Shown piece after piece: positions 1 to 64,000 of a stretch of DNA of 64,000 nucleotides. The stretch is from the NCBI GenBank assembly GCA_029953675.1, contig JAMWBK010000008.1, forward strand, positions 868,001-932,000. Direction: 5' to 3'. The notes under the pieces were generated by a model that made no database searches, was not told where the DNA came from, and saw only the letters and a list, made by a program, of their open reading frames with translations. Both the position numbers and the translations under genes were made by a program. Within the stretch, counting starts at the first letter, position 1. Every line of letters begins with the position of its first letter. The DNA is from Rhodosorus marinus CCMP1338. Lineage: Eukaryota > Plantae > Rhodophyta.

Positions 1-6
1 GATTCG

Positions 7-1836
7 ATGGCGCCGAGTGGGGATGGGAAGGATGGTGAGAAAGATCGAGGGAGGAAGGATCGGGAACGTGAGAGGAGTTATCGGGACCGGGATAGGGACC
101 GACGAAGGGATTCTCGTGAAAGGGACCGGGACCGAGAGCGCATAAGGGATAAGGATAGATACCGGGATCGTAATAGACACCGGGACTATGATCACGACTA
201 TGATAGGAGACGGAAGGATCGGGATCGAAGGCGTGACAGGTCACGGTCTCGTTCTCCCAGACGAAGAAGACGAAGGTCTAGATCTGCATCCTATTCTAGG
301 TCTCGCTCGCGGGATAGATACAGGCACAGACGATATAGGGATCGACGGTCGAGGAGCCCTAGTAGGGGTGGAAAGAGGAGACGAAGTAGGAGTAAGGGGA
401 GAAGCCCGGATAGGTACCGAAGATCTCGGGATGAGAGGAGGGGTTCGCCCGGCGGAGGTGCTGACTTTGATCCGTCGAAGCAGTTCCGCGACGAGGAAGA
501 GGAAAAACGGCTCGCTGCGGAAAAAGAAGTTGCGGAAATGGAAAGAGACTTGAGGACAATATTCATTTGGCAACTTTCACAAAAAGTAAGAGAACGGGAC
601 GTGTTTGATTTGTTCAGTAAGGCGGGAAAAGTTCGTGATGTGCGCCTTATTATTGACAGAAGGACTGGGCGTCATAAGGGCGCTGGTTATGTTGAGTTCT
701 ACTACAAGGAGGCTATTCCAAAGGCCATGGAACTCAACGGACAGGCGATACGCGGCTTTCCAGTTGCAGTCAAGCCATCCGAAGCAGAGAAAAATATAGC
801 GGCGGAGATGGCAGCGAAGGACGCAGCTGCAGTTGGCGCAGCCGCGTCGGCAACAGCAACAGCAACAGCAACTGCGGATGCCAAGGAACTTAACCAGGCC
901 GATCTTGCAACGGTTGCTAGCATGGCGAAACCTACACCTGGTGCCCAAGGATTCACCAAGCTGTACGTGGGGTCCGTGCACTTTTCAGTTTCAGAAGATG
1001 ACCTCCGCACCATTTTCTCGCCTTACGGAGATCTAGCTTCTCTTCAGCTTCATCGAGATGCGGATACTGGAAGGTCCAAAGGATTCGGATTTATTCAATA
1101 TTCTAAGCATGAGTCAGCGCAGAAGGCGTTGGAGCAATTGAACGGCTTGGAGCTGGCTGGGCGCGCTCTGAGAGTTGGCCTCGCATCAACGGAAGCTCTC
1201 CGGCTTGGAACGACAGCTGCGGCAATGAGCGGTGGACAATTGAACCCTACCACGGGCGAGCAACCAGGAGAAGGTGCCACCGCTGGTAGTGTGCCCACGG
1301 TCCTGACCACCGCTGATCGTGATGGTCTGAACGAGCTCGATGATGGTCAAGACCGCGGATTGGCGTTGACTGCAAATCAGAGAGCGCAACTGATGCAAAA
1401 GCTCTCCCGAGGAGAAGAGATTGCACCTAGCGCTCCTGCGGCTGCTGACGCGGCTGCGCAAGGAGCTGCGATAACGGCTCCGGGGATGGTAGCGACTCTA
1501 CCTGGATACAACCCGCCTCTAACAGTTTCTCGAGCACCGTCTCGATGTCTCATGCTTCGAAACATGTTTGATCCTCAGGAGGAGACGGAGCCGGATTTCC
1601 ACATGCAAGTTGCCGAGGATGTCAGAGATGAGTGTTTGGAGAAATTCGGACCCTTGAAGCACTTGATCGTTGACAAGAACAGCGCTGGCATCGTCTATCT
1701 AAAGTTTGATCAGCTTCCACATGCAGTTGCTGCAAAGGCGAGCTTGAGCGGGCGGTTTTTTGCGGGTAAGCAGGTGATCGCCGAGTTCATCGCTGAGCCC
1801 ATTTATCAGCAACGCTTTGCCGACGTTCAGGACTAG
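7..1836 (+). CDS. RBM39: RBM39/RBM23 (CAPER/CC1-like) splicing factor, intronless
   Basis: N-terminal RD/RS dipeptide region. RRM1 (RTIFIWQL...KGAGYVEF) and RRM2 (KLYVGSV...SKGFGFIQY). The linker LNELDDGQDRGLALTANQRAQLMQKL and the C-terminal UHM-type RRM (CLMLRNMFDP...GRFFAGK) match the RBM39 architecture. Confidence 0.93.
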   Translation: MAPSGDGKDGEKDRGRKDRERERSYRDRDRDRRRDSRERDRDRERIRDKDRYRDRNRHRDYDHDYDRRRKDRDRRRDRSRSRSPRRRRRRSRSASYSRSRSRDRYRHRRYRDRRSRSPSRGGKRRRSRSKGRSPDRYRRSRDERRGSPGGGADFDPSKQFRDEEEEKRLAAEKEVAEMERDLRTIFIWQLSQKVRERDVFDLFSKAGKVRDVRLIIDRRTGRHKGAGYVEFYYKEAIPKAMELNGQAIRGFPVAVKPSEAEKNIAAEMAAKDAAAVGAAASATATATATADAKELNQADLATVASMAKPTPGAQGFTKLYVGSVHFSVSEDDLRTIFSPYGDLASLQLHRDADTGRSKGFGFIQYSKHESAQKALEQLNGLELAGRALRVGLASTEALRLGTTAAAMSGGQLNPTTGEQPGEGATAGSVPTVLTTADRDGLNELDDGQDRGLALTANQRAQLMQKLSRGEEIAPSAPAAADAAAQGAAITAPGMVATLPGYNPPLTVSRAPSRCLMLRNMFDPQEETEPDFHMQVAEDVRDECLEKFGPLKHLIVDKNSAGIVYLKFDQLPHAVAAKASLSGRFFAGKQVIAEFIAEPIYQQRFADVQD

Positions 1837-4800
1837 ATAAACGTAGGTACCGTGGTTATGGAGGTGCACACTTGGCTTGTGCGCGGGAGATGCACAACGT
1901 ATGTAAAACGAAGACTATTTTCTCTTGTCAAGTATTTTCCGCTCTTGTTTCCAGGGTCCTTGAAACCGCTCGTTTGCCGCAGGATTGTGAGTCCCCTGTT
2001 AGGACAATCCGAATTCGATAAGTTGTCATATTTGTGGCCCAAAACCTCTTGCTTGTGAAATTTGTTTTCGCAAAACTGTCCGGACGCATTCCAATGTGCA
2101 GGTTCTCCGTCGATCCGTTCAGACTGTACAAACCCAGGAAAAACAACGCCCCGAGAAACTTGATCTTCATGAGCATCCTCCTCTGATAGCCCTGGTGAGG
2201 TTTCAAATAGGGGAAAAACTTAAGCTATCAAACTCCGTGAATCACCCGTATTGGAAACCCTCTGAAGCGATTATGAGTCGCTGCCGGTCCCTTTGGATTT
2301 TTTCCCCACGCTGGTAAATTGTCTGGAATGACCCCCGGGCCTCTGTGCTTTCCATGGTAGGATAGAATTGTGTTCCTGAAAGCCGATTCGAGCATAACCG
2401 AGGACTCCAATGGATGACGATCGGGCCTAGCGACGGCCTAGTATTGCTGGTAGAGGGATGCTTAGTTCATTCGTGGCGGACCTCTTCTTGCATGATGAAT
2501 TGTTAGCCAGGGAAACGACCCAGGCAACGCGAATGCGCTTTGGGGGGTTCTGTGCTTCTGATTCTTCGTGCGAGTGAGGCTGACCACCAAAACAGAAACG
2601 GCTTCCTGAGTGCAAACAGTCAAGAGCAAAAGTCTCAACTCGAGGATAGAAGACGCCAAATCTGATATCGGGAAACACACGGGTAAGCCCTGCGGATACG
2701 TTTCAAAAGGTAAGCACGAAGGCCGTGTCGGATATGCTGAGGTGAGACGTACACAAAACTAATGGGTTGCATATGAAGGGCATCACGCAGTGAGCTCGCT
2801 CAGCAACACCGTCTGTATGGCAACCATGCGTACTTATCATTCCGTTTGATGGGCGAGCAGCCATATAATATCATCATCTCGTCGTAATTGCAAGACTAGG
2901 ATGTGAGTCGCCCGTTTAGGGAGCAACCCTCAAAAGCATATTGAGAATATTTGCATATGCGCTCTATCCGTTTGAGAAGCGCAAGCTTCTCGTACAAGTT
3001 AGGAGATGTCCGTTGCCCACTACTGAAACATCCCAGCATGGCGTTGACAGTCAGGTGTCTTCTCCTTTGATCACGTGGGCAGACGGGAAACGCTTACAGA
3101 AGGTCGTACGAACAAACCTGTTCATGGAAACTGGTCTAACAGGACTCTGCGATCGTCGAGTCATGACAAGAGAACGCAGGTTGGCCTGGCCGACGACGTT
3201 CCATCAACCCATCGTTGCAAAGGATTCTGACAATCAGTCGATCAAGGGACTGCAAAACGAAAAACTGCCTGTGAACTTCCTAGGCTCGACTAGAATACCC
3301 TCCTGGCGGAATCCAAATATGATACCCGAAACGGATAAGTGCGCACACCCCTGCAAGCTAAAACCCTGCTTCGCCGTGGAGTGGAACCTTGTCTTTGTTC
3401 CTGTCGGAACACACCAGTACCAAGTCGTAATTGCGTTGGACTGGCCTTTTGAGCCAACTGTGAGGATGCCACGAGACCTGACACCAACTAGTCCGATCTT
3501 TCACACGTTTCACAATCACAATTTATACATCAAACCCGCTCCTAGATCAGTTGGCGCCGCCAATTTCGGCTTCGGCACAACACGGATCACGCCAATCATA
3601 CACGAAAGGAATCAGTGAGCTGAATACAGCAAGCAAATGCCCTCTCTCCGTCAAACATAGAGCACGAGGTTGCTAACTACTGGCTCCTTTTCTGGCGAAG
3701 AGTCATCAACCTGGCTAGGCCATTTGATCAATAATTGTTGACTTGGATGTACTCGTTTTATAGCTCTTCGAAGGACGCGGGTCATAGAGGGATCATGCCT
3801 AGAGTCAAGCGTCCTAAAATCCGCAAAAAAGCAAAGGAACCAGTGAAAGATCAATGTCGTATCACAATTTACAACAAAACGAGAAAGCAAGACCAAGTTC
3901 AGCATGTACTATGAAACCCCCCCTTAGGTGTACATATTCAAGGACCCGAGCGCAAAAGTAAAGATTCGTACCCAGGGGTATTCCATATAAAACGAGACAA
4001 AACCATGTATATATTTTTTGAACTACAACATATGTACAACCTGATGAGTATCTAAAGGGGAAAATAAAACATGGATAGGGAAAAACTGAGGTACTTACCT
4101 AGCCCCTACGAAAACATAATCACGTTTCTTCAAACATTCAGTATTTAGTTTGAAGCGCCAGGATATTTCCAGCTGTTTTTAGAAAAGAAAAAAAAGACAA
4201 ATCAACTTTTTTTAGAAAAATATAATTTGGGCTTGGCAGTGTCCATTTGAAATGGACGGATAACGCCTTCCCTCCCCCCTAATAGTGATTGGCACAACCT
4301 ACAAAGAACTTAATTTTCTACCTTTTTTTATACGAACTTTTACGCCACATAGATAAAATTATTTTCACAAAGCGCAACCACCAGGTTTCAATAGTCGAGA
4401 GCTGCTAAAAAAAAAAAACCACGCAAATTTCCCCGATGGCTAAGTTTTCATTTTTTGTTTGTTTTTGAGGGGTATTTCTTTTTGCTTTCCGTTCCTAGGA
4501 AATTTTTTTTTTTTTGGTTGGGAAGGGAAATCCTTCGTGTGCGTTCAGAATCGAGCGGACCAAAAGCAAGTCCTTGCGCGACTTTGATTTTGGCCTCGTC
4601 AACTTGGTTTGTCGAACGAACCTCGATTGTGACCTTTTTTCTTCCTCTAAACTATGTAGAACACTTCTCCTCAGAAAACAGTTCTATTTCACCAACCAAA
4701 TTACAGTATGATTTTATTTATCGATAAAAACATGGAAAATGTTTACTTGTGGATGCCAACCCTTGTCCAAGTTCCACATTGCTTTGAATATTATACACTA

Positions 4801-6394
4801 TTCATTAAATTTATTGCATCTACGATCAAAGTCCCCCTTCCTTCCCCTTCGGAGACGGATCCGCCACCAGACCCAGTCCTTGCCAATTTAAACCTCCCTA
4901 TAGAATGACTGCAGATCCTTGATAAAACTTCAAATATACATACATAATCAATCCGTGCGTTTCGGAAGGACAAGAAACACAGAACCCTCTACCCCTCCCC
5001 AACTTTCGTCAGTTTCGATTCCGGAAACCAGAAAAGCAACATTTTATTTCTTTCTGAATGGTTTTTACACACCACCCAAATCATCATTGGGCGACCGGGT
5101 GCTGATATTGACAACGGGAGCGGGGTAGGTAGGGAGGGGAAGCTGGGCAAACCGAAACAAAAGATTGGCAAGGAATGAGCTCTCAGAAAGTTCAGAAAAA
5201 CCAGAAACGTACGTTCCTCTCTAATATCCACCACGACGATTTTTTTTTTGCATTGAAACGCCTTGGAATCCGTGCTCTAAGTTTCCCCCTCCCTCGTGTG
5301 CATGTTTTCCCTTGTTTCTGCGGAGAAAATCACCGACCACTCAAATTTTTATTTCGGGAAAGAAAAATCAAATACACCCAACCCCACCGTGCAATCAGTT
5401 CTGATTAATGGCCCGGTATGCCACTACCCTAAAAGAAAACCGTGTTTTTCACTAAACTATTCATCTAAAAATTGGATCCGGAAATGGATACAATTGTTTC
5501 ATTTTTTTTTCATTTCGTGGGTTCTTTCTCCGCAAATGAGCCCAGCTGAAATGAACAAAAAAAAACGCTCAGCTGCGTTGTTTTTTTTTCCTTCATTTCT
5601 TCTTTTTTTCGCCATTCTGTGAACAAGCTAGTGATTGGATGATCTGGTTTGATATCATTGGATAAGAACTAGCCATTCAGCGCTCTAGGTGCCACGGATA
5701 TTGATGTTTTTGTTCGTGTTTCACATCAAATCATGACGAAAGAAATCCAATGATTTGATACGTTAAATTTGGTTATCCAATGAATAGCTTGAAATTCCAA
5801 GGGTAGTCTCTCCCAATTTTCTTTCAGCCATATCATATGCGACTTCAGGGGGGTACATGGTTGGTGTTTATGGTCGTGAACAGAAAGGAAAACTGCGTTT
5901 CTGTAAATGTAACGCGTAAATGGAGAAGTTCGGCACCGATTTTGGGTACAATTAGTAGGGAGGTGTAATTCTACTCTGATAGAGTGGAGGTTCGGAAGGG
6001 TATGGAAGAAAAAAAATTTGTGTATGAGCTGGTTTGAAAAGGAAGGGGGGATGGACTACTTACAATACCGACCGAGTGCCATTTTCTATTATAAATTTGT
6101 ATTGATTTAGAGAGTATTCGGATTGAAAACGCAAGAAGTTGACAGTGTTGGGGTAGGGGTGATAGAAGTCTGTTTTACTTTGGGAGTTATGGATAATCGA
6201 TTTTGAGTAAAAGGTCTCTGAAAATGGGTTTCTGGAGGAGTTTGAGTGCGTTTTTGGAATCATTTACTTCGGCCTGGAATGGGGTATATAGGGTGGTTGA
6301 CCTGGTCTTTCGCTTCTGAGAGCTAGCGGGGAGGCAGAAGAGTCTGGGGAATTGAGGGGAGGACAAAGTAGGTAGGAGATCTGTAATTTGAACG

Positions 6395-7165
6395 ATGAAC
6401 TGTGCTGTGATGTCACCGGTGTCCACGACGACGCGATCACCTGAATGGTCCGAGAATGACCATGTAACGATCTGGAACAGGGTAGAGAAGAGAAAGGTTG
6501 CAGGGAACGCCGCGCCCCTGCGTAGGAATCTGCAGAAGTATTTGGAAAAGCACCCAGAGTGTGAGGTTTACACCACCCAGAACGACGGGAACATTAAGAA
6601 CAGGAAGAGGAGAAAGAGCACATTGTCAGCTTCCAACGAGACCGTTGCATCCGTGGAGTCCAGCGTCCACGTCCCTATTTGGAACATTAAGGAAAAGAGA
6701 AAGATAGCGGGAAACGCAGCACCGCTGGCGAAGAATCTCACGTCGTATTTAGCGAGTCACCTTGATGCGGAAGTGTATGATGGTCAGGACATGAGAAAAG
6801 GGAAGGTCCCTAGGAAGATGGCAGTCGTTGAGGAAGTAGCATTCACTGGAGCGATGTGAGTATTCGTTTAGCACCCTTTCTCTTTACTAGTTGCGAGTAT
6901 ATCGTGTGCTGACTGAACTTTGGCTCTTCCCATGTGCAGGACTGACTCGAATCCGGAAAACAGAATACCCATTGATCCTTGGCTGTCAGAATCAGTGACG
7001 AGTGAGGAGATCCTTTCCGATGACGACCACTGGGAAGCGATTCATAACAACTTTAACAACTGGGGCGCAGAGAGGAACGCAGACTTTGGAATTGACATGT
7101 CGCTGTGCTTCACTTCTTTGCAACCTTTGGAGCCGCCGGAGTTTGATGCTTCCGTTTATTTATAG
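6395..7165 (+). CDS. Protein with two tandem BRK-like repeats and an acidic tail; join(6395..6855,6940..7165)
   Basis: HVTIWNRVEKRKVAGNAAPLRRNLQKYLEKHPECEVY and HVPIWNIKEKRKIAGNAAPLAKNLTSYLASHLDAEVY resemble the BRK motif (V.V.N..TG..L.G..AP....L..WL..HP.YEV). Intron GTGAGT(6856)...GCTGAC...TGCAG(6939) joins the 6395 and 6920 ORFs in frame. Confidence 0.75.
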
Positions 7166-8859
7166 ATCCACCGCTCTATTGTACACTGTTATTTTTGTTT
7201 GAAGGTTTGACCCGGGCGGGTCTCGATCCTTGATGAACTGTTCACTATGGGATACCACTCCCCCATATCGTGAGGGGAATGGATCCTGACTTTGGATATC
7301 CATAAACTGATGACTACGGAAACAAACGGACCCTGCAATCAGGTTTCCTCCCAATTATCATCAGAAACCTAACAGAATAACGGGTGTAACGTCCCTTATA
7401 GATCCAGCAGAGAGTACGACGCAATCGCGCGGCTTCCAAAGCCATCACGACCTACTGAGAGGACATTCGACCTCTCTCACGCACTCAAACCGTTCACCCA
7501 AGAGCCAATTCCAACCCCGGAAATGATTAGATTTTTTTCTGTCCGAAAATCCAATGACATTGCGCCAAGCACTATTTCTCTAAAATATTTATATAAAATA
7601 ATGAACAGCTCAGGAAAAGATTGTTCCTACCCGACCCCTTAGAAGGCGGTTTCTAAAAAGTTAAAATCACTACATTTATCAAGCTCTTTACGCGGCAAAG
7701 ATGCGTTGCTACCAGGGGTTGGACGCAGTTACCTTTTGTTTAGTTATAATACTAACTCAGCCTATGTCATAAAAGTAGTTGTTATTCACCATTTCTACTA
7801 TATGTTCTCTGCGTTTATTGGAGAAGCACCAACTAGGTTAATATTATATTGTGAATATAATTGTTAGGACTGATATAGAGTTGTGGACACCTGTCGTTTT
7901 ACTGTATTTTTGAAAAAAAACAATTTCCCCAACGGAATTTTGGGTAAAAAATATGTGCGGGTGTTTTTTTGTAGTAAAAAGAGGGGGTGGAAAGATTGGT
8001 GTGGAAACCTCCCGTGATATTGCCAGTTGGCAAGGATCTATTGGTACTCCAGTCAACTGACGTTGGTCACTGGATTTTCTGTTCCTCTCCCCAAATGCTT
8101 ACGATGGAGCGGACGGTTTGCCGTAAGCGGTCCCGCGAGTGTCGGAAATTTCCTTCGATTGCTGGCCGGACGCAACGGGTTGGGGAAACAGATGTGGTTG
8201 AAGCGAAGCGGTCGTTTCCGCCGCCAACCCTATCAAGAACAGCTCTGATCCGATCAGCTCCGCGGACCAACCCACTCGTGGTTGTGGTGTGCTGATTCTG
8301 ATGAGCAATGGTGTTACGTAGAATTTTGAAAGGGTCATGCCTTCCATCACCTTCTCGTTCACGCAGGTTTAAACCAGCATTTGGGCATCATGCACGCTAC
8401 CAATTTGAGCTTATGTCCTTCCACCTTCGAAGCGAGCATTCGCGAGGTCTTCAGGAGGTACTCTAAAACACACTATTCTTCCAGCGTGTGGATGAAGAGG
8501 TTCGAAAAAGAGTGGGCATTACGATACCCACAAACTCCAGCTTGCAATCAGTGAGTTTCTTGAGACAGTTTGCGTTTTAATTGTACCAAGTATGATTTCT
8601 TGCCAGAGACGCTATACACAAATAGTCAAGATCAATACACGCTCGAGAAGCCTTATGTTCACTGTTGTTCTTGTCGTAGGCTAGACGTCCGCACTCGGAT
8701 ATCTACCATCTATCATCAATTTACATAAATTACCCACATGCACAGAGATGTTGATCCTGGAAAAAGCAAGTTCGGGATACCCTCACCCACAACCACAGAC
8801 CTGATTGGTTTGTGCAGGAGGAGCAGCAAAATTTCCTTTTGGAACAAGGCGAAGCAGAA

Positions 8860-9675
8860 TCAATGGATAGGCCCAAGCCCCTTCTGTCGTGTTCCACGGG
8901 CTGTGGCACACGGCGTGTCCCGGAATTCAGCATCAACATGACCAGCAGCAGTCACCCCCTCTCTCCCAGGATGGAAATCGGTGAAAGTGCGACTGACAAG
9001 CTTTGCAATCCTCCGACGGGAACCTTTGATAATCCCGGGATGGAGATCGGTAAAAGTATCACTCACAAGCTCTGCAACACTCCGACTGGAACGATCGGGA
9101 ATGCCTCGACCAGGTTCATTACCCTCTCCCTGCAACTCCGACACCGGTAGGAAGTCTGAGTCCACTTCCTTGCATCCTGACTCGTTAACGGAAAAGGAAC
9201 ACCATTTGCTCTTGACCTCTTTTTCATTCTCCGATTTTTCCCAATCGCCACCTGCATAGGACGATTCCTCCGTTGGAGTCAGGGGTGTAAACAAGAACTT
9301 CCCAGTGACTTCCTCAGGGGGGTTGTCCAGCACATAGTATTCCTCCTCAAGAACACTCGCTGAGTCCTCCATGTAGTACGAGGTATCACTGGAAGTGGAT
9401 TGACCATTCGCTGCATGCGCCTCAGGATATGCCATGGACCACAGCTCTTTAGCCGTCGCTTGCATGTTCTCCTCGTGAACGTATTCCACAGCTTCGGAAA
9501 ATTCTCTGCCATTCCCCAGCTGTTGCGTCTTGATACCCATATTCTCCAACATCTGCATTGGGTTCCCATTCTCTGAATCCACCGCCTCCAACCGTCCAAC
9601 AAGATTCCCTTTGCTCTTTGGACCATCGCCCCTGGCCCTCCCCAAAAGAAATCCTCCAACCCCCATGCTGAGCAA
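8860..9675 (-). CDS. Hypothetical acidic protein (orphan)
   Basis: 271-aa ORF with coding-like acidic composition. It is preceded by the sense-strand G/T-rich block (9670-10500) seen upstream of other genes. No recognisable domain, and the C-terminus is uncertain. Confidence 0.5.
   Translation of the reverse strand: MLSMGVGGFLLGRARGDGPKSKGNLVGRLEAVDSENGNPMQMLENMGIKTQQLGNGREFSEAVEYVHEENMQATAKELWSMAYPEAHAANGQSTSSDTSYYMEDSASVLEEEYYVLDNPPEEVTGKFLFTPLTPTEESSYAGGDWEKSENEKEVKSKWCSFSVNESGCKEVDSDFLPVSELQGEGNEPGRGIPDRSSRSVAELVSDTFTDLHPGIIKGSRRRIAKLVSRTFTDFHPGREGVTAAGHVDAEFRDTPCATARGTRQKGLGPIH
8966..9108. repeat. Two-copy 69-bp diverged tandem repeat (23 codons)
   Basis: atggaaatcggtgaaagt... at 8971 and atggagatcggtaaaagt... 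at 9040. Confidence 0.85.
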
Positions 9676-10992
9676 TCCGTCTCCAAAGTCCTCCTACCAC
9701 CCGACGCTACTCAAAACCCCAACCCACGGCCAATGACGCACATCCCCTCGCTTGTCAAGCATCAGCTAAGATATACCTTCCCAACAAAACGCACCTTTGA
9801 AAAAGGTCCACTAAAACATTGCGGACGAAGAACCAACACAGCAGTCAAGTCTACCGCTTCAACCCCACTCGCCCGCCACGTCAGGAGAAATAGCACGAAG
9901 AAACCACCAACCCCCCACCGGCCCCCACCGTTCCCACTCTTAAGCTACTAATAATAGGCACCCCCGAAACCTACGTTGCTCTCAACCATCAACCAAAACA
10001 CCACAAAAAAACAAAAAAAGGGAGGCCGCACACATGCAATAGCCGCTCCTGATTCACAAAGTCGCCCACTCCTTCCTTCCCCTCAAAGCACAACGGACAG
10101 CCAAAACAAAAAAAAACAGAAACACCAACTAAAAACAAAACCACCAAACTACCCTAACCTTAAGCCAACACGTCCCAATCCTCAACACGCATCAGGCCAA
10201 GTCTTGAATACTCCCTATACATATATAAAAGGTCAAGAGAGAAAGTCATGTTTTAAAAAAGCAATCAAACCTGTTCAACTTTTCTTCCCCCATCTCTTCT
10301 CCCAACCCCCCCCCCCAAACCCGCACCCCCGACCCACCTCCTTCCTCCCTCTCCGTCCTCAACCCCAGCAACCCCCGAAAAAAATCCCAATTATGGAAAG
10401 ACCTAACCCATTCCAACAACAAATTTTAAAAAAATCCCCAGCGCTCTTCCTCAAACAAAAAACCAATTTAATCCGATTCTCAAAAAATCTGGTTTAAATA
10501 TATGAAAAAAGTGAAGGTCACGCGCCCCCCTTCTCTTTCCATCTCCTGACAGTTAAGAGAATCTAAAATTGCATTTAAAATTTTCCGTTACTACGTATAA
10601 ATTGCTCTATTCTTGTCCCGAGTATTTTGTATCTTCGTTTAAGGGGTAGGGTACACTCTCTTATTTGGTTATTGAGGATGTGTGAACGTTGTTTTTATTA
10701 TAAAAAGAGTGAGGTTTGGTGACATCCTCGGTACCCTGCTTCCTACCCAGCCGTAAGGGAGGGGAGGAGTGAGGATTTAAAATATTTTGGAAAATATTTA
10801 GATCATGATAATGTACGGAGGGACGTGCGGACTGGAGAAATATAAAAGAGAGCTGGTTTTGTATGTTAATATCTGTATTTTGAGGAATTGATGATTTAGC
10901 TACCCCTTGTAGAAAAGTGGAGGAATTGCCTCTGTAATCAAATCGTAGCCAATGGATTTATGTAAATTTTGAAACTGGGCGATGGCGAGGCT

Positions 10993-11047
10993 GACCAAAC
11001 AGACGGCTTTCAGTGCAAGACTTGTACTGAAAGCCGTCTGTTTGGTC
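10993..11047. repeat. Perfect 22-bp inverted repeat (hairpin)
   Basis: gaccaaacagacggctttcagt / actgaaagccgtctgtttggtc, with further internal caag/cttg pairing. Confidence 0.95.
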
Positions 11048-14000
11048 TGTTAGTATCGGGTTAGTTACGTATTGAGCAAGCCAGTTCGGATGTGTCGGGT
11101 TCGGATGTGTCGGTTAGGGGGAGGTTGTCGTTTCTGAACTGACTCTGATGGCTTCACAAGCCTCTGCATACCTTCAGACGATTTTTCAGCTTAATTCTCC
11201 TTGTTAAGAGTGCCACATTCTCAATATTGATTTGTTGAATTCCCCTGGCTAGGGACAAGCAGCAGTAGAGCATTTGAGGGATGCTCGCTATGCGGAAGTG
11301 TGCGTCCATGACGACACGCGAGGTTTGTTTCTGTTGCTTGCAACTCAGTTGACTGGATAAAGAGTAAAAAAAAGCGATGCCGTTCGGTAAATTGTGTTAC
11401 AGTGCTAGGGCCTGATTGCTGCCCCTGTAGACATCGACTATTGGGAAGCCGATTGTATGCTCGCGTACAGCTTAGTCGGCGAAGAGAAAAGACCATCTCC
11501 AGGTTGTGCTCCATTCGCCAACTCGATCCCCTACGTAGTTTCGCTTCGAGCAGGTGTTTGAGGCACACCCCAGCCAAGAGCTTGTCTTCCTGCGAGAAAG
11601 TAGATGAGGAAATGGCCTGTGCACAGTCTTCAAAACCCACAAGCGAGAATGCTTCCTCAAAAAGCTGGACACTATAGAAGGAAGTTCATCTAAATAAAGG
11701 CAAAATATGTCTAAAATAAAAGCCCAACAATTTTTTATAATTTCTCAAGTAGTGAAGTGAAGGATCCTTGCAATATACCATATATTTAGGCTGCCTGACG
11801 CAACCCGGGACGGTGTTTTTTCTTAGAAAAAATTTGAATTTCAAGTTTTCAGGGCCTTGATTAGGCCAAGAGACCCCTCAGCGGATTTGCATCACTTGGC
11901 CCAAACGCAGTCAATTGGTGTCAGCCGTTCTGTGGAAGAAACCACTGGTCTCCTTGCTCAATAGTGGTCAGTGCAAAAACACAATTGAAAGGAGGGGGAC
12001 GGGGAGCGTTCGTGTTGCTGCACTAGAACAGGAGTCCGACAACGCCGAATTGCTCTCTGTCCGCGACATTGTCCACTGAGCGAGATGCGTTCGATGTCTG
12101 GGGTTACGACCATGTCGCTCGGTCTATGAAGATGATGAGAAGAAAGCTTCCACGTCCTCCCTGATCAGGCAGAGAAGTTCGAATAGAGCGTCTCATCTCT
12201 AGCATTAAGTGCGGCATCTACTAAGCCACCAGCATTGACGAATCTGAAAAGTCTACGGGGAACCTCGCTTTGAGTACTAAAAGCATCGAATAATGGGACA
12301 GGTTCCGCTGAACACGGCATCTATACTCGGCCACTGACCACAAACCAATCCACGACCACTCTTCTCATCAAGGCCGACGTCTAGTCCTAGTGACTCAAGT
12401 CCCAGCCCACACTAAGTTCCGCCGCGCAGAAAAGCTCAGGGTTCCGCTTTTTTCTCAACATCCTTCCCAAACGACGAGGATTCCGGCTCCATCCATTCAC
12501 AATCATGCAAATGCATCGGATCCGCAGATTTTCTACACCCAACACCAAAAACACCAAAAAACCAAGCGGAACTTGCCAGCTTTGGTCCATCCAACATCTC
12601 TCGCGGGGAAATCTCTCCCTAAAAACAAAAATTTTCCGAATCGGCCATTCTATTACTTACCAATCCATTCCACAAAACCCTAGTAACACAACTACCATTC
12701 CCAACTACTCACGAACCCCCCCCCTCCCAACCCTCCCTTCCCGCAGGGAATATCGCCAAAAGGGGGGGTGTGTTCACGCATCAATCCAGCTGACACTTAA
12801 AAAAGAGAAACCCATCCATAACAGAAAGGCGCCTACCCAAACAAAACCTCAAAATTTCAAACATAAGCTCGGTTAGTCAAACCATTCATTAAACCTACAA
12901 TTACAAACAATATCCTCGTTTCTGTTGACGAAGACAAAAATCATAAATCAAAAAGGCCCACGGTGTCTCACGATTGATCAACTTGCATCTTTGAAATATG
13001 GGTATAATAGAAATAAAAAAGGCTATAGTACGTTTTCATTGGCTTAATACTTTTTCTTACCTGGTCGATCTTTGCTGTGAGTGGATCGTTGCACACAAAG
13101 GGGGGTATCGCTCAAGCAAGTTTCTCCCAATAGGGGTCCTTACTTGTGGTTTCGGGGCAATCCTACCACTTCATGAAGGACCAAATTTCCCAACCCCCAA
13201 AAGCTACATGAAAATCCAAGGTGTGAGATTCCGCGCCTGATTCATGAAGGCACACCGAATCCTTAACCCATATTTTATCACCTCACGCAGTACCCCTTTC
13301 CTAATATCATATCGATTTTAGACAAAACTTTACTAGGGGTTAATAGAATATTACTATTCATTTAGGGGTTATCATACTGCACCCATCCTGAGAGTGAACA
13401 TGGTTACGGGGGGTAAAACAAACAGTTAAAACGTAGAATAGCCTTATTTACTTTTGTAATAAATATATAATGCACTATCTTTCATGGGGTAAAAATAGCA
13501 TGCAATTTCTTTTCATTCTTAAGACGGGTATAGAAGTATTTTATGATTAGTCTGTGTTTTAAGGGGTGGAATCAAGGACAGTTATGGAATGTTCGAAGAA
13601 GAAAAGGGGGATATTTGTTTTTGTTTGTTTTGTTTGTGCTTGGGCTTGTTTGAAAAAGTGAGGGCTATCTAGTGGAAAGGCTGTTTTGGGGGTCTTTTGG
13701 CGCTGAAGGGGTTGAGGGACGTGATAATATAATTCCTTCGGGGTATCCAAGAGGCGAAGGGGGGTGGCGCGGTAATTTGAGTGGCAAGCTAGAAGAATAA
13801 GGGGGGGGTGGGTGTTGGGGTTTTGCTGGGTAACGAGATTGGCCTTTGAGGAAGGAAAGGGGGGGTAAGGTTGCACGGGGTTATTGGAATCTTGTTGGTG
13901 AAGAAGTTCGTTGAAGACATTTGGGTAGTAAAAATTTTGTGTGTATTTGTGTTGTGGTCGAAGCTGCGCATTTCGTGGTTTGTGCGTTTTGACTTTGGAA

Positions 14001-14114
14001 CGGTGTGTGGGATAGTAGACCAGGAGTCGGCTTTATAGAAACAGGGCGACGAACGAGGATACAACTTGGAAAAAAGTTTGACAGATATCTATACCTCTGT
14101 GACAAATCAACAGA

Positions 14115-15437
14115 ATGGAGGGTGCAGGGAATCCTCAAGGAGGAGCCTACTATGGCAATGCCCATCATGGACAGGACATGAACTTCAGAGGTTTCTACGA
14201 GCAAGGCTCTGGCGGAGCGATGCAGCACGGAGATGTTGCCCATGATAGTTATGGTGGACAGTCTGGGGTAAGATGTTCGACTACTGCTGAATCCTGTGTT
14301 CCGTTCTGGTCGGTGATTCTCACCCAGGTTTTGTCTTGACTGTCTATAGATGGATGTTGGCAGCTATGGCCATGATGAACAGAGAGCAGCCGACAACATG
14401 GAAAAAGCCCGAGCAGCTGCCCTGAAGACGCTGCCGGCCATGCTCGCGAAATACGTTCGTGCACAGAACAAGCCGGTGACCGAAGAGGAACTCACAGAAG
14501 AAGTCCAGAAGGTGTATAAGGACCTGCGAAAGCCTGATGGAACCAAGTACACAGGAAACTTGGAAAGAGCTGTTAGAGGAAGTCTCTGCTCTACTGGCAT
14601 GTTCGAAAAGCTCGAAGACGGAACGTGGACATTGAAAGAGGACCAGATCCAGATCTACGAGCAGCGCCTCGTTGCAAGAGCTGCTAAAATAGAAGAGGAG
14701 AAATCGAAGAAGCGAAAAGCTAGAGATGAAGCAGGCATGGAAGAAGGTGCGAAGCTTGACACTCTCCTCCATCTTGAGGTGATGTCTCAATGAGTGTTTT
14801 GTTTCGCGAACTATTTTGTGCAGGTGGCGAGAGATCAAGGAGATACTCTCGTAAATCGTCAACTCCAGGGATCAGGTCGAAGAGGCAACACAAGAAGGAG
14901 GCTATTATCGAGATGGTTTGCTCATTCCAGGAGAACTTGCGTACTCAGCCGAACTGGTCTGCGTGCTTTCAAAATCCCTTCAAATCCTTTAGAGGTGATG
15001 AGAAGGAAGACGACGTATGGAAGAAGCTGGGCAACGAGCGGTTTGTGTTCATGCTGCAAATCTACACCTTCCTCAACGAGCTGATTGTAAACCGCCACAT
15101 TGTCGCTGAGGCGTTGGCTCGGGAAAAGGCGCTGGCTAAGGCTGAAAAGCAAGGCAAGAAGTAGGTTCTCGTTTACTCCTGTGGGTGTTTCGGTCAAAGG
15201 GTTTGATGAGGTTTGACTGACTTATCGATTTCTGTCTCCTGCAGGCGTCCCCAACCAGCTGAAGAGAAAGCCTCTAAGGCAAAGAACCAAGCACCTACTA
15301 TTAGCCCTCAGCAGCTCACCTCAGTGTCGAAGGCTGTTAGAGGTATTCAGGACAACATTTTGAAGCTCAACGGTAGGCTAACTACAATTGAGGATGTTTT
15401 AGGCGCTGGTGGCGGACAATGGCAAGGAAACCAGTAG
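14115..15437 (+). CDS. Putative winged-helix (HARE-HTH-like) DNA-binding protein, paralog A; join(14115..14267,14350..14746,14824..15160,15245..15437)
   Basis: Three GT-AG introns restore one continuous frame. The protein is highly similar to the minus-strand paralog at 18781-20025. Order: G/Q/H/Y-rich N-terminus, wHTH-like core, basic stretch, conserved helical domain, C-terminal heptad repeat. Confidence 0.85.
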
Positions 15438-16223
15438 CCGTCCTCTCATACTCAGATTTGCAGCGCATGAAATACGCGCGGGAAATTTACAACCCTTCGC
15501 TATCGTAAAATAATCTTTGAACCGCTGAAGCGCTTTAGCACTACAACACCCCCTGCCGAGTCCGACCACGCTTGTCCCAACCGCACACGGATGCTTTTAG
15601 CGGTTTTGACATTTGTCCATGCACAGGAACAGAAAGGTAGGGACGCTGGCTTGGTCATTGAAGAATGCAGTGGGTATCCAGTTCCCCTTTAGAGAAGCTC
15701 AGGCACCATCAACTTTTTACTTTCCAAAAATCTTTCAAACGAACGACCCAATGTGGCTACCAACCTTCCGGGTCGATGTCTCCATCATTGAGGGATCCAG
15801 CAGCTATCCAGATCCTTTCTTCTCCCCAACCACCTGCGTTTCGTTCTTTCAAAGCTTCTGTACGCTGCGCGCGCTTTTCGTTCCAAAACTTTTCCGACGA
15901 GTACGCTCGCCTTCCCATCTTTCAACTGGGGCCATCGCTTTGCTCTTTACTGACAGGAATGTACGTTGGGGTTGATGCCAAGCTGCTGGTCCAGACATAC
16001 TCTGGGCGGGCATCGGACTGCGCCCATGAGATTTGTAAGGGCTTCCTCGTTACATGGGATTTTCCAATTCGTAGTTTAGGGCATCGAGTCTCCTGGGGAA
16101 TTAAAGAGTCCTCAGAATCCCCGACGCCGTCGTTAAAGTGGTTTGCTAGAGAGTGTTGAATCGAGTGCTGTTGGATCATGGCTTTACAAAGATGCATGGG
16201 AGGAGCGCCGTGAATAGTGACCG

Positions 16224-18175
16224 ATGGAAGGCCCCGTGTCGTCTGAAAACTCCGACGAACAAGGTGATCCCTTTGATGCGTGGCTTGAGGATGTCTGCAC
16301 GGTGCAGGAAAGGTTCTCTGAGTTCTTTGTTAGGGCTCGGAGATATGTTGTTGTTTTGGATATCTTTGAACGAGAAGAGCGGAATGGTCGAAGACTTAAC
16401 GTGATCATTAGAGGCTCCCATAACTATCCGGAGGTGGCCCCTGTTGTATCAAGTCCGTCGAAACGTTTGGGAGAGGAGCTGAGGGCCCTCAGCGAAACTC
16501 TAGCCCCGAAACGGTCCCTATTTGAGCTGGTTGCCATCGCTGTAGACATCGTCAGCCTGGACTATGTCCTTGAAAAAGGACGAACTGATCCTGTTCAGGA
16601 AACTGAACAGGAGGGGGGAGTCTCCGTACAACAGCTTCCACGGGAAGTTATCTTCCGCATAGCGTCGATGCTAAACTACGACCAAGTCAGAAAGCTGGGA
16701 AGCAGCTGTTCCTTCCTCGCGAGAACGCTTCTGGGATGGAAATCAGATTCAAATCAAGCTTGGGCAAAACTAGCTAGGGACAGGTTCCCACGTTTGATGG
16801 AGACTTCCGCGTACAAACCTCGAGGGCCAGAGTCATCCTCCGCTTCTACGGGGAAAGGTGAAATGCTGTGGAGAGCAATCTACCGTGCTCAGGAACGTAG
16901 CTCGGAGCTCTGGTTCTACGAAACTCAGCCGAGAAATGTGGTCGTCCAACCTTCAGCAGTTGATCAACCCGTGAGCTGGATTCGCCGTCTTCCAAACGAG
17001 CGATCGTTCCTTATCGCCAGCTCGGATTCGTTGGGCGTCTTAGATAAACAGAGACCTAGTAGTACTAGCACCAGCTGGAAAGCGGTACCTGCTGAGCCCA
17101 GCGGAAGTGGTTGTGGTACAACCAACGTTGACGTGTCTCCTCTATCTCGACCAGACGGTATGGTAGCAGCGACGGTGTCCCCGGCTTCTAGAAAGGTCAA
17201 GCTTTGGAGAAGATCGCTGGAGCCGTCAAGGCTGAGATGTATGAGGACGAGGACGTTTCAAGAGCCAGTGGAAAAGGTCCATGTAAGCTGTTCTCGTTCT
17301 GGCCGGAAAAGCATTCAGCACTGCGTCGTTCTGACAGGTTAAGCGTCGCTGTTTCGTCTTTCGTTTTCTGCCTCTAGCTTGAGGAGACGTATGCTGCGAT
17401 AGGGTGTCGTGATGGTTCAATTGTAGTTGCTTCACTATGCGTTCTTCAGCGGAACATTACGTTTAAGAGAACGCATCGGGGCGAAATCACCTCACTCAAC
17501 TCTCTGTGGGAATCTAGCAAGCTGTTCTCAACGTCCACGGACAGCAAGGCTCATGTTTTCGATTTGGAGCGGGGCCGTGAGTTTCTCAAGTTCAGCTGTC
17601 ATGATCCCATTACCTGTGCGGCTGTGACCAAGGACGAGCAGCTTGCCTACGTCGCTTCTGGATGTGCGGTGTACGTGTGCGATTTTAGGCAGAGAGAAAC
17701 GGCTGCCGTGCTTGGAAGCTCCTTAAGCAACGACCTAATCCAATGCATGACACTTCGTGACGATCTGCTTCTGGTTTGCGGGACGGAATCTGGGTCAGTT
17801 ATCGCCTGGCCTGGAAACGGCCCATGGGAAGGAGTCGTTCTGGCCCGCGGCTCCTGTCATAGTCCCAATGACCGTGCCTGGAATGTTGGTCTCAAGGACA
17901 TACATGTAGACAACTCGAGGATCGTTGGGTGTAGTCCCGGAACTGTGAGGGTTTGGGATGCGTCGCTCACCATTCAAGATTACTCGCACGTAATTTACGA
18001 AGCAGGCCCACAGAAGAGTCTGACTTCAATGTACGTCGACGGTACAGAGCAGCAAGCCCTCTTCGGGCTTAGCGACGGGTCCATTGAACATAGAAGCTTT
18101 CTTGATGGAAGGCTTAGCGAGGATGAGAACATGCTCCATGTCCTAAACCATCCATGTGTACAGACCAACTCTTAA
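16224..18175 (+). CDS. RWD-like / F-box / WD40 protein; join(16224..17337,17403..18175)
   Basis: F-box motif VQQLPREVIFRIASMLNYDQVRKLGSSCSFL. N-terminal YPEVAP motif typical of RWD domains. WD-like units (LTGCRDGSIVV, FSTSTDSKAHVFD, CGTESGSVIAW, GTVRVWD). Intron GTTAAG(17338)...GATAG(17402). Confidence 0.75.
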
Positions 18176-18780
18176 AACTACGGGCTCCGCGAGACCCCTA
18201 GTGAGTGTTCCCATACTATCCCGCCAGAACCAAAGATATCTACTGAGCCTGAGACGGGACGCAGTAAAAAAAAAGTACGGGAAACTAACTTGGAGATTCT
18301 CATACTGATCAAGTGGTAATTTGAGGTGTTGTTTGTAGAGAATCGAAAGACCCAGAGCCCGGTATCAGTTGAGAGGGCTTCGCGAATAGCACGCTGAAAT
18401 ATAGATTTGGTCTTTTCGTAGCATCAAGCAGGCAACCCCAATGTTTACTCTTCACTATTCGACCGTGCCCCACAACTGAGACTGGCATTCCTTTAGCTGT
18501 GAAAAATTCTGAGGCACATGGCGATCGAGTTCCTCGAAGAAGGTTTGTGCCCCCCAACCACTGTCCTTAACCTACTGTTTGGCATATGATCGAAACCAAC
18601 CGAAACAACAGAAGTTCTGCGCATTTATCGTAGGTAAATATGTCGATTACAAGAGCTTGGGAGCAAGTTCTACAAATAATCAAGAGCAAGCTCCACAAAC
18701 AACGACGAAAAAAAACCGCGATGAGTACAACACATCGCAGTCATTGACAGCATATATTTCTGAGAACGGGACCCGGTCCT

Positions 18781-20025
18781 TCATTCTCGGTTTCCACTCC
18801 ACACTTGCTGTCCTCCCACCATGCCTTCTACGGTCCCCAGTCGACCAGTCACTTTGACAATCATCTCGTCCAGGCTGCTTAGAGTGGTAGTCAAACTGTT
18901 TAACTGTTCGGGAACGGTTTGCTCAGTTCTTGCTTTGTCACCGCTAGCGTTCCTGCAATTTGCGAACCAAAGCATGTAACGTGAGTTTTGAGTATTGAGA
19001 GTCTGTGCCTAAGTGTCCTTCTCTATGCGTACTTGGCATTCTCCTTATTTTTCTGCTTCTCTTTTGCGAGCTGCTCTTGGATAAGATGTCTATGCTGAAT
19101 CACATCCGTCAAGTAGTACCACATCTGAAGCATGAACACAAACTTATCGTTGCCTAACTTCTTCCATACATCGTCCGCCTGCTCGTTACCCTTGAAGCTT
19201 TTGAACGGATTCGAATAGCACGAGGACCAGCTTGGATCCTTTCGCAGATTCTCTGAAAAGGTTCTCAGCATCTCCAGGATCGCCTCTCTCTTCTCACTTC
19301 TCTTCATACGCGCTGAAAGGTTCTTGCGAACATACTTGCGCTTTCTGCGTTCAGTTCCATCTCCTGCAATATACGAAACGAAGAAAACTAAGCAATCCAG
19401 CTATCGCGTATTTGGCAAATTTCCTCGGTGCACCTTCTACTTCTTCCGTCTTTGCGCTCTCAGCTCTCCTGCGCCTCTTGTTGTTCTTTTCTGCCTCTTG
19501 CTTGGCTGCTCTTGCTGCAAGTCGCTCTTCATAGGCTTGTGTCTGTTCCTCGCGCAAGGTCCAGGTGCCGTCTTCAAGTTTCTCAAACATTCCAGTTGAA
19601 CACAGACTGCCGCGTACTGCGCGCTCCAGGTTTCCAGTGTAGCGGGTGCCGTCCGGTTTTCTCAGCTCTCCGTAGACTTTCCCAACTTCTGCACAGAGCT
19701 CCTCCTCATTGACTGGCTTTGCTTGAGTTCTCATATGACCAGCAAGAACAGCGGGAAGCGTGCGTGGAGTGTTCACGCCACCACTCTTGCTGATCTGACG
19801 ATCCACCCCCTGGGTATTGACGCCATCCATCCCGCTGTAAGAGACGCCAACGTCCTGCATGGAACCTTGATGGTAGCCATCATGCGAAAGGTTCGGATCT
19901 CCGGTGTTCATGGTGCCATTCGGATTCTCCAGTAAAGCCGTCAGAGAATGAATATCCGCACCTCCCGCATTGGTATACGCCCCATAGGCGGAGTTCTGAA
20001 TCGGCGCTGAACCAGATCCGTCCAT
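18781..20025 (-). CDS. Putative winged-helix (HARE-HTH-like) DNA-binding protein, paralog B; complement(join(18781..18952,19033..19363,19434..20025))
   Basis: Shares a 29-aa identical core, the NPFKSF.G.E..DDVWKKLGN motif, and two intron positions and phases with paralog A. Confidence 0.85.
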
Positions 20026-22895
20026 TCTTCCAACCAGTACCTACAAACCAGCATGCCAGTCATTGTCAGATTCCGTCCCCGAAACTCGATAAACTCCCAG
20101 TCACAGTCGGCTTTTAAACAAACAAAGCGCCCACTCTTCCTCCCACACTCAAAGAAGAACAAAAAACAGAACACACACATAAAAGACCGCGCGCACAACC
20201 AGTCCAGGAATCAATCCCACTGGCAGGCCGTATTCCAACTCTAAACATTCATCGCTTCCAACCGCGAAAACCACACCAAAAAAAATAGATATATATATAT
20301 ATTTCCATCCTTATCTCGGGATTCAGGTCCCTAGCCATTCATCTAACCTCTCCTCCCCCTAAAACCCCCAAAAACAAGAAAACAGAGCCCCCCGTCTCCG
20401 CAACAGCCAGTTGAGAAAAATAATCCAAGCTTACCTTCTAAAAAACGTATAGTTTTTAAACAAAATTTTATGTTCAGTTCGCGACCTTGGAAACAAACCC
20501 CCTTTGTCCCTTTTTTTTTCTGCGCCTGTTCTTTTCTTTCTCCTTCGTCAGACTTTTTGCCTTTTTAAAACAAAGCCCTTCGAAACCCGCCCCCCCTCGC
20601 AACCCGCCCCCGCCAAGGCAAAAAATACAATCCTTCAAAACCTACCCCCTTTACATAAACATTTACCCCAACAGCCCGCCACCCCACCCCACCTCCCTTC
20701 CCCCCTTCCCCCCTCTCAATCCCCACGCAATTATATATTTCCACCTACCCACCTTTTACAAAGAACCGAGAAACCGAAACCCGAATGGGATGAAAAAAAA
20801 AATCGACTTCAAGGCTACGTCTGCGGACTCCTGTGCAACCCCCTTTTTTACCTTTTTTCCGAACGGTTTCTCAGGAGGGCTCTCAAAACCCAAACCAAAA
20901 AAAAAAAAAAAAAAGTTTTGATTCTGACCCGCGTGCTGGGGTTTCGTTTCCGTTGTTTTTTCCCCCCTCTTTCGATTTCCAAAAAAAACATCTTGCAAGA
21001 AAATATCACCCCCTAAGCTAAGACCCTTTGATGTTCACCCAGGTAGGTTGTCATGTCACTAGAATATATCCAAATGGTCTCATTTTCAAAGGTTTTGACA
21101 ACCACTACCGTGAGTGCTGGATTTATGAAAGCGTTTTCAACCTTCCCTCCCCCCCCCCTTAAACAATGCATCAAATTTCTTTTTTTGGCGGGTGGGAATT
21201 TCTCGCACCTCTTTGGAGATTTGAAGTTCCCCCCTGTGCTCTATTACAGTAGATATGCAAGGGCCTATGGAATGGAGAAATGTATTTGTTGTTTAACGAC
21301 TCACAAAATGGGAGCAGCCCCTAGAATATTCGATCCTATTTTGAAATAGGTTTATTTACAAAGTCTTTTGAAAAAAACTAATCCCGACTGGGATCGCTCA
21401 CCAGGGGTGCTCAACAATTTTTCAGGTCAACGGTTTTTACTCTAAGGGGGGTAGATCCAAGCTGTACGAAGATTTACCGCCCAGCGCTTCAATGGGTCGC
21501 ATCTATTTACAGGGGTGATAATGGTTTGTTTTTTCGTAGATCCTTTTCTGCCCAGGTCGAGAAGAGCTGGGGGGAAGAGCTTGAACAGATTGCAAACTTC
21601 TTTGATCTTTACAAATAAATACATCATTTTTCCTGCTCAGAGTATCCTCAGGCTACCCCTGTGGGCTTCAAATCCGTCCACGGAACGCGTAGAGGGATAT
21701 TTTGCAGGGGGGGAAGAGGTATATGCGAAGAACATGCGCTCATTTCAACATCAAGAATTCTAGACCAAGAAACAAAGCTGTTCATTGCTTTTTACCGGGG
21801 TCTTTAATATTGTTTAAAAATTAATGCTCGTCCGTATCAGTTTAAACCAATTATATCCAAATAGTTCCCCATACTAACCAATCCAGTAATAGATTTTCCT
21901 GGAAGGCCTCAGTTTCTTGAATAATAAAATGATTAGATATATTGAAATACTTTTAATTATGGGGTTTATCTTTCATTCTATATGTGTATTGGGCACAACA
22001 TGAAATCTATGGCCACTAAGCCAACCAATAGCCCAATCTACATAAATGTCTCCGCTAATTGCTACGCCTCCTTGATATTTTGCACTTGAAAAAGGATAAT
22101 TATTTTATTTGCCCATGCAAAAAATGTCCTCTGTCCTGCACTGACCCATTGAAAAAAGTTCGTCTAGATGTGAATTTGATAGTAGATCGTATTTTACTCG
22201 AAAACAAGATTTGGGCTGGGTTGGTTCTGACCGTGGCGGAGCTTGGTAGTCAGAGGCAGTCCTACAGACCAGCACACAGACTGCTATGGTCTAGAGCTTT
22301 GACAGCAGGCACTTAGAAAGGTTGGATGCATTTTTCCCATTCTCCATCGGTGTGGCAGATATCCCGTTTCTCTCCAGCTTCCTCTTCAAGCTGATCGTGA
22401 CTGGATCTATGGCGACTAATGTGAGGCAGCCGATCATCCTTCAAATGGATCCCATCACGGAAAGTAGTATCAGGCAGAGCCCAAATCTTTCCAGGACGCA
22501 AAACCTCTAGTGTGATCACTGCTCGTGGTGCTGCGCAAAGTAGAAAAAGAATTTGAAGCAACGACAGATTTCGAGATCTCCTCTGGGCTCTGTCATTCGC
22601 CTTTCAAGATCGCGTTTGTCGCTGAGGAATGGTTCCTTTCCAACTCAGCTGCGCGCTGTTGACTTCGGATTGCCAGACGGATATCGACGAAGTATTTGTT
22701 TTGGTTTATGTACTGGTAGCTGCCTTGATTCCGGACCAACAAGCCCCGGCAAAATGGTGCCAATCGTGCCGGTTGAGCTAACAAAAATGTTTCATCGACA
22801 ATAGTCCAACCAGACCTGGTTCCCTAGGACCCCAAACTCGCTGATTGACGTGTGGTCTTCTGAGAAAGAACCCCTATGTTCCTCGGGTTTCCAGA

Positions 22896-24905
22896 TCACA
22901 TATCCATTTTCGAGTCAGGGTCGCTCTTAGACTTTTTGTAGGGCCTCTCCGGCTGTGTGTACAAGACGTCCTCGTGTGGGTGGCGGTACAACGGCTGCTT
23001 CATTCTCTTCTGGTCGAGCGCGTGTCCAATCAGCCCAATGGATCTCGAGAGTACGAAGATCCCGTTCAGCGCTCCTAGCTCTAAGATCTCACCTACTTCC
23101 ACATCAGAAAACGATTCACAACCGGACAGCATGTCCACGAAAAGGGCTCCAATGCAACCGTCAATATTGAGAACCAGGTTGTTCGCCTTCTGAAGAGTAT
23201 AGCCCTCTACGGTCTCCGCATATGATAAGTACTTGGTTGAAGGGAAGTTCTCTTTGGCGTACCCGCTGAGGAGCTCTACCCTCATGTCCCGGTTCTCCGC
23301 TGTCTTAATGCGATGACCAATACCCTCGACGCGCAATCCTTTTTTCTTCAGCCCTTCCACGAAGGCCTCGGCGCTCGTATCCGAGTCACACGCGTTCCTG
23401 AAGTTGATCGCTGCTTGGTCGACCGCTCCGCCGAATCTAGGCCCAATTGTCAACAGTCCAGAACAGAGACTGGAGACCAGATCCTTTCCAGCTCTAGCTG
23501 CGACGATGGAGTTGTGCGCACCGCTTACGCATGGTCCATGATCAGCTGCGGTCACGAGAACCAGCTCGATGAACTTGGTCGCCCACGGTGGGAGTAACCT
23601 CTTGAACCACAGTAGGGAAATTACATCACCAACGGAATAGCTTTGTCCGATGACCTCGGAAATGGGCACTCCAACGTACGATGGCTCCTCTCCTCGATCG
23701 TCTGAGATTGTACAAACCATGTTCGTTGCTTTACGGACCTGCCCCGCCTTGATTGCTTGATGCAAATCTCCAGGCAGCATCTGCGGCTCGATCTCCGGCT
23801 TGGGTACCAGCTCTCCTGAACAACGGATCACGGCGATTAAGCGATCTGGTTTTAGACTTGGGGAAGAAAGTGCCGTCCAAATAATCGAGGATTACGTGCA
23901 CTGGTACGGCCTTCGCAGCATACCTGATTCCACCAGTTTCATATAAGTTTCAGCGATGAGCGGTTCAAAACCTTCGAAGGATGTGGGACAGATGGCTCCC
24001 GCTTCTCGAAGTGCGGTGAGCTTGGAAGCCGCGGATTCATCCAAGTTGCCCGATCTTGCACCAGCATGTCCAAACTGGACCTCGGCGCTGTTGAAATAAG
24101 TAGCGCATGATCCACTGATCCAGGCGACAATGGGTTTGGTCAATACTCCAGATTTAAGCATCTCAGAAACGCCGTACTCATCTGAACCCCCAAGTTCACC
24201 AAGGACGACGATCATCTTGATCTCCGGAATGTCCTGAAAACGTCGCACATGATCAGAGAGCGTTGTACCAGGGTACGCGTCTCCTCCAACCGCAACTCCT
24301 TCAAACAGGCCATCCGTGGTTCTCGCCAGAACATTGTACATCTCATTGGACAGACCTCCGGACTTGCTCACAAACCCGATCGAACCTGGACGATGAAGCT
24401 TGCATCGAATAATGTTCTCAACGGTACCTGCAGTATCTCCAATCTTGAACCCTCCGGCTTGTATTCCTCCAACAGTAGCCGGTCCAATCATCACCTTGTT
24501 CGACTTTTTGCATTCTGCAATCAACACCTTCACATCCCGCTCGGGAACACCTTCAGCAATAATAACTAGTACACGAATAGAAGGCACAGGCAAACAATCC
24601 AACGTCGACTGATAAGCCGATCTATGAGACGAGTAATTCACAAACACGTCTGCCTTGGGGTGAGCCGCGGCGGCCTCGGCGCTCGATCCGTACACTGGAA
24701 TCGCGATCTCCGTGTTACCAAAAAACGCCTTCCTGAAACCACCCGGTTTGGATCCTGGAGACACAATCGCTGCAATAGACGGCTTCTCCCGTCGACAAAG
24801 GTAGTCAAAGTCGAGCATACGCTGTACAGGGGCAGCCTTGTAATTATAAAACAGAGCCTGAGTTTCACGCGAAAACAGACTACCACCCTCCATACTTCCA
24901 CCCAT
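22896..24905 (-). CDS. ACLB: ATP-citrate lyase subunit B (SCS-alpha-like plus citrate-synthase-like); complement(join(22896..23815,23924..24905))
   Basis: VQRMLDFDYLCRR, GPATVGGI, SKSGGLSNE, phospho-His motif QFGHAGA, ADHGPCVSGAHN, GPRFGGA, GIGHRIK, LYRHP. The intron GTATGC...TTCAG joins the two ORFs. Confidence 0.96.
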
Positions 24906-26269
24906 TCTTCTTTAGAAACAAAAACAAAATTCCCCTCCTTACCCTCCCCAAATCCCTCAAACGATCTTCCTCAAAACTATCCCTCCCTCAGATCCCTCCC
25001 TTTTCAGAGGAAAAACAATCATCATATTCATCCCCCCCCCAAAAAAACGCCTTCACCACTTTTAGAAAGGCCAACTTCCATTCCACTTCACTCGCGACCA
25101 TCTTCATCACCACAAAGTTGACACGGAAAACCCTGTGCAAACTGGAAACCAAATTCAGATTATAAATAACGAAAATTCAATAAAATCGCGCTGTCAGGGT
25201 TAGGACGGGTTCAGCATAGTCCACTGGAGGGGGAGGGGGGTTGAGATTCTGGTGGTTTCTGAAGATTTACAGTCTGTGTAGCTTTTATGACCAAGTTTTG
25301 GCCACAACATGTCCATAACATCCCCCCCCCTCCCTCCGCAGCGACGTATTGTGTAGTGATCATCATATTCGGTAGGTTTTGTTTGGCTGACTGGACATCA
25401 TCGGCGATCTGATCGGATTCGTGAGGATCTTTCCACATGGTCCTCAACTCGGCTGGACGCTGGCCTGAAGCTCTCTGTCCGAAAGCGAACTGGGGGTGTG
25501 GTTTACGCCTAATCGATGCTGACATTCGCCGATCCGCGGTTACGTTAGAGGAGTTGGTGCACTATTATCGAAGCTGGTAGTCTAGGCTAATCTGACCCTT
25601 CTGAGAATCTTCAGCATATTTCTGCGGCAGCATTCTGCAGCGGACGGCGTACAGGCGGTGTTGGCGCCAGCTACTTCCTCCGCTCGTTGATAACTATTGG
25701 CGCCGGTCTTCTACTGAACTTATCTAGCTGTAGCGACAGAGTCCAGGCGGAACCCACTGTTTCAATGTCGTCTACATCTAGTAATGTTATTCAGAACCTG
25801 CTCACTGTAGACCGCAATAGAGTCTCAAGCTGAGCCGTGCGTTTTCACCTCAACTCGGGGTCCCCCCAGATTGACGACTTGAGGTCCTAGCCGCCTGATC
25901 CATTCAATTTGACGAGCTTCGGATCTGACCATTGGTAGTTCGATTCCTGACCAGGTCCCTGAGCAGTGTTGCATTCTGTAGGACTCAAGCTGAAGTACTA
26001 GAAGCCGGAACGATCAGCCCGTTTCTCGTGCTTCTAGAGACGATTTGCGCATGGTATTTCTTTCTTTACATAAGGTTTCAAAGGGAGAGGCTATGGAGCT
26101 TCATGAGCCTCAAGGCTTTGACAAAGTTAGAGCAGATTCATTCCTCTAGTTTTTCTGTGCACAACAATGAATCTTGATTGTCCTTCCAAGTCGATCAGAC
26201 ATGAACTCTGATCTCTAGGAAAGTAGTTTGCCCCCTGGTTATCCTCATTGATAACTATCGCGTTTGTCC

Positions 26270-29200
26270 TTACAAAAGCAGCAAAGCATCAGATATCAGG
26301 GCAGCCTTGTCCTTTCCCACAAGCCGACACGGCTGTCCATTGATTGTTTTAGACTTCAGAAAGTTTCGCAGGTGGGCAACGGTGAGGCGTTTGAGCACTC
26401 CCTCAGAATGTTCGAGTCTATCACGGTTGACGAGTGCCAGCACAAGCTCTTCGCTTTCAGGATCTGAGACAGTAGAGAAACGAAAGCGAAGAGCTTGGGA
26501 TATCAGCAATCGACGCGCAAATGATCAGCCACTGCACCCAAATCGAGAACGCACCCACTCCGCCACTCCGACTTCGTTCGGAGGAGTCAGTTGAATTCGA
26601 TCCGTTTCGCTTTCTCCTTCGGGAAATGAATGGTGTAGCATTCTTAAGCAGCCATTCAGGATCATTGACGTCGTCCAGTTGTGCTTCAGCAGTGTCCGAT
26701 GATTGACTATCCAGTTGGTCATCTTCTTCCTGGTTCAAGTACTGCCGGTCGACTGGAAACTGTATTCTTCTTTCAATGCGTCGGACGTTCGGAACTGAAT
26801 CATCGATCTCATTTTTCAGACCGTCCACGATTAGGCTCGAACAAGAAAGCCGTCCGATCGAAGATGGACTGCTATGGTCTTTCAGCGTAGTTCGAGCAGG
26901 TTTGTCTTGAGAGGACAGCTTTTCGCGGGCATCTCGAGCTGACTCCTCTACTTGCAGTCTCATGAACGCAACGTCCAGTTCCGCCTGCTTCTCCGAAAGG
27001 TCGCATTCGAGGGCAGAGATTCGGGCTCGAGAGTCTGTGATTTTTGTGAACATGACTCGAAGCATAGCTCGTGCGTCCGATGAGCTCCGAACATCATTCC
27101 AGCGCTTATCATCAGCAGCTTGTCCTTCGTGTTGACCTCGCAGCGCCATTAATCGAGTCTGTGCCTCGTTTAGCCGTTTACTGTGGTCAGCTATCGCTGC
27201 CTGGAGTGAGGAGGAGTCACCGCCCTGTCGTTTGATCCGTTCAGCTTCTTTCGCTTTCTCTGCCCTTTCCCTCTGCTCCTTGTTTGCTGCTTTTCTGAGA
27301 GCTTCAATTTCAACTTTCCCTGAAATGTGGTTCTGGATTTGTTTTTCGATTGTGGCAGCCAACTTCGTTCTTGACGGCTTCCTGGCGGTTGACGAATGCT
27401 TCGCGATAGTTCCTTCTAGTCGGGCCATCGCCTCCTTCAACCGCTTCTTAATTGTTTCTGCCTCCTTGTTCTTGCGGCTGAGTAGCTCCTCGCGAAGCGT
27501 CTCGCGTTCTTGGAGCCGTTGCACTCGAAGCGTCTTTTTCATGTCCTCTTTTTTCAGCTGAGCAATTTCGTGATCCTTCGAGCGGACCTCGTTCCTGTGC
27601 GTCTTCGCGGAAGCTTCCATCTGCCTGGCGAGCTTCGCCTTCTGCTGTTTAATAAGCACGATATCCGAACGAAGCTTCTGTCTCTGCCCCTCTGCGCCTT
27701 CCCTTTCTCTGCGGAGTTGTTCCGTCTCTTTTAGCTGCACCCGAAGGTTTGAGATTCTACTTTCGAGGTCCTTCAGTTTGACCCTGTACTTTGATCGATC
27801 TTCTGCTCTTGCTGCATTGTTGTTGCGCTCAATATCCTTCAGTTTGTTTCGGAGTCTCTCTTTCTCCGTCTCCAGCGTCTCCACATGTCTCTCATAGCTC
27901 AATTGCAGCTCCGCCGCCCTTCCTACCATGTGTTCCATCTTAGCCATTTCGGCTTGCTTCTCGTTCAATTGCATCTCTAGCTCTTCCATCTCGCGACTCA
28001 GTTGCAGACGAACGGCGGCATTCTTCTGCTCCAAAGCATCTGAATGTAGAGCTTCTTCCCCTTTAGGAGCCTCCCGCGAACAGTTTTCCTTTTCTTCGTC
28101 GTCTGAACTCCCGGATGAGCCACTATCTTGTCCGTCTGAAGGACTATCAAATCCCTCCTCTTCGGAAACCATTTGCCAGCCACCCCCATCTTCACTGGCG
28201 CTATCGATTGCATCCATGGCCTCACCTCCATAGTCTCCTTCTCCTTCTTGGGATATCCGTAACTGACACTGCAGTATACCGATTCTCTTCCTCAGCTTCT
28301 TGTTTTCTTCCTGACATCTCGTCAATTCGTTTCGAATCAACGAATCGTCTGCAGAACGCAGGACAACGATCTGGTCCCTCGCAGCTTCCAGTTGAAGTTT
28401 CAGCGATGCAATTTCAGCCGAAGGATCTTCATGGTCAACGTTCTTAACAACTCTGTTTCTAATCTTTCTCGCTCTCGCCGCGTACTTGAGCGTGTTCAGG
28501 GTTTCATCCAGATTCACATCCGCTGGACTCACACATGCGATAAGTATGGTCTGACTATTTCCCCCAAGTGAATCTTGAAGCAAACGAGTCAACTTGGAGT
28601 CTCGATATGGGACGTGAACGAAGCCGCTACTTGAAATGCTGTCCACAAGAGCACTGATGACCTTCCCAAGTGCTAGCAAGCCCTTGTTAATAGAAACACC
28701 TTCTCGGAAGCGTTGGCCTTCAGCCTTCGTTCGCTTAACTCTCTCCGAGCCAGCTAGATCAACAAAGTGAAGCTTGCTCCGCAATATCTCTGTGCCGCCC
28801 CCATCATTGGTGAGAGTCTGCTCAATGCTCAGTGTCAGAATCGCGTGAGAGCGACTGGACGTCAGGTTCATCTCCGTAGCCGCAGTCGCACGGGTTCGAG
28901 AACCATCAGCTAGGCAAATTTCTACATCTCTGGCCGTCTTGACCTCACGCTCCACAACTCCAGCAATATGAACCCCTTTCCCAGGATTTTCACGAAGGAA
29001 GAGTCCGCCGCCTGGTGTTGGATGCCTTGACAGTAGGTCCCGTATCTCTTCCCTATGAAGCTCTACAAAGCTTGCAGAAGCTTTCCATGATCGATCCGAA
29101 GCTTGACAAAGCCTCGTGAAGACTTCACTAATGGCCTTGTTGGCAAGGCCCCCCGGTTGCCCAGGACGAGTGATCCCCGTTCCCATGGTGTACGTCTTCC

Positions 29201-29486
29201 CAGAGCCGGTCTGGCCATAGGCGAGTATCGTGGCATTGAACCCCTTCAAGATCTCTTCAACTAGGGGTCGACCACATACATCGTGTAGGGTGTGGGAATC
29301 TCTACCGTCACTCCCGAAAACGTAATCGAAGGGGAAGCCGTGCCCGCTTCCTCTTGGATAGACGACATCCGGTTCTTGCGGTTTAACGAAGACGCATTTC
29401 TCACATCCTTCAGACCTTTCTTTCTCAATCAGAGGTCGAACGTGGACGGCAACCTTCACCGAACACTCTGCTCCTTCTCGATCCAT
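26270..29486 (-). CDS. Kinesin-4 family motor (chromokinesin/KIF4/KIF21-like) with a probable SAP/HeH-like last exon; complement(join(26270..26463,26555..29486))
   Basis: Motor motifs AYGQTGSGKT, SSRSH, DLAGSER, HVPYRDSKLTRLLQDSLGGNS, followed by a long coiled coil with kinesin-4-like QLKK...LQ...LSRK. The proposed last intron is GTGCGT(26554)...GCTGAT...CTCAG(26464). The unspliced ORF would end at 26457. Confidence 0.9.
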
Positions 29487-30257
29487 TCAAAAGCATCGCA
29501 CGGTAGAGTATCAGCAACCAATCATCCTATGGATTTCACTCTGCACAAGCCCACGATTGAACCCTAGCACAACTCCACGATTCACACCCAGAAACTGACA
29601 AACTCAATATCCAGTACACATCCTTTCCAAACCTATTTCCGGGTACTTGCTGACATGTACAGCAGAACTAAGCTTGCTCACCAGCTATTGCAACACTGTA
29701 CCTTTCCCTGAAAGCGAAGTAGAACGGGCATTAGTCGATAACGGCAAAGTTGACACGCGACCTCCGATTGGCCCGCTCGCCCAATTCAAAAAAGGACGTT
29801 AATTTTACCATATTCAGTATATTTAAATAAATTGATTGATCAACGTCAAAATTGATTGGTGAAGTATTTGTTTCTTCTTTGCTGTTGGATGCTTTTTGCT
29901 AAGGTGTTCAGACAACCCTGTATACTCCGCCTTAAGCGGATAGAAATGGACTACTGTGAGGGTGGGCTACGAGGAATATTTAGCCAACCTGAGTGGCAAT
30001 TCAAATCGCCACGCAACTGAGGAGAGAGGAAAGCCAAAGCTTGTTCGCTCGCGTTGCAATGAGCAACTACGCCAGAAGCGTCGCTTGGGGGGTTTGCGCT
30101 GGTCTGCATGATTCCTGGACAAGGAGAATAATCGTTTTCGGTACATTTCCTGTCAAGCTAAGCTTACCAAAATCTCTAAATTGAAAGGATAGGCGTGAGG
30201 AAATTTTGGAGTGGACGGGAACAAGCTTGTTCGGCGACATTGAGTTTTACCAATTTC

Positions 30258-32118
<1,861 letters not shown>

Positions 32119-33434
32119 CCTTACAAACCTTTACACAAAATCGCCCCACCCTAACCAAACAAAAAAGTTCTCAACCACAACTTCCACCCCCCCCCCCACA
32201 CGCGCGTACAAATCCAACAACCTCCCAGAAACCCGCCTTTGCTTCGGATATCAGACGCTTATCCTCGTAACCTATCCCTCTAAGCTCATCACAAACCGCC
32301 CTTAAAACCCGTCCGCAATAATCCCTCACACCATAACACCTTTCATACCCCGTATTCCCATACAACTGCCCCAACAGTCAAATCTGATTAAATAGAGACA
32401 GCGCTCTGTACCATCCTCAACAGAACAATCCCAACGTCAAATGTTGTGATCCGATAACACCAAGAATTATATTTTAGTTAAAAATTTAAGGGCCCGATCC
32501 CAGTTGATCCTTATCTAGACTTAATTGATTCTATATATCCAGATGTAGACTATATATTGATATTAACTAGAAAAAACAGGATTATTCTTCTACATGTACT
32601 TTAATTATGTACTGGGGTTTGTTGACAAGACAGTTTTAGGAAGTGGAGGGGTCGGGTCGGACAGGAGGCCTCTAAGACGGCTTTATACTTCGCTAGGAAA
32701 GAGTATCTCTGTCTGATCACCTCGCAGATATTACTAGGAATGTGCAGATCCATGACAACAGAAAACATGACAGCGACGAAGAACTTTTTTTCTCTTGACG
32801 AGGGTCGTCTGGATATGTGTGGAAATAGATACTGGCGTCCCCCCGAGCGGATGCGGTGTCGCTTCCCACTCCTAGGCAGGGCGTACCAGCAAATTATACT
32901 ACCTAAATCGTTTTAGTTGGTACCCAACACAACCGTGGACAGTCTTCTCAACCCACGCGTGCGACAAAGGATCAATCTGTAGACCTGATTACCGGAAAAC
33001 GCTCTGAATGTCGTACCATACTCTCGAGAAAGCCTTCAAAGTGCCAAACCGATGGTCTACCAACTCATCAAGGCATGAACTGACATTAACAAAGAAAGCA
33101 TATCTTAGATTATGCAATCATAGTACAAAGTATATATTTTATATGAAATATTATTCTATATTTAGATATATTTGTTTCTATTTTATGAATGTTGTTGGTT
33201 TCGAGGACTTGTTCAACCCATGGGGTTCATCTGTTTTGACGAGGATGAGATGGGGATGAACTAGTTCAGCTCGGATTGGTTGTGGATGTAGGTTTCTGCT
33301 TCTTTGGAGTATTTCGTAGGTTGTTTGGTTAGGACGAACAGGAAGCAAAAGGGTTGATTTTGAAGGGCAAAACGTGTAGCTTGGGTGGTCCACGGTTTCC
33401 TGTTGTTAGTGTGTCCTTTTTGTTTGGTTGAGCG

Positions 33435-34491
33435 ATGGATGAGGAACTTTTTGAGCTCAAGAACTATTTCTACCTCGGAAACTTTGCTGCTGCCATTCAG
33501 GAAGGTACCACGTTGTCTGTGGAAGATCTAGGTTTGAAGATCGACAAGGATGTGTATCTGTTTCGGGTGGATATCGCGAAGGGGAACCTCGATAAGGTGA
33601 TGTCGAAGGTTGGCGATGAAGCGCCTTTGGCGTTGAGGGCTGTGAAATTGTACGCGACGTATTTGAAGGATCGTTCAAATTCGGTGATAATAATAGAAAC
33701 CATAAAGGAGTGGATGGAAGATGCAGCTTGTGCTTCGAACTCGACGTTCCTGCTGATGTGCGCGATGATCTATGCGCAAGAGAAGGACTTTGACAATGCC
33801 TTGCGGTTAGCGAACAAGGGAATTACAATGGAGCATAAGGCTTTGAAAGTTCAGATATTCATCGCAATGGACAGAGTCGACAACGCAAACGTCGAGCTTG
33901 AAATAATGAGAAGGTTCGCACTTGCCTCTGGAAGCATCCGATGGCTTTTGAGAGTCTTCAGCTACTGATTTACTGGTTCAATTTCTCGACCGCAGGGAGG
34001 ATGAATACGCAACTCTAACCCAACTGTGCTCGTGCTGGGTCAACCTGGCAAGTGGCGGCTCGGCTGTCCAAGAGGCACTCTATACATATCAGGAATTGCT
34101 GGAGAGGCATGGATCGACAGAGCCGCTTTTGAATGGAGTCGCGCTCTGCCAGATCGCATTGAACAAGTGTGCAAGCCTACCCGACCTCTGGGAATCCCGC
34201 AGCAAACAGAGGTGGAACTGATCGAAGTATTCTACTATTTCCATTATCTGCAGATATGATGACGCGGAGAGGACTCTCCAAGAGGCTTTGGGGAAGAATC
34301 CAAACCACCCGGACACTTTGGCAAATTGCATTGTATGCTCAACGCACAAGAAGAAACGACAGGAGCTTGTAGATCGGTACAAGGCACAGCTCGAAACAGT
34401 GGGTGGAGAAGATCATGCATGGTTGAACGCGGAGAAACAGTTCAGGACTATGTTTGACTCTGCAGTTGCATCTGCGATTGCAGACGCTTGA
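33435..34491 (+). CDS. COPE: Coatomer subunit epsilon; join(33435..33913,33996..34166,34254..34491)
   Basis: DELFELKNYFYLGNF start, EDEYATLTQLCSCWVNL, and TPR-like LLNGVALCQIAL...AERTLQEALGKNPNHPDTLAN. Confidence 0.93.
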
Positions 34492-34804
34492 TGAGAAGAA
34501 ACTTTTTTCCACCGTGCGCGCAATGACTATTCTACCATCAACATATGCACTTTGTAAATGAGAGACTTTTTTCAGCTCGAACCCAGGCAAAGTCGATTTC
34601 TCACAAGTTGAACTTCATATTTCAAATAGTCTTAGTTGATAATCCTCTCCAAAGGAACTGCTCGTTGATCGCTGTTAAGAAAAGGTTGCCCAAAAATGTT
34701 TGGCTAACGAAGAAACCAAAAATCTCGGACCAGACCCCTTCCAGCAGCAGGGCTTGGCACAGAAGCAGATTGGATCCAACAAACCTTCCCTGTGTTCGAA
34801 CGAT

Positions 34805-36054
34805 TCATTGCATCTTCCCACTTCGGAGAATGTCAATCATGTTGAAAATCTGTTGGTCCCCGCCGAGCGCCCTCTTCTCAACGAGGAACTCCGCGGCGTC
34901 CACGGTTCCCTCTGCATAGACGAGACGACCTCTTACGTTGTGCTTGAACTCCAGAGTCACCGTTCCATCTGGACTGGTCAACGTGTATGTATGATAGGCG
35001 TGGCCCTTCAGATATTTCATAGGTACCCCCATTCGATCCAGCTGCTCCGCCTCAGTGCGGACTTTCTCGACATGGTCTACAGGGAAGTCTACTCCCATAT
35101 CATTGAAAGAGTTAATCACCGCCTTCGCTGTTCCCGATGTGTCTGCCTTGGTAGATTGGTGTGACTCAACCACATTCATAGTATAGCCAGACAGGCATCC
35201 AGGAAATTCTGTCGAGATGGACTTCATCATAGCCTGAAAAGCCACGATCTGTTTGCCCATGTTTGGAGCGATGACCGAATACACGCCGGAGGACCTCATC
35301 ACCGCCTCTCTCTGCTCGAGAAAAAATGCACGTTGATTAATCAGATCACGAGAACACTATAGGTTTCAGGCATTGACCAACCATTGCTTCTTCGTCTCCT
35401 CCTGTTGTGCCTATGATGCTGTCAATGCCATACTTGGCGTAAAGCTCCACATTTCCGTTCACAGCAGTGGGGTGGGTGAAGTCTATCGCGACGACCCCTG
35501 GATATTTCTCCTTCACCTCTTTCAAAGCCTGATCTCGTTCGTCAGGTCTTTCGAAGCGCAACCAGAAGAAAAATTTTGAAGCAGGCTAAGTCCAAAAGGC
35601 TTTTCAGCGAGTACATATGTTGGAAACCTACCTGACCAGTTCAACCGAGTTTCCCTCAATTTCCATTGAAGTAACGCCCACATCAGCCCCGGTGAGACCA
35701 ACTGGAACTAGGCTATACCAGAAAACAGAAGAATAAGGAGGGGATAGGATAGCAGCTAAGATGTACCTAAGACCACTTTGGCAAACTTGCTCACGTATGT
35801 CGCCGAGCAACGGCCTCAGCGGTCTCAAGGGCCATTCCACCAGGCATCCCATTCACCATGATATAGATCAACTCATCGCCCATGCTCATCCTAACCCCCA
35901 GCCGTGGTGCTCGCACAGTCATAGACCTCCCAAATCCCTTCGTGCCCGCCTCTAATCTCGGCCGATCACAGCATCCGTGACGTCCATGTCGACCACCACC
36001 TACAGCAGCCAAACCACTTCCGTTCACAAATCCAACCTCGTCTACCACGTTCAT
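34805..36054 (-). CDS. dapB: Plastid-type 4-hydroxy-tetrahydrodipicolinate reductase (four exons, boundaries approximate)
   Basis: Transit-peptide-like leader, then IMVNGMPGGMA, VAIDFTHPTAV, IGTTGGD, VIAPNMGKQIVAFQ, VVESHQSTKADTSGTAKAV, GHAYHTY, EFKHNVRGR..YAEGTVDA. Confidence 0.93.
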
Positions 36055-36297
36055 CGTTACTTGCCTCCAAAAGCCTTCTCCTGTCTCCCAAACAAAAGTT
36101 AAACTGCTTGACATGAACAGAGAGGGGCACATTCATTGAAGATGTCTTCGAATCCATCATCGCCTCCGTCGATAAAAGTAAATCTCAATATCCTTTTCAT
36201 CCACATCGACTTTAAAAAGTTCTATTGAAAACAACATCGATAGGTCGATGAGTCCGGGCTCTGGGACAGGACAGCCTGTCCTCCTCGTTTGGCAAGT

Positions 36298-36596
36298 TGT
36301 TACGTCCTGGCCGAACAAGGAGTGTAGCCCAAAACAAGGCTAATAATAGATACGTCTAGATCTAATAATAGTACTCTAGCAAACCCAGGACATGAACCGG
36401 AAGCCTATAAATACGGAAGCTACGACCTTCCGTCTTAGGCCTAGAGCTGGTCCTCTAGCTAGTCCTCTAGCTAGTCCTCTAGCTAGTCCTCTAGCTCTAA
36501 TCCAGTAGGGTATCCAAGATAGATAAAAGACAAAAACAAAAAAGGGAATTTAAAATTATTTTGGATCACCGACACGCGTTAATGGGGAACGCGTCA
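36298..36596 (+). repeat. 5' LTR, with TATA-like CTATAAATA and a 4x12-bp internal tandem repeat at 36446-36493
   Basis: Homologous to 39330-39585 and to the solo LTR at 54213-54456. Confidence 0.95.
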
Positions 36597-36737
36597 AGTG
36601 GTCTCATCGCATGAGTTGCGATTGAGGAACATGAATGAGCCCAGAACCTGAAAACCTGGAAACCTGACAACCTAACAACCTAACAACCAGAAAAAAAAAC
36701 CAAAAAATTAAATAAATAACAATCTGACAACCAGAAG

Positions 36738-37235
36738 ATGACATCACTCATCAAGATTCAGGCTCCGCAGCCGGAAGCCTACGACGGGCGACGCGACGCC
36801 TTGCTCATCACTACGTTCCTGAACAGCCTGAGAACTTATTTCAAATTAGCGAGACTTCCCGACGACGATGACGAATACAACATTACCCTGCAGAAGGGTA
36901 TTTGACGGGTGATGCCTCCTACTGGTGGTCACTACTTCCCGACCACCAGAGACCAATGACATATGAAGGGTTCGAGCATACGCTCAAAGCCCAGTTCTAC
37001 CCAGCGGACGCCAAGATCCGTGCGAAACAGCAACTCGCAAAGGCGGAGCAGAGAACGACGGTAGCAGCCTACTCGGCTTACTTCAATAAATGTCTGATCC
37101 AGGTCGGAGCAATTTCGGATTCGGAGAAATTTGACAGACTTGTCGAAGGCCTGAAACCGGACGTCAAGCGGTACATCTATATACAAGATGTTACAACATT
37201 CGAGGAGGCTCAAAGACAACCTTCCAGAAGGGAAG
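36738..37235 (+). pseudogene. gag remnant (frameshift near 36890)
   Basis: PQPEAYDGRRDA...YLTGDASYWW...LKAQFYP...TVAAYSAYF...FVEGLKPDVK is a retrotransposon gag pattern. Confidence 0.85.
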
Positions 37236-37630
37236 CGAAACTTCCCTTCTGGAAGGTTGACTGTCCATCTCAGCGCCTTCGATTTTTAGAGCCAGAGTTT
37301 GAGCCTCCTCGAATGTTGTAACATCTTGTATATAGATGTACCGTTTTACGTCCGGTTTCAGGCCTTTAACCAATTCTTCAATCTCCTTTCATGGTTGACC
37401 AATAGTACTTCCTTTTCAAGTGGCCTCCGGTTGGCTTTTCATGGTAGCTCCGTAAAAGAGCGGGTACGAGACGTTCCGGAACGCAAGTCCTGTTATGCAA
37501 GAACAGGGTATCGTTCCTTCGCGTGAAACCTTGGGCAGCATACTTCTGGTCTTCCCGTAACACCTCACTGAATTCTGGGTCCTGAAGGTAAGCCTGCTGC
37601 CAGTTGAGGTCGCTGTTGATCGACGAAATT

Positions 37631-39263
37631 TTCGGACGCCGAAACAAGGTATTCAACGTACGAGCAGGAGTTGTACGCGCTATCAGCAGCAATCTTACAC
37701 TGGAAGGTGTACTTGGAGGGCACCCGATTCACCGTAAGAACCGACCACAACGGGCTGAGGTTCTTACACTCCCAGAAGGAACTTACGAAACGTCAAGCGA
37801 GATACATAAACCGGTTGATACCGTTCCAGTTCACTGTCGAGTACAAGAAAGGCAAGGAGAACATCGCCGATGCGTTAAGTCGACATGCCATCCACCACTT
37901 GGCAATTTCGTCGATCAACAGCGACCTCAACTGGCAGCAGGCTTACCTCAGGACCCAGAATTCAGTGGGGTGTACCGGGAAGACCAGAAGTACGCTGCCC
38001 AAGGTTTCACGCGAAGGAACGATACCCTGTTCTTGCATAACAGGACTTGCGTTCCGGAACGTCTCGTACCCGCTCTTTTACGGAGCTACCTTGAAGAGCC
38101 AACCGGAGGCCACTTGAAAAGGAAGTACTATTGGTCAACCATGAAAGGAGATATTGAAGAATTGGTTAAATCTTGCAAGATTTGTCAGCGGCAAAAACCA
38201 ATACGAACTGCAGCAGGAACATTACAACCACTACCAATTCCAGACGGGAAATTTCAATCCGTATCGATGGATTTTATTACTAACCTACCTGTGACACCGG
38301 ACGGGTTCGACGCGATCTTCGTGATTGTCGATCGGTTCACAAAGTATGCCCGTTTCCTACCTACAACGACAACGGCGACGGCGCAACAAACCGCGAAGCT
38401 GTTCTTACGTCATTGGGTTAGGTTCGCTGGTATACCTAGAGACATCATTTCTGACCGAGACCCAAAATTTACGGGATTTTTCTGGAGGGAATTGTTGAAG
38501 ATGCTGCAAGTAAGGCAAAACCTGAGTACAGCATATCATCCACAGACAGACGGACAGACAGAGCGAATCAATCAGACGCTGGAGACGTACCTGAGGTGTA
38601 ATTCGTCTGCAACGAATTGGGCAGAAGACCTACCGATTGCAGAGCTGGTGTATAATCGTCAGATCTCGGAAGCGACGCAGTTTTCCCCTTTCGAGTTGAC
38701 TTATGGAAAGAACCCGACACTACCTCCCGACCTTAAAGTACCAGATGACCGAGACCGTTCGCTACCAATACCTGAAGCCGCCACGGTCCTCCTACAACGC
38801 CAAAAGGACCAACCTAGCCCGCGCCAACCTACGATATGCCCAAGAACGCCAACGCTTCTACTATGATCGAGGCAAAAGAGACCTCCACTTTGAACCAGGC
38901 GAATATGTGCTCTTGTCAACACGGAATCTTCAGCTCCCAGATTCAAACTATAAAATTCTACGAAAAATTGGTAACGTAGCATGTGAGATGGAGCTCCCGG
39001 GAGATTCTCAACTACATGATGTTTTCCATGTCTCGCTATTACGGACGTTCAATGGACCGGAACCTGAAGGCTCGCATGTAGTTCCTGCATTACAACCAGA
39101 CATACCACAGCGCGAGTTGAAGTCAGTTTTGGGACATCGTCGAGATGAAAAGAACCTGAATGAATACTTCGTTTACTTTGAAGGCGAGACAACGGACGAT
39201 TTGAGATGGTTACCCTACCATCAACTACCGCAGAACCAGAATACCAAGAAACAAATCCGGTAG
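37631..39263 (+). pseudogene. pol remnant: RNase H C-terminal part, integrase (zinc finger partly deleted, DDE core) and chromodomain, with frameshifts
   Basis: YSTYEQELYA...FTVRTDH...ENIADALSR; YYW...CKICQRQK; SMDFITNL; IISDRDPKF; TAYHPQTDGQTER; ELKSVLGHRR...EYFVYFEG...RWLP (chromodomain-like). Confidence 0.92.
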
Positions 39264-39329
39264 TATACAAACCTCCACAAGGCAGCTTCTTCTTCCACCG
39301 GATAGTTCTTTCTTTCAGTGGGGAGGAGT

Positions 39330-39585
39330 TGTTACGTCCTGACAAAACAAGTCAGCCGTCAGGAGTGTAGCCCAAAACAAGGCTAATAATAGATCGGTCT
39401 AGATCTAATATAGTACTCTAGCAAACCCAGGACATGAACCGGAAGCCTGTAAATGCGGAAGTTACGACCTTCCGTCTTAGGATTAGAGCTAGAGAAGGGA
39501 ATCCAAGATAGATAAAAGACAAAAACAGAAAAGGGAATTTAAAATTATTTTGGATCACCAACACGCGTTAATGGAGAACGTGTCA
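39330..39585 (+). repeat. 3' LTR
   Basis: Begins TGTTACG after the PPT and ends GTGTCA before the TSD CAAGT. Confidence 0.95.
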
Positions 39586-40978
39586 CAAGTCGTCTTATGG
39601 CGCTTGGGAGACCGGCCTTGGGGAGACTTGGCAGTTGCGCCAACTCCGGAAGACACCGTGGAGGTAGAGGAGTACTTTTGTGGAAATCCAGGAGAGAAAA
39701 TTCAGTTGTGGGCTCGACTCTGGGGCAGACCTGTTTTGCGATCCGAACAGGCTGAAAAGGAAGGCAACGGTCTGGTTGCAGATATCGCAGAGTCGAGTTG
39801 TGGATCGCTGAGCCAGTCTGGCTCCAGTTGTTGTATTGATTCTTCGGAGACTGGTTGGGGATCTCCCGATATCACCTAGTCTGTGAACGAAAGCATGATG
39901 GGCCTTAACCTTTATGAGTCTTCCTTTTGGGTGCGTAACTTCTTGTACTGGTACGCAACACGTCTTATCGTCAGGGACTGCGAACTTGAAGTACCAAAAC
40001 CTGGAAGATTGGGTGCCTCTTCAGTGAATTGCTGAGAGGGTGTGAGCCTAGGGTTGAAAACCTGTGGCGTTGACTGAAGGAGCATCCAATATTTGCAACT
40101 TTTATCCTTGATTGTCGCCGATATAGACCTGCGCAGAAGCCACTGAGGACAAACGGCCTTGTCCAGATCTTTTACTTCGCCGGGTATGGTCCTCGCAGCT
40201 ACTAATGCAGTTTTCCCTCGTTCATGCTGGTTTCTCTTGAATCGCTGAGAATTGGATAGCGCAAGCCCACATCGGCTTCGGCGGATAAACTACAGTGCCT
40301 TGAGGAGGATATTTACCCAGATCCTAGTTCTTAATCCAGTCTAAGAACGATAAACCTCTACAAAATAAACCCCAACTCTGGCACACAAACCACCAACCCC
40401 CCCCCCCCCCGGGGCACCAGTTTTAGCCGGGTTTAAAAGGTTTTGGGAGGCATTTGTCAGTTTTTCAATTAACCGCTGAAAAAATTGGATACCAGCAAGC
40501 CCACATCGAGCTTCTGCGGTTAAATTATCTTGGCTGGAGGAGGATAGTCATCCACCCTAACCGTAACCTTCCGCTTAAGAGTAGGTTGCGGACCGCGGCC
40601 CCGTCACATCATCCATGCACAAAAAAAAAGCATTGTTTTACCGGTTTTTATTCTTTTTTGATGGTTTTCAGAAGCTTTCCATTAAGCGATTGTAAAATTC
40701 AATGGAATGAAACATATTCGAAGTTGGCAAACGGAGCGAAGGGATTAGGGGGAGGATTTCTAGGGAGAAGAGGGCGGGGGGGGGAAGTGATATACAGTGG
40801 AGAGGACGCAAACAGATTTGTACGAGTTGGTGAAGAAGCTCTATATGATAATTAAAGGGCTAAATTGAGGAACCCTGGTTGTGAGTTGTCGTGTGGGATC
40901 ATAGAGGAGTGGTATCGTTTTGAGTGGTTTTGTTGAAGGAGAATATACGTACACTTTTGAGTGGGTTGTTTTTTTTCG

Positions 40979-41896
40979 ATGAGTGAAAGGGCGGCTATAG
41001 CCTCTCCTCTGAGTACCGGAGTGAAGTTTGCAACGGCTGGTCTCGGTGGTGTTGGAGGATGGATTCTTATTCATCCGTTTAATACCGTCGCCATTCGAAT
41101 GAATTTGGCCAGCGCAACCACAGGCGCCGGCACTCCGGCGGCGGGGAGCTTTCTTTCGTTTACGAGAAATGTTGTCGCCGAGGAGGGCTTCATGACGCTT
41201 TACAATGGATTGTCTGCCGGGATTTTGAGGCAGGTATTCTATGCCACTAGCAGATTCGGCTTGTACGAAGTATTCAGGGACATTTCGGCAAAGTACCGAG
41301 AGCCAGATCTAGCTTCAAGACTCGGTGTAGGGATTCTGTCCGGTGCGTGTGCAGCTTATATTAGTTGTCCCGCCGAGGTGACTCTGGTTCGTATGTCCAA
41401 CGATACGGCATTGCCGGCAGCAGAACGACGGAACTACTCCAGTGTCATCAACGCCGCTTACCGTATTGCGACGGAGGAGGGAATTGGAACGTTTTGGAGG
41501 GGTTCTACACCGTTTGTAATGAGGGCTATGCTGGTTGGTGCCACACAAGTGGGAACATACGACCAATTTAAGGTCATGTACAGAGGATATGGCGTTCCTG
41601 ACGGAATCTCGAATGTCTTTTGCGCTTCAATGAGTGCTGGTCTACTTTATTCACTTATTACAATGCCGTTTGAGACGGCGAAGAACAGAATGAGCTTCCA
41701 GAAAAAGGACCCTAAAACTGGTGAGCTCATGTACAGAGCGACAGGTCAAACGATCAGAACCGTGGCGTCAAAGGAAGGCGTGCTTGCGTTGTGGAGCGGT
41801 TTTCTTCCCTATTACGGACGATGCGGAGGACACACTGTATCCATGTTCATATTCGTGGAAGAGCTTCGACGGGTCTACAAGAGTCTTAGGTCATGA
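40979..41896 (+). CDS. Mitochondrial carrier (SLC25), 2-oxoglutarate/malate or dicarboxylate carrier group
   Basis: Three carrier repeats (HPFNTVAIRM, CPAEVTLVRM, MPFETAKNRM). Also GLSAGILRQ, ERRNYSSVINA, RAMLVGATQVGTYDQFK and LPYYGRCGGHTV. ATG at 40979. Confidence 0.93.
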   Translation: MSERAAIASPLSTGVKFATAGLGGVGGWILIHPFNTVAIRMNLASATTGAGTPAAGSFLSFTRNVVAEEGFMTLYNGLSAGILRQVFYATSRFGLYEVFRDISAKYREPDLASRLGVGILSGACAAYISCPAEVTLVRMSNDTALPAAERRNYSSVINAAYRIATEEGIGTFWRGSTPFVMRAMLVGATQVGTYDQFKVMYRGYGVPDGISNVFCASMSAGLLYSLITMPFETAKNRMSFQKKDPKTGELMYRATGQTIRTVASKEGVLALWSGFLPYYGRCGGHTVSMFIFVEELRRVYKSLRS

Positions 41897-42994
41897 CATG
41901 CTTTTCTTGTAAACAAGAGATATTCGCGGACCCGCCAGCTTTCTTTCATTCTCGACCTTCACACAGTGTTGGTACGTTTCTTGGCAATCTCCTGTCATCA
42001 AGACCACGTCACCGCCGTTCACCCAAATTTCGTGTCTATTGCTGTTGTCGCCTATCCTCCTGAAACAGAACAGTCTCGTGTCCCCAACGGATACTACAGC
42101 GGTGTCCCTTGTCCAGTATAGTCCCTGATCAGGATCCGAATGGTACCTCATTCCACACCGCGAATCCTCATAATAATTTATCAAAACTCCGTCGAACTCA
42201 ACCCCGCATATTCCTGTGAGCTCCTTCGCCACTTCATCGATGATGGGAGTGAAGGAGCCACTGGCTTCCATTGTTTTTCCGCTGTACAGAAATGGCTTGC
42301 CATTTTGGTGCTGCCAGGCCGTCAGGCGGGACTCTTCCACATGCTTATCTTTAAGCTGGATTACTTCTCTTTTCAGATCCAGCTCTTTCCTCAAATCCAG
42401 AACGTTCAATTCCATCCTATCCAGCACGCCGGGCAACGTTTTGAACGGCAAGCTGTCGATATAGGACTGGATGTTATGTGGGACACGATCCTTAACGCCA
42501 AGCCTCTCGCACGACCATACTAGGTTCGATTTGTCTTTCGGTAAGAGATTATCTGCTTCGTGTCCCAGCCTGCTCAAGGCGGCTGAGAATGCAGGCTCGG
42601 CAGGCGAAGCTAAAAGCATTCCGCAAGCCCAAACTGCGTCGCTCAGATGTCCAATGCTGACATTAGCTTGATCATCAAATACCGCATCTACCAGACACTT
42701 AAATCGATCATCGATCACTAATGCGTCCCTCTCCTCCTTCTTGGAAAGCCGAACGACTTGTTTCGCCATTCGAAGAAGGGCGACCGCCATATGGGCGTTC
42801 CGAAGCTCATCCTGCCGCTTCACAGTTACCTTCAGAATGTCCTTCCACCCTTTCGCATAATTCAGCTCCGTCGCCGCAGGCAATAGACCAACCTCAGCTG
42901 CAAAATAACCCCCCTCCTTCGGCTCCCTCTTGCTCACTGCGCACCGTCCGCGGGGCCTCCCAAGCGAAGAAACAGGCAACCCAACAAATCCCAT
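41891..42994 (-). CDS. AlkB-family 2OG-Fe(II) dioxygenase with N-terminal OPR-like helical repeats and a probable plastid leader
   Basis: AlkB motifs LINYYED..CGMRYHSD, VVSVGDTRLF, GDVVLMTG..Q..YQHCV, PRISLVYK. Repeats HLSDAVWACGML and DKSNLVWSCERLG are 38 aa apart. Starts MGFVGL. Confidence 0.85.
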   Translation of the reverse strand: MGFVGLPVSSLGRPRGRCAVSKREPKEGGYFAAEVGLLPAATELNYAKGWKDILKVTVKRQDELRNAHMAVALLRMAKQVVRLSKKEERDALVIDDRFKCLVDAVFDDQANVSIGHLSDAVWACGMLLASPAEPAFSAALSRLGHEADNLLPKDKSNLVWSCERLGVKDRVPHNIQSYIDSLPFKTLPGVLDRMELNVLDLRKELDLKREVIQLKDKHVEESRLTAWQHQNGKPFLYSGKTMEASGSFTPIIDEVAKELTGICGVEFDGVLINYYEDSRCGMRYHSDPDQGLYWTRDTAVVSVGDTRLFCFRRIGDNSNRHEIWVNGGDVVLMTGDCQETYQHCVKVENERKLAGPRISLVYKKSMS

Positions 42995-43874
42995 CTTAAA
43001 CAAACATGGGCTCCCTCTGCCCTTCACTTCTAAAAGTATAACTCCCACATCATACCCCAGTCATGCCCAACCTTGTCAAAGCCTTCCACACGCCACGCTT
43101 GAACAGGCCGGCAGCCCAAAGATTGCCATGACCGATTCCAAATTCTTCCTAATCGTCACCTAGGACAGCGTACGTAAGTGAAGAAATTTCAAACAACCGG
43201 TCGCCTAAATTTTACTAATGCTCGATTTATGCATGTTTTCATATGTGACACTTAATATATATTTTTGAGAGTTCAGTGGCATCCCAAAGTCTATGAGAAG
43301 TGGGTGCGTTCTCTTTAAAATGTATTTCTGTACTGTTGCTCATCGGAATCAAATTGCAATCTAGCAATCGAACTGTGCCCAGCTGGATGAGCGAAGGTGA
43401 TTCTAGTTAGCCGCAGTTGAACTAGTATGGCCGTCGCTCCTCTTGAGCCAAAGAATTGTCTGAGTCAAATAGGAGCGGAACTTGTCACTGTCGTCCTCCA
43501 CTTCTGGTGTCTCACCAACGGGGACATCTTGCACCGCCTCGATTGTCAGTGGAGCGCCCAATGCTTAGAATAGGACTCGATTTTGCAATCGCTGTCCACT
43601 GTCCCGGAGAACTCCGGAGGAATCTGGGGTAAACCGAGCCCATAAGTCCTGACTCTGATATGCGCCTGTACGAGGAGCTGTTGTTCACGGGCGTCGCAGA
43701 TGCTCCATGGTTAGACCACCTACTCTCAGAGCTTCTCTCAGATCTTCTGCCATGATCCTCAGACCACCGATTCGCCTTCGTCCGTTAATACAGGACGTAG
43801 ACACCTCAACGCGTCACCTCCACGGCCGCCGCGGACTATTAAAATGTACTGTTTCCTACTGCGTACCCGGAAGG

Positions 43875-44025
43875 GATGACAATTCAACAATGGACTAGGG
43901 CAAAACCAGTTCGAGGGCGTGACGTAAATGCGACTCCGGATAGAAAGAGGATGCATCGCCGTTGACGAATTGTCCAAAAAGTCCCTCAAACTGGTTTCGC
44001 CCTACACCATTATCGAATTGTCATT
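43875..44025. repeat. Imperfect inverted repeat (about 44-bp arms, about 80% complementary by eye)
   Basis: gatgacaattcaacaatggactagggcaaaaccagttcgagggc versus tccctcaaactggtttcgccctacaccattatcgaattgtcatt. Confidence 0.75.
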
Positions 44026-45164
44026 CGGAAACCCGCCGCCGAAGATTAGCTGTACCTGCACCGCACCGAGGACGGAATTGCTTCTCAAGGGGGAGACATA
44101 GCTGGGATTCCTGTGATAGAAAACGGGTGCATCGCCACCGACGAAGAGAAGGCCGAAGCCGCGTCCGGGCTGGCCCTACCTCAAACTGTGCACTTCATCA
44201 GTTACATAGTATAGTATACGATGACAACTAGGGTTTGGGGAAAATTGTCTCAAAACATGCGTCAAAATCATGAAGCACTTTCTGGTCACTTTTTGTATCA
44301 CAAGTCGGCGATGCGTTTGAAGGGCAAATAGAGACGTGCATCAGTGAAACCCCCTTAAAGCTTTTGTACGGGATCCCTCCTCGAACCCCAGGACTAGATC
44401 ACTCGCTCCCTCTTGTTTGACAAGTACGAACGCGCAGTTGGACGGCCTCGTGTTGAAAAGTTAAGAAGGGATGAATCGACTGTTGGGAAGGGGCAGTATT
44501 GGACAAAAGCCAGACTCAGTCTCAAAATCAACTCCTCAGTTGGTAGCGGATGCTCGGGAGCTAGCAGTCCGCCCGGTGCTTGTATTCCATGAAGCTGGTA
44601 CTGTGGACAGAGTCGAGACTTCTCTTAGTCGTCCTCGCCAGTAAAAGCGACTTTATGACCTGTTTTTATTATGCGCAGTAAGGCGAGGCTTCCTAGCGAC
44701 GTGTCATCTGCTACGACATCACGTCGCTTGGATTGCACTAGAGGATCGGAGTGACATCGTATCAGATGTTTACAAATCGCATGGACACCGTGCCTCCCGC
44801 CCGTTTGACGACAGATCATGGCGGGACTGTATTTTCGGTGTCCAATATCTAATTTATAGTTTACATTGCTTCATATACGATGGCCAGAATCTAGTGATCG
44901 ACGGCGATCTTTGAATGTCTTCAGCCGCCAGTCCGTTGGATGTAAAAAGGATACATCTCCACTGTCGAGGTGAGGGTTTCGCGTTGCTGGTTGCTTCGCA
45001 GTGAATCTTTGAGAGTACTTTCTCAGACTAGACATTTGCTGATCTCTGTCTGGAATAGCGTTTTGCGTTCCTTTCGATTCGTTGAAATAGGGATACAGAC
45101 CTGGTCATAGCTGTGTACCTGGGGTGGGTTCATTAGATTTTTTTTGTCGTCCTGCTCTTTCGGT

Positions 45165-46178
45165 ATGATATCTGTTCCGTGTTTTGTTGGGGCGAGCGGG
45201 TCTTTGACAACTGCTTCAGGACGTCGTAGTGTCATACGGAGTGGTGGACGTGAACAGGGAGTTTGTGTCAGGCAGGGGGTGTCTATGCAGGTTTGGAGTG
45301 ATCAGAGGCCGAGGCTCGAGTATTTTGAGTATTTGGAGAAGGGAGCTAAAAAGCTGGAGGACGATCAGAAGAGCATTATTGTTGGAGATGGGAGGATCGG
45401 AAGTCTTCTCTATGAGCTTGGAGGTGAAAATGATATTATGGTGAGAAGAGGAGACACGATTCCAGACGAGCCCGGGCCGGTTTATCTCTGCACTCGCAAT
45501 GACTCTCTGGGAGAAATTATTGAGAAGTGTCCGGAAAACAAGAAAGATGACCTGGTGTTCATTCAGAACGGTTACATTGAACCAGTGTTGCAGAAGTATT
45601 CGCTGCCAGAAGATGTGACCAAGGCGAACATATACTTCGCTGTGACTGAGAAGGGCGCGGTACCAATCGACGGCGTTACGGAAGAATGCCCAGACGGCAT
45701 GACAACTGCTACAGGAAGATGGTCTGAGGCCTTCAGACAGCGTTTGAAGAAAGCAAAAACCCCGCTGAAATGCATCGTTCAGAACAAGCGCGACTATCGA
45801 AGGTCCATGTACGACAAGCTCATATGGATATCAGCATTCAATTTGATCGGATCCGTTCACGGAAATATAACGATGGGAGACGTGGCGAAGAGGCACAAGA
45901 AAGAGGTTAAAGAAATGGTCGGTGAAATGAGACACATGTGCAGAGCCAGCCTAGCAGTCGTGCTCTTTCCAAAGCTTGAGGAAAGGCTACTACAGTACGC
46001 GAGCAAGGTCGATTTCTTCCCAACTGCCCTTAAGGAATTCCAGTGGAGAAACGGATACTTCTACAATTTTTCGCAGATTGCCAGGGAGAACGGCTTTGAC
46101 GACCCGACTCCAATGCACACAGCCTACTTGCTAGAAGGAAAAGAAATGGGTCTAATTGATTGGGTCCACGAGCGGTAA
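45165..46178 (+). CDS. Conserved algal/plant ketopantoate-reductase-like Rossmann protein (At1g16080-like), probably plastid-targeted
   Basis: IIVGDGRIG, VYLCTRNDSL, DLVFIQNG, KLIWISAFNLIG and PTALKEFQWRNG match my recollection of this family. Leader with an FV motif. Confidence 0.75.
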   Translation: MISVPCFVGASGSLTTASGRRSVIRSGGREQGVCVRQGVSMQVWSDQRPRLEYFEYLEKGAKKLEDDQKSIIVGDGRIGSLLYELGGENDIMVRRGDTIPDEPGPVYLCTRNDSLGEIIEKCPENKKDDLVFIQNGYIEPVLQKYSLPEDVTKANIYFAVTEKGAVPIDGVTEECPDGMTTATGRWSEAFRQRLKKAKTPLKCIVQNKRDYRRSMYDKLIWISAFNLIGSVHGNITMGDVAKRHKKEVKEMVGEMRHMCRASLAVVLFPKLEERLLQYASKVDFFPTALKEFQWRNGYFYNFSQIARENGFDDPTPMHTAYLLEGKEMGLIDWVHER

Positions 46179-47901
46179 ATCGTTTACGACCAGCTATTTT
46201 AGTCGACTAGCACCTCTACGATGATTCTATTGCTGTGGCTGACGCCACATGAGCCGGTATTTCCAGTGAAAGAACTTTTACAGTTAGTGCAGCGTAACCT
46301 CTCTAACGACAGTGTTTCTTATACCATGATCATCATCGTCAAGATGATGCAGACAAGGCTTGCAAGCTTTGCTCATACAGGACATGAGAAGCTAGATGGA
46401 GACTTGTCCGCTAAACCTGGCCTTCCTTCCCTCATCTCCCCTCACGGAGAGTGAATCCGCGGTTGCCTTGATTCAAAACTAAACATGTTCAACGATGGAA
46501 TAAGTTCAGGCTCACAGATTATTTTGGTTCGGTCATGAGCAGAATACAAGCTTGCGTGAACAAGTCCATTATACCGCACTATGCTTGTGTGGTTGTTCAT
46601 TCCTGTGGATTGCAGAGCTTCTGCAGTTCATGAATATGCTTGTCAACAACAGCTTGACGGTCGAACTGATTCGCGCTTACGACAGACAATCAATATCGAG
46701 TTTATTTTGATTGAATCTAGTCAATAAATACGGTTTTCACATTTCAACATAATTTGAGCTTGATCGTTCCTGAATTAAGGTCTCCACATCGGGTATGTTT
46801 GGGCAGCTGCGTACATATTACGCATATTTCTGAGTTCTGTTTTTGTTCATAATATGTACAGCCTCATCCTATTTCATTATTTAACTAGAAACAAACCTAG
46901 TATATCAAAATTTGAGGACATGGCTCCAAATGGATTCCTTACGTTTCCAATAGTTGAAAAACAAACCAATCATTAAGGATGCGTTTCCAGTCAAAAATAT
47001 TGACTCCCTTCTTCCCACGGCCGTGTTTTGCCAAACCAGGCCGATCAGACCACTCAGAACCGGGGGGGGTACAGAGATCCCAGCGGCACTTAACTCATTT
47101 AAAAAAAAACTGAATGAAAGGCTTCTTGGGAAAAGAGAAACGCTCGGGGGTTGGGGGGGGGGTTGGGTAAGAGGGAAATATGTATTCCGAATACATTGTT
47201 TTTTGCTGATTTCTGATTGATGCATTCATCCAATCGGGTGGATATTTTGTTGAATATTGAATTATGGAAATAAGAGATAGGGTGCCTGTTTTGCCTGAGG
47301 TCAGTGGACATTGGAAAATCTCCAAGAAAATATTCCGATTTTGATCTCGAGGATCTCAAGCTGATGGGGAACGCTGTTTTCGTCTATGTAAAAATAGATT
47401 TACCCCTTATCATTCCCTTTTCAAATCTTCACCTGTCGAGCACGAAGAGCATTGGAGGGGTAGTAATAAGAATTGAAAGTTTGATATCGAGAAAACTTGA
47501 TTTGCTGGATAGGACCGTTTTTGTCCGTAAAATGAGAAATGGAGGTGTTATCTTCATGGATTGTAGGGGTGGAGTATTTTTTTGTTGTCATGGCTGGGAT
47601 CTATGGCGTGTATGAAGGGGGGTTGTTGAGGGGGGAACTTTCCCCTGTGGGGTAATGATGGTGTATTCAGAGGGGTTTGTTTATTGAGCTGCCGACCCGG
47701 CTGCTGTGTGAGTTGTTTTTTTTCATTGCTTTTAGTTCTTGGGGTGTGAAAGAGCTTCTGCTTACTGGGTTTGGGTTTATAGAGCGCTGGGGGGAGGGGA
47801 GGGTTGGTCTGTGAGGGGAGCGGCAGTTTTGGGAGTTTTGGATCTTTTTGTTTTGGGTTTGTTCTGTTGGGTGGCGTTTATCGTTGTTAACTTGAGGAGT
47901 A

Positions 47902-48602
47902 ATGGCTTTTGTTGGAATCGCTGGCTTCAAGTCGACGCGGGCAGGTAAGCCTGCGACGAGATCGCGACCGGTCGTCAAGGATCAAATCCGGGATGCTCTG
48001 CAGAACATGGATTCGGTAGGTTTTTGTTTTTTTTGGGTTGTGCGGTTAGAACTGTGCTGCTGGAGAGGGATAGGGAAAGTCTCTGATTATAGTGGGGTGA
48101 CTCTACCGGAGCTGACCGTGTTCTGTGCTCTTTTTTGTTTGCCTTGCGACAGCCCGAGGCCTCAGCATGGAGGGATTTCCAGGCTTCAGTCGAGGCTGAG
48201 CGAAAGGAAATGCTTGAGAACAATAGGAATTCTATCCTCGTCCGCCAGCAGATCTGGAATGATGGTGTATCTGAGAAGGAGCTCCTCACTTTCGCCGGAC
48301 AGCTGAAGAACGTATATGCCAAGAAGCATGGCATGAAGGGGTACGATGTATTCACTCCTACCGGTGGGGTTGCCACCGACTTGCCGGGAGTTGGCGCCAC
48401 CGGTGTTGGTGCTATGGACTTCTATACGGAGAACACGGCAACCTTGGTTGGGTTGAAGAGCCTTGTCCCAAGCCTGCCGAAGGAGGAGGCGGCGGCGCCC
48501 GTGGCTGCCACACCCGCGAGCGAGCTTGAGCAACCCTCATTCGAGGTTGTGGATGACGAGGAGGAGGAGGTGGAAGAGATGGACGCTTTGCCTTATGCAT
48601 AG
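47902..48602 (+). CDS. Hypothetical plastid-targeted protein; join(47902..48015,48153..48602)
   Basis: MAFVG transit-peptide start, phase-0 GT-AG intron, acidic C-terminal tail. No domain recognised. Confidence 0.75.
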
Positions 48603-48779
48603 ACCCAACAGTCCGAGGACCAAAAAATTATGCAAGAGCAAGGAAAATAGGAGGGTAGCTGTTTCGATACTCTTATCGTTTAACAAAGAGAAGAAATGTT
48701 ATCTTTCGAGGACTGCGGTAGTTCTCTATCGTACAAACACTTATAAACGAAGTTCAGGAATCTTGTTGGCTTCGGAGTC

Positions 48780-50102
48780 TCACTTAAATTGACCAGTTCG
48801 TTTTCGAACGGGAATTGCGAATCCTCTTCTCTGTAGGGACACGAATTTGTCCCTTACCAGATTACCCTTCACCTTTGTCCGTCTAAGGTCTTTGCCAAGC
48901 TCTTCAGTGAGAGGAACAATGATCTCACGATCAGGAACCTTCCTCCCCGCAATCCTCCTACGAACTACCTCTCGGCGCATCTTCTTTACCTGTGGGAGTG
49001 TACAGAGCGAAGAGAAGACTAAGTTGGCTACAAGCCAGACGGATTGAGCTTCTCGAGCAATCTGATTACCTTGTCTGCATCTGGACGCGCGCTCTCGTCT
49101 ATTTCTTTTTCAATTTCCTCAATACGTTCAATGTCACCTCGCAGCTTTCTCTTAGCTTTTCGAAGTTCAGACTCCTGCTCCGAATGCTTTCTACGCATTT
49201 CGCGATTCCTTTCCGTACGAGTTTTCTTCTCAGGAGCTGTCTTTGAGGGGGCAGGACCATCTTCCGCTTCGTCAGGTTTGGTTTCCGTGACGTGCTCGGA
49301 GGTAGTTGCTTCGTCGTGTTCGGTCTCGCCGACATAGAGTTTCTCACGCACCCAGTCCCTTTCATGTTCACGCCTTACCACTTGCGATACAGCTTCTCCT
49401 AGCAAGTCCTGGTGGTCGTGAAAGGAGGGATTTATGCTCGCTCCTGCTGGTGCAACTTGGTCACGCGTTTGTCTCCCGCTTGCACCTGCGAACAGCCGTG
49501 CAAGAATTGAAAGCTTGTTATCATCTGAAACTAAAGACCAACAGATATCAGCCCATTGGCATGTACGCTGCTGTGAACAAACCTTCGTCGTCCAACGGCA
49601 GGTTCTTCTTCTTGACTGGAAGCTTCCACCAGTTCCCCACATCCGCATCTTCCTCTGGCACGCTCCACACATCGTAGCGATTGCGAGACTGGGAAGGCTT
49701 TCTCTTCCTTTTCTGAGTCCAGGTTTCCTTTGCGATTGACTTCTTTACTATCTTCTGGTCAGCGTTTGGAATTCCGTCCTTCAACGGCTTCGAGGCCTTA
49801 AACTGCTTTTCGTCTGGAATTGCCTTGATATTATCGTTGGGAATCAGAGCAGCCTCGCTCCGACGCACTTTTTGTCCGCGTAGTTTCCCTTTCTCATCTT
49901 TGTACAGTTTCGTTCTCAGCTCCTCCTTGCCCGTGGGCTGTTTGTCCGTAAAATATAGCTCGCTGTCCTTAGCTTGCTCAGCCTTCCTACCCAACGCCCT
50001 AACCTCAGCCTCCGCTGCCAGAGCATCATCTTCAATTCTCTCAATGGCAGCATTAGCCCGCTTGATACGCTTCTTTCCCGTTCCTTTCTTCACCTTAACC
50101 AT
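48780..50102 (-). CDS. NOP53: Ribosome biogenesis factor NOP53/GLTSCR2; complement(join(48780..48989,49070..49485,49583..50102))
   Basis: ELYFTDK, YDVW, APAGASINPSFHDHQDLL, KKTRTERNR and the C-terminal LRRTKVKGNLVRDKFVSLQRRG. Confidence 0.88.
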
Positions 50103-51584
50103 GGCGAAGCACTTAAAGCTTTGGCGTCAAAACAGAGCCGACTGATCTACCCCCCTAAAAAAACAACAACCAATAGATTCCAAGAAAACACAGAAAAGCG
50201 AGTAAAACACAGCTTCGAGCCAGTTATAGGCTCACTCTCAAATATCAGTACAGACGGCTTCGCAAGCTAACTCAACCTACTAAAAGCCTTTGCGTCACCA
50301 ACAACCCTCCGCTACTCCAAAACAGTTCCGCCATGTGCCGCTGAGCGGCGTCCGATGAAGATGGCAAATACTTAAAAATATCTAAACAAATCGTTAGATA
50401 TTACGAATTTTGATCTTAAGTGAAACTATCTTTACATATCTGAAATATACTGGAAGATATCTTGGATGCTAGTTGGATTGGTGACGAGGAGGAACGACTG
50501 TGCTGGTTGGTACGACTAATTTCTGTGTGCGTAGAGCGTGTTTACCTGCGTACCAGAGCTAGGTAACACGTGGTGGGGATCACGCTCACGTCTCGAACGT
50601 TCGAACGCTGGCTTATCCTCGTGTTTTCTGGTGTGGTCTATTGCGAGCGGCGTGGATTCGAGGATGTAGTGGAATATGTGACCCCTAATCAGAAGCTTAA
50701 TACATGTAGCTGGCATAGGGTAGGGTGGTGGCAAGGGGGTGATACGTATTGACCGCCAAGCATGACTTTATAGACACCTTAGAACGCATTCCGATGAAGC
50801 CCTTCACGCGTTGTGAACCAACCCGAGCACTGATCTGAGGAAAACAGCCATTTGTCAGCTGAACAACACGAGCCAGACGATGGCGACAACCTTGCGAGAC
50901 TTGACCAGGAGTTGCTCCCTTCCTCACATCGAACGTTTCGCAAAGCAGGGGAGAAGAACCGAACGGAGACCCTGAATCCTGTAGTTGAGTACTGACACTG
51001 CACCATGCCGTTTCCATCGGCTCTTCAATCCGAATTCTCATCCCCAAGGACAAAGCTCATAGACCCCCAATTTTCACTAAATTTTGTAAGTTCCTTAACT
51101 CATTCCTATCTATCCAATAATAGAACTTACAATGTTATAGGTGCGTAAATCGTTAAATCATTCGCTAATATACATCAACAACGAACTGAATTAGAACTAG
51201 TGGATAAAAATTACATGAATACATTAAATTCAGAACGCTTACGCTGCTGAATTCGACCACTATCAGTGGGATAACAAAATTTAATCAAAAGACACGAATT
51301 TCTTCTCCTTCCCTCCTGTTGAGATATTCAGCATTTCCAGTCGTGGATTAATTTTATGTCTATATATTGAGCTTGGCGGTGAGGGTTTGGGACGATAGAG
51401 GTGGAGTTGGGAAGAGGACTGTCTGAGGAAGGTCTTTGTAATTTTTGTTTTGTGCGTGGATTTAGAGCAACCGTGAGGTTTAATATATACAGTTTGGTGA
51501 AGTTTGGTTTTCGCAATCTTGAGGAATACGTGTTCATTGGAGTCGTGTTTTTTTCTTAAGAACCTTTTCTGAGAGTAAGGAATA

Positions 51585-52451
51585 ATGGGTTTGTTTAACA
51601 AGGCGAGCACTAAGCAGGCGAAGCCTGCAACCAAGCCGAAGGCGAATACAATGAAGCCTGCGGATTTATCAGGTGAGCGTTTGCGGCGTTAAGATGATGT
51701 GCTTAGGTTTTATGCCCGGGAACTTGCTTTGAAACTGAAAGGTCTGGAATTTTTTTTTGGTTGCGGTTGGTGAAAAACAGAGACGTTGTTTAATATGAAG
51801 TTCACTGCAAAGCAGATGGGCAGGTTAGCGAAGAAAGCTCACTCTTCTATGGAGGCTGAGAAGAAGAAGTGTAAGCAAGCAATCGAGCAGTCTAACGTGG
51901 AAGGGGCCAAAATTCACGCCGAAAACGCTGTGAGGAACGAAAAACAGGAAATTTCATACTTGAGGTAATGGCTCTTGAGCACCTGCTTTGGTTTTGCTTT
52001 CGGAATGAATTAAGTCTGATTCGGGTCTGTTTATCTGGGTTTCTTTAGGTTGCAATCGAGACTTGATGCTGTTGTTTCGAAATTGGAAGCCCACACCAAG
52101 ATGATGACGGTGACTGCCTCGATGGGAGATGTTTCCAACAAGTTGGACGAGGCGTTGCAGACAATGGACATTAATAAGATCACAGCTGTGATGGACACCT
52201 TCGAGAAACAGTTTGAGAACCTGGATTTGAACGCCCAGTACATGGACGGCGCCATTGGAGAGTCTGTGGCTTCTTCCGTACCACAAAACGAAGTCAACAC
52301 GCTACTGCAACAGGTGGGAGAGGAGCATAATTTGGAGGTCAATGAGATCATTGGAGGTCCGAAGATTCCCGGAACGAAGACCGGGCAGCCGAGTAAAGAG
52401 ACTAACCCAGGAGAAATTGATACCCTGGAGGAGAAGTTGAGGAACCTGTAG
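51585..52451 (+). CDS. CHMP1: ESCRT-III CHMP1/Did2/Vps46; join(51585..51672,51781..51964,52049..52451)
   Basis: LFNMKFTAKQ, GAKIHAENAVR, YLRLQSRLDAV, MDTFEKQFENLD, VPQNEVNTLLQQV and a C-terminal MIM-like LEEKLRNL. Confidence 0.93.
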
Positions 52452-52972
52452 AGAACTCTGGGCTATTGCCTGATTTATTATACCTCTCGGAAGCAGCTAC
52501 TGCATTTACGTTGTTGATGAGTTTTTAATCGCTTCATTATTTGCGATGTTATCGACCGCTGAGGAAGCCTCAGACCATTCGTGGCGACCATGCATCAAAT
52601 CGCGAACATTGTGAAGCGTTTACTTCGCTCATATCAGTATATAAAGATTTGCAAATGACGACTGACGAGTGGACCATCAATTCCTTCATGACTTTTCTTG
52701 TAAGGGCCTCAGCTCCTGCGAATTACGTTTTGCCGTAGTTGGATCCCAACCATACAGGCACTTGTGGTTGGACATTCTTTCCTGAGGTCCGTTTAGACTC
52801 ATATGTGCATACTACATGTCCCAGTGACGATCGAGGCTCCCACAACTCTACATGAAACACTGAACCGCATTCTCCCGTGGGAATCACCTCCGAGTGCCTT
52901 CGCTCCCAAGCCGGGCAGGGGACATTAGAAGTAAAGAACCATGTATAAGACCGGCTTGGCAACTTGGAAATC

Positions 52973-53045
52973 TAGTATGAGCCGGGATCGAACCGGCGAC
53001 CTTAAGATCTTCAGTCTTACGCTCTCCCAACTGAGCTATCCCGGC
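52973..53045 (-). tRNA. tRNA-Phe(GAA)-derived sequence with a defective 3' acceptor strand (probable pseudo-tRNA)
   Basis: GCCGGGATAGCTCAGTTGGGAGAGCGTAAGACTGAAGATCTTAAGGTCGCCGGTTCGATCCCGGC has intact D, anticodon and T arms and intact A/B boxes. Positions 66-72 read TCATACT and do not pair with GCCGGGA. Confidence 0.85.
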
Positions 53046-53216
53046 TATCCGTGCTCTTTGGAGGCAAAGTCCCTGGTCGCTTCCGTCCCTGGACGACACA
53101 CGGGACTTGACTTACACAGGTACCGAGCTATCCCGGCTATCCGTGCTCTTTGGAGGCAAAGTCCCTGGTCGCTTCCGTCCCTGGACGACACACGGGACTT
53201 GACTTACACAGGTACC
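53033..53216. repeat. Exact 2 x 92-bp tandem duplication
   Basis: The unit gagctatcccggctatccgtg...cttacacaggtacc occurs at 53033 and 53125. Confidence 0.97.
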
Positions 53217-53979
53217 GACGTAAAAAAAACAACAGGCTGCACCACAAATCGCTTGCAATATATATAGCGATTTCTTCCTCTCACACCTTTTGGTCCTGAA
53301 CGGCAGGTTTGGGCATATGAGAGTACGAAACTTGCTATCAAAGGAGCAAATGGACGTGGAAGCTGAAAACGCTCCTCTTGTCTGCCAGTACTCGAGTCTC
53401 GGATCGCTTCAAGAATCGTGGCTATTGCACGAGTTCAAGACGAGCCTTAGTTCACGCAAGGGCGGCGGAATCAGAGCAAATAGAGCCCCAATACAACTCG
53501 TGTGGCCAACTGTTGAACAGGTGCGCACGAGCCTGGCGGGCTACAGCTCTGGGGGCTCGCTTCCATGTCCGCAGAGAAACTTGAAACCGTTCTTGTCACC
53601 CCTGTTTCATCGATGGGACGGGTCGGCAAGCAACCGCACGGAAGCGATGCCGCACATAAAAACGTATCTCAGACACTCTGACGGGAAGCTTCACTTCTTC
53701 ATGCTGACCTCCGCCAACCTGTCCGGCGCGGCTTGGGGGAAACTTGAAAAAGGTGGAAGTCAACTATTCGTACGCTCCTATGAGCTGGGTGTACTTTTCC
53801 TTCCCTCTTTCTACACGGAGTCATCGTTCTCCCTCTCCGCGAGCCGACCCTGCCGTGGATTGTCCGACGGCAAATACGAATTTTCCGGTCCAGTCAGCAC
53901 GCGATTCCAGCGGATGAACCTGATGATTGCGAAGTTTGCAGTAAATGCGATACGATCAAACACCGATTTCCCCTCTTAA
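53046..53979 (+). pseudogene. TDP1: 5'-truncated tyrosyl-DNA phosphodiesterase 1 (C-terminal half only)
   Basis: SLVASVPGRHTGLDLHR joined by an intron (GT at 53120 or 53212, AG at 53306) to FGHMRVRNLL...CQYSSLGSL...LVWPTVEQVRTSLAGY..GGSLP...MPHIKTY...LTSANLSGAAWG...SYELGVLF. The first catalytic HKN half is not found upstream. Confidence 0.88.
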
Positions 53980-54212
53980 GTACTCGAGTAGCCTTGTGTT
54001 TGGAAAAGTCATGACCTTGGTCCCGCCAAGACGTGCTCCGGCATGGATGAGATGGCCAGCGCAAGCGAAAGATTTTTTTTTAGGTAGTTATAGTAGCAGA
54101 CGAGTTTTAGTGGTTTTCCATAACAAGCCCACTACGGACTGCGGACGAGGTTGCAGCTCAGCCTACACTCTTATCGCTATCAGTCGTTTATCCATGTCAG
54201 CCTGACCCTGCT

Positions 54213-54456
54213 TGACACGTCCTCCATTAACGAGTGTCGGTGATCCAAAATAATTTTAAATTCCCTTTTTGTTTTTGTCTTTTATCTATCTTGGATAGCT
54301 CTAATCCTAAGACGGAAGGTCGTAACTTCCGTATTTATAGGCTTCCGGTTCATGTCTTGGGTTTGCTAGAGTACTATTATTAGATCTAGACTTATCTATT
54401 ATTAGCCTTGTTTCGGGCTACACTGCAGACGGCTGACTTGTTCGGTCAGGACGTAA
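54213..54456 (-). mobile_element. Solo LTR of the same gypsy family
   Basis: The reverse complement matches both LTRs. It is flanked by CTGCT (54208-54212 and 54457-54461). The terminal CA appears lost through a 2-bp deletion. Confidence 0.93.
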
Positions 54457-54808
54457 CTGCTCTCGCCACAACCACCACATTTGCTTCTTCAGCACAATCT
54501 GTCCTACGGTATCGTTGACGACAAGAAAAATGAAAAATGAATAAAATTAAGCTGGTTCTTTTTGGCTTGAGGTTTTCTGATCTAAAAACTGAGGTTTTAC
54601 TGTTTTTGGAGTGTTCGCTTCAGGGTTGATGGCGGCAAGAGAGAGGGAGAAAGGCAAGTCGAGTTCATCAGTCTTTGGGAAGAGGAGGGGCTTTAAGCAG
54701 TTAAGGATCGACTATTGTGACTGATAGATCTGCAGTCCACAATCCTAGGATACGTATTTCATTGATCCTTTTGAATTAGTTTTGGTAGTGTAAATTATTT
54801 TGGCAGTG

Positions 54809-56059
54809 ATGGGTCATCGAAGGAGGATGCCGAAGAGTGATGGTGGGGAGCAGCGGATCGATTCCTTCATGATGAAGGGCGGCAGCGCTTTGGAGGTCGA
54901 GCCAGTGGTGAAGGATTTCGTAGGTGGAGGTAATGCAGTGAAGGAAGAGGAAGGTCCTCCTGCTGAAGTTCAGCCCCCGGTTAATGTGGATCAGGCTGGG
55001 GAAACGCAGGACAGTCTCTTCGGTAAGCAATATGTTTGGTTCAGTAGCAGGTGCTGGAATGCTGCCCAGGTTTAGCAGATTAAAGACCGGTTTCGTTGCT
55101 GTTAGACGATGACGCTGGCTTAGGGAAAGACGAATTGGTCGTGAAGTTCGATCCGGATCCGGAGCAGGATGAAGATGCGAATGCGACGCAGGTGATGGGT
55201 GAGGATGAGATCGTTGAATCGAGCATACTGCAGAGCAAGATAAAATCCGTAAGTGACCTACCTTGCAACCACCTGACCTCCTATGGGAGGTGTTGCTTAC
55301 TGGAGCACTGTTTTCATCCTGCAGAACACCATTCCTCTCATCTGCCCTCCGAAGTTGGAAGAGAACTTGGTCCTTGCGCAGTCTGCTGACGTTTCTTTTG
55401 ACCTCAGCGGGGATGTTGGCGCTGTTGGAAGGGTTAAAATTGAAGAAGGGAAACTCAGCTTCGATCTGAAAGGTACGGGGAAAAAACTGCAGCATGAAAG
55501 CTCTACGTGCGGGTACAAACGGTATCTCAGTTGCAATGCCTGTCCGGATCGCATTCGTAGGAACGTTTTATGATGCTGGCAGAGTAGCTTGCAACTCGAT
55601 GCTGGTTGTTGCTGTTGGGGACACGGAGGCGAGGGTGAGCTCTGTCATCGATGAGTATCTTCTCCTGACGGAGAGTACCGAAGACACCGGGGGAGAGAAG
55701 GTTTTGGCAGGTAACGTCGATTTTGGTACAGAGGATCAGGAGGTTCTTAACAGTTCAGACGCAAAACCGGATGAGAAGGGAACCAAGAAGAGAAAGAAGA
55801 GCGTACGCATGAATACCTTCGAAGGTTTAATTGTAAGAACTCAGTGCGGTCGTCTAACACTCGGGATCATGCTCCTTTCGCTAGGAGCTTGGAAAGGCGG
55901 TTGCCACGGTTCGCGTTAACAAAAAGGCTAGATCGGTAAGTCAAGAAGTCGCTGAACCAGGAACAGGGAATTTCCGTTGCGTACTAACTGTGGGGACTGT
56001 AATATGTGCGATAGGGATCCTCACTCAAGTCCAAGCTGAAGAAAAAATTGAAAAAGTAG
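54809..56059 (+). CDS. BIN4: BIN4/MIDGET-like topoisomerase VI accessory subunit; first exons 54809..55022, 55106..55248, 55325..55472, 55561 onward; 3' exons tentative
   Basis: DLSGDVGAVGRV...FDLKGTFY...MLVVAVGDTEARVSSVIDEYL matches the plant BIN4 core (DLSGDMGAVGR...LDLKGTIY...VV..GQTEAKIEAIMNDF). Confidence 0.8.
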
Positions 56060-56130
56060 TGTCGTCGCAATACTCTATTTTATTTTTAGATATCAAATTC
56101 AATAATAAGTGTACAAGTACAAAGGTTTGG

Positions 56131-57400
56131 CTATGTGTACAGATCAAAAATTTCCTTGACAAGGGGATCACTGCCCTCGCGAACTAGATGCTCATTTCGA
56201 ACTTGTCGAATCAAGTCCTCATCGAGGGATTCACCCTCGTCCTCCTCTTCCTCACTATCTGACATTTGCGCTCGTGCTATCTCCTCGGGCTCAACTTCCA
56301 TTGAAGCACCCTGCCGTAGAGACTCCAATTCCTCCGGCAATGGCAAACGTCCGCTGCTGGCCAACTTTGCAGATAATGCCTCAGAATCATCTACGTTTAA
56401 TTCGCAAGATTGCTTCCGTTGAACGACATCTTCTTGAGCAAAGCTAGGCAACTTGGACCCTGTCGTATCTAGCTCAGAGCTCTTCACCCGCCTGAACGAG
56501 CTCCGCTTCCTTATTCGAAAAGGTATCTTCCGAACCCCACCGTCCTCCTGGCCCCTGGGAGATGATTTCCTCATGCTTCTGGAGGTTTCAATCCACGACT
56601 TGCAAAAAATTGAATCTACTGTTCTCCACCAATGCTACTACTCCTTTGTCTCCTATCCCTCAATTCATCAGCCACCATTCCAAACAAGGCCGTAGCAGAG
56701 GTGTGCTCCCCACGCAACCCTGCCAAGTGCCCATCCATTCCAGCCGGAGAACAAGACTCCCGCATTTTCACAAGATCGATGACGTTGACTGAGTTTAGGC
56801 TTAAAAACGCGGGAATCCACGGTAACCACCAATGATTGGATAATAGCTTCCCGCCATCAATCAATAATATATTGATTGAGGTTTGCAGTTGACTGGCTTG
56901 GCTGAAAAGCATTGATCTGTACAAAGGTTGATCACTGCACCACGGCTGGAACCGTATCAATCCTTTGAGTTTTACATGTCTTACCGGCTTTCAACGACCC
57001 GCTTTGGAAGCCCACTCTTCACGGAACCGTTTCCTTTTTGGTGTAGCTTTGCGTTCACGTCGAACTGTATGTTATAGTAATCCCATGACAGAACGAACTC
57101 CTGAGTTCGTTCTGTCATGGGATTACTCCCGCAGCAACGGGTTTCTGCAATAGCTTCCGTGGTGGAACGGACAAGATCCTCTCGAAACCACGTCAGACCG
57201 CTCTCGTTTCTCCCATTCGTAGTCACCCACCGAAAATAGTTTGACGCTGAAGTGCTTGAGAAGTTCGGAACGTTCCGACGTTTCATTCTCGGCAAGGACA
57301 ACGCTGACGGTGGGCGCAGCGTATCAGATCTTGCCTATCAGAATCGATCCAGCTAGAATCGGATGCGTAATGTATCCAAACTACTATTCTCTCCCAACCG
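56131..57400 (-). CDS. Hypothetical multi-exon gene, possibly disrupted near 57100
   Basis: ORFs 56131-56574, 56616-56960 and 56981-57301 are collinear with plausible GT-AG junctions. A G/T-rich sense 5' block lies at 57400-57800. No domain recognised. Confidence 0.45.
57076..57127. repeat. Perfect palindrome with 25-bp arms and a 2-nt loop
   Basis: agtaatcccatgacagaacgaactc ct gagttcgttctgtcatgggattact. Confidence 0.97.
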
Positions 57401-57948
57401 AAGCTAAGACAAGAGAGAGTCTAGCCCCTCTCACTCTTCTTACGCAGAGTGGTCCACCAACTCATCAACCCACGGGTTTCAACGATTTCTTGAATCCCTT
57501 GAAAAACAGTGGCGATCGGCACCCAAAAAAAAATTTGGCCAATGAAATGGTTAATGGACTGAACTACCTCAAACCACCACCAACTCTAATTTCTTCTCCC
57601 CGCAACCCCTTCTTAAACGATCATCTTCCTCCTGAACTGCAAACTTGACCTACCAACGATTTTTTTCTTATTATTTTCCAACAAAAACAACACAAAACAA
57701 TTGCAAAACAATAAAAAGCCGTTCTAAGTTGCAAAACATTATCAATTCTAACGAACATAATAAGATTTAGTTAAAATAAAATACTCTATTCAATCAATAT
57801 ATCGTATTAAAGACTTATATATTAGAAAAACAAATGATTTTTGAAATTCTGAGGGGTCCTTTTTGATATAGATTGAGAACTGCCTAATGAAAGTGTTTTA
57901 TTTTTGGAAGGTATTTTCCGGGTTTTGTTTTTTTTCTTCGGAATCCTA

Positions 57949-58280
57949 TATTCATGTATTATGGGATTTTTGATATGCATCTTTGTGGTTGGACGTCCAG
58001 AAATGTTTTGTGAAGAAAATTTTCAGTGTTGTTATTGATTGGTGCGATTGAAGTAGTTTGTTATGCTATTTTGGAAGGGGGACTAGAAGGAGGAATTTTG
58101 AGAGGTTTTGCATTAGATTAGGACGAAGAAATATTCATATATTATGGGAATGTTTGTCAAGTATGTTTGTGGTTGGACCCTTCGAAGTGTTTTTGTGAAG
58201 AAACATAATTTGTGTGGTTATTGATTGGTTGGGTTGAAGTATTTTGTGATTCTTTTTTTGAAGGTAGGTTTAGAACGAGA
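57949..58280. repeat. Diverged direct repeat, period about 183 bp
   Basis: tattcat.tattatggga...tttgtggttggac...gttttgtgaagaaa...gttattgattggt...ttgaagta occurs at 57949 and 58132. Confidence 0.8.
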
Positions 58281-58321
58281 AATTTTTGTGGGTACCGCTT
58301 AGAGAATAGGAGTTTTACGCG

Positions 58322-58790
58322 TGAGTGGGATGAGAAGCGTGTGGGACCTTCATCGCTTGTCCTCGAAATACATTGAGGACCTTCCTTACCGTTTCTCTAA
58401 CTCGCAAGCCCGCGCTTTGGGCCTGAGTAGCTATTCCTGCTATGGCGTGATTACCGTTTGTGTCGTCAAAATTGATTCTACTTCGGGTCTACAGTATACT
58501 ATCCATACACCGAGTGTTCTATCCCAGCTTCGCTATCTAGTCTGACCTTTCAACTATGCTGACACAAAGTCAACACCGGCCAACACTCCCCTTCGACCTT
58601 GTCCTATCGCGAAAGGTCGTTCCACAGCACCAAGACGCCCGCATCTCAGTTTCTCCGTGACGATCCTTTGTAGGTGCCTTCGTGAAGACATGGGCATCCA
58701 TTTCTGTGGCGAGATATCTGAGTTGTACTTCACCTGATGTGCATCGCTCGCGTGTATTCTGTAGTTTCGTCGCGGGATCGGACAACCAAT
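58322..58790 (-). mobile_element. Ty1/copia 3' remnant: RNase H tail, PPT and probable 3' LTR (about 58322-58585)
   Basis: RERCTSGEVQLRYLATEMDAHVFTKAPTKDRH resembles copia RNase H (IRE.V..G.I.L.YV.T..Q.AD.LTK.L). The ORF ends KGSV over the PPT GAAGGGGAG, followed by TGTTGG. Confidence 0.75.
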
Positions 58791-59357
58791 AAAATATTCA
58801 CAAGAAAGAAAAGTCGGAAACGTTCGATTTTGAGCGAATTCGGCGGGTTTTGAATGTTTATGTTATGCTGACACTACTCGGAGACTGTCATAGCGTACCC
58901 GCTGTAACTAGCCGAGAAACTAACGAGCAAGGAAAGACCTCGACTCCAGAAGGAGCATTACTACGCCACAGCACCAAGCTCAGCGATGAACACAGGCCCC
59001 GTCAAGTGGTCGGGACGTTCCACAAAGTGTGCTCTAGAAGCCAACCCACCCCTTCACCCTCCGTGAACTGGAAACTTCAATCATGAAATCTAGCGAGGGT
59101 TTCGGAGCTGAATCATATCAAATTTATAGAACAAGTCCCAAAATACTGGAATGCGGCTTTAATCTAGCCCTGAGTTTAATGTCTTGACGTTTGACGTTGC
59201 CCGGGGGTGGGCGGGATAGTTGAGCTGGGAAGGAGAGAGGGTTGGGTTGGGGGTGGTGTAGGCGGTAAACAGGTTGCTTTTTTGACATGGAGAAGAGTTA
59301 AAATAAAGGTGGTCATTTTCAGGAACAGCAGGTTTATGTGGAGTTGTTCTATGAAGG

Positions 59358-61043
59358 ATGGAGGTTGGGACTGAGTTTCTTGACATTTCCCTTGCAAAGA
59401 GAGCCGTGAAGGAATATTGTAGTGTTTCTGTATTGCCTTACTTCGTGGAGAGGAGCGATAAAGGCATTTTTATTGTACGATGCCCCAAAGCTAGGGATGG
59501 GAAGTATTGTCCTTTTAGAATACACATCGCTAGGAAGAGGTCTGGCGCTTTCCACGTGAAAAGACATGTTAAGCACGATGAGTATTGTATTGTGGAACCG
59601 AAGCTCAACCAACTGTTGACCGTTACTGAAGCACGTATCCTGCTCAGCAAGGAGGAAGATGTGGCTGCGAGGGACCTGGTGTCTTCAATCAAAAAAAAAT
59701 ACGCGGTTGATACTCCATACAAGACTGCTTGGAGAGCTCTAGCAATCGCAAAGCACCAATACGCTGTTGAGGATGGGAAGTCCTTCCAGAGGATTTCGGG
59801 CTATCTCGCAGCAGTGAAACGCGAAAATCCGGGAACCTTTGCCGGCGCCGAGAGGACTGACGAGGGCGAGTTTCTTCGGGCTTTTGCTTGCCTGGCGGCC
59901 TCCATCAATGCGATCCAGTTCGCACGCCCAATATTATTTATTGACCGTTTTCAGATTAAATCCAGTTTCGGAGGGACGCTAGTCGGTGCTACGACTCAGG
60001 ATGGCACCGGAGAGACCATACCAATTGCAATCGGACTTTGCCCTATCGACAACGAGGCAAACTGGACTTGGTTTCTGGAAAAGATCTTCATGGCGCTGCC
60101 GGAGCTCAATCGTGGACACGTTACGGTGCTCCATGACAGGAGGGATGGTCTTTCGAGGGCGATTCAAGGCGTGCTGCCCTTGACACATGAAGCAATTTGC
60201 TGCAACGGGTTGGAGAACGAGCTGAAGAATATTTCCAAAAAGTGCATACCTCTGTTTTGGAAAGCGGCTAAAGTCTTCAACCCAGCGTCTTTTACGGAAG
60301 AGATGCAAAGGATTGGCGAGATAAGCCCGGAGGCGTACGAGTTTTTGGTCAAGAGCAAGCCCATTCTATGGTCCACTGCGATGGCATCAGTTTCACGATT
60401 CGGAATAGTCACCGGCACTGCTGCAGAATCGCGAAATTCGTGGTACAAAGAATTTCGAGGGATCGGTCACCTTCGCATCTTGATGAGGTTCGTGGAGAAG
60501 GTTGGAACTGGTCAAGTCAAAGGATCTGCGCGCATGAAGGACGAGTTGGACCGGGTCACGAGAAATACAATGTCGATCTTCAAGGAAAATCTGGCCAAGG
60601 GAAGTCTGCTTCAGCTAACCTCATTCAGCGAAGATGCGTTCATCGTTGCTGATAATGCACTGTCGCAGGCCACCGTAGGACTTGACCGAGTGGTGAAGCT
60701 TAACCAAAAGACATGCTCTTGCGGTGAGTTTCAGATAATGTCTTTCCCTTGTATACATGCGGCCACGGCCATTCAATTCCGAGGGGATGATCCAACTCTG
60801 TACATGCACGAAACGTATCGGGTCAACTACTTGAAGAATGTGTACTCCGTCAAAGTAGTACCAATCGATTTGTACACTGACTCAGGTCCTTGCGATGGGA
60901 TGAAACCTCCAAAAAACGACATCAGAAAGCTGGCTAAGAAGAAAACTAGTCAAGCGACAACCACGACCATGACCGCAAAATCTATAACGTGCTCGAGATG
61001 CGGCAGCACTGGACATAACTCTCGCACGTGCACTGCAAACTAA
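59358..61043 (+). CDS. Mutator-like (MULE/MuDRA-type) transposase, intact ORF, possibly domesticated
   Basis: MuDR-like N-terminus. MULE core FIDRFQIKSSFGGTLVGATTQDG...IPIAIG...NWTWFL...HDRRDGL...TAAESRNS. SWIM finger CSCGEFQIMSFPCIHA and C-terminal knuckle CSRCGSTGHNSRTC. Confidence 0.92.
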   Translation: MEVGTEFLDISLAKRAVKEYCSVSVLPYFVERSDKGIFIVRCPKARDGKYCPFRIHIARKRSGAFHVKRHVKHDEYCIVEPKLNQLLTVTEARILLSKEEDVAARDLVSSIKKKYAVDTPYKTAWRALAIAKHQYAVEDGKSFQRISGYLAAVKRENPGTFAGAERTDEGEFLRAFACLAASINAIQFARPILFIDRFQIKSSFGGTLVGATTQDGTGETIPIAIGLCPIDNEANWTWFLEKIFMALPELNRGHVTVLHDRRDGLSRAIQGVLPLTHEAICCNGLENELKNISKKCIPLFWKAAKVFNPASFTEEMQRIGEISPEAYEFLVKSKPILWSTAMASVSRFGIVTGTAAESRNSWYKEFRGIGHLRILMRFVEKVGTGQVKGSARMKDELDRVTRNTMSIFKENLAKGSLLQLTSFSEDAFIVADNALSQATVGLDRVVKLNQKTCSCGEFQIMSFPCIHAATAIQFRGDDPTLYMHETYRVNYLKNVYSVKVVPIDLYTDSGPCDGMKPPKNDIRKLAKKKTSQATTTTMTAKSITCSRCGSTGHNSRTCTAN

Positions 61044-62176
61044 TTTACTTCGAATAGGACTACCAAATGAATTTAACCTAACGTTTTTTATCGAACAGAT
61101 CGCTAAGCGCACAGAGCACAGTGAGTCACATCGACTCTACCACTCGTCAGAAATCGGCTGAGAAGTTTCCCCCTGGTGCCAAGCAGTGGCTGTCCTGCCT
61201 CTTTCTCGGCCCTGTTATCTTTTGGAACTTGGATTCATTGTCACATGTCAGTGCTTCCACTGAACCTGGTAGATGATGGAAGACTTAAACCAACGAGAAC
61301 CCTAACCTTTATAGTCTCCCTGGGAGGAGCTCTGATACAGCTAAGATTCTTTGTGAGGAGGAAAACCCTCAGATAACTTAATAAGAGCTAGAGAGATTGA
61401 ATTCGTGGAAGGCGCTGTGAGAGCATGATTCCTAGTGACCTAGCAATCCTCAGTCTTCACTCTTCCCTGTTCCTCAAGGCCACAACACACTGGAGCTCTA
61501 TCTCGAGGGTGTAACAACATCCGTACCCATGCAGTAGACCTTAAACCATCACTGGGAGGGGAACTACTCTTTGCTGAGCCAGTGAGCAATGTCAGCGCAA
61601 GAAACTCGTTCAGATGACGTGTTGCGACGCCTCAACACACCAGCTTTTCTATATCGTTAACAGGTTTTCAAGCGAAAGATTGGTGTACATTTAGGATCAT
61701 ATAGGGGCGTCCCTTACACATCTATACCAGAAAGATCCATACCCTTGCACTGTACGTAAAACCAACGCGAAGACGGGATGAGCTTTGATAGCTCACTGCA
61801 AAGCGAGAGGTACAGAAAACTCGTTCTTCAGATGATGAGTTTATAGAGGTCGGTCTGAAACCGCGTCCCACCCTTCACACGCTGACACGGCTCACCATAT
61901 TCTTGTACTCTACTGGTAGTTCATAAACTAGCTTCAGAAGCAAAAGTTAAAATAGCGGGAGCTGTGGAGGCGATGACCAAACCGAGCCCATTCCATGACA
62001 CATGTCTACATCATATATACAGCCCACGTGTTCTTTCCCAAAGTGAAAATGATCGTCGCCTCTTGCGAGTGACCTACAGTCATAAGCATAAAAAAAAGGG
62101 TTACTCCGTAAAACTATCGTCATCCGTATATTCAGAGCCTAGCTACTCTGAGAAGCGAGAAACAAGACGCTGATGT

Positions 62177-62290
62177 GTTTCCTATCGCCTTTGCCAAACT
62201 GCTCGGTGAGGTCTCTCACCATTGGTATTTTGTTTTTTGGGTTTCCTATCACCTTTGCCACAACTGCTACTTCGGGTCTTTCACCATTGG
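62177..62290. repeat. Imperfect direct repeat of about 50 bp
   Basis: gtttcctatc.cctttgcca...ctgct...ggtct.tcaccattgg at 62177 and 62241. Confidence 0.75.
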
Positions 62291-63392
62291 CAGCCAATGT
62301 CCGTCTCCGATCAGGAAAACGTTTCTGAGCTTAACAATATCTCATGCAATCTAAAAATTCTGCATTTCCCTTGCCTTCTCCTCCCCCCCCCCTTTTAAGA
62401 ATATTGCCAAGCCACGAAAACTGTATTTATCAATTGAATATATCATCTTTCCCAGAACGACAGACGACATGTTCCCCCCCTCCTTCAACCAAACATTTGG
62501 GAGCTAAAACTCTATAAAATTTTAGAGCATGACCAAAATTTCTACAAAAAAGGACGGAATTGTTTAACCAAATTAAAAAAAATTAGTCGTCCGTTTCGAT
62601 ATTTTTTATTCTTTTCAAAAAAAAAAGCGTTTCACATCAGTTCGGTACGATGGGAAAAGGCAGGATTACAACGTGTGGAGAGCAGGAAACCCTCCTGAAT
62701 GAATTTCCATTAAAAATAATCAATTGATGTCAATTTTCTGTTAAAGGGGGGGGTGGCTCATTTTTGTTTGGATGCGTATGAGATATATTTCGTTTTGGAG
62801 AGAATATTCGATGAGCTACGGAGGTTACTAGGAAAAGGAATGGATGAGTTTTTTGTTTTGAGATTATTTTAGAGATCTTATTATTGTGACCTGTCCTCTA
62901 GTTATTCCTGTACCGCCCAGGGGTAAAGTTACGTATCCGGGGGAAATGGATGACTCCATTCGAGGTCTGCGTATAAAAAGAGAACTAGGTTTCTGGTTTA
63001 GGGTTTTGCGGTGTGGGGAAGGTTTTGGACGGGAGCTTTTTGGTGAGAGAGAAAGGGATGAATTAGAGAGAAGGTTTTGGGGAACAAGGAAGGAGGACGA
63101 GGTGTTAAGTGAGGAGGATTTTTTTTTAGTTTTGTTTTCCAGATGGCGACGACCTTGAGAAGATGGGGTTTTCTAGTGTAGGATTCTGACTTGCTTTTGT
63201 TTTGCGTATTTTGGTTTTTGGGCAAGGACTGGGGTTGTAGGATAGGTAGGAGGTTGGAACTTTTTGTCTGCGGTTGAGAAGCTTTCTTTGTTGGAGGCTG
63301 TGTTCGACTGCAGCGCCCCTGGGTGCAGCTTTTCAAGTAGTCGAGCTCGCGGAGAGCAACTGACGTGCAAGTTGCGTTTGCTTCTGGCAAGG

Positions 63393-64000
63393 ATGGAACA
63401 GCTAGGGTTCTGTGAGGTGGCTGGGTTCTGGATTACCAGGCGGAAAAATGGTAGCTGTAGCGTTAGAGCAGGCTTTCGTGAGCCTAAATGGAGACCACGG
63501 ATTGGAAGACAGATACTCCGCGCAACAATAGACATTGCTGATTTTGAGGTGCAGGAGAGTGATGAGGTTCCAACTGAGCGCTGTTTGTAAGTAGCTTTGA
63601 ATGTCGCTCGATGTCGGAATAGGCATCGCCGCCGGAATTGTATTCAATGTTGTCTTGACTAAAAATTGCCATCTGCTTTGTGTTCACAACAGGTACGACG
63701 TTCGTATGGCTGGGGGAGGATGTGATTTGTTCACCGCGGCGGATTTGAGAAGCAGATGCTTTCGGCAGAATGAGGAAGACAGCATCAGCTTTTTTCAGTA
63801 CAGAAAGGCGGTGCTAGAATGGATGTACAATAGCATGCAGAGGGACGACTCCTTCTGCTTCGTTGCTGCGGAGACTGGTGCCCCCCGAGAGAAAAGCGTT
63901 ATAGGCACATTGGACGCAACCCTGCACCAATCCTCAAACGTGAGTCCCGACGCATGGACGCATCTTCTTTAAGTTCTGGAGTTGTCTGACCTGTGAAATC
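63393..64000 (+). CDS. Probable plastid GNAT acetyltransferase, 3'-partial; exons 63393..63586 and 63693 onward
   Basis: Transit-peptide-like MEQLGFC start. ADLRSRCF and CFVAAE...VIGTLDAT resemble plastid GNAT strands. The gene runs off the window, so the acetyl-CoA motif is not seen. Confidence 0.55.

Follow-up and report, generated by a model that had tools for sequence, protein, structure and literature searches.

A convergent pair of Rhodosorus marinus paralogs belongs to an unnamed, patchily distributed protist family with a predicted winged-helix domain

Two genes, here called A and B, lie in a 64,000-nucleotide stretch of the nuclear genome of Rhodosorus marinus CCMP1338 (the whole of the DNA analysed, hereafter the window). 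They are arranged tail to tail, and their stop codons are separated by 3343 nt, the 3.3 kb that had been noted in an earlier, sequence-only reading of this DNA. A third gene lies between them. The features of the locus are as follows.

14115 to 15437, forward strand: gene A, 359 aa, an open coding sequence from the splice model
14115-14267, 14350-14746, 14824-15160 and 15245-15437, forward strand: the four exons of A, with intron phases 0, 1 and 2
14115 to 14421, forward strand: N-terminal low-complexity region of A (aa 1-75), predicted disordered; includes the phase-0 intron
14422 to 14646, forward strand: winged-helix domain of A (aa 76-150), holding the invariant 29-aa core; family HMM E=2e-35
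14647 to 14882, forward strand: long post-wing helix (148-180 in the model) and basic, NLS-like linker of A (aa 151-203)
14883 to 15089, forward strand: domain 2 of A (aa 204-272), helical, with the motif NPFK..G.E....W.KLG.E+F..LQ.Y.F
15315 to 15401, forward strand: C-terminal coiled coil of A (aa 320-348), with 9 consecutive hydrophobic a/d positions
16224 to 18175, forward strand: enclosed gene, 618 aa, exons 16224-17282 and 17378-18175
20025 to 18781, reverse strand: gene B, 364 aa
20025-19434, 19363-19033 and 18952-18781, reverse strand: the three exons of B, with intron phases 1 and 2
19543 to 19767, reverse strand: winged-helix domain of B (aa 87-161), core the same as in A; family HMM E=1.7e-33
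19305 to 19542, reverse strand: post-wing helix and basic linker of B (aa 162-217), placed by alignment with A; spans the shared phase-1 intron 19364-19433
19095 to 19304, reverse strand: domain 2 of B (aa 218-287), domain-2 HMM E=4.7e-32
18817 to 18903, reverse strand: C-terminal coiled coil of B (aa 325-353), with 10 consecutive hydrophobic a/d positions

All introns of A and B are of the GT...AG type. The independent NCBI gene call on contig JAMWBK010000008.1 gives the same length for A, and along its whole length A shares 97% identity with P0001, a transcript-derived protein of a different R. marinus strain. The product of B is identical to NDN08_006139 (P0004), and the NCBI annotation likewise gives 364 aa. 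The enclosed gene also has the same length in the NCBI annotation; its product combines a weak F-box-like motif (Pfam E=0.55) with a WD40-type beta-propeller, which is matched by several Pfam models, down to E=2e-11, all under their curated cut-offs.

A and B are paralogs. With A as query, a tblastn search of the 64-kb window recovered B (E=5e-48) but no further copy. As first reported, the 29-aa core YTGNLERAVRGSLCSTGMFEKLEDGTWTL is the same in both proteins, and 19 of its 29 codons differ, every one of them synonymously. Two introns had been described as shared at identical positions and phases, and both pairs do have equal phases. The third intron of A and the second of B, both phase 2, split a Lys codon at the same column of the default alignment. 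The second intron of A and the first of B, both phase 1, split a Gly codon after EEG or VEG and lie three columns apart in an indel-rich linker. The third intron of A, in phase 0 (14268-14349), is absent from B.

By the NG86 method, overall dS between A and B has reached saturation; the winged-helix region gives a dN of 0.20, and domain 2 gives dN 0.34 and dS 2.4. The low dN alongside saturated dS in the winged helix agrees with the view that these are old duplicates under strong purifying selection. The word 'ancient', which had been used of the pair, fits the saturated dS but needs restricting, since the neighbour-joining tree places the duplication within the Rhodosorus lineage, before the split of two Rhodosorus strains or species. 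Judged from these comparisons, it is the duplication that is specific to the Rhodosorus lineage; the family reaches much further back and is far more widespread. Short G-rich/C-rich mirror matches occur upstream of both genes. The same tracts, homopolymeric or GT/CA-skewed, recur at other intergenic sites of the window, so that the upstream matches are not specific to the pair, and we rejected them as promoter elements shared through duplication.

By homology, A and B are members of an unnamed eukaryotic protein family with a patchy distribution across protists. It was revealed by an exhaustive search of representative proteins; word-indexed searches with two alignments added almost nothing, low-complexity words dominating the candidates. 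The combination of winged helix and domain 2 was found in about 60 representative proteins from red algae, Rhodelphis, stramenopiles and an apicomplexan (or apicomplexan relative), the named sources being Rhodosorus, Rhodella, Timspurckia, Galdieria, Rhodelphis, Platysulcus, Blastocystis, Cantina and Digyalum. The layout is fixed: a disordered N-terminus precedes the winged helix, which continues into a long helix and a basic, NLS-like linker; domain 2 comes next, and a coiled coil forms the C-terminal part. Every named relative is annotated as 'hypothetical' or 'uncharacterized' and the only Pfam link is a sub-threshold match to a domain of unknown function, in line with the proposal that the family is uncharacterised.

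The N-terminus of A is rich in G, Q, H and Y, with pLDDT below 50 at residues 1-62 of the full-length AlphaFold model. That model (mean pLDDT 59.5) was too disordered for Foldseek (best E 0.15), and a domain-only model was used instead. The linker of A carries the basic clusters KKRKAR and RSRRYSRK...KRQHKK, and the shared phase-1 intron (14747-14823) falls within this segment; the net charge of the linker is +7 in A, and among 60 members it is positive in 98%, with a median of +6. The second conserved domain that had been pointed out in A and B is real and family-wide, being found in the same set of about 60 representatives. This domain (NPFK...LG..F..LQ) has no Pfam match and no PDB sequence match, and its confidence is 52-66 in the full-length model, which predates the deeper domain-2 alignment. 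The C-terminal heptad repeat is likewise real and family-wide, with four to five heptads, but the terminal G..W.GN described with it is only partly kept, even within Rhodosorus. The a/d residues of the heptads are a mixture of L, I and V and do not fix the oligomer state. In the full-length model the C-terminus of A is a single helix (317-349); in sequence searches this segment has weak matches to coiled-coil proteins only.

The proposal that the conserved core is a winged helix is supported by the AlphaFold domain model (pLDDT 91.6, pTM 0.81), which has the topology H1-S-H2-loop-H3-hairpin (H10-21, H27-40, H53-63, E67-69, E75-77). This arrangement, a winged HTH of three helices closed at the C-terminal side by a beta-hairpin, is common to all winged-helix families, HARE-HTH included. 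Among 60 family proteins the basic residues R111 (96%), K112 (95%) and, in helix 3, R124 (90%) are near-invariant, and a conserved LRKxDGxKY loop lies beside helix 3. The domain as a whole is only mildly basic, with a median net charge of +2 in the 60 proteins and 0 in gene A. In Foldseek searches of the PDB with the domain model, the best matches were DNA-bound forkhead domains, followed by MarR, Rok, Zur and RNAP delta, and cullin WHB and RPA32 winged-helix domains were also matched; every E-value exceeded 0.01, so the fold class is secure and the family is not. PDB sequence searches with the full-length, winged-helix and domain-2 profiles returned coiled-coil or spurious matches only. A fold search of BFVD yielded nothing but generic phage winged-helix proteins, and a viral origin was rejected on this ground.

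Our preferred explanation, which we hold to be somewhat better than an even chance, is that A and B are lineage-specific duplicates acting as oligomeric, nuclear, nucleic-acid-binding regulators of a new winged-helix family, most likely transcription factors or chromatin-associated proteins. Helix 3 and the LRKxDGxKY loop would be the parts of the winged helix that dock on DNA, while the basic linker would promote import into the nucleus and contribute affinity of a non-specific kind. Through the coiled coil the proteins would form dimers or larger assemblies, possibly mixed A:B, and domain 2 would recruit partners. Against this reading, winged helices also mediate protein-protein contacts, and the mild basicity of this one is unlike that of forkhead domains, whose N..RH appears here as R..RG.

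It is possible, with a probability well short of even, that this is an unrecognised ancient forkhead-like DNA-binding family, present in red algae, Rhodelphis and SAR and accompanied by multi-winged-helix cousins from Amoebozoa and CRuMs: a 'missing' relative of the forkhead/H1 lineage outside the opisthokonts. In hhalign, the winged-helix profile of the family aligned with forkhead at 76.6% (score 29.8, P=2e-5); the 64 aligned columns begin at H1 and extend to the wing, and 200 column shuffles scored 9.9±1.8 with a maximum of 17.9 (z about 11). Six FOX domains used as queries found 46 forkhead sequences of the PDB at E<=1e-10. The Foldseek matches to forkhead domains had TM 0.6-0.7, probability 0.99-1.0 and E 0.05-0.1. 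In Pfam, none of 30 family members matched the forkhead model PF00250 (gathering score 27 bits) at E<=10. Together, the similarities of fold and profile suggest a distant relationship to forkhead, at a level below usual acceptance.

Alternatively, the proteins could be architectural and linker-histone-like, with sequence-independent binding to DNA or nucleosomes and a coiled coil that bridges fibres. We consider this improbable, despite the consistently basic segment that follows the winged helix, the small size and disordered N-termini of the proteins, and a structural neighbourhood made up of forkhead and H1. Unlike H1 tails, the basic segment has only about 50 aa and leads into a conserved folded domain, and H1/H5 chains are missing from the top 50 Foldseek matches. 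Against H1/H5 globular domains, hhalign gave 9.3% and a score of 18.4, inside the shuffle range (maximum 18.8), and neither A, B nor any of the 30 members matched the Pfam model for linker histones H1/H5 (PF00538).

The sequence-only reading assigned the core to HARE-HTH from the spacing of its conserved residues. The spacing is real, and the assignment was not borne out: none of the 30 members examined matched PF05066 (gathering score 25.9 bits) at E<=10, nor did A and B at E<=1, whereas the positive controls, ASXL1-3 and B. subtilis RpoE, scored 66-84 bits (1e-18 to 1e-24). It is unlikely that the family is a divergent HARE-HTH which, instead of being a sequence-specific factor, reads modified DNA (e.g. 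6mA or 5mC derivatives) or joins chromatin enzymes or RNA polymerase. This possibility does draw on the RNAP delta N-terminal domains among the Foldseek matches (7f75_L, 6zca_D, 2krc, 8x6g_E and 9a6y_A; probability 0.92-0.97, E 0.13-0.28), whose identities of 24-25% are the highest in the list, on a near-neutral domain charge closer to HARE-HTH than to forkhead, and on the hhalign comparison with 18 RpoE N-terminal domains (42.8%), where the score of 24.4 exceeds all 200 shuffles (maximum 21.4). The comparison with ASXL (1.4%, score 13.8) is at background, although the alignments are small and the RpoE-ASXL link is likewise missed (0.9%). Overall, structure and profile comparisons slightly favour forkhead, which is ahead in both Foldseek and hhalign, over RNAP delta, and the usual partner domains of HARE-HTH (endonuclease, methylase, DEUBAD, PHD) are absent from the protein.

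It is equally doubtful that the winged helix and domain 2 bind proteins in an interaction scaffold, for example as ubiquitin ligase adaptors working with the enclosed F-box/WD40 gene: the position of that gene between the paralogs, the cullin WHB and RPA32 domains among the fold matches and the lack of strong basicity in the winged helix would suit such a role, but the F-box match is weak, and the basic residues of helix 3 and the adjacent loop, together with the NLS-like clusters, suit nucleic-acid binding better. Moreover, the homologous loci examined (L001, L083 and L084) are all single copy, with unrelated neighbours and no F-box/WD40 gene, so the regulatory module of the pair and the enclosed gene that had been envisaged is unsupported.

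Returning to the reading of A and B as nucleic-acid-binding regulators, red algae have small regulator repertoires. A forkhead-like family, if that is what this is, would constitute a new transcription-factor class with its own partner-binding domain, overlooked by the plant-centred transcription-factor catalogues of algae. Surveys of red algal transcription factors depend on plant transcription-factor databases (e.g. PMC12567131), to which a family of this kind is invisible. Many poorly understood protists, including the human gut protist Blastocystis, would gain a candidate class of regulators, and the distant forkhead link, should it hold, would bear on the origin of forkhead-type DNA readers. 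The retained tandem-inverted pair also lends itself, as a natural system, to work on subfunctionalisation or on the formation of heteromers.

Among known systems, forkhead (PF00250) provides the best Foldseek matches in the PDB, namely FOXN1 (5ocn/6el8), FOXP3, FOXN3 and FOXO1, and from H3 to the wing the family pattern +..h+G.L.S.G.F.K...G.W.h resembles forkhead NSIRHNLS.N.CF.KV...GKG.YW.L. The helix-3 signature W.N.[IV]RH.LS differs, however, in that the base-contacting N..RH is R..RG in the family: hhalign pairs LERAVRGSL with forkhead WQNSIRHSL, so that Arg124 stands where forkhead has Asn, Gly128 where it has His and a Leu where it has Trp, and only Arg, Ser and Leu are kept. The H2-H3 loop of the family is five residues longer and has its own invariant DG..Y motif, and the domain, strongly basic in forkhead, is near neutral here. 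Descriptions of forkhead factors come from opisthokonts and Amoebozoa; the family of A and B, by contrast, occurs in red algae and SAR.

The fold class is also common to HARE-HTH (ASXL, HB1 and RNA polymerase delta), without the chromatin-enzyme or nuclease domains found there. DUF7648 (PF24659) is the sole Pfam model touched by any member. Its positions 1-41 of 63 (H1, H2 and the LRKxDGxKY loop) are matched by 20 of the 30 members, with E down to 6e-6 but sub-threshold (A 20.8 and B 23.0 bits against a 27-bit cut-off), whereas the alignment does not take in helix 3 and the wing (profile positions 42-63), and domain 2 and the coiled coil lie outside the model. Multi-winged-helix relatives, with Luapelamoeba among their sources, exceed the cut-off (P0072, 34.5 bits; P0106, 28.2 bits). 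No function is attached to this domain of unknown function, and we found no mention of it in the literature searched. Transcription factors that pair a winged helix with a coiled coil, such as E2F/DP, HSF and RFX, carry a winged-helix DNA reader and, after it, helical elements for oligomerisation and a region that binds partners. Although we detected no sequence or Pfam relationship to these proteins, and domain 2 has no counterpart, the family of A and B follows the same design logic.

The DNA is nuclear sequence of the red alga Rhodosorus marinus. Splice models of two paralogous genes, A and B, and of the gene enclosed between them were derived straight from the window sequence:

Gene A: exons 14115-14267, 14350-14746, 14824-15160 and 15245-15437, plus strand, 359 aa
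Enclosed gene: exons 16224-17282 and 17378-18175, plus strand, 618 aa
Gene B: exons 20025-19434, 19363-19033 and 18952-18781, minus strand, 364 aa

Every intron runs from GT to AG. The NCBI annotation of this contig has products of 359, 618 and 364 residues, the lengths of our models for A, the enclosed gene and B, and the product of gene B is identical to NDN08_006139 (P0004), which maps to JAMWBK010000008.1 of GCA_029953675.1. P0001, a protein derived from a transcript of a different R. marinus strain, is 97% identical to A over its full length. The length match and this protein therefore indicate that the models are sound and the genes expressed.

A and B are convergent, with 3343 nt between their stop codons, and have in common a 29-residue core in which 19 of the 29 codons differ, each synonymously, exactly as described in the sequence-only reading. 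By NG86, dS is saturated overall, with a dN of 0.20 over the winged-helix region (domain 2, dN 0.34 and dS 2.4), in agreement with the proposal that the duplication is old and under purifying selection: A and B are old copies under constraint. The two shared introns had been placed at identical positions and phases. Their phases do match, and pair 2 (phase 2, within a Lys codon) falls in the same column of the default alignment; pair 1 (phase 1, within the Gly codon after EEG/VEG) lies 3 columns apart in an indel-rich linker, and a further phase-0 intron (14268-14349), in the disordered N-terminal region, occurs in gene A but not in B. A search of the window for a third copy found none.

In a neighbour-joining tree built on 295 conserved columns, A groups with its orthologs P0001 and P0002 and B with its ortholog P0003, the two clades being sisters inside the red-algal group with P0005/P0009, Rhodella and P0007 as nearest outgroups. 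The duplication thus preceded the split of two Rhodosorus strains or species, yet is specific to that lineage; its exact node is uncertain, A being about as far from B (0.45) as from P0005. Three homologous loci were readable, L001 (a 61-kb contig), L083 and L084, each with one intronless copy among unrelated neighbours (PTH2 and SNARE; a mitochondrial carrier and an aldo-keto reductase), which together with the extra intron of gene A implies intron gain or loss within the family. Most simply, the pair would stem from a local inverted duplication; the third gene either stood between the copies from the start or came in afterwards. That gene encodes a weak F-box-like motif (LPREVIFRIASML..., E=0.55) and a WD40-type propeller whose beta-propeller Pfam matches are all below curated cut-offs; its first ~130 residues have no Pfam match. 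No F-box/WD40 gene or second copy occurs at L001, L083 or L084, and the suggestion of a regulatory module with the enclosed gene, for which adjacency is the sole support, was an overreach.

Beyond gene B on the same contig (L082, 540-7130), a kinesin and an ATP-citrate-lyase-type gene (Ligase_CoA + Citrate_synt) lie upstream of B and are unrelated to the pair. Strand-skewed GT/CA tracts with runs of at least 6 G or C occupy intergenic DNA at 13600-13900 and 20280-20720, where those upstream of A and B mirror each other. We rejected a shared regulatory relic, as comparable tracts recur at 9700-10400, 32000-32300 and 47500-48100 and seem to be common to intergenic or promoter DNA throughout this genome. 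A short (TA)n microsatellite is also present upstream of gene B (20288-20303).

Both proteins begin with 60-75 residues of low complexity, predicted to be disordered. The winged-helix domain (A 76-150, B 87-161), modelled by itself from a 30-sequence alignment, gave pLDDT 91.6 and pTM 0.81, with a predicted topology of H1, short strand, H2, 12-residue loop, H3 and beta-hairpin wing; on this model the core is a winged helix, as had been anticipated. A long helix follows the wing to about residue 180. The basic stretch after it contains NLS-like clusters (KKRKAR; RSRRYSRK...KRQHKK) and has a net charge of +7 in A; in 59 of 60 family members its charge is positive (median +6). The predicted second conserved domain and C-terminal heptad repeat are likewise present. 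Domain 2 (A 204-272) is helical, carries the motif NPFK..G.E....W.KLG.E+F..LQ.Y.F, was modelled at pLDDT 52-66 and has no match among Pfam or PDB sequences. At the C-terminus, 9 (A) or 10 (B) a/d heptad positions in a row are hydrophobic, and database matches there are weak and solely to coiled-coil proteins; the G..W.GN ending is kept in part only, even among other Rhodosorus sequences.

A word-indexed search found eight relatives. An exhaustive profile search of 1.84 billion representatives returned 167 at E<=1e-3, 73 of them at E<=1e-10. HMMs for both domains recovered the order winged helix then domain 2 in 60 proteins; most remaining matches are fragments. Sources include red algae (Rhodosorus, Rhodella, Timspurckia, Galdieria phlegrea), their sister Rhodelphis limneticus, the stramenopiles Platysulcus, Cantina and Blastocystis (KAK8811568, 'hypothetical protein') and the apicomplexan Digyalum oweni. 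Eight relatives carry two to four tandem winged helices and lack domain 2 (P0072, P0090, P0094, P0106, P0113, P0135, P0142 and P0159), with named sources in Amoebozoa (Luapelamoeba hula, P0072 and P0159) and CRuMs (Diphylleia rotans, P0090). One family protein, P0008, is a 409-aa call on a 4.4-kb Logan contig; its first ~120 residues match the winged helix well, at 61% identity to A. What follows resembles intron or other non-coding sequence entered by read-through, which probably makes P0008 a gene-prediction error from another intron-bearing alga. No family record bears a functional name beyond 'hypothetical' or 'uncharacterized', consistent with the claim that the family is uncharacterised. 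A recent red-algal transcription-factor survey relies on PlantTFDB categories (PMC12567131), which would not cover such a family.

The only Pfam model touched by A and B is DUF7648 (PF24659), at 20.8 and 23.0 bits, below its 27-bit cut-off, over model positions 1-41 of 63; sub-threshold matches occur in 20 of 30 members, and a literature search found no mention of it. P0072 and P0106 pass the cut-off, linking the red-algal family to a wider uncharacterised multi-winged-helix set. Foldseek of the domain model against PDB gave nothing below E=0.01. Forkhead domains (FOXN1, FOXP3, FOXN3, FOXO1, FOXM1) head its list with TM 0.6-0.7 and prob 0.99-1.0; RNA polymerase delta N-terminal domains (HARE-HTH) come next, with E 0.13-0.28 and the highest identities (24-25%), with winged helices of MarR, Zur, Rok, cullin WHB and RPA32 scattered through the list.

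We ran an hhalign panel with verified controls: B. subtilis RpoE identical to PDB chains (80 genomic loci seeded, 18 in the alignment), six FOX domains recovering 46 PDB forkhead sequences, and ASXL1-3, RpoE and H1/H5 matching their own Pfam families at 1e-18 to 1e-29.

hhalign comparisons of the family and of control alignments
Family vs forkhead: 76.6%, score 29.8, 64 columns from H1 to wing; column shuffles 9.9+-1.8, max 17.9
Family vs RpoE: 42.8%, score 24.4; column shuffles max 21.4
Family vs H1/H5: 9.3%, score 18.4; column shuffles max 18.8
Family vs ASXL: 1.4%, score 13.8; column shuffles max 16.6
Forkhead vs H1: 10.8%, score 20.8
RpoE vs ASXL: 0.9%, score 14.1; small alignments, both Pfam HARE-HTH
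Forkhead vs RpoE: 0.2%, score 10.6

The controls calibrate how weak cross-family winged-helix signals are. The family resembles both forkhead, which scores higher, and the delta branch of HARE-HTH above background, in a panel too weak to prove or exclude either link because it does not join even RpoE and ASXL, two accepted HARE-HTH branches. The H5 and H1.0 globular domains themselves have sub-threshold Forkhead Pfam matches (E=6e-5 and 4e-4).

We infer, with slightly better than even confidence and at every functional step, that A and B are nuclear, oligomeric, nucleic-acid-binding regulators. Helix 3 and the conserved loop before it, with basic residues R111 (96% conserved), K112 (95%) and R124 (90%), would face DNA; the basic linker may provide import and extra affinity, the coiled coil may build dimers or larger assemblies (a core of mixed L/I/V leaves the number of chains undefined), and domain 2 would bind partners. 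The chief reservation about a forkhead-style sequence reader of high affinity is that the winged helix is only mildly charged (median +2 across the family). Three other readings seem unlikely to about the same degree. A HARE-like reader of modified DNA would suit the RpoE score and the delta domains in Foldseek; the ASXL result and the lack of any HARE-HTH Pfam match speak against it. An H1-like architectural protein would suit a basic linker beside a winged helix; against it, the H1/H5 score falls within the shuffle range. A scaffold that binds proteins alone through the winged helix and domain 2, perhaps together with the F-box neighbour, would suit the cullin WHB and RPA32 fold matches; set against it are the conserved basic residues and the three loci lacking that neighbour.

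The sequence-only finding is real and accurately described; of its interpretation, the fold and the lack of characterisation stand, and the HARE-HTH assignment, like the module, goes too far. Neither HARE-HTH nor Forkhead Pfam models match any of 30 members even at E<=10, and we place the family in neither. From the Pfam, fold and profile results we therefore file A and B as a separate winged-helix family, distantly DUF7648-like: a new family in a well-known fold class, conserved over several protist supergroups, and of more interest should a distant link to forkhead, or a new specificity in DNA binding, be borne out. In the alignment with forkhead domains, helix 3 (LERAVRGSL vs WQNSIRHSL) keeps neither the base-contacting Asn and His nor the conserved Trp, and the H2-H3 loop is longer, with an invariant motif of its own, LRKxDGxKY.

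What the first reader, a model, noticed from the sequence alone, without database searches (positions are those of the whole stretch)
52973..53979. tRNA-Phe fused head-to-head, exactly at its mature G1, to an internal TDP1 exon
Seen: the tRNA is canonical from position 1 to about 68, but its 3' acceptor strand is foreign, and its strand has no T4 Pol III terminator for more than 600 bp. The base next to G1 begins YPCSLEAKSLVASVPG, which aligns without gaps to the TDP1 YDFS....LVASVPG segment. The 5' half of TDP1 is missing, yet an intron is retained. G1-T8 can also pair perfectly with the T-arm 3' strand (ATCCCGGC). Established: red algae such as Cyanidioschyzon have disrupted and permuted tRNA genes, and tRNA heads also found SINEs. 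Inference: most likely capture of a mature-tRNA cDNA at a DNA break, or a new tRNA-headed SINE or Pol III ncRNA. A split or edited tRNA is less likely.
Basis: partly seen in the sequence, partly recalled or inferred. Interest (0 to 1): 0.7.

Follow-up and report, generated by a model that had tools for sequence, protein, structure and literature searches.

The report
Patchwork insertion: tRNA-Phe and TDP1 fragments
A dead 65-base piece of a tRNA-Phe gene and a 727-base copy of the middle of the TDP1 gene were pasted together downstream of a CHMP1 gene in the red alga Rhodosorus marinus; this looks like an ordinary scar of DNA-break repair, not a new kind of tRNA gene or mobile element.

Summary
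The window is nuclear DNA of Rhodosorus marinus CCMP1338 (JAMWBK010000008.1). The tRNA-Phe(GAA) signal is real (Rfam 50.7 bits), but only positions 1-65 (perhaps 1-67) are present. It has no acceptor stem, and there is no T4 run for 685 nt on its strand.

The TDP1 part is not a broken resident gene. It is a 727-bp copy of an internal segment of the intact TDP1 gene NDN08_007364 on another contig, with 1 mismatch, no gaps and the intron included. It is cut off at both ends.

Near-identity to the parent starts 24 nt from tRNA G1. The 23 nt in between match TDP1 no better than chance (9/23).

A perfect 92-bp tandem duplication spans the tRNA/TDP1 junction.

Sister strain CCMP769 is colinear with the window through the CHMP1 downstream region. 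That homology stops 4-6 nt before the tRNA piece, so the proposed "SINE body" is native single-copy DNA.

Best reading: a very young multi-fragment ectopic insertion made during double-strand-break repair. It has been annotated as a protein (KAJ8902831.1). Whether the tRNA piece came from a gene or from RNA is unresolved. Interest is low.

The parts
52452..52974 (+). Native DNA downstream of the CHMP1/Snf7 gene, whose stop codon is at 52449-52451. This is the recipient locus. It is probably the CHMP1 3' UTR.
   Evidence: Colinear with the CCMP769 CHMP1 transcript contigs L024/L025 from 51351 to 52968-52974 at 81-82% identity. Homology ends at ...CTTGGAAATCTA. Snf7 Pfam hit.
52975..52980 (.). 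Left junction filler GTATGA. The last two bases (GA) could instead be tRNA positions 67-66.
   Evidence: It matches neither the CCMP769 continuation (CGCAAC...) nor the expected acceptor strand.
52981..53045 (-). tRNA-Phe(GAA) fragment, positions 1-65, with G1 at 53045. The A box and B box are intact. The 3' acceptor strand and the terminator are absent.
   Evidence: Rfam RF00005 at 50.7 bits. ARAGORN finds none. The predicted fold has no acceptor stem. The first T4 run is 685 nt away.
53046..53068 (.). 23-nt spacer TATCCGTGCTCTTTGGAGGCAAA of unknown origin. It may be the 5' flank of the donor tRNA gene, or filler.
   Evidence: 9/23 matches in register with parental TDP1, which is chance level. 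No other copy or local template in the window or the fetched loci.
53033..53124 (.). First unit of the perfect 92-bp tandem duplication. It holds tRNA positions 13-1, the 23-nt spacer, and TDP1 parent positions 10711-10766 including the 5' splice site GTACC.
   Evidence: TRF: period 92, 2.0 copies, 100% matches, score 372. The repeat finder family D1. GA microhomology at the unit borders, read.
53125..53216 (.). Second unit of the 92-bp tandem duplication.
53161..53887 (+). 727-bp DNA-level copy of an internal segment of TDP1: the last 51 nt of exon 1, the 95-nt intron (53212-53306) and 581 nt of exon 2. It carries the second HKD motif only.
   Evidence: Equals L007 10711-11437 (JAMWBK010000011.1, gene NDN08_007364) with 1 mismatch and 0 gaps. 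Pfam profile 193-414 of 445. The first-copy piece 53069-53126 equals L007 10711-10768.
53888..54210 (.). Sequence to the right of the TDP1 breakpoint. Its origin is undetermined: it could be native DNA or a further patch. It supplies the out-of-family ORF tail ...SGPVSTRFQRMNLMIAKFAVNAIRSNTDFPS*.
   Evidence: No similarity to the parental TDP1 locus, to CCMP769 contigs, or to anything else in the window.

Best explanation
This is a very young compound insertion in the region downstream of CHMP1 in Rhodosorus marinus CCMP1338. Most likely it was made when a double-strand break was repaired by end joining that captured ectopic DNA pieces.

Reading the plus strand, the pieces are:
1. 4-6 nt of filler.
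2. An inverted, 3'-truncated tRNA-Phe(GAA) gene fragment, positions 1-65. The adjoining 23 nt is probably that gene's own 5' flank.
3. A 727-bp internal, intron-containing fragment copied from the intact TDP1 gene on another contig.

A 92-bp tandem duplication with GA microhomology then arose across the tRNA/TDP1 joint, either in the same event or soon after. Native sequence seen in the sister strain to the right of the break (at least 145 nt) appears to have been lost.

Neither piece is functional as what it resembles. The tRNA piece cannot form an acceptor stem and has no terminator. The TDP1 piece lacks the first HKD half and the C-terminus. Because the patch lies in sense orientation behind CHMP1, it was probably picked up in read-through transcripts and annotated as a 283-aa 'TDP1'.

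Shown: the anatomy, the donor of the TDP1 piece, its youth, and the left breakpoint relative to CCMP769. Inferred: break repair as the cause, DNA rather than RNA donors, the flank origin of the 23-mer, and the read-through transcription.
For: - The window is GCA_029953675.1 contig JAMWBK010000008.1.
- An intact 506-aa TDP1 (P0122, Pfam profile 21-445 of 445) sits on JAMWBK010000011.1. Its neighbours, cyclophilin and an AMP-binding gene, are the same as at the TDP1 locus of CCMP769.
- Window 53161-53887 equals that gene's 10711-11437 with 1 mismatch in 727 and no gaps, intron included. At the single difference the fragment keeps the base shared with CCMP769, so the parent changed.
- Both flanks of the fragment are unrelated to the parental locus.
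- The CCMP769 CHMP1 contigs are colinear with the window up to 52968-52974 and then diverge, 4-6 nt before the tRNA piece.
- There are unmatched spacers at the junctions, no poly(A), no target-site duplication and no flanking inverted repeats.
- The tandem duplication is perfect.
- The genome paper reports that NUMTs are abundant in this strain and notes that NUMT insertion proceeds by NHEJ. The assembly was made from ONT reads size-selected at 6 kb, long enough to span the whole structure (PMC10250338).
- Class-2 templated sequence insertions in human have the same junction features, and their donors are likewise retained (PMC5110952).
Against: - The right-hand boundary of the insertion could not be fixed, because no CCMP769 sequence was available for that side.
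- The native tRNA-Phe gene(s) of this genome could not be searched, so the origin of the 23-mer and the DNA-versus-RNA question are open.
- No independent assembly or read set confirmed the junctions. Exact-ORF look-ups found nothing.
- Three rounds of Pilon polishing could have pulled the fragment's sequence towards the parent, exaggerating its youth.
- The end of homology with CCMP769 could in principle reflect a change in CCMP769 rather than in CCMP1338.
Confidence: 0.7

Rival explanations
1. The patches were templated by RNA. A run-off cDNA of a mature tRNA-Phe, ending at G1, and a cDNA of unspliced TDP1 pre-mRNA were used to patch the break. This is the reader's preferred idea and matches the class-2 templated sequence insertion mechanism.
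For: - The tRNA piece ends exactly at mature position 1, and what follows is not recognisably anything.
- In the sister strain, intron-retaining TDP1 transcripts are abundant enough to be assembled (P0119/P0121 versus spliced P0118), so the retained intron does not exclude an RNA template.
- Human class-2 TSIs are reported to derive from RNA (PMC5110952).
Against: - The copy is canonical at G26, G37 and A58. In cytosolic tRNA-Phe these positions normally carry m2,2G, wybutosine and m1A, which block or miscode reverse transcriptase. This is established knowledge and was not tested here.
- There is no CCA, and the 3' end stops at 65-67 rather than at the RNA's 3' end.
- There is no microhomology between the left DNA end and the tRNA 3' region that could have primed synthesis (read).
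- The exact G1 end is equally explained if the 23-mer is the donor gene's 5' flank.
Confidence: 0.15
2. It is an assembly or polishing artefact. The 0.9-kb patchwork, or at least the 92-bp duplication, would then not exist in the organism.
For: - The tandem copies are 100% identical and the fragment is 99.86% identical to a distant locus.
- The assembly is ONT-only, made with NextDenovo and polished three times with Pilon.
- No second assembly carries the junction ORFs.
Against: - The structure is far shorter than the reads, which were size-selected at 6 kb, so consensus needs many concordant reads.
- A misjoin through a repeat would carry the parental flanks, and neither flank is parental.
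- The junctions have filler typical of biological end joining.
- The one mismatch that survives argues against wholesale homogenisation.
- The failure of the look-ups is expected, because short-read graphs collapse a 727-bp near-identical repeat.
Confidence: 0.07
3. A transposon captured and moved the fragments, in the manner of a Pack-MULE, a Helitron or similar.
For: - An intact MULE transposase ORF lies 5.4 kb away, at 59358-61043.
- A dispersed ~250-bp repeat starts about 320 bp to the right of the TDP1 breakpoint.
Against: - No terminal inverted repeats bracket 52975-53888, or the wider region.
- There is no target-site duplication.
- The left junction sits directly on native DNA.
- There are no Helitron-type termini (read).
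Confidence: 0.05
4. It is a newborn Pol III unit, SINE progenitor or tRNA-headed ncRNA. The intact A and B boxes would drive a transcript running antisense into the CHMP1 3' region.
For: - The A box (TAGCTCAGTTGG) and B box (GGTTCGATCCC) are intact.
- There is no terminator for 685 nt.
Against: - The 'body' is syntenic single-copy CHMP1 downstream DNA.
- There is only one copy in 64 kb plus 50 kb of other loci.
- There is no tail and no target-site duplication.
- Expression was not tested.
Confidence: 0.03
5. It is a functional split, permuted or edited tRNA-Phe gene of the Cyanidioschyzon type.
For: Red algae are known to have permuted and multi-intron tRNA genes (established knowledge). Positions 1-65 are perfect.
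Against: - The heptamer TCCCGGC does not occur on the tRNA strand anywhere in 50001-56000 except as the T-stem itself.
- The upstream DNA is a days-old copy of TDP1.
- The sister strain has no tRNA at this site.
- ARAGORN finds nothing.
Confidence: 0.01

Closest known systems
Class-2 templated sequence insertions, also called 'patch' or filler-DNA insertions at repaired double-strand breaks (Onozawa et al.; review PMC5110952). NUMT/NUPT capture by NHEJ belongs to the same kind.
   Same: - A short piece copied from a distant locus whose donor stays intact.
- No target-site duplication and no poly(A).
- Unmatched nucleotides at the junctions.
- An accompanying loss of native sequence.
- Several pieces joined in one scar.
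- The host genome is already reported to be rich in NUMTs, and NUMT insertion proceeds by NHEJ (PMC10250338).
   Different: - This case is in a red alga.
- One piece is a tRNA gene fragment.
- A 92-bp tandem duplication overlies the internal joint.
- The RNA origin reported for human TSIs is not shown here.
Partial gene duplicates, or gene-fragment pseudogenes made by DNA-level ectopic duplication.
   Same: - An internal, intron-containing, near-identical fragment of a single-copy gene placed at a non-syntenic site.
- The open reading frame is kept only because the copy is young.
   Different: It is only 727 bp and is joined to an unrelated tRNA fragment. It is not part of a larger segmental duplication.
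Chimeric retrogenes made by LINE reverse-transcriptase template switching (U6 or tRNA joined to mRNA).
   Same: A small Pol III RNA sequence joined to part of a protein-coding gene.
   Different: Those chimeras are head-to-tail in one orientation, spliced, end in poly(A) and have target-site duplications. This one is head-to-head, keeps its intron and has none of those marks.
tRNA-derived SINEs.
   Same: A tRNA-like head with intact A and B boxes and no nearby terminator.
   Different: There is no repeated body or tail. The sequence downstream of the head is conserved single-copy DNA of the CHMP1 locus.

Membership tests
Functional nuclear tRNA gene (tRNA-Phe) | Cloverleaf with a 7-bp acceptor stem | tested here: not met
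   Positions 66-72 (TCATACT) face GCCGGGA. Rfam marks three non-pairs. ARAGORN makes no call. The MFE fold pairs 1-8 with 58-65 instead.
Functional nuclear tRNA gene (tRNA-Phe) | Internal A and B boxes and the GAA anticodon | tested here: met
   Read from the Rfam alignment: TAGCTCAGTTGG, GGTTCGATCCC and anticodon GAA.
Functional nuclear tRNA gene (tRNA-Phe) | Pol III terminator (T4 or longer) shortly after the 3' end | tested here: not met
   The first T4 run on the tRNA strand is 685 nt downstream.
tRNA-derived SINE | Many dispersed copies with a common tRNA-unrelated body and tail | tested here: not met
   There is one copy in the window and none in L001, L007, L024 or L025. The 'body' 52452-52974 is colinear with the CCMP769 CHMP1 3' region. 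The whole genome could not be searched.
tRNA-derived SINE | Target-site duplications flanking the element | tested here: not met
   No direct repeat flanks the structure.
Permuted or split tRNA gene (Cyanidioschyzon type) | The missing 3' acceptor half is present nearby on the same strand, with a bulge-helix-bulge junction | tested here: not met
   The only TCCCGGC on the tRNA strand in 50001-56000 is the T-stem copy at 52981.
Templated / ectopic patch insertion at a repaired DSB (class-2 TSI-like) | The donor sequence is retained intact elsewhere in the genome | tested here: met
   Intact TDP1 NDN08_007364 on JAMWBK010000011.1, with 727 bp at 99.86% identity. The donor of the tRNA piece was not found.
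Templated / ectopic patch insertion at a repaired DSB (class-2 TSI-like) | Absent from the orthologous site of a close relative | tested here: inconclusive
   The left side is met: CCMP769 homology stops at 52974. No relative's sequence was available for the right side.
Templated / ectopic patch insertion at a repaired DSB (class-2 TSI-like) | No TSD and no poly(A), with filler or microhomology at the junctions | tested here: met
   A 4-6 nt spacer and a 23-nt unmatched spacer, GA microhomology at the duplication borders, no A-tract and no TSD.
Processed retrocopy | Introns removed and a 3' poly(A) | tested here: not met
   The 95-nt intron is retained without a gap, and there is no poly(A).
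Pack-MULE / transposon gene capture | Terminal inverted repeats and a 9-10-bp TSD around the captured fragments | tested here: not met
   No inverted repeats bracket the region.
Active TDP1 (HKD phospholipase-D superfamily phosphodiesterase) | Two HKD half-sites in one polypeptide | tested here: not met
   The fragment covers Pfam PF06087 positions 193-414 of 445 only. The first H-x-K (HHTKL in the parent) is absent, and there is no N-half anywhere in the window.

The most novel reading that the evidence does not exclude
The tRNA head keeps intact A and B boxes and has lost its terminator. It could therefore already act as a TFIIIC/Pol III entry site that makes a tRNA-headed RNA running about 0.7 kb antisense through the CHMP1 3' UTR. 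That would be a freshly born SINE progenitor or antisense regulator caught at birth.

Alternatively, the exact G1 end could record repair of a chromosomal break with a cDNA of a mature tRNA.
Probability: 0.08. Interest if true: 0.6.

Novelty: new member of a known kind. Interest (0 to 1): 0.2.

Why it matters
The main value is as a correction.
- GenBank KAJ8902831.1 (UniRef 'Tyrosyl-DNA phosphodiesterase 1') is a model of a dead fragment. Its first 35 residues are antisense tRNA. The real TDP1 of this alga is NDN08_007364.
- It is also a clean, datable example of multi-piece ectopic sequence capture in a red-algal nucleus. That genome is already reported to be rich in NUMTs, whose insertion proceeds by NHEJ.
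- It shows how a tRNA head can be separated from its terminator, which is the first step in models of SINE birth.

None of this changes current understanding.

Tried and rejected
- A slippage deletion between the two TCCCGGC heptamers of an intact tRNA would explain the lost acceptor strand. I rejected this because the base after CCGGC is T, not the discriminator A, and native CHMP1 DNA starts only 4-6 nt further on.
- TDP1 split by an inversion or translocation. I rejected this because the N-half is nowhere in the window and an intact gene exists elsewhere.
- The low dN/dS (0.23 against CCMP769) as a sign of function. It only reflects the parent gene's history, because the copy is 99.86% identical to the parent.
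- A local template for the 23-mer, as in Pol-theta-style snap-back. I found none within 51000-56000 of the window or L007 9000-13000 around the donor segment.
- A search for the empty site by a metagenome scan with CHMP1 found only distant relatives. The 90% cluster of CHMP1 then gave the CCMP769 contigs.
- A protein search with the N-half of TDP1 at E<=1e-10 returned nothing, although the sequence is in the collection. That was a tool miss. A repeat with the full-length protein worked.
- Exact-ORF look-ups for independent assemblies of the junction found nothing.
- An attempt to rebuild the 280-aa downstream gene model, to reach its CCMP769 orthologue, gave 16 ambiguous splice solutions and was dropped.

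Full report
**Identity of the window.** The TDP1-like ORF is 100% identical to GenBank protein NDN08_006151 of Rhodosorus marinus (P0001). That gene lies on contig JAMWBK010000008.1 of assembly GCA_029953675.1, and window position + 868,000 gives the record position. The strain is CCMP1338. It was assembled from ONT GridION reads (6-kb size selection) with NextDenovo and polished three times with Pilon (PMC10250338).

**The tRNA.**
- Rfam finds one tRNA in the 64 kb, on the minus strand at 52973-53042 (50.7 bits against a gathering score of 29, E 6e-8). ARAGORN finds none.
- Read directly, it is tRNA-Phe(GAA) with G1 at 53045. Positions 1-65 (52981-53045) are canonical, including the A and B boxes.
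- Positions 66-72 read TCATACT and cannot pair with GCCGGGA.
- The first T4 run on this strand is 685 nt downstream.
- These parts of the observation are confirmed.

**The TDP1 part.**
- The ORF matches Pfam PF06087 over profile positions 193-414 of 445. That is the second HKD half only.
- tblastn with 116 TDP1 proteins finds no N-terminal half anywhere in the window.
- A search with the full-length TDP1 of strain CCMP769 (P0118) found a second R. marinus CCMP1338 protein, NDN08_007364 (P0122, 506 aa, profile 21-445 of 445), on contig JAMWBK010000011.1.
- That gene has the same neighbours as the CCMP769 TDP1 contigs L001-L003: cyclophilin upstream and an AMP-binding gene downstream. It is therefore the native, intact gene.
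- Window 53161-53887 equals positions 10711-11437 of that locus, with one mismatch and no gap in 727 bp, including the whole 95-nt intron. At the one difference (53207) the window shares its base with CCMP769, so the parent changed.
- To the right, identity stops at 53887/53888, and the conserved C-terminal ~50 residues of TDP1 are replaced by unrelated sequence.
- The TDP1 piece is therefore a very recent DNA-level copy of an internal fragment, cut at both ends. It is not a resident gene that lost its 5' half.
- The dN/dS of 0.23 against CCMP769 only reflects the parent's history.

**The joint with G1.** Near-identity to the parent starts at 53069 (first copy) and 53161 (second copy), which is 24 nt from G1. 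The 23 nt in between (TATCCGTGCTCTTTGGAGGCAAA) match the parent at 9/23 in register, a level reached by about 10% of random 23-mers of the window. They have no other copy or local template in any sequence I could reach. The 'YPCS' to 'YDCS' alignment is therefore not evidence, and 'fused exactly at G1 to a TDP1 exon' is not supported. The simplest reading is that the 23-mer is the 5' flank of the donor tRNA-Phe gene. In that case G1 is not a breakpoint.

A perfect 92-bp tandem duplication (53033-53218, 2.0 copies, 100%) repeats tRNA positions 13-1, the 23-mer and the first 56 bp of the TDP1 piece, which includes its 5' splice site. The units are bordered by GA microhomology. The duplication is younger than the tRNA/TDP1 joint, or arose in the same event.

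**The left flank.**
- The 90% cluster of the upstream CHMP1 protein contains CCMP769 members. Their contigs, L024 and L025, carry about 700 nt after the stop codon.
- They are colinear with the window from 51351 to 52968-52974 at 81-82% identity, then diverge completely at ...CTTGGAAATCTA. That point is 4-6 nt before the tRNA piece.
- The 145-nt CCMP769 tail, which contains an AATAAA, has no match anywhere in the window.
The tRNA piece arrived already truncated as part of the insertion.
- No tRNA is present in L024/L025, in L001, or in the 21.6 kb fetched around the parental TDP1 locus (L007).

**Anatomy on the plus strand.**
1. Native DNA up to 52974.
2. GTAT(GA), 52975-52980.
3. tRNA-Phe positions 65 to 1, antisense, 52981-53045.
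4. The 23-nt spacer, 53046-53068.
5. The TDP1 fragment, with the 92-bp duplication laid over the joint, up to 53887.
6. Sequence of undetermined origin from 53888.

There is no target-site duplication, no poly(A) and no bracketing inverted repeats.

**Mechanism.** These features are those of ectopic 'patch' capture during end-joining repair of a double-strand break: several short pieces from distant loci, donors left intact, unmatched nucleotides at the joints, and loss of native sequence. Human class-2 templated sequence insertions are described in the same terms (PMC5110952). The genome paper reports unusually abundant NUMTs in this strain and notes that NUMT insertion proceeds by NHEJ. I take this as the best explanation: confidence is about 0.9 for the anatomy and about 0.6 for the mechanism.

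**DNA or RNA donors.** This is open.
- The retained intron does not exclude RNA, because intron-retaining TDP1 transcripts are assembled in CCMP769.
- For the tRNA, an exact G1 end would fit a run-off cDNA.
- Against that, a fully canonical copy through G26, G37 and A58 argues against a mature template. These positions carry RT-blocking modifications in cytosolic tRNA-Phe (established knowledge, not tested here).
- There is also no CCA, and the flank explanation is simpler.

**Rejected readings.**
- An assembly artefact is unlikely. The structure is much shorter than the reads, and neither flank is parental.
- Transposon capture lacks TIRs and TSDs, although a MULE transposase ORF and a dispersed repeat are nearby.
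- The SINE reading and the split-tRNA reading both fail their defining tests.

**Consequences.** The tRNA piece and the TDP1 piece are both non-functional as such. The BRAKER model KAJ8902831.1 starts at an ATG at 52941, reads 35 codons of antisense tRNA, and splices the TDP1 intron. The patch lies in sense orientation where the CHMP1 3' UTR runs in the sister strain, so CHMP1 read-through transcripts probably supplied the RNA-seq support. That last step is inference.

**Verdict.** This is a real but ordinary structure, a new example of a known kind. Its value is mainly as an annotation correction and as a datable repair scar. The only reading with real novelty is a newborn Pol III unit, or repair with a tRNA cDNA. 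I rate that at about 8%.

Noticed in passing
window 54211-54469 (+), 39318-39601 (-), 36295-36610 (-): A dispersed repeat family of about 250-310 bp, 88-95% identical in its core. The copy at 36 kb carries an internal short tandem array. The flanks of the three copies are unrelated. It could be a MITE, a SINE or a solo LTR. One copy starts about 320 bp to the right of the TDP1 breakpoint.
   Followed up: partly
window 59358-61043 (+): An uninterrupted 561-aa MULE-type transposase ORF with MuDR DNA-binding, MULE and SWIM domains. This element may still be active.
   Followed up: no
window 52941-53979 (+): GenBank KAJ8902831.1 (NDN08_006151, named TDP1 in UniRef) is a mis-annotation. Residues 1-35 are the antisense translation of tRNA-Phe, and the rest is a truncated TDP1 fragment lacking the first HKD motif. 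The true TDP1 is NDN08_007364.
   Followed up: yes
window 37365-37630 / 37904-38170; also 10993-11047, 37146-37366, 57076-57127: A pair of 266-bp inverted arms at 96.6% identity and several perfect or near-perfect palindromes. They may be transposon termini or hairpin-forming repeats.
   Followed up: no
L001 about 2398 (CCMP769 TDP1 contig): The JGI contigs of CCMP769 carry one extra T in TDP1 exon 2 relative to CCMP1338 and to the MMETSP protein P0118. This splits the called ORF and is probably a transcriptome-assembly error or a variant isoform.
   Followed up: partly
L025 1468-1612 (CCMP769): The 145 nt after the breakpoint in the sister strain contain a D-arm-like hairpin (GTGCTCAGTTGGTTCGAGCAC) and an AATAAA. 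There is no Rfam match, and no counterpart in the CCMP1338 window.
   Followed up: partly
Homologous-protein tool behaviour: The word-indexed protein search missed the 517-aa CCMP769 TDP1 and the intact CCMP1338 TDP1 when queried with half-length sequences, but found both with the full-length query. Absence of hits from that tool is weak evidence.
   Followed up: yes
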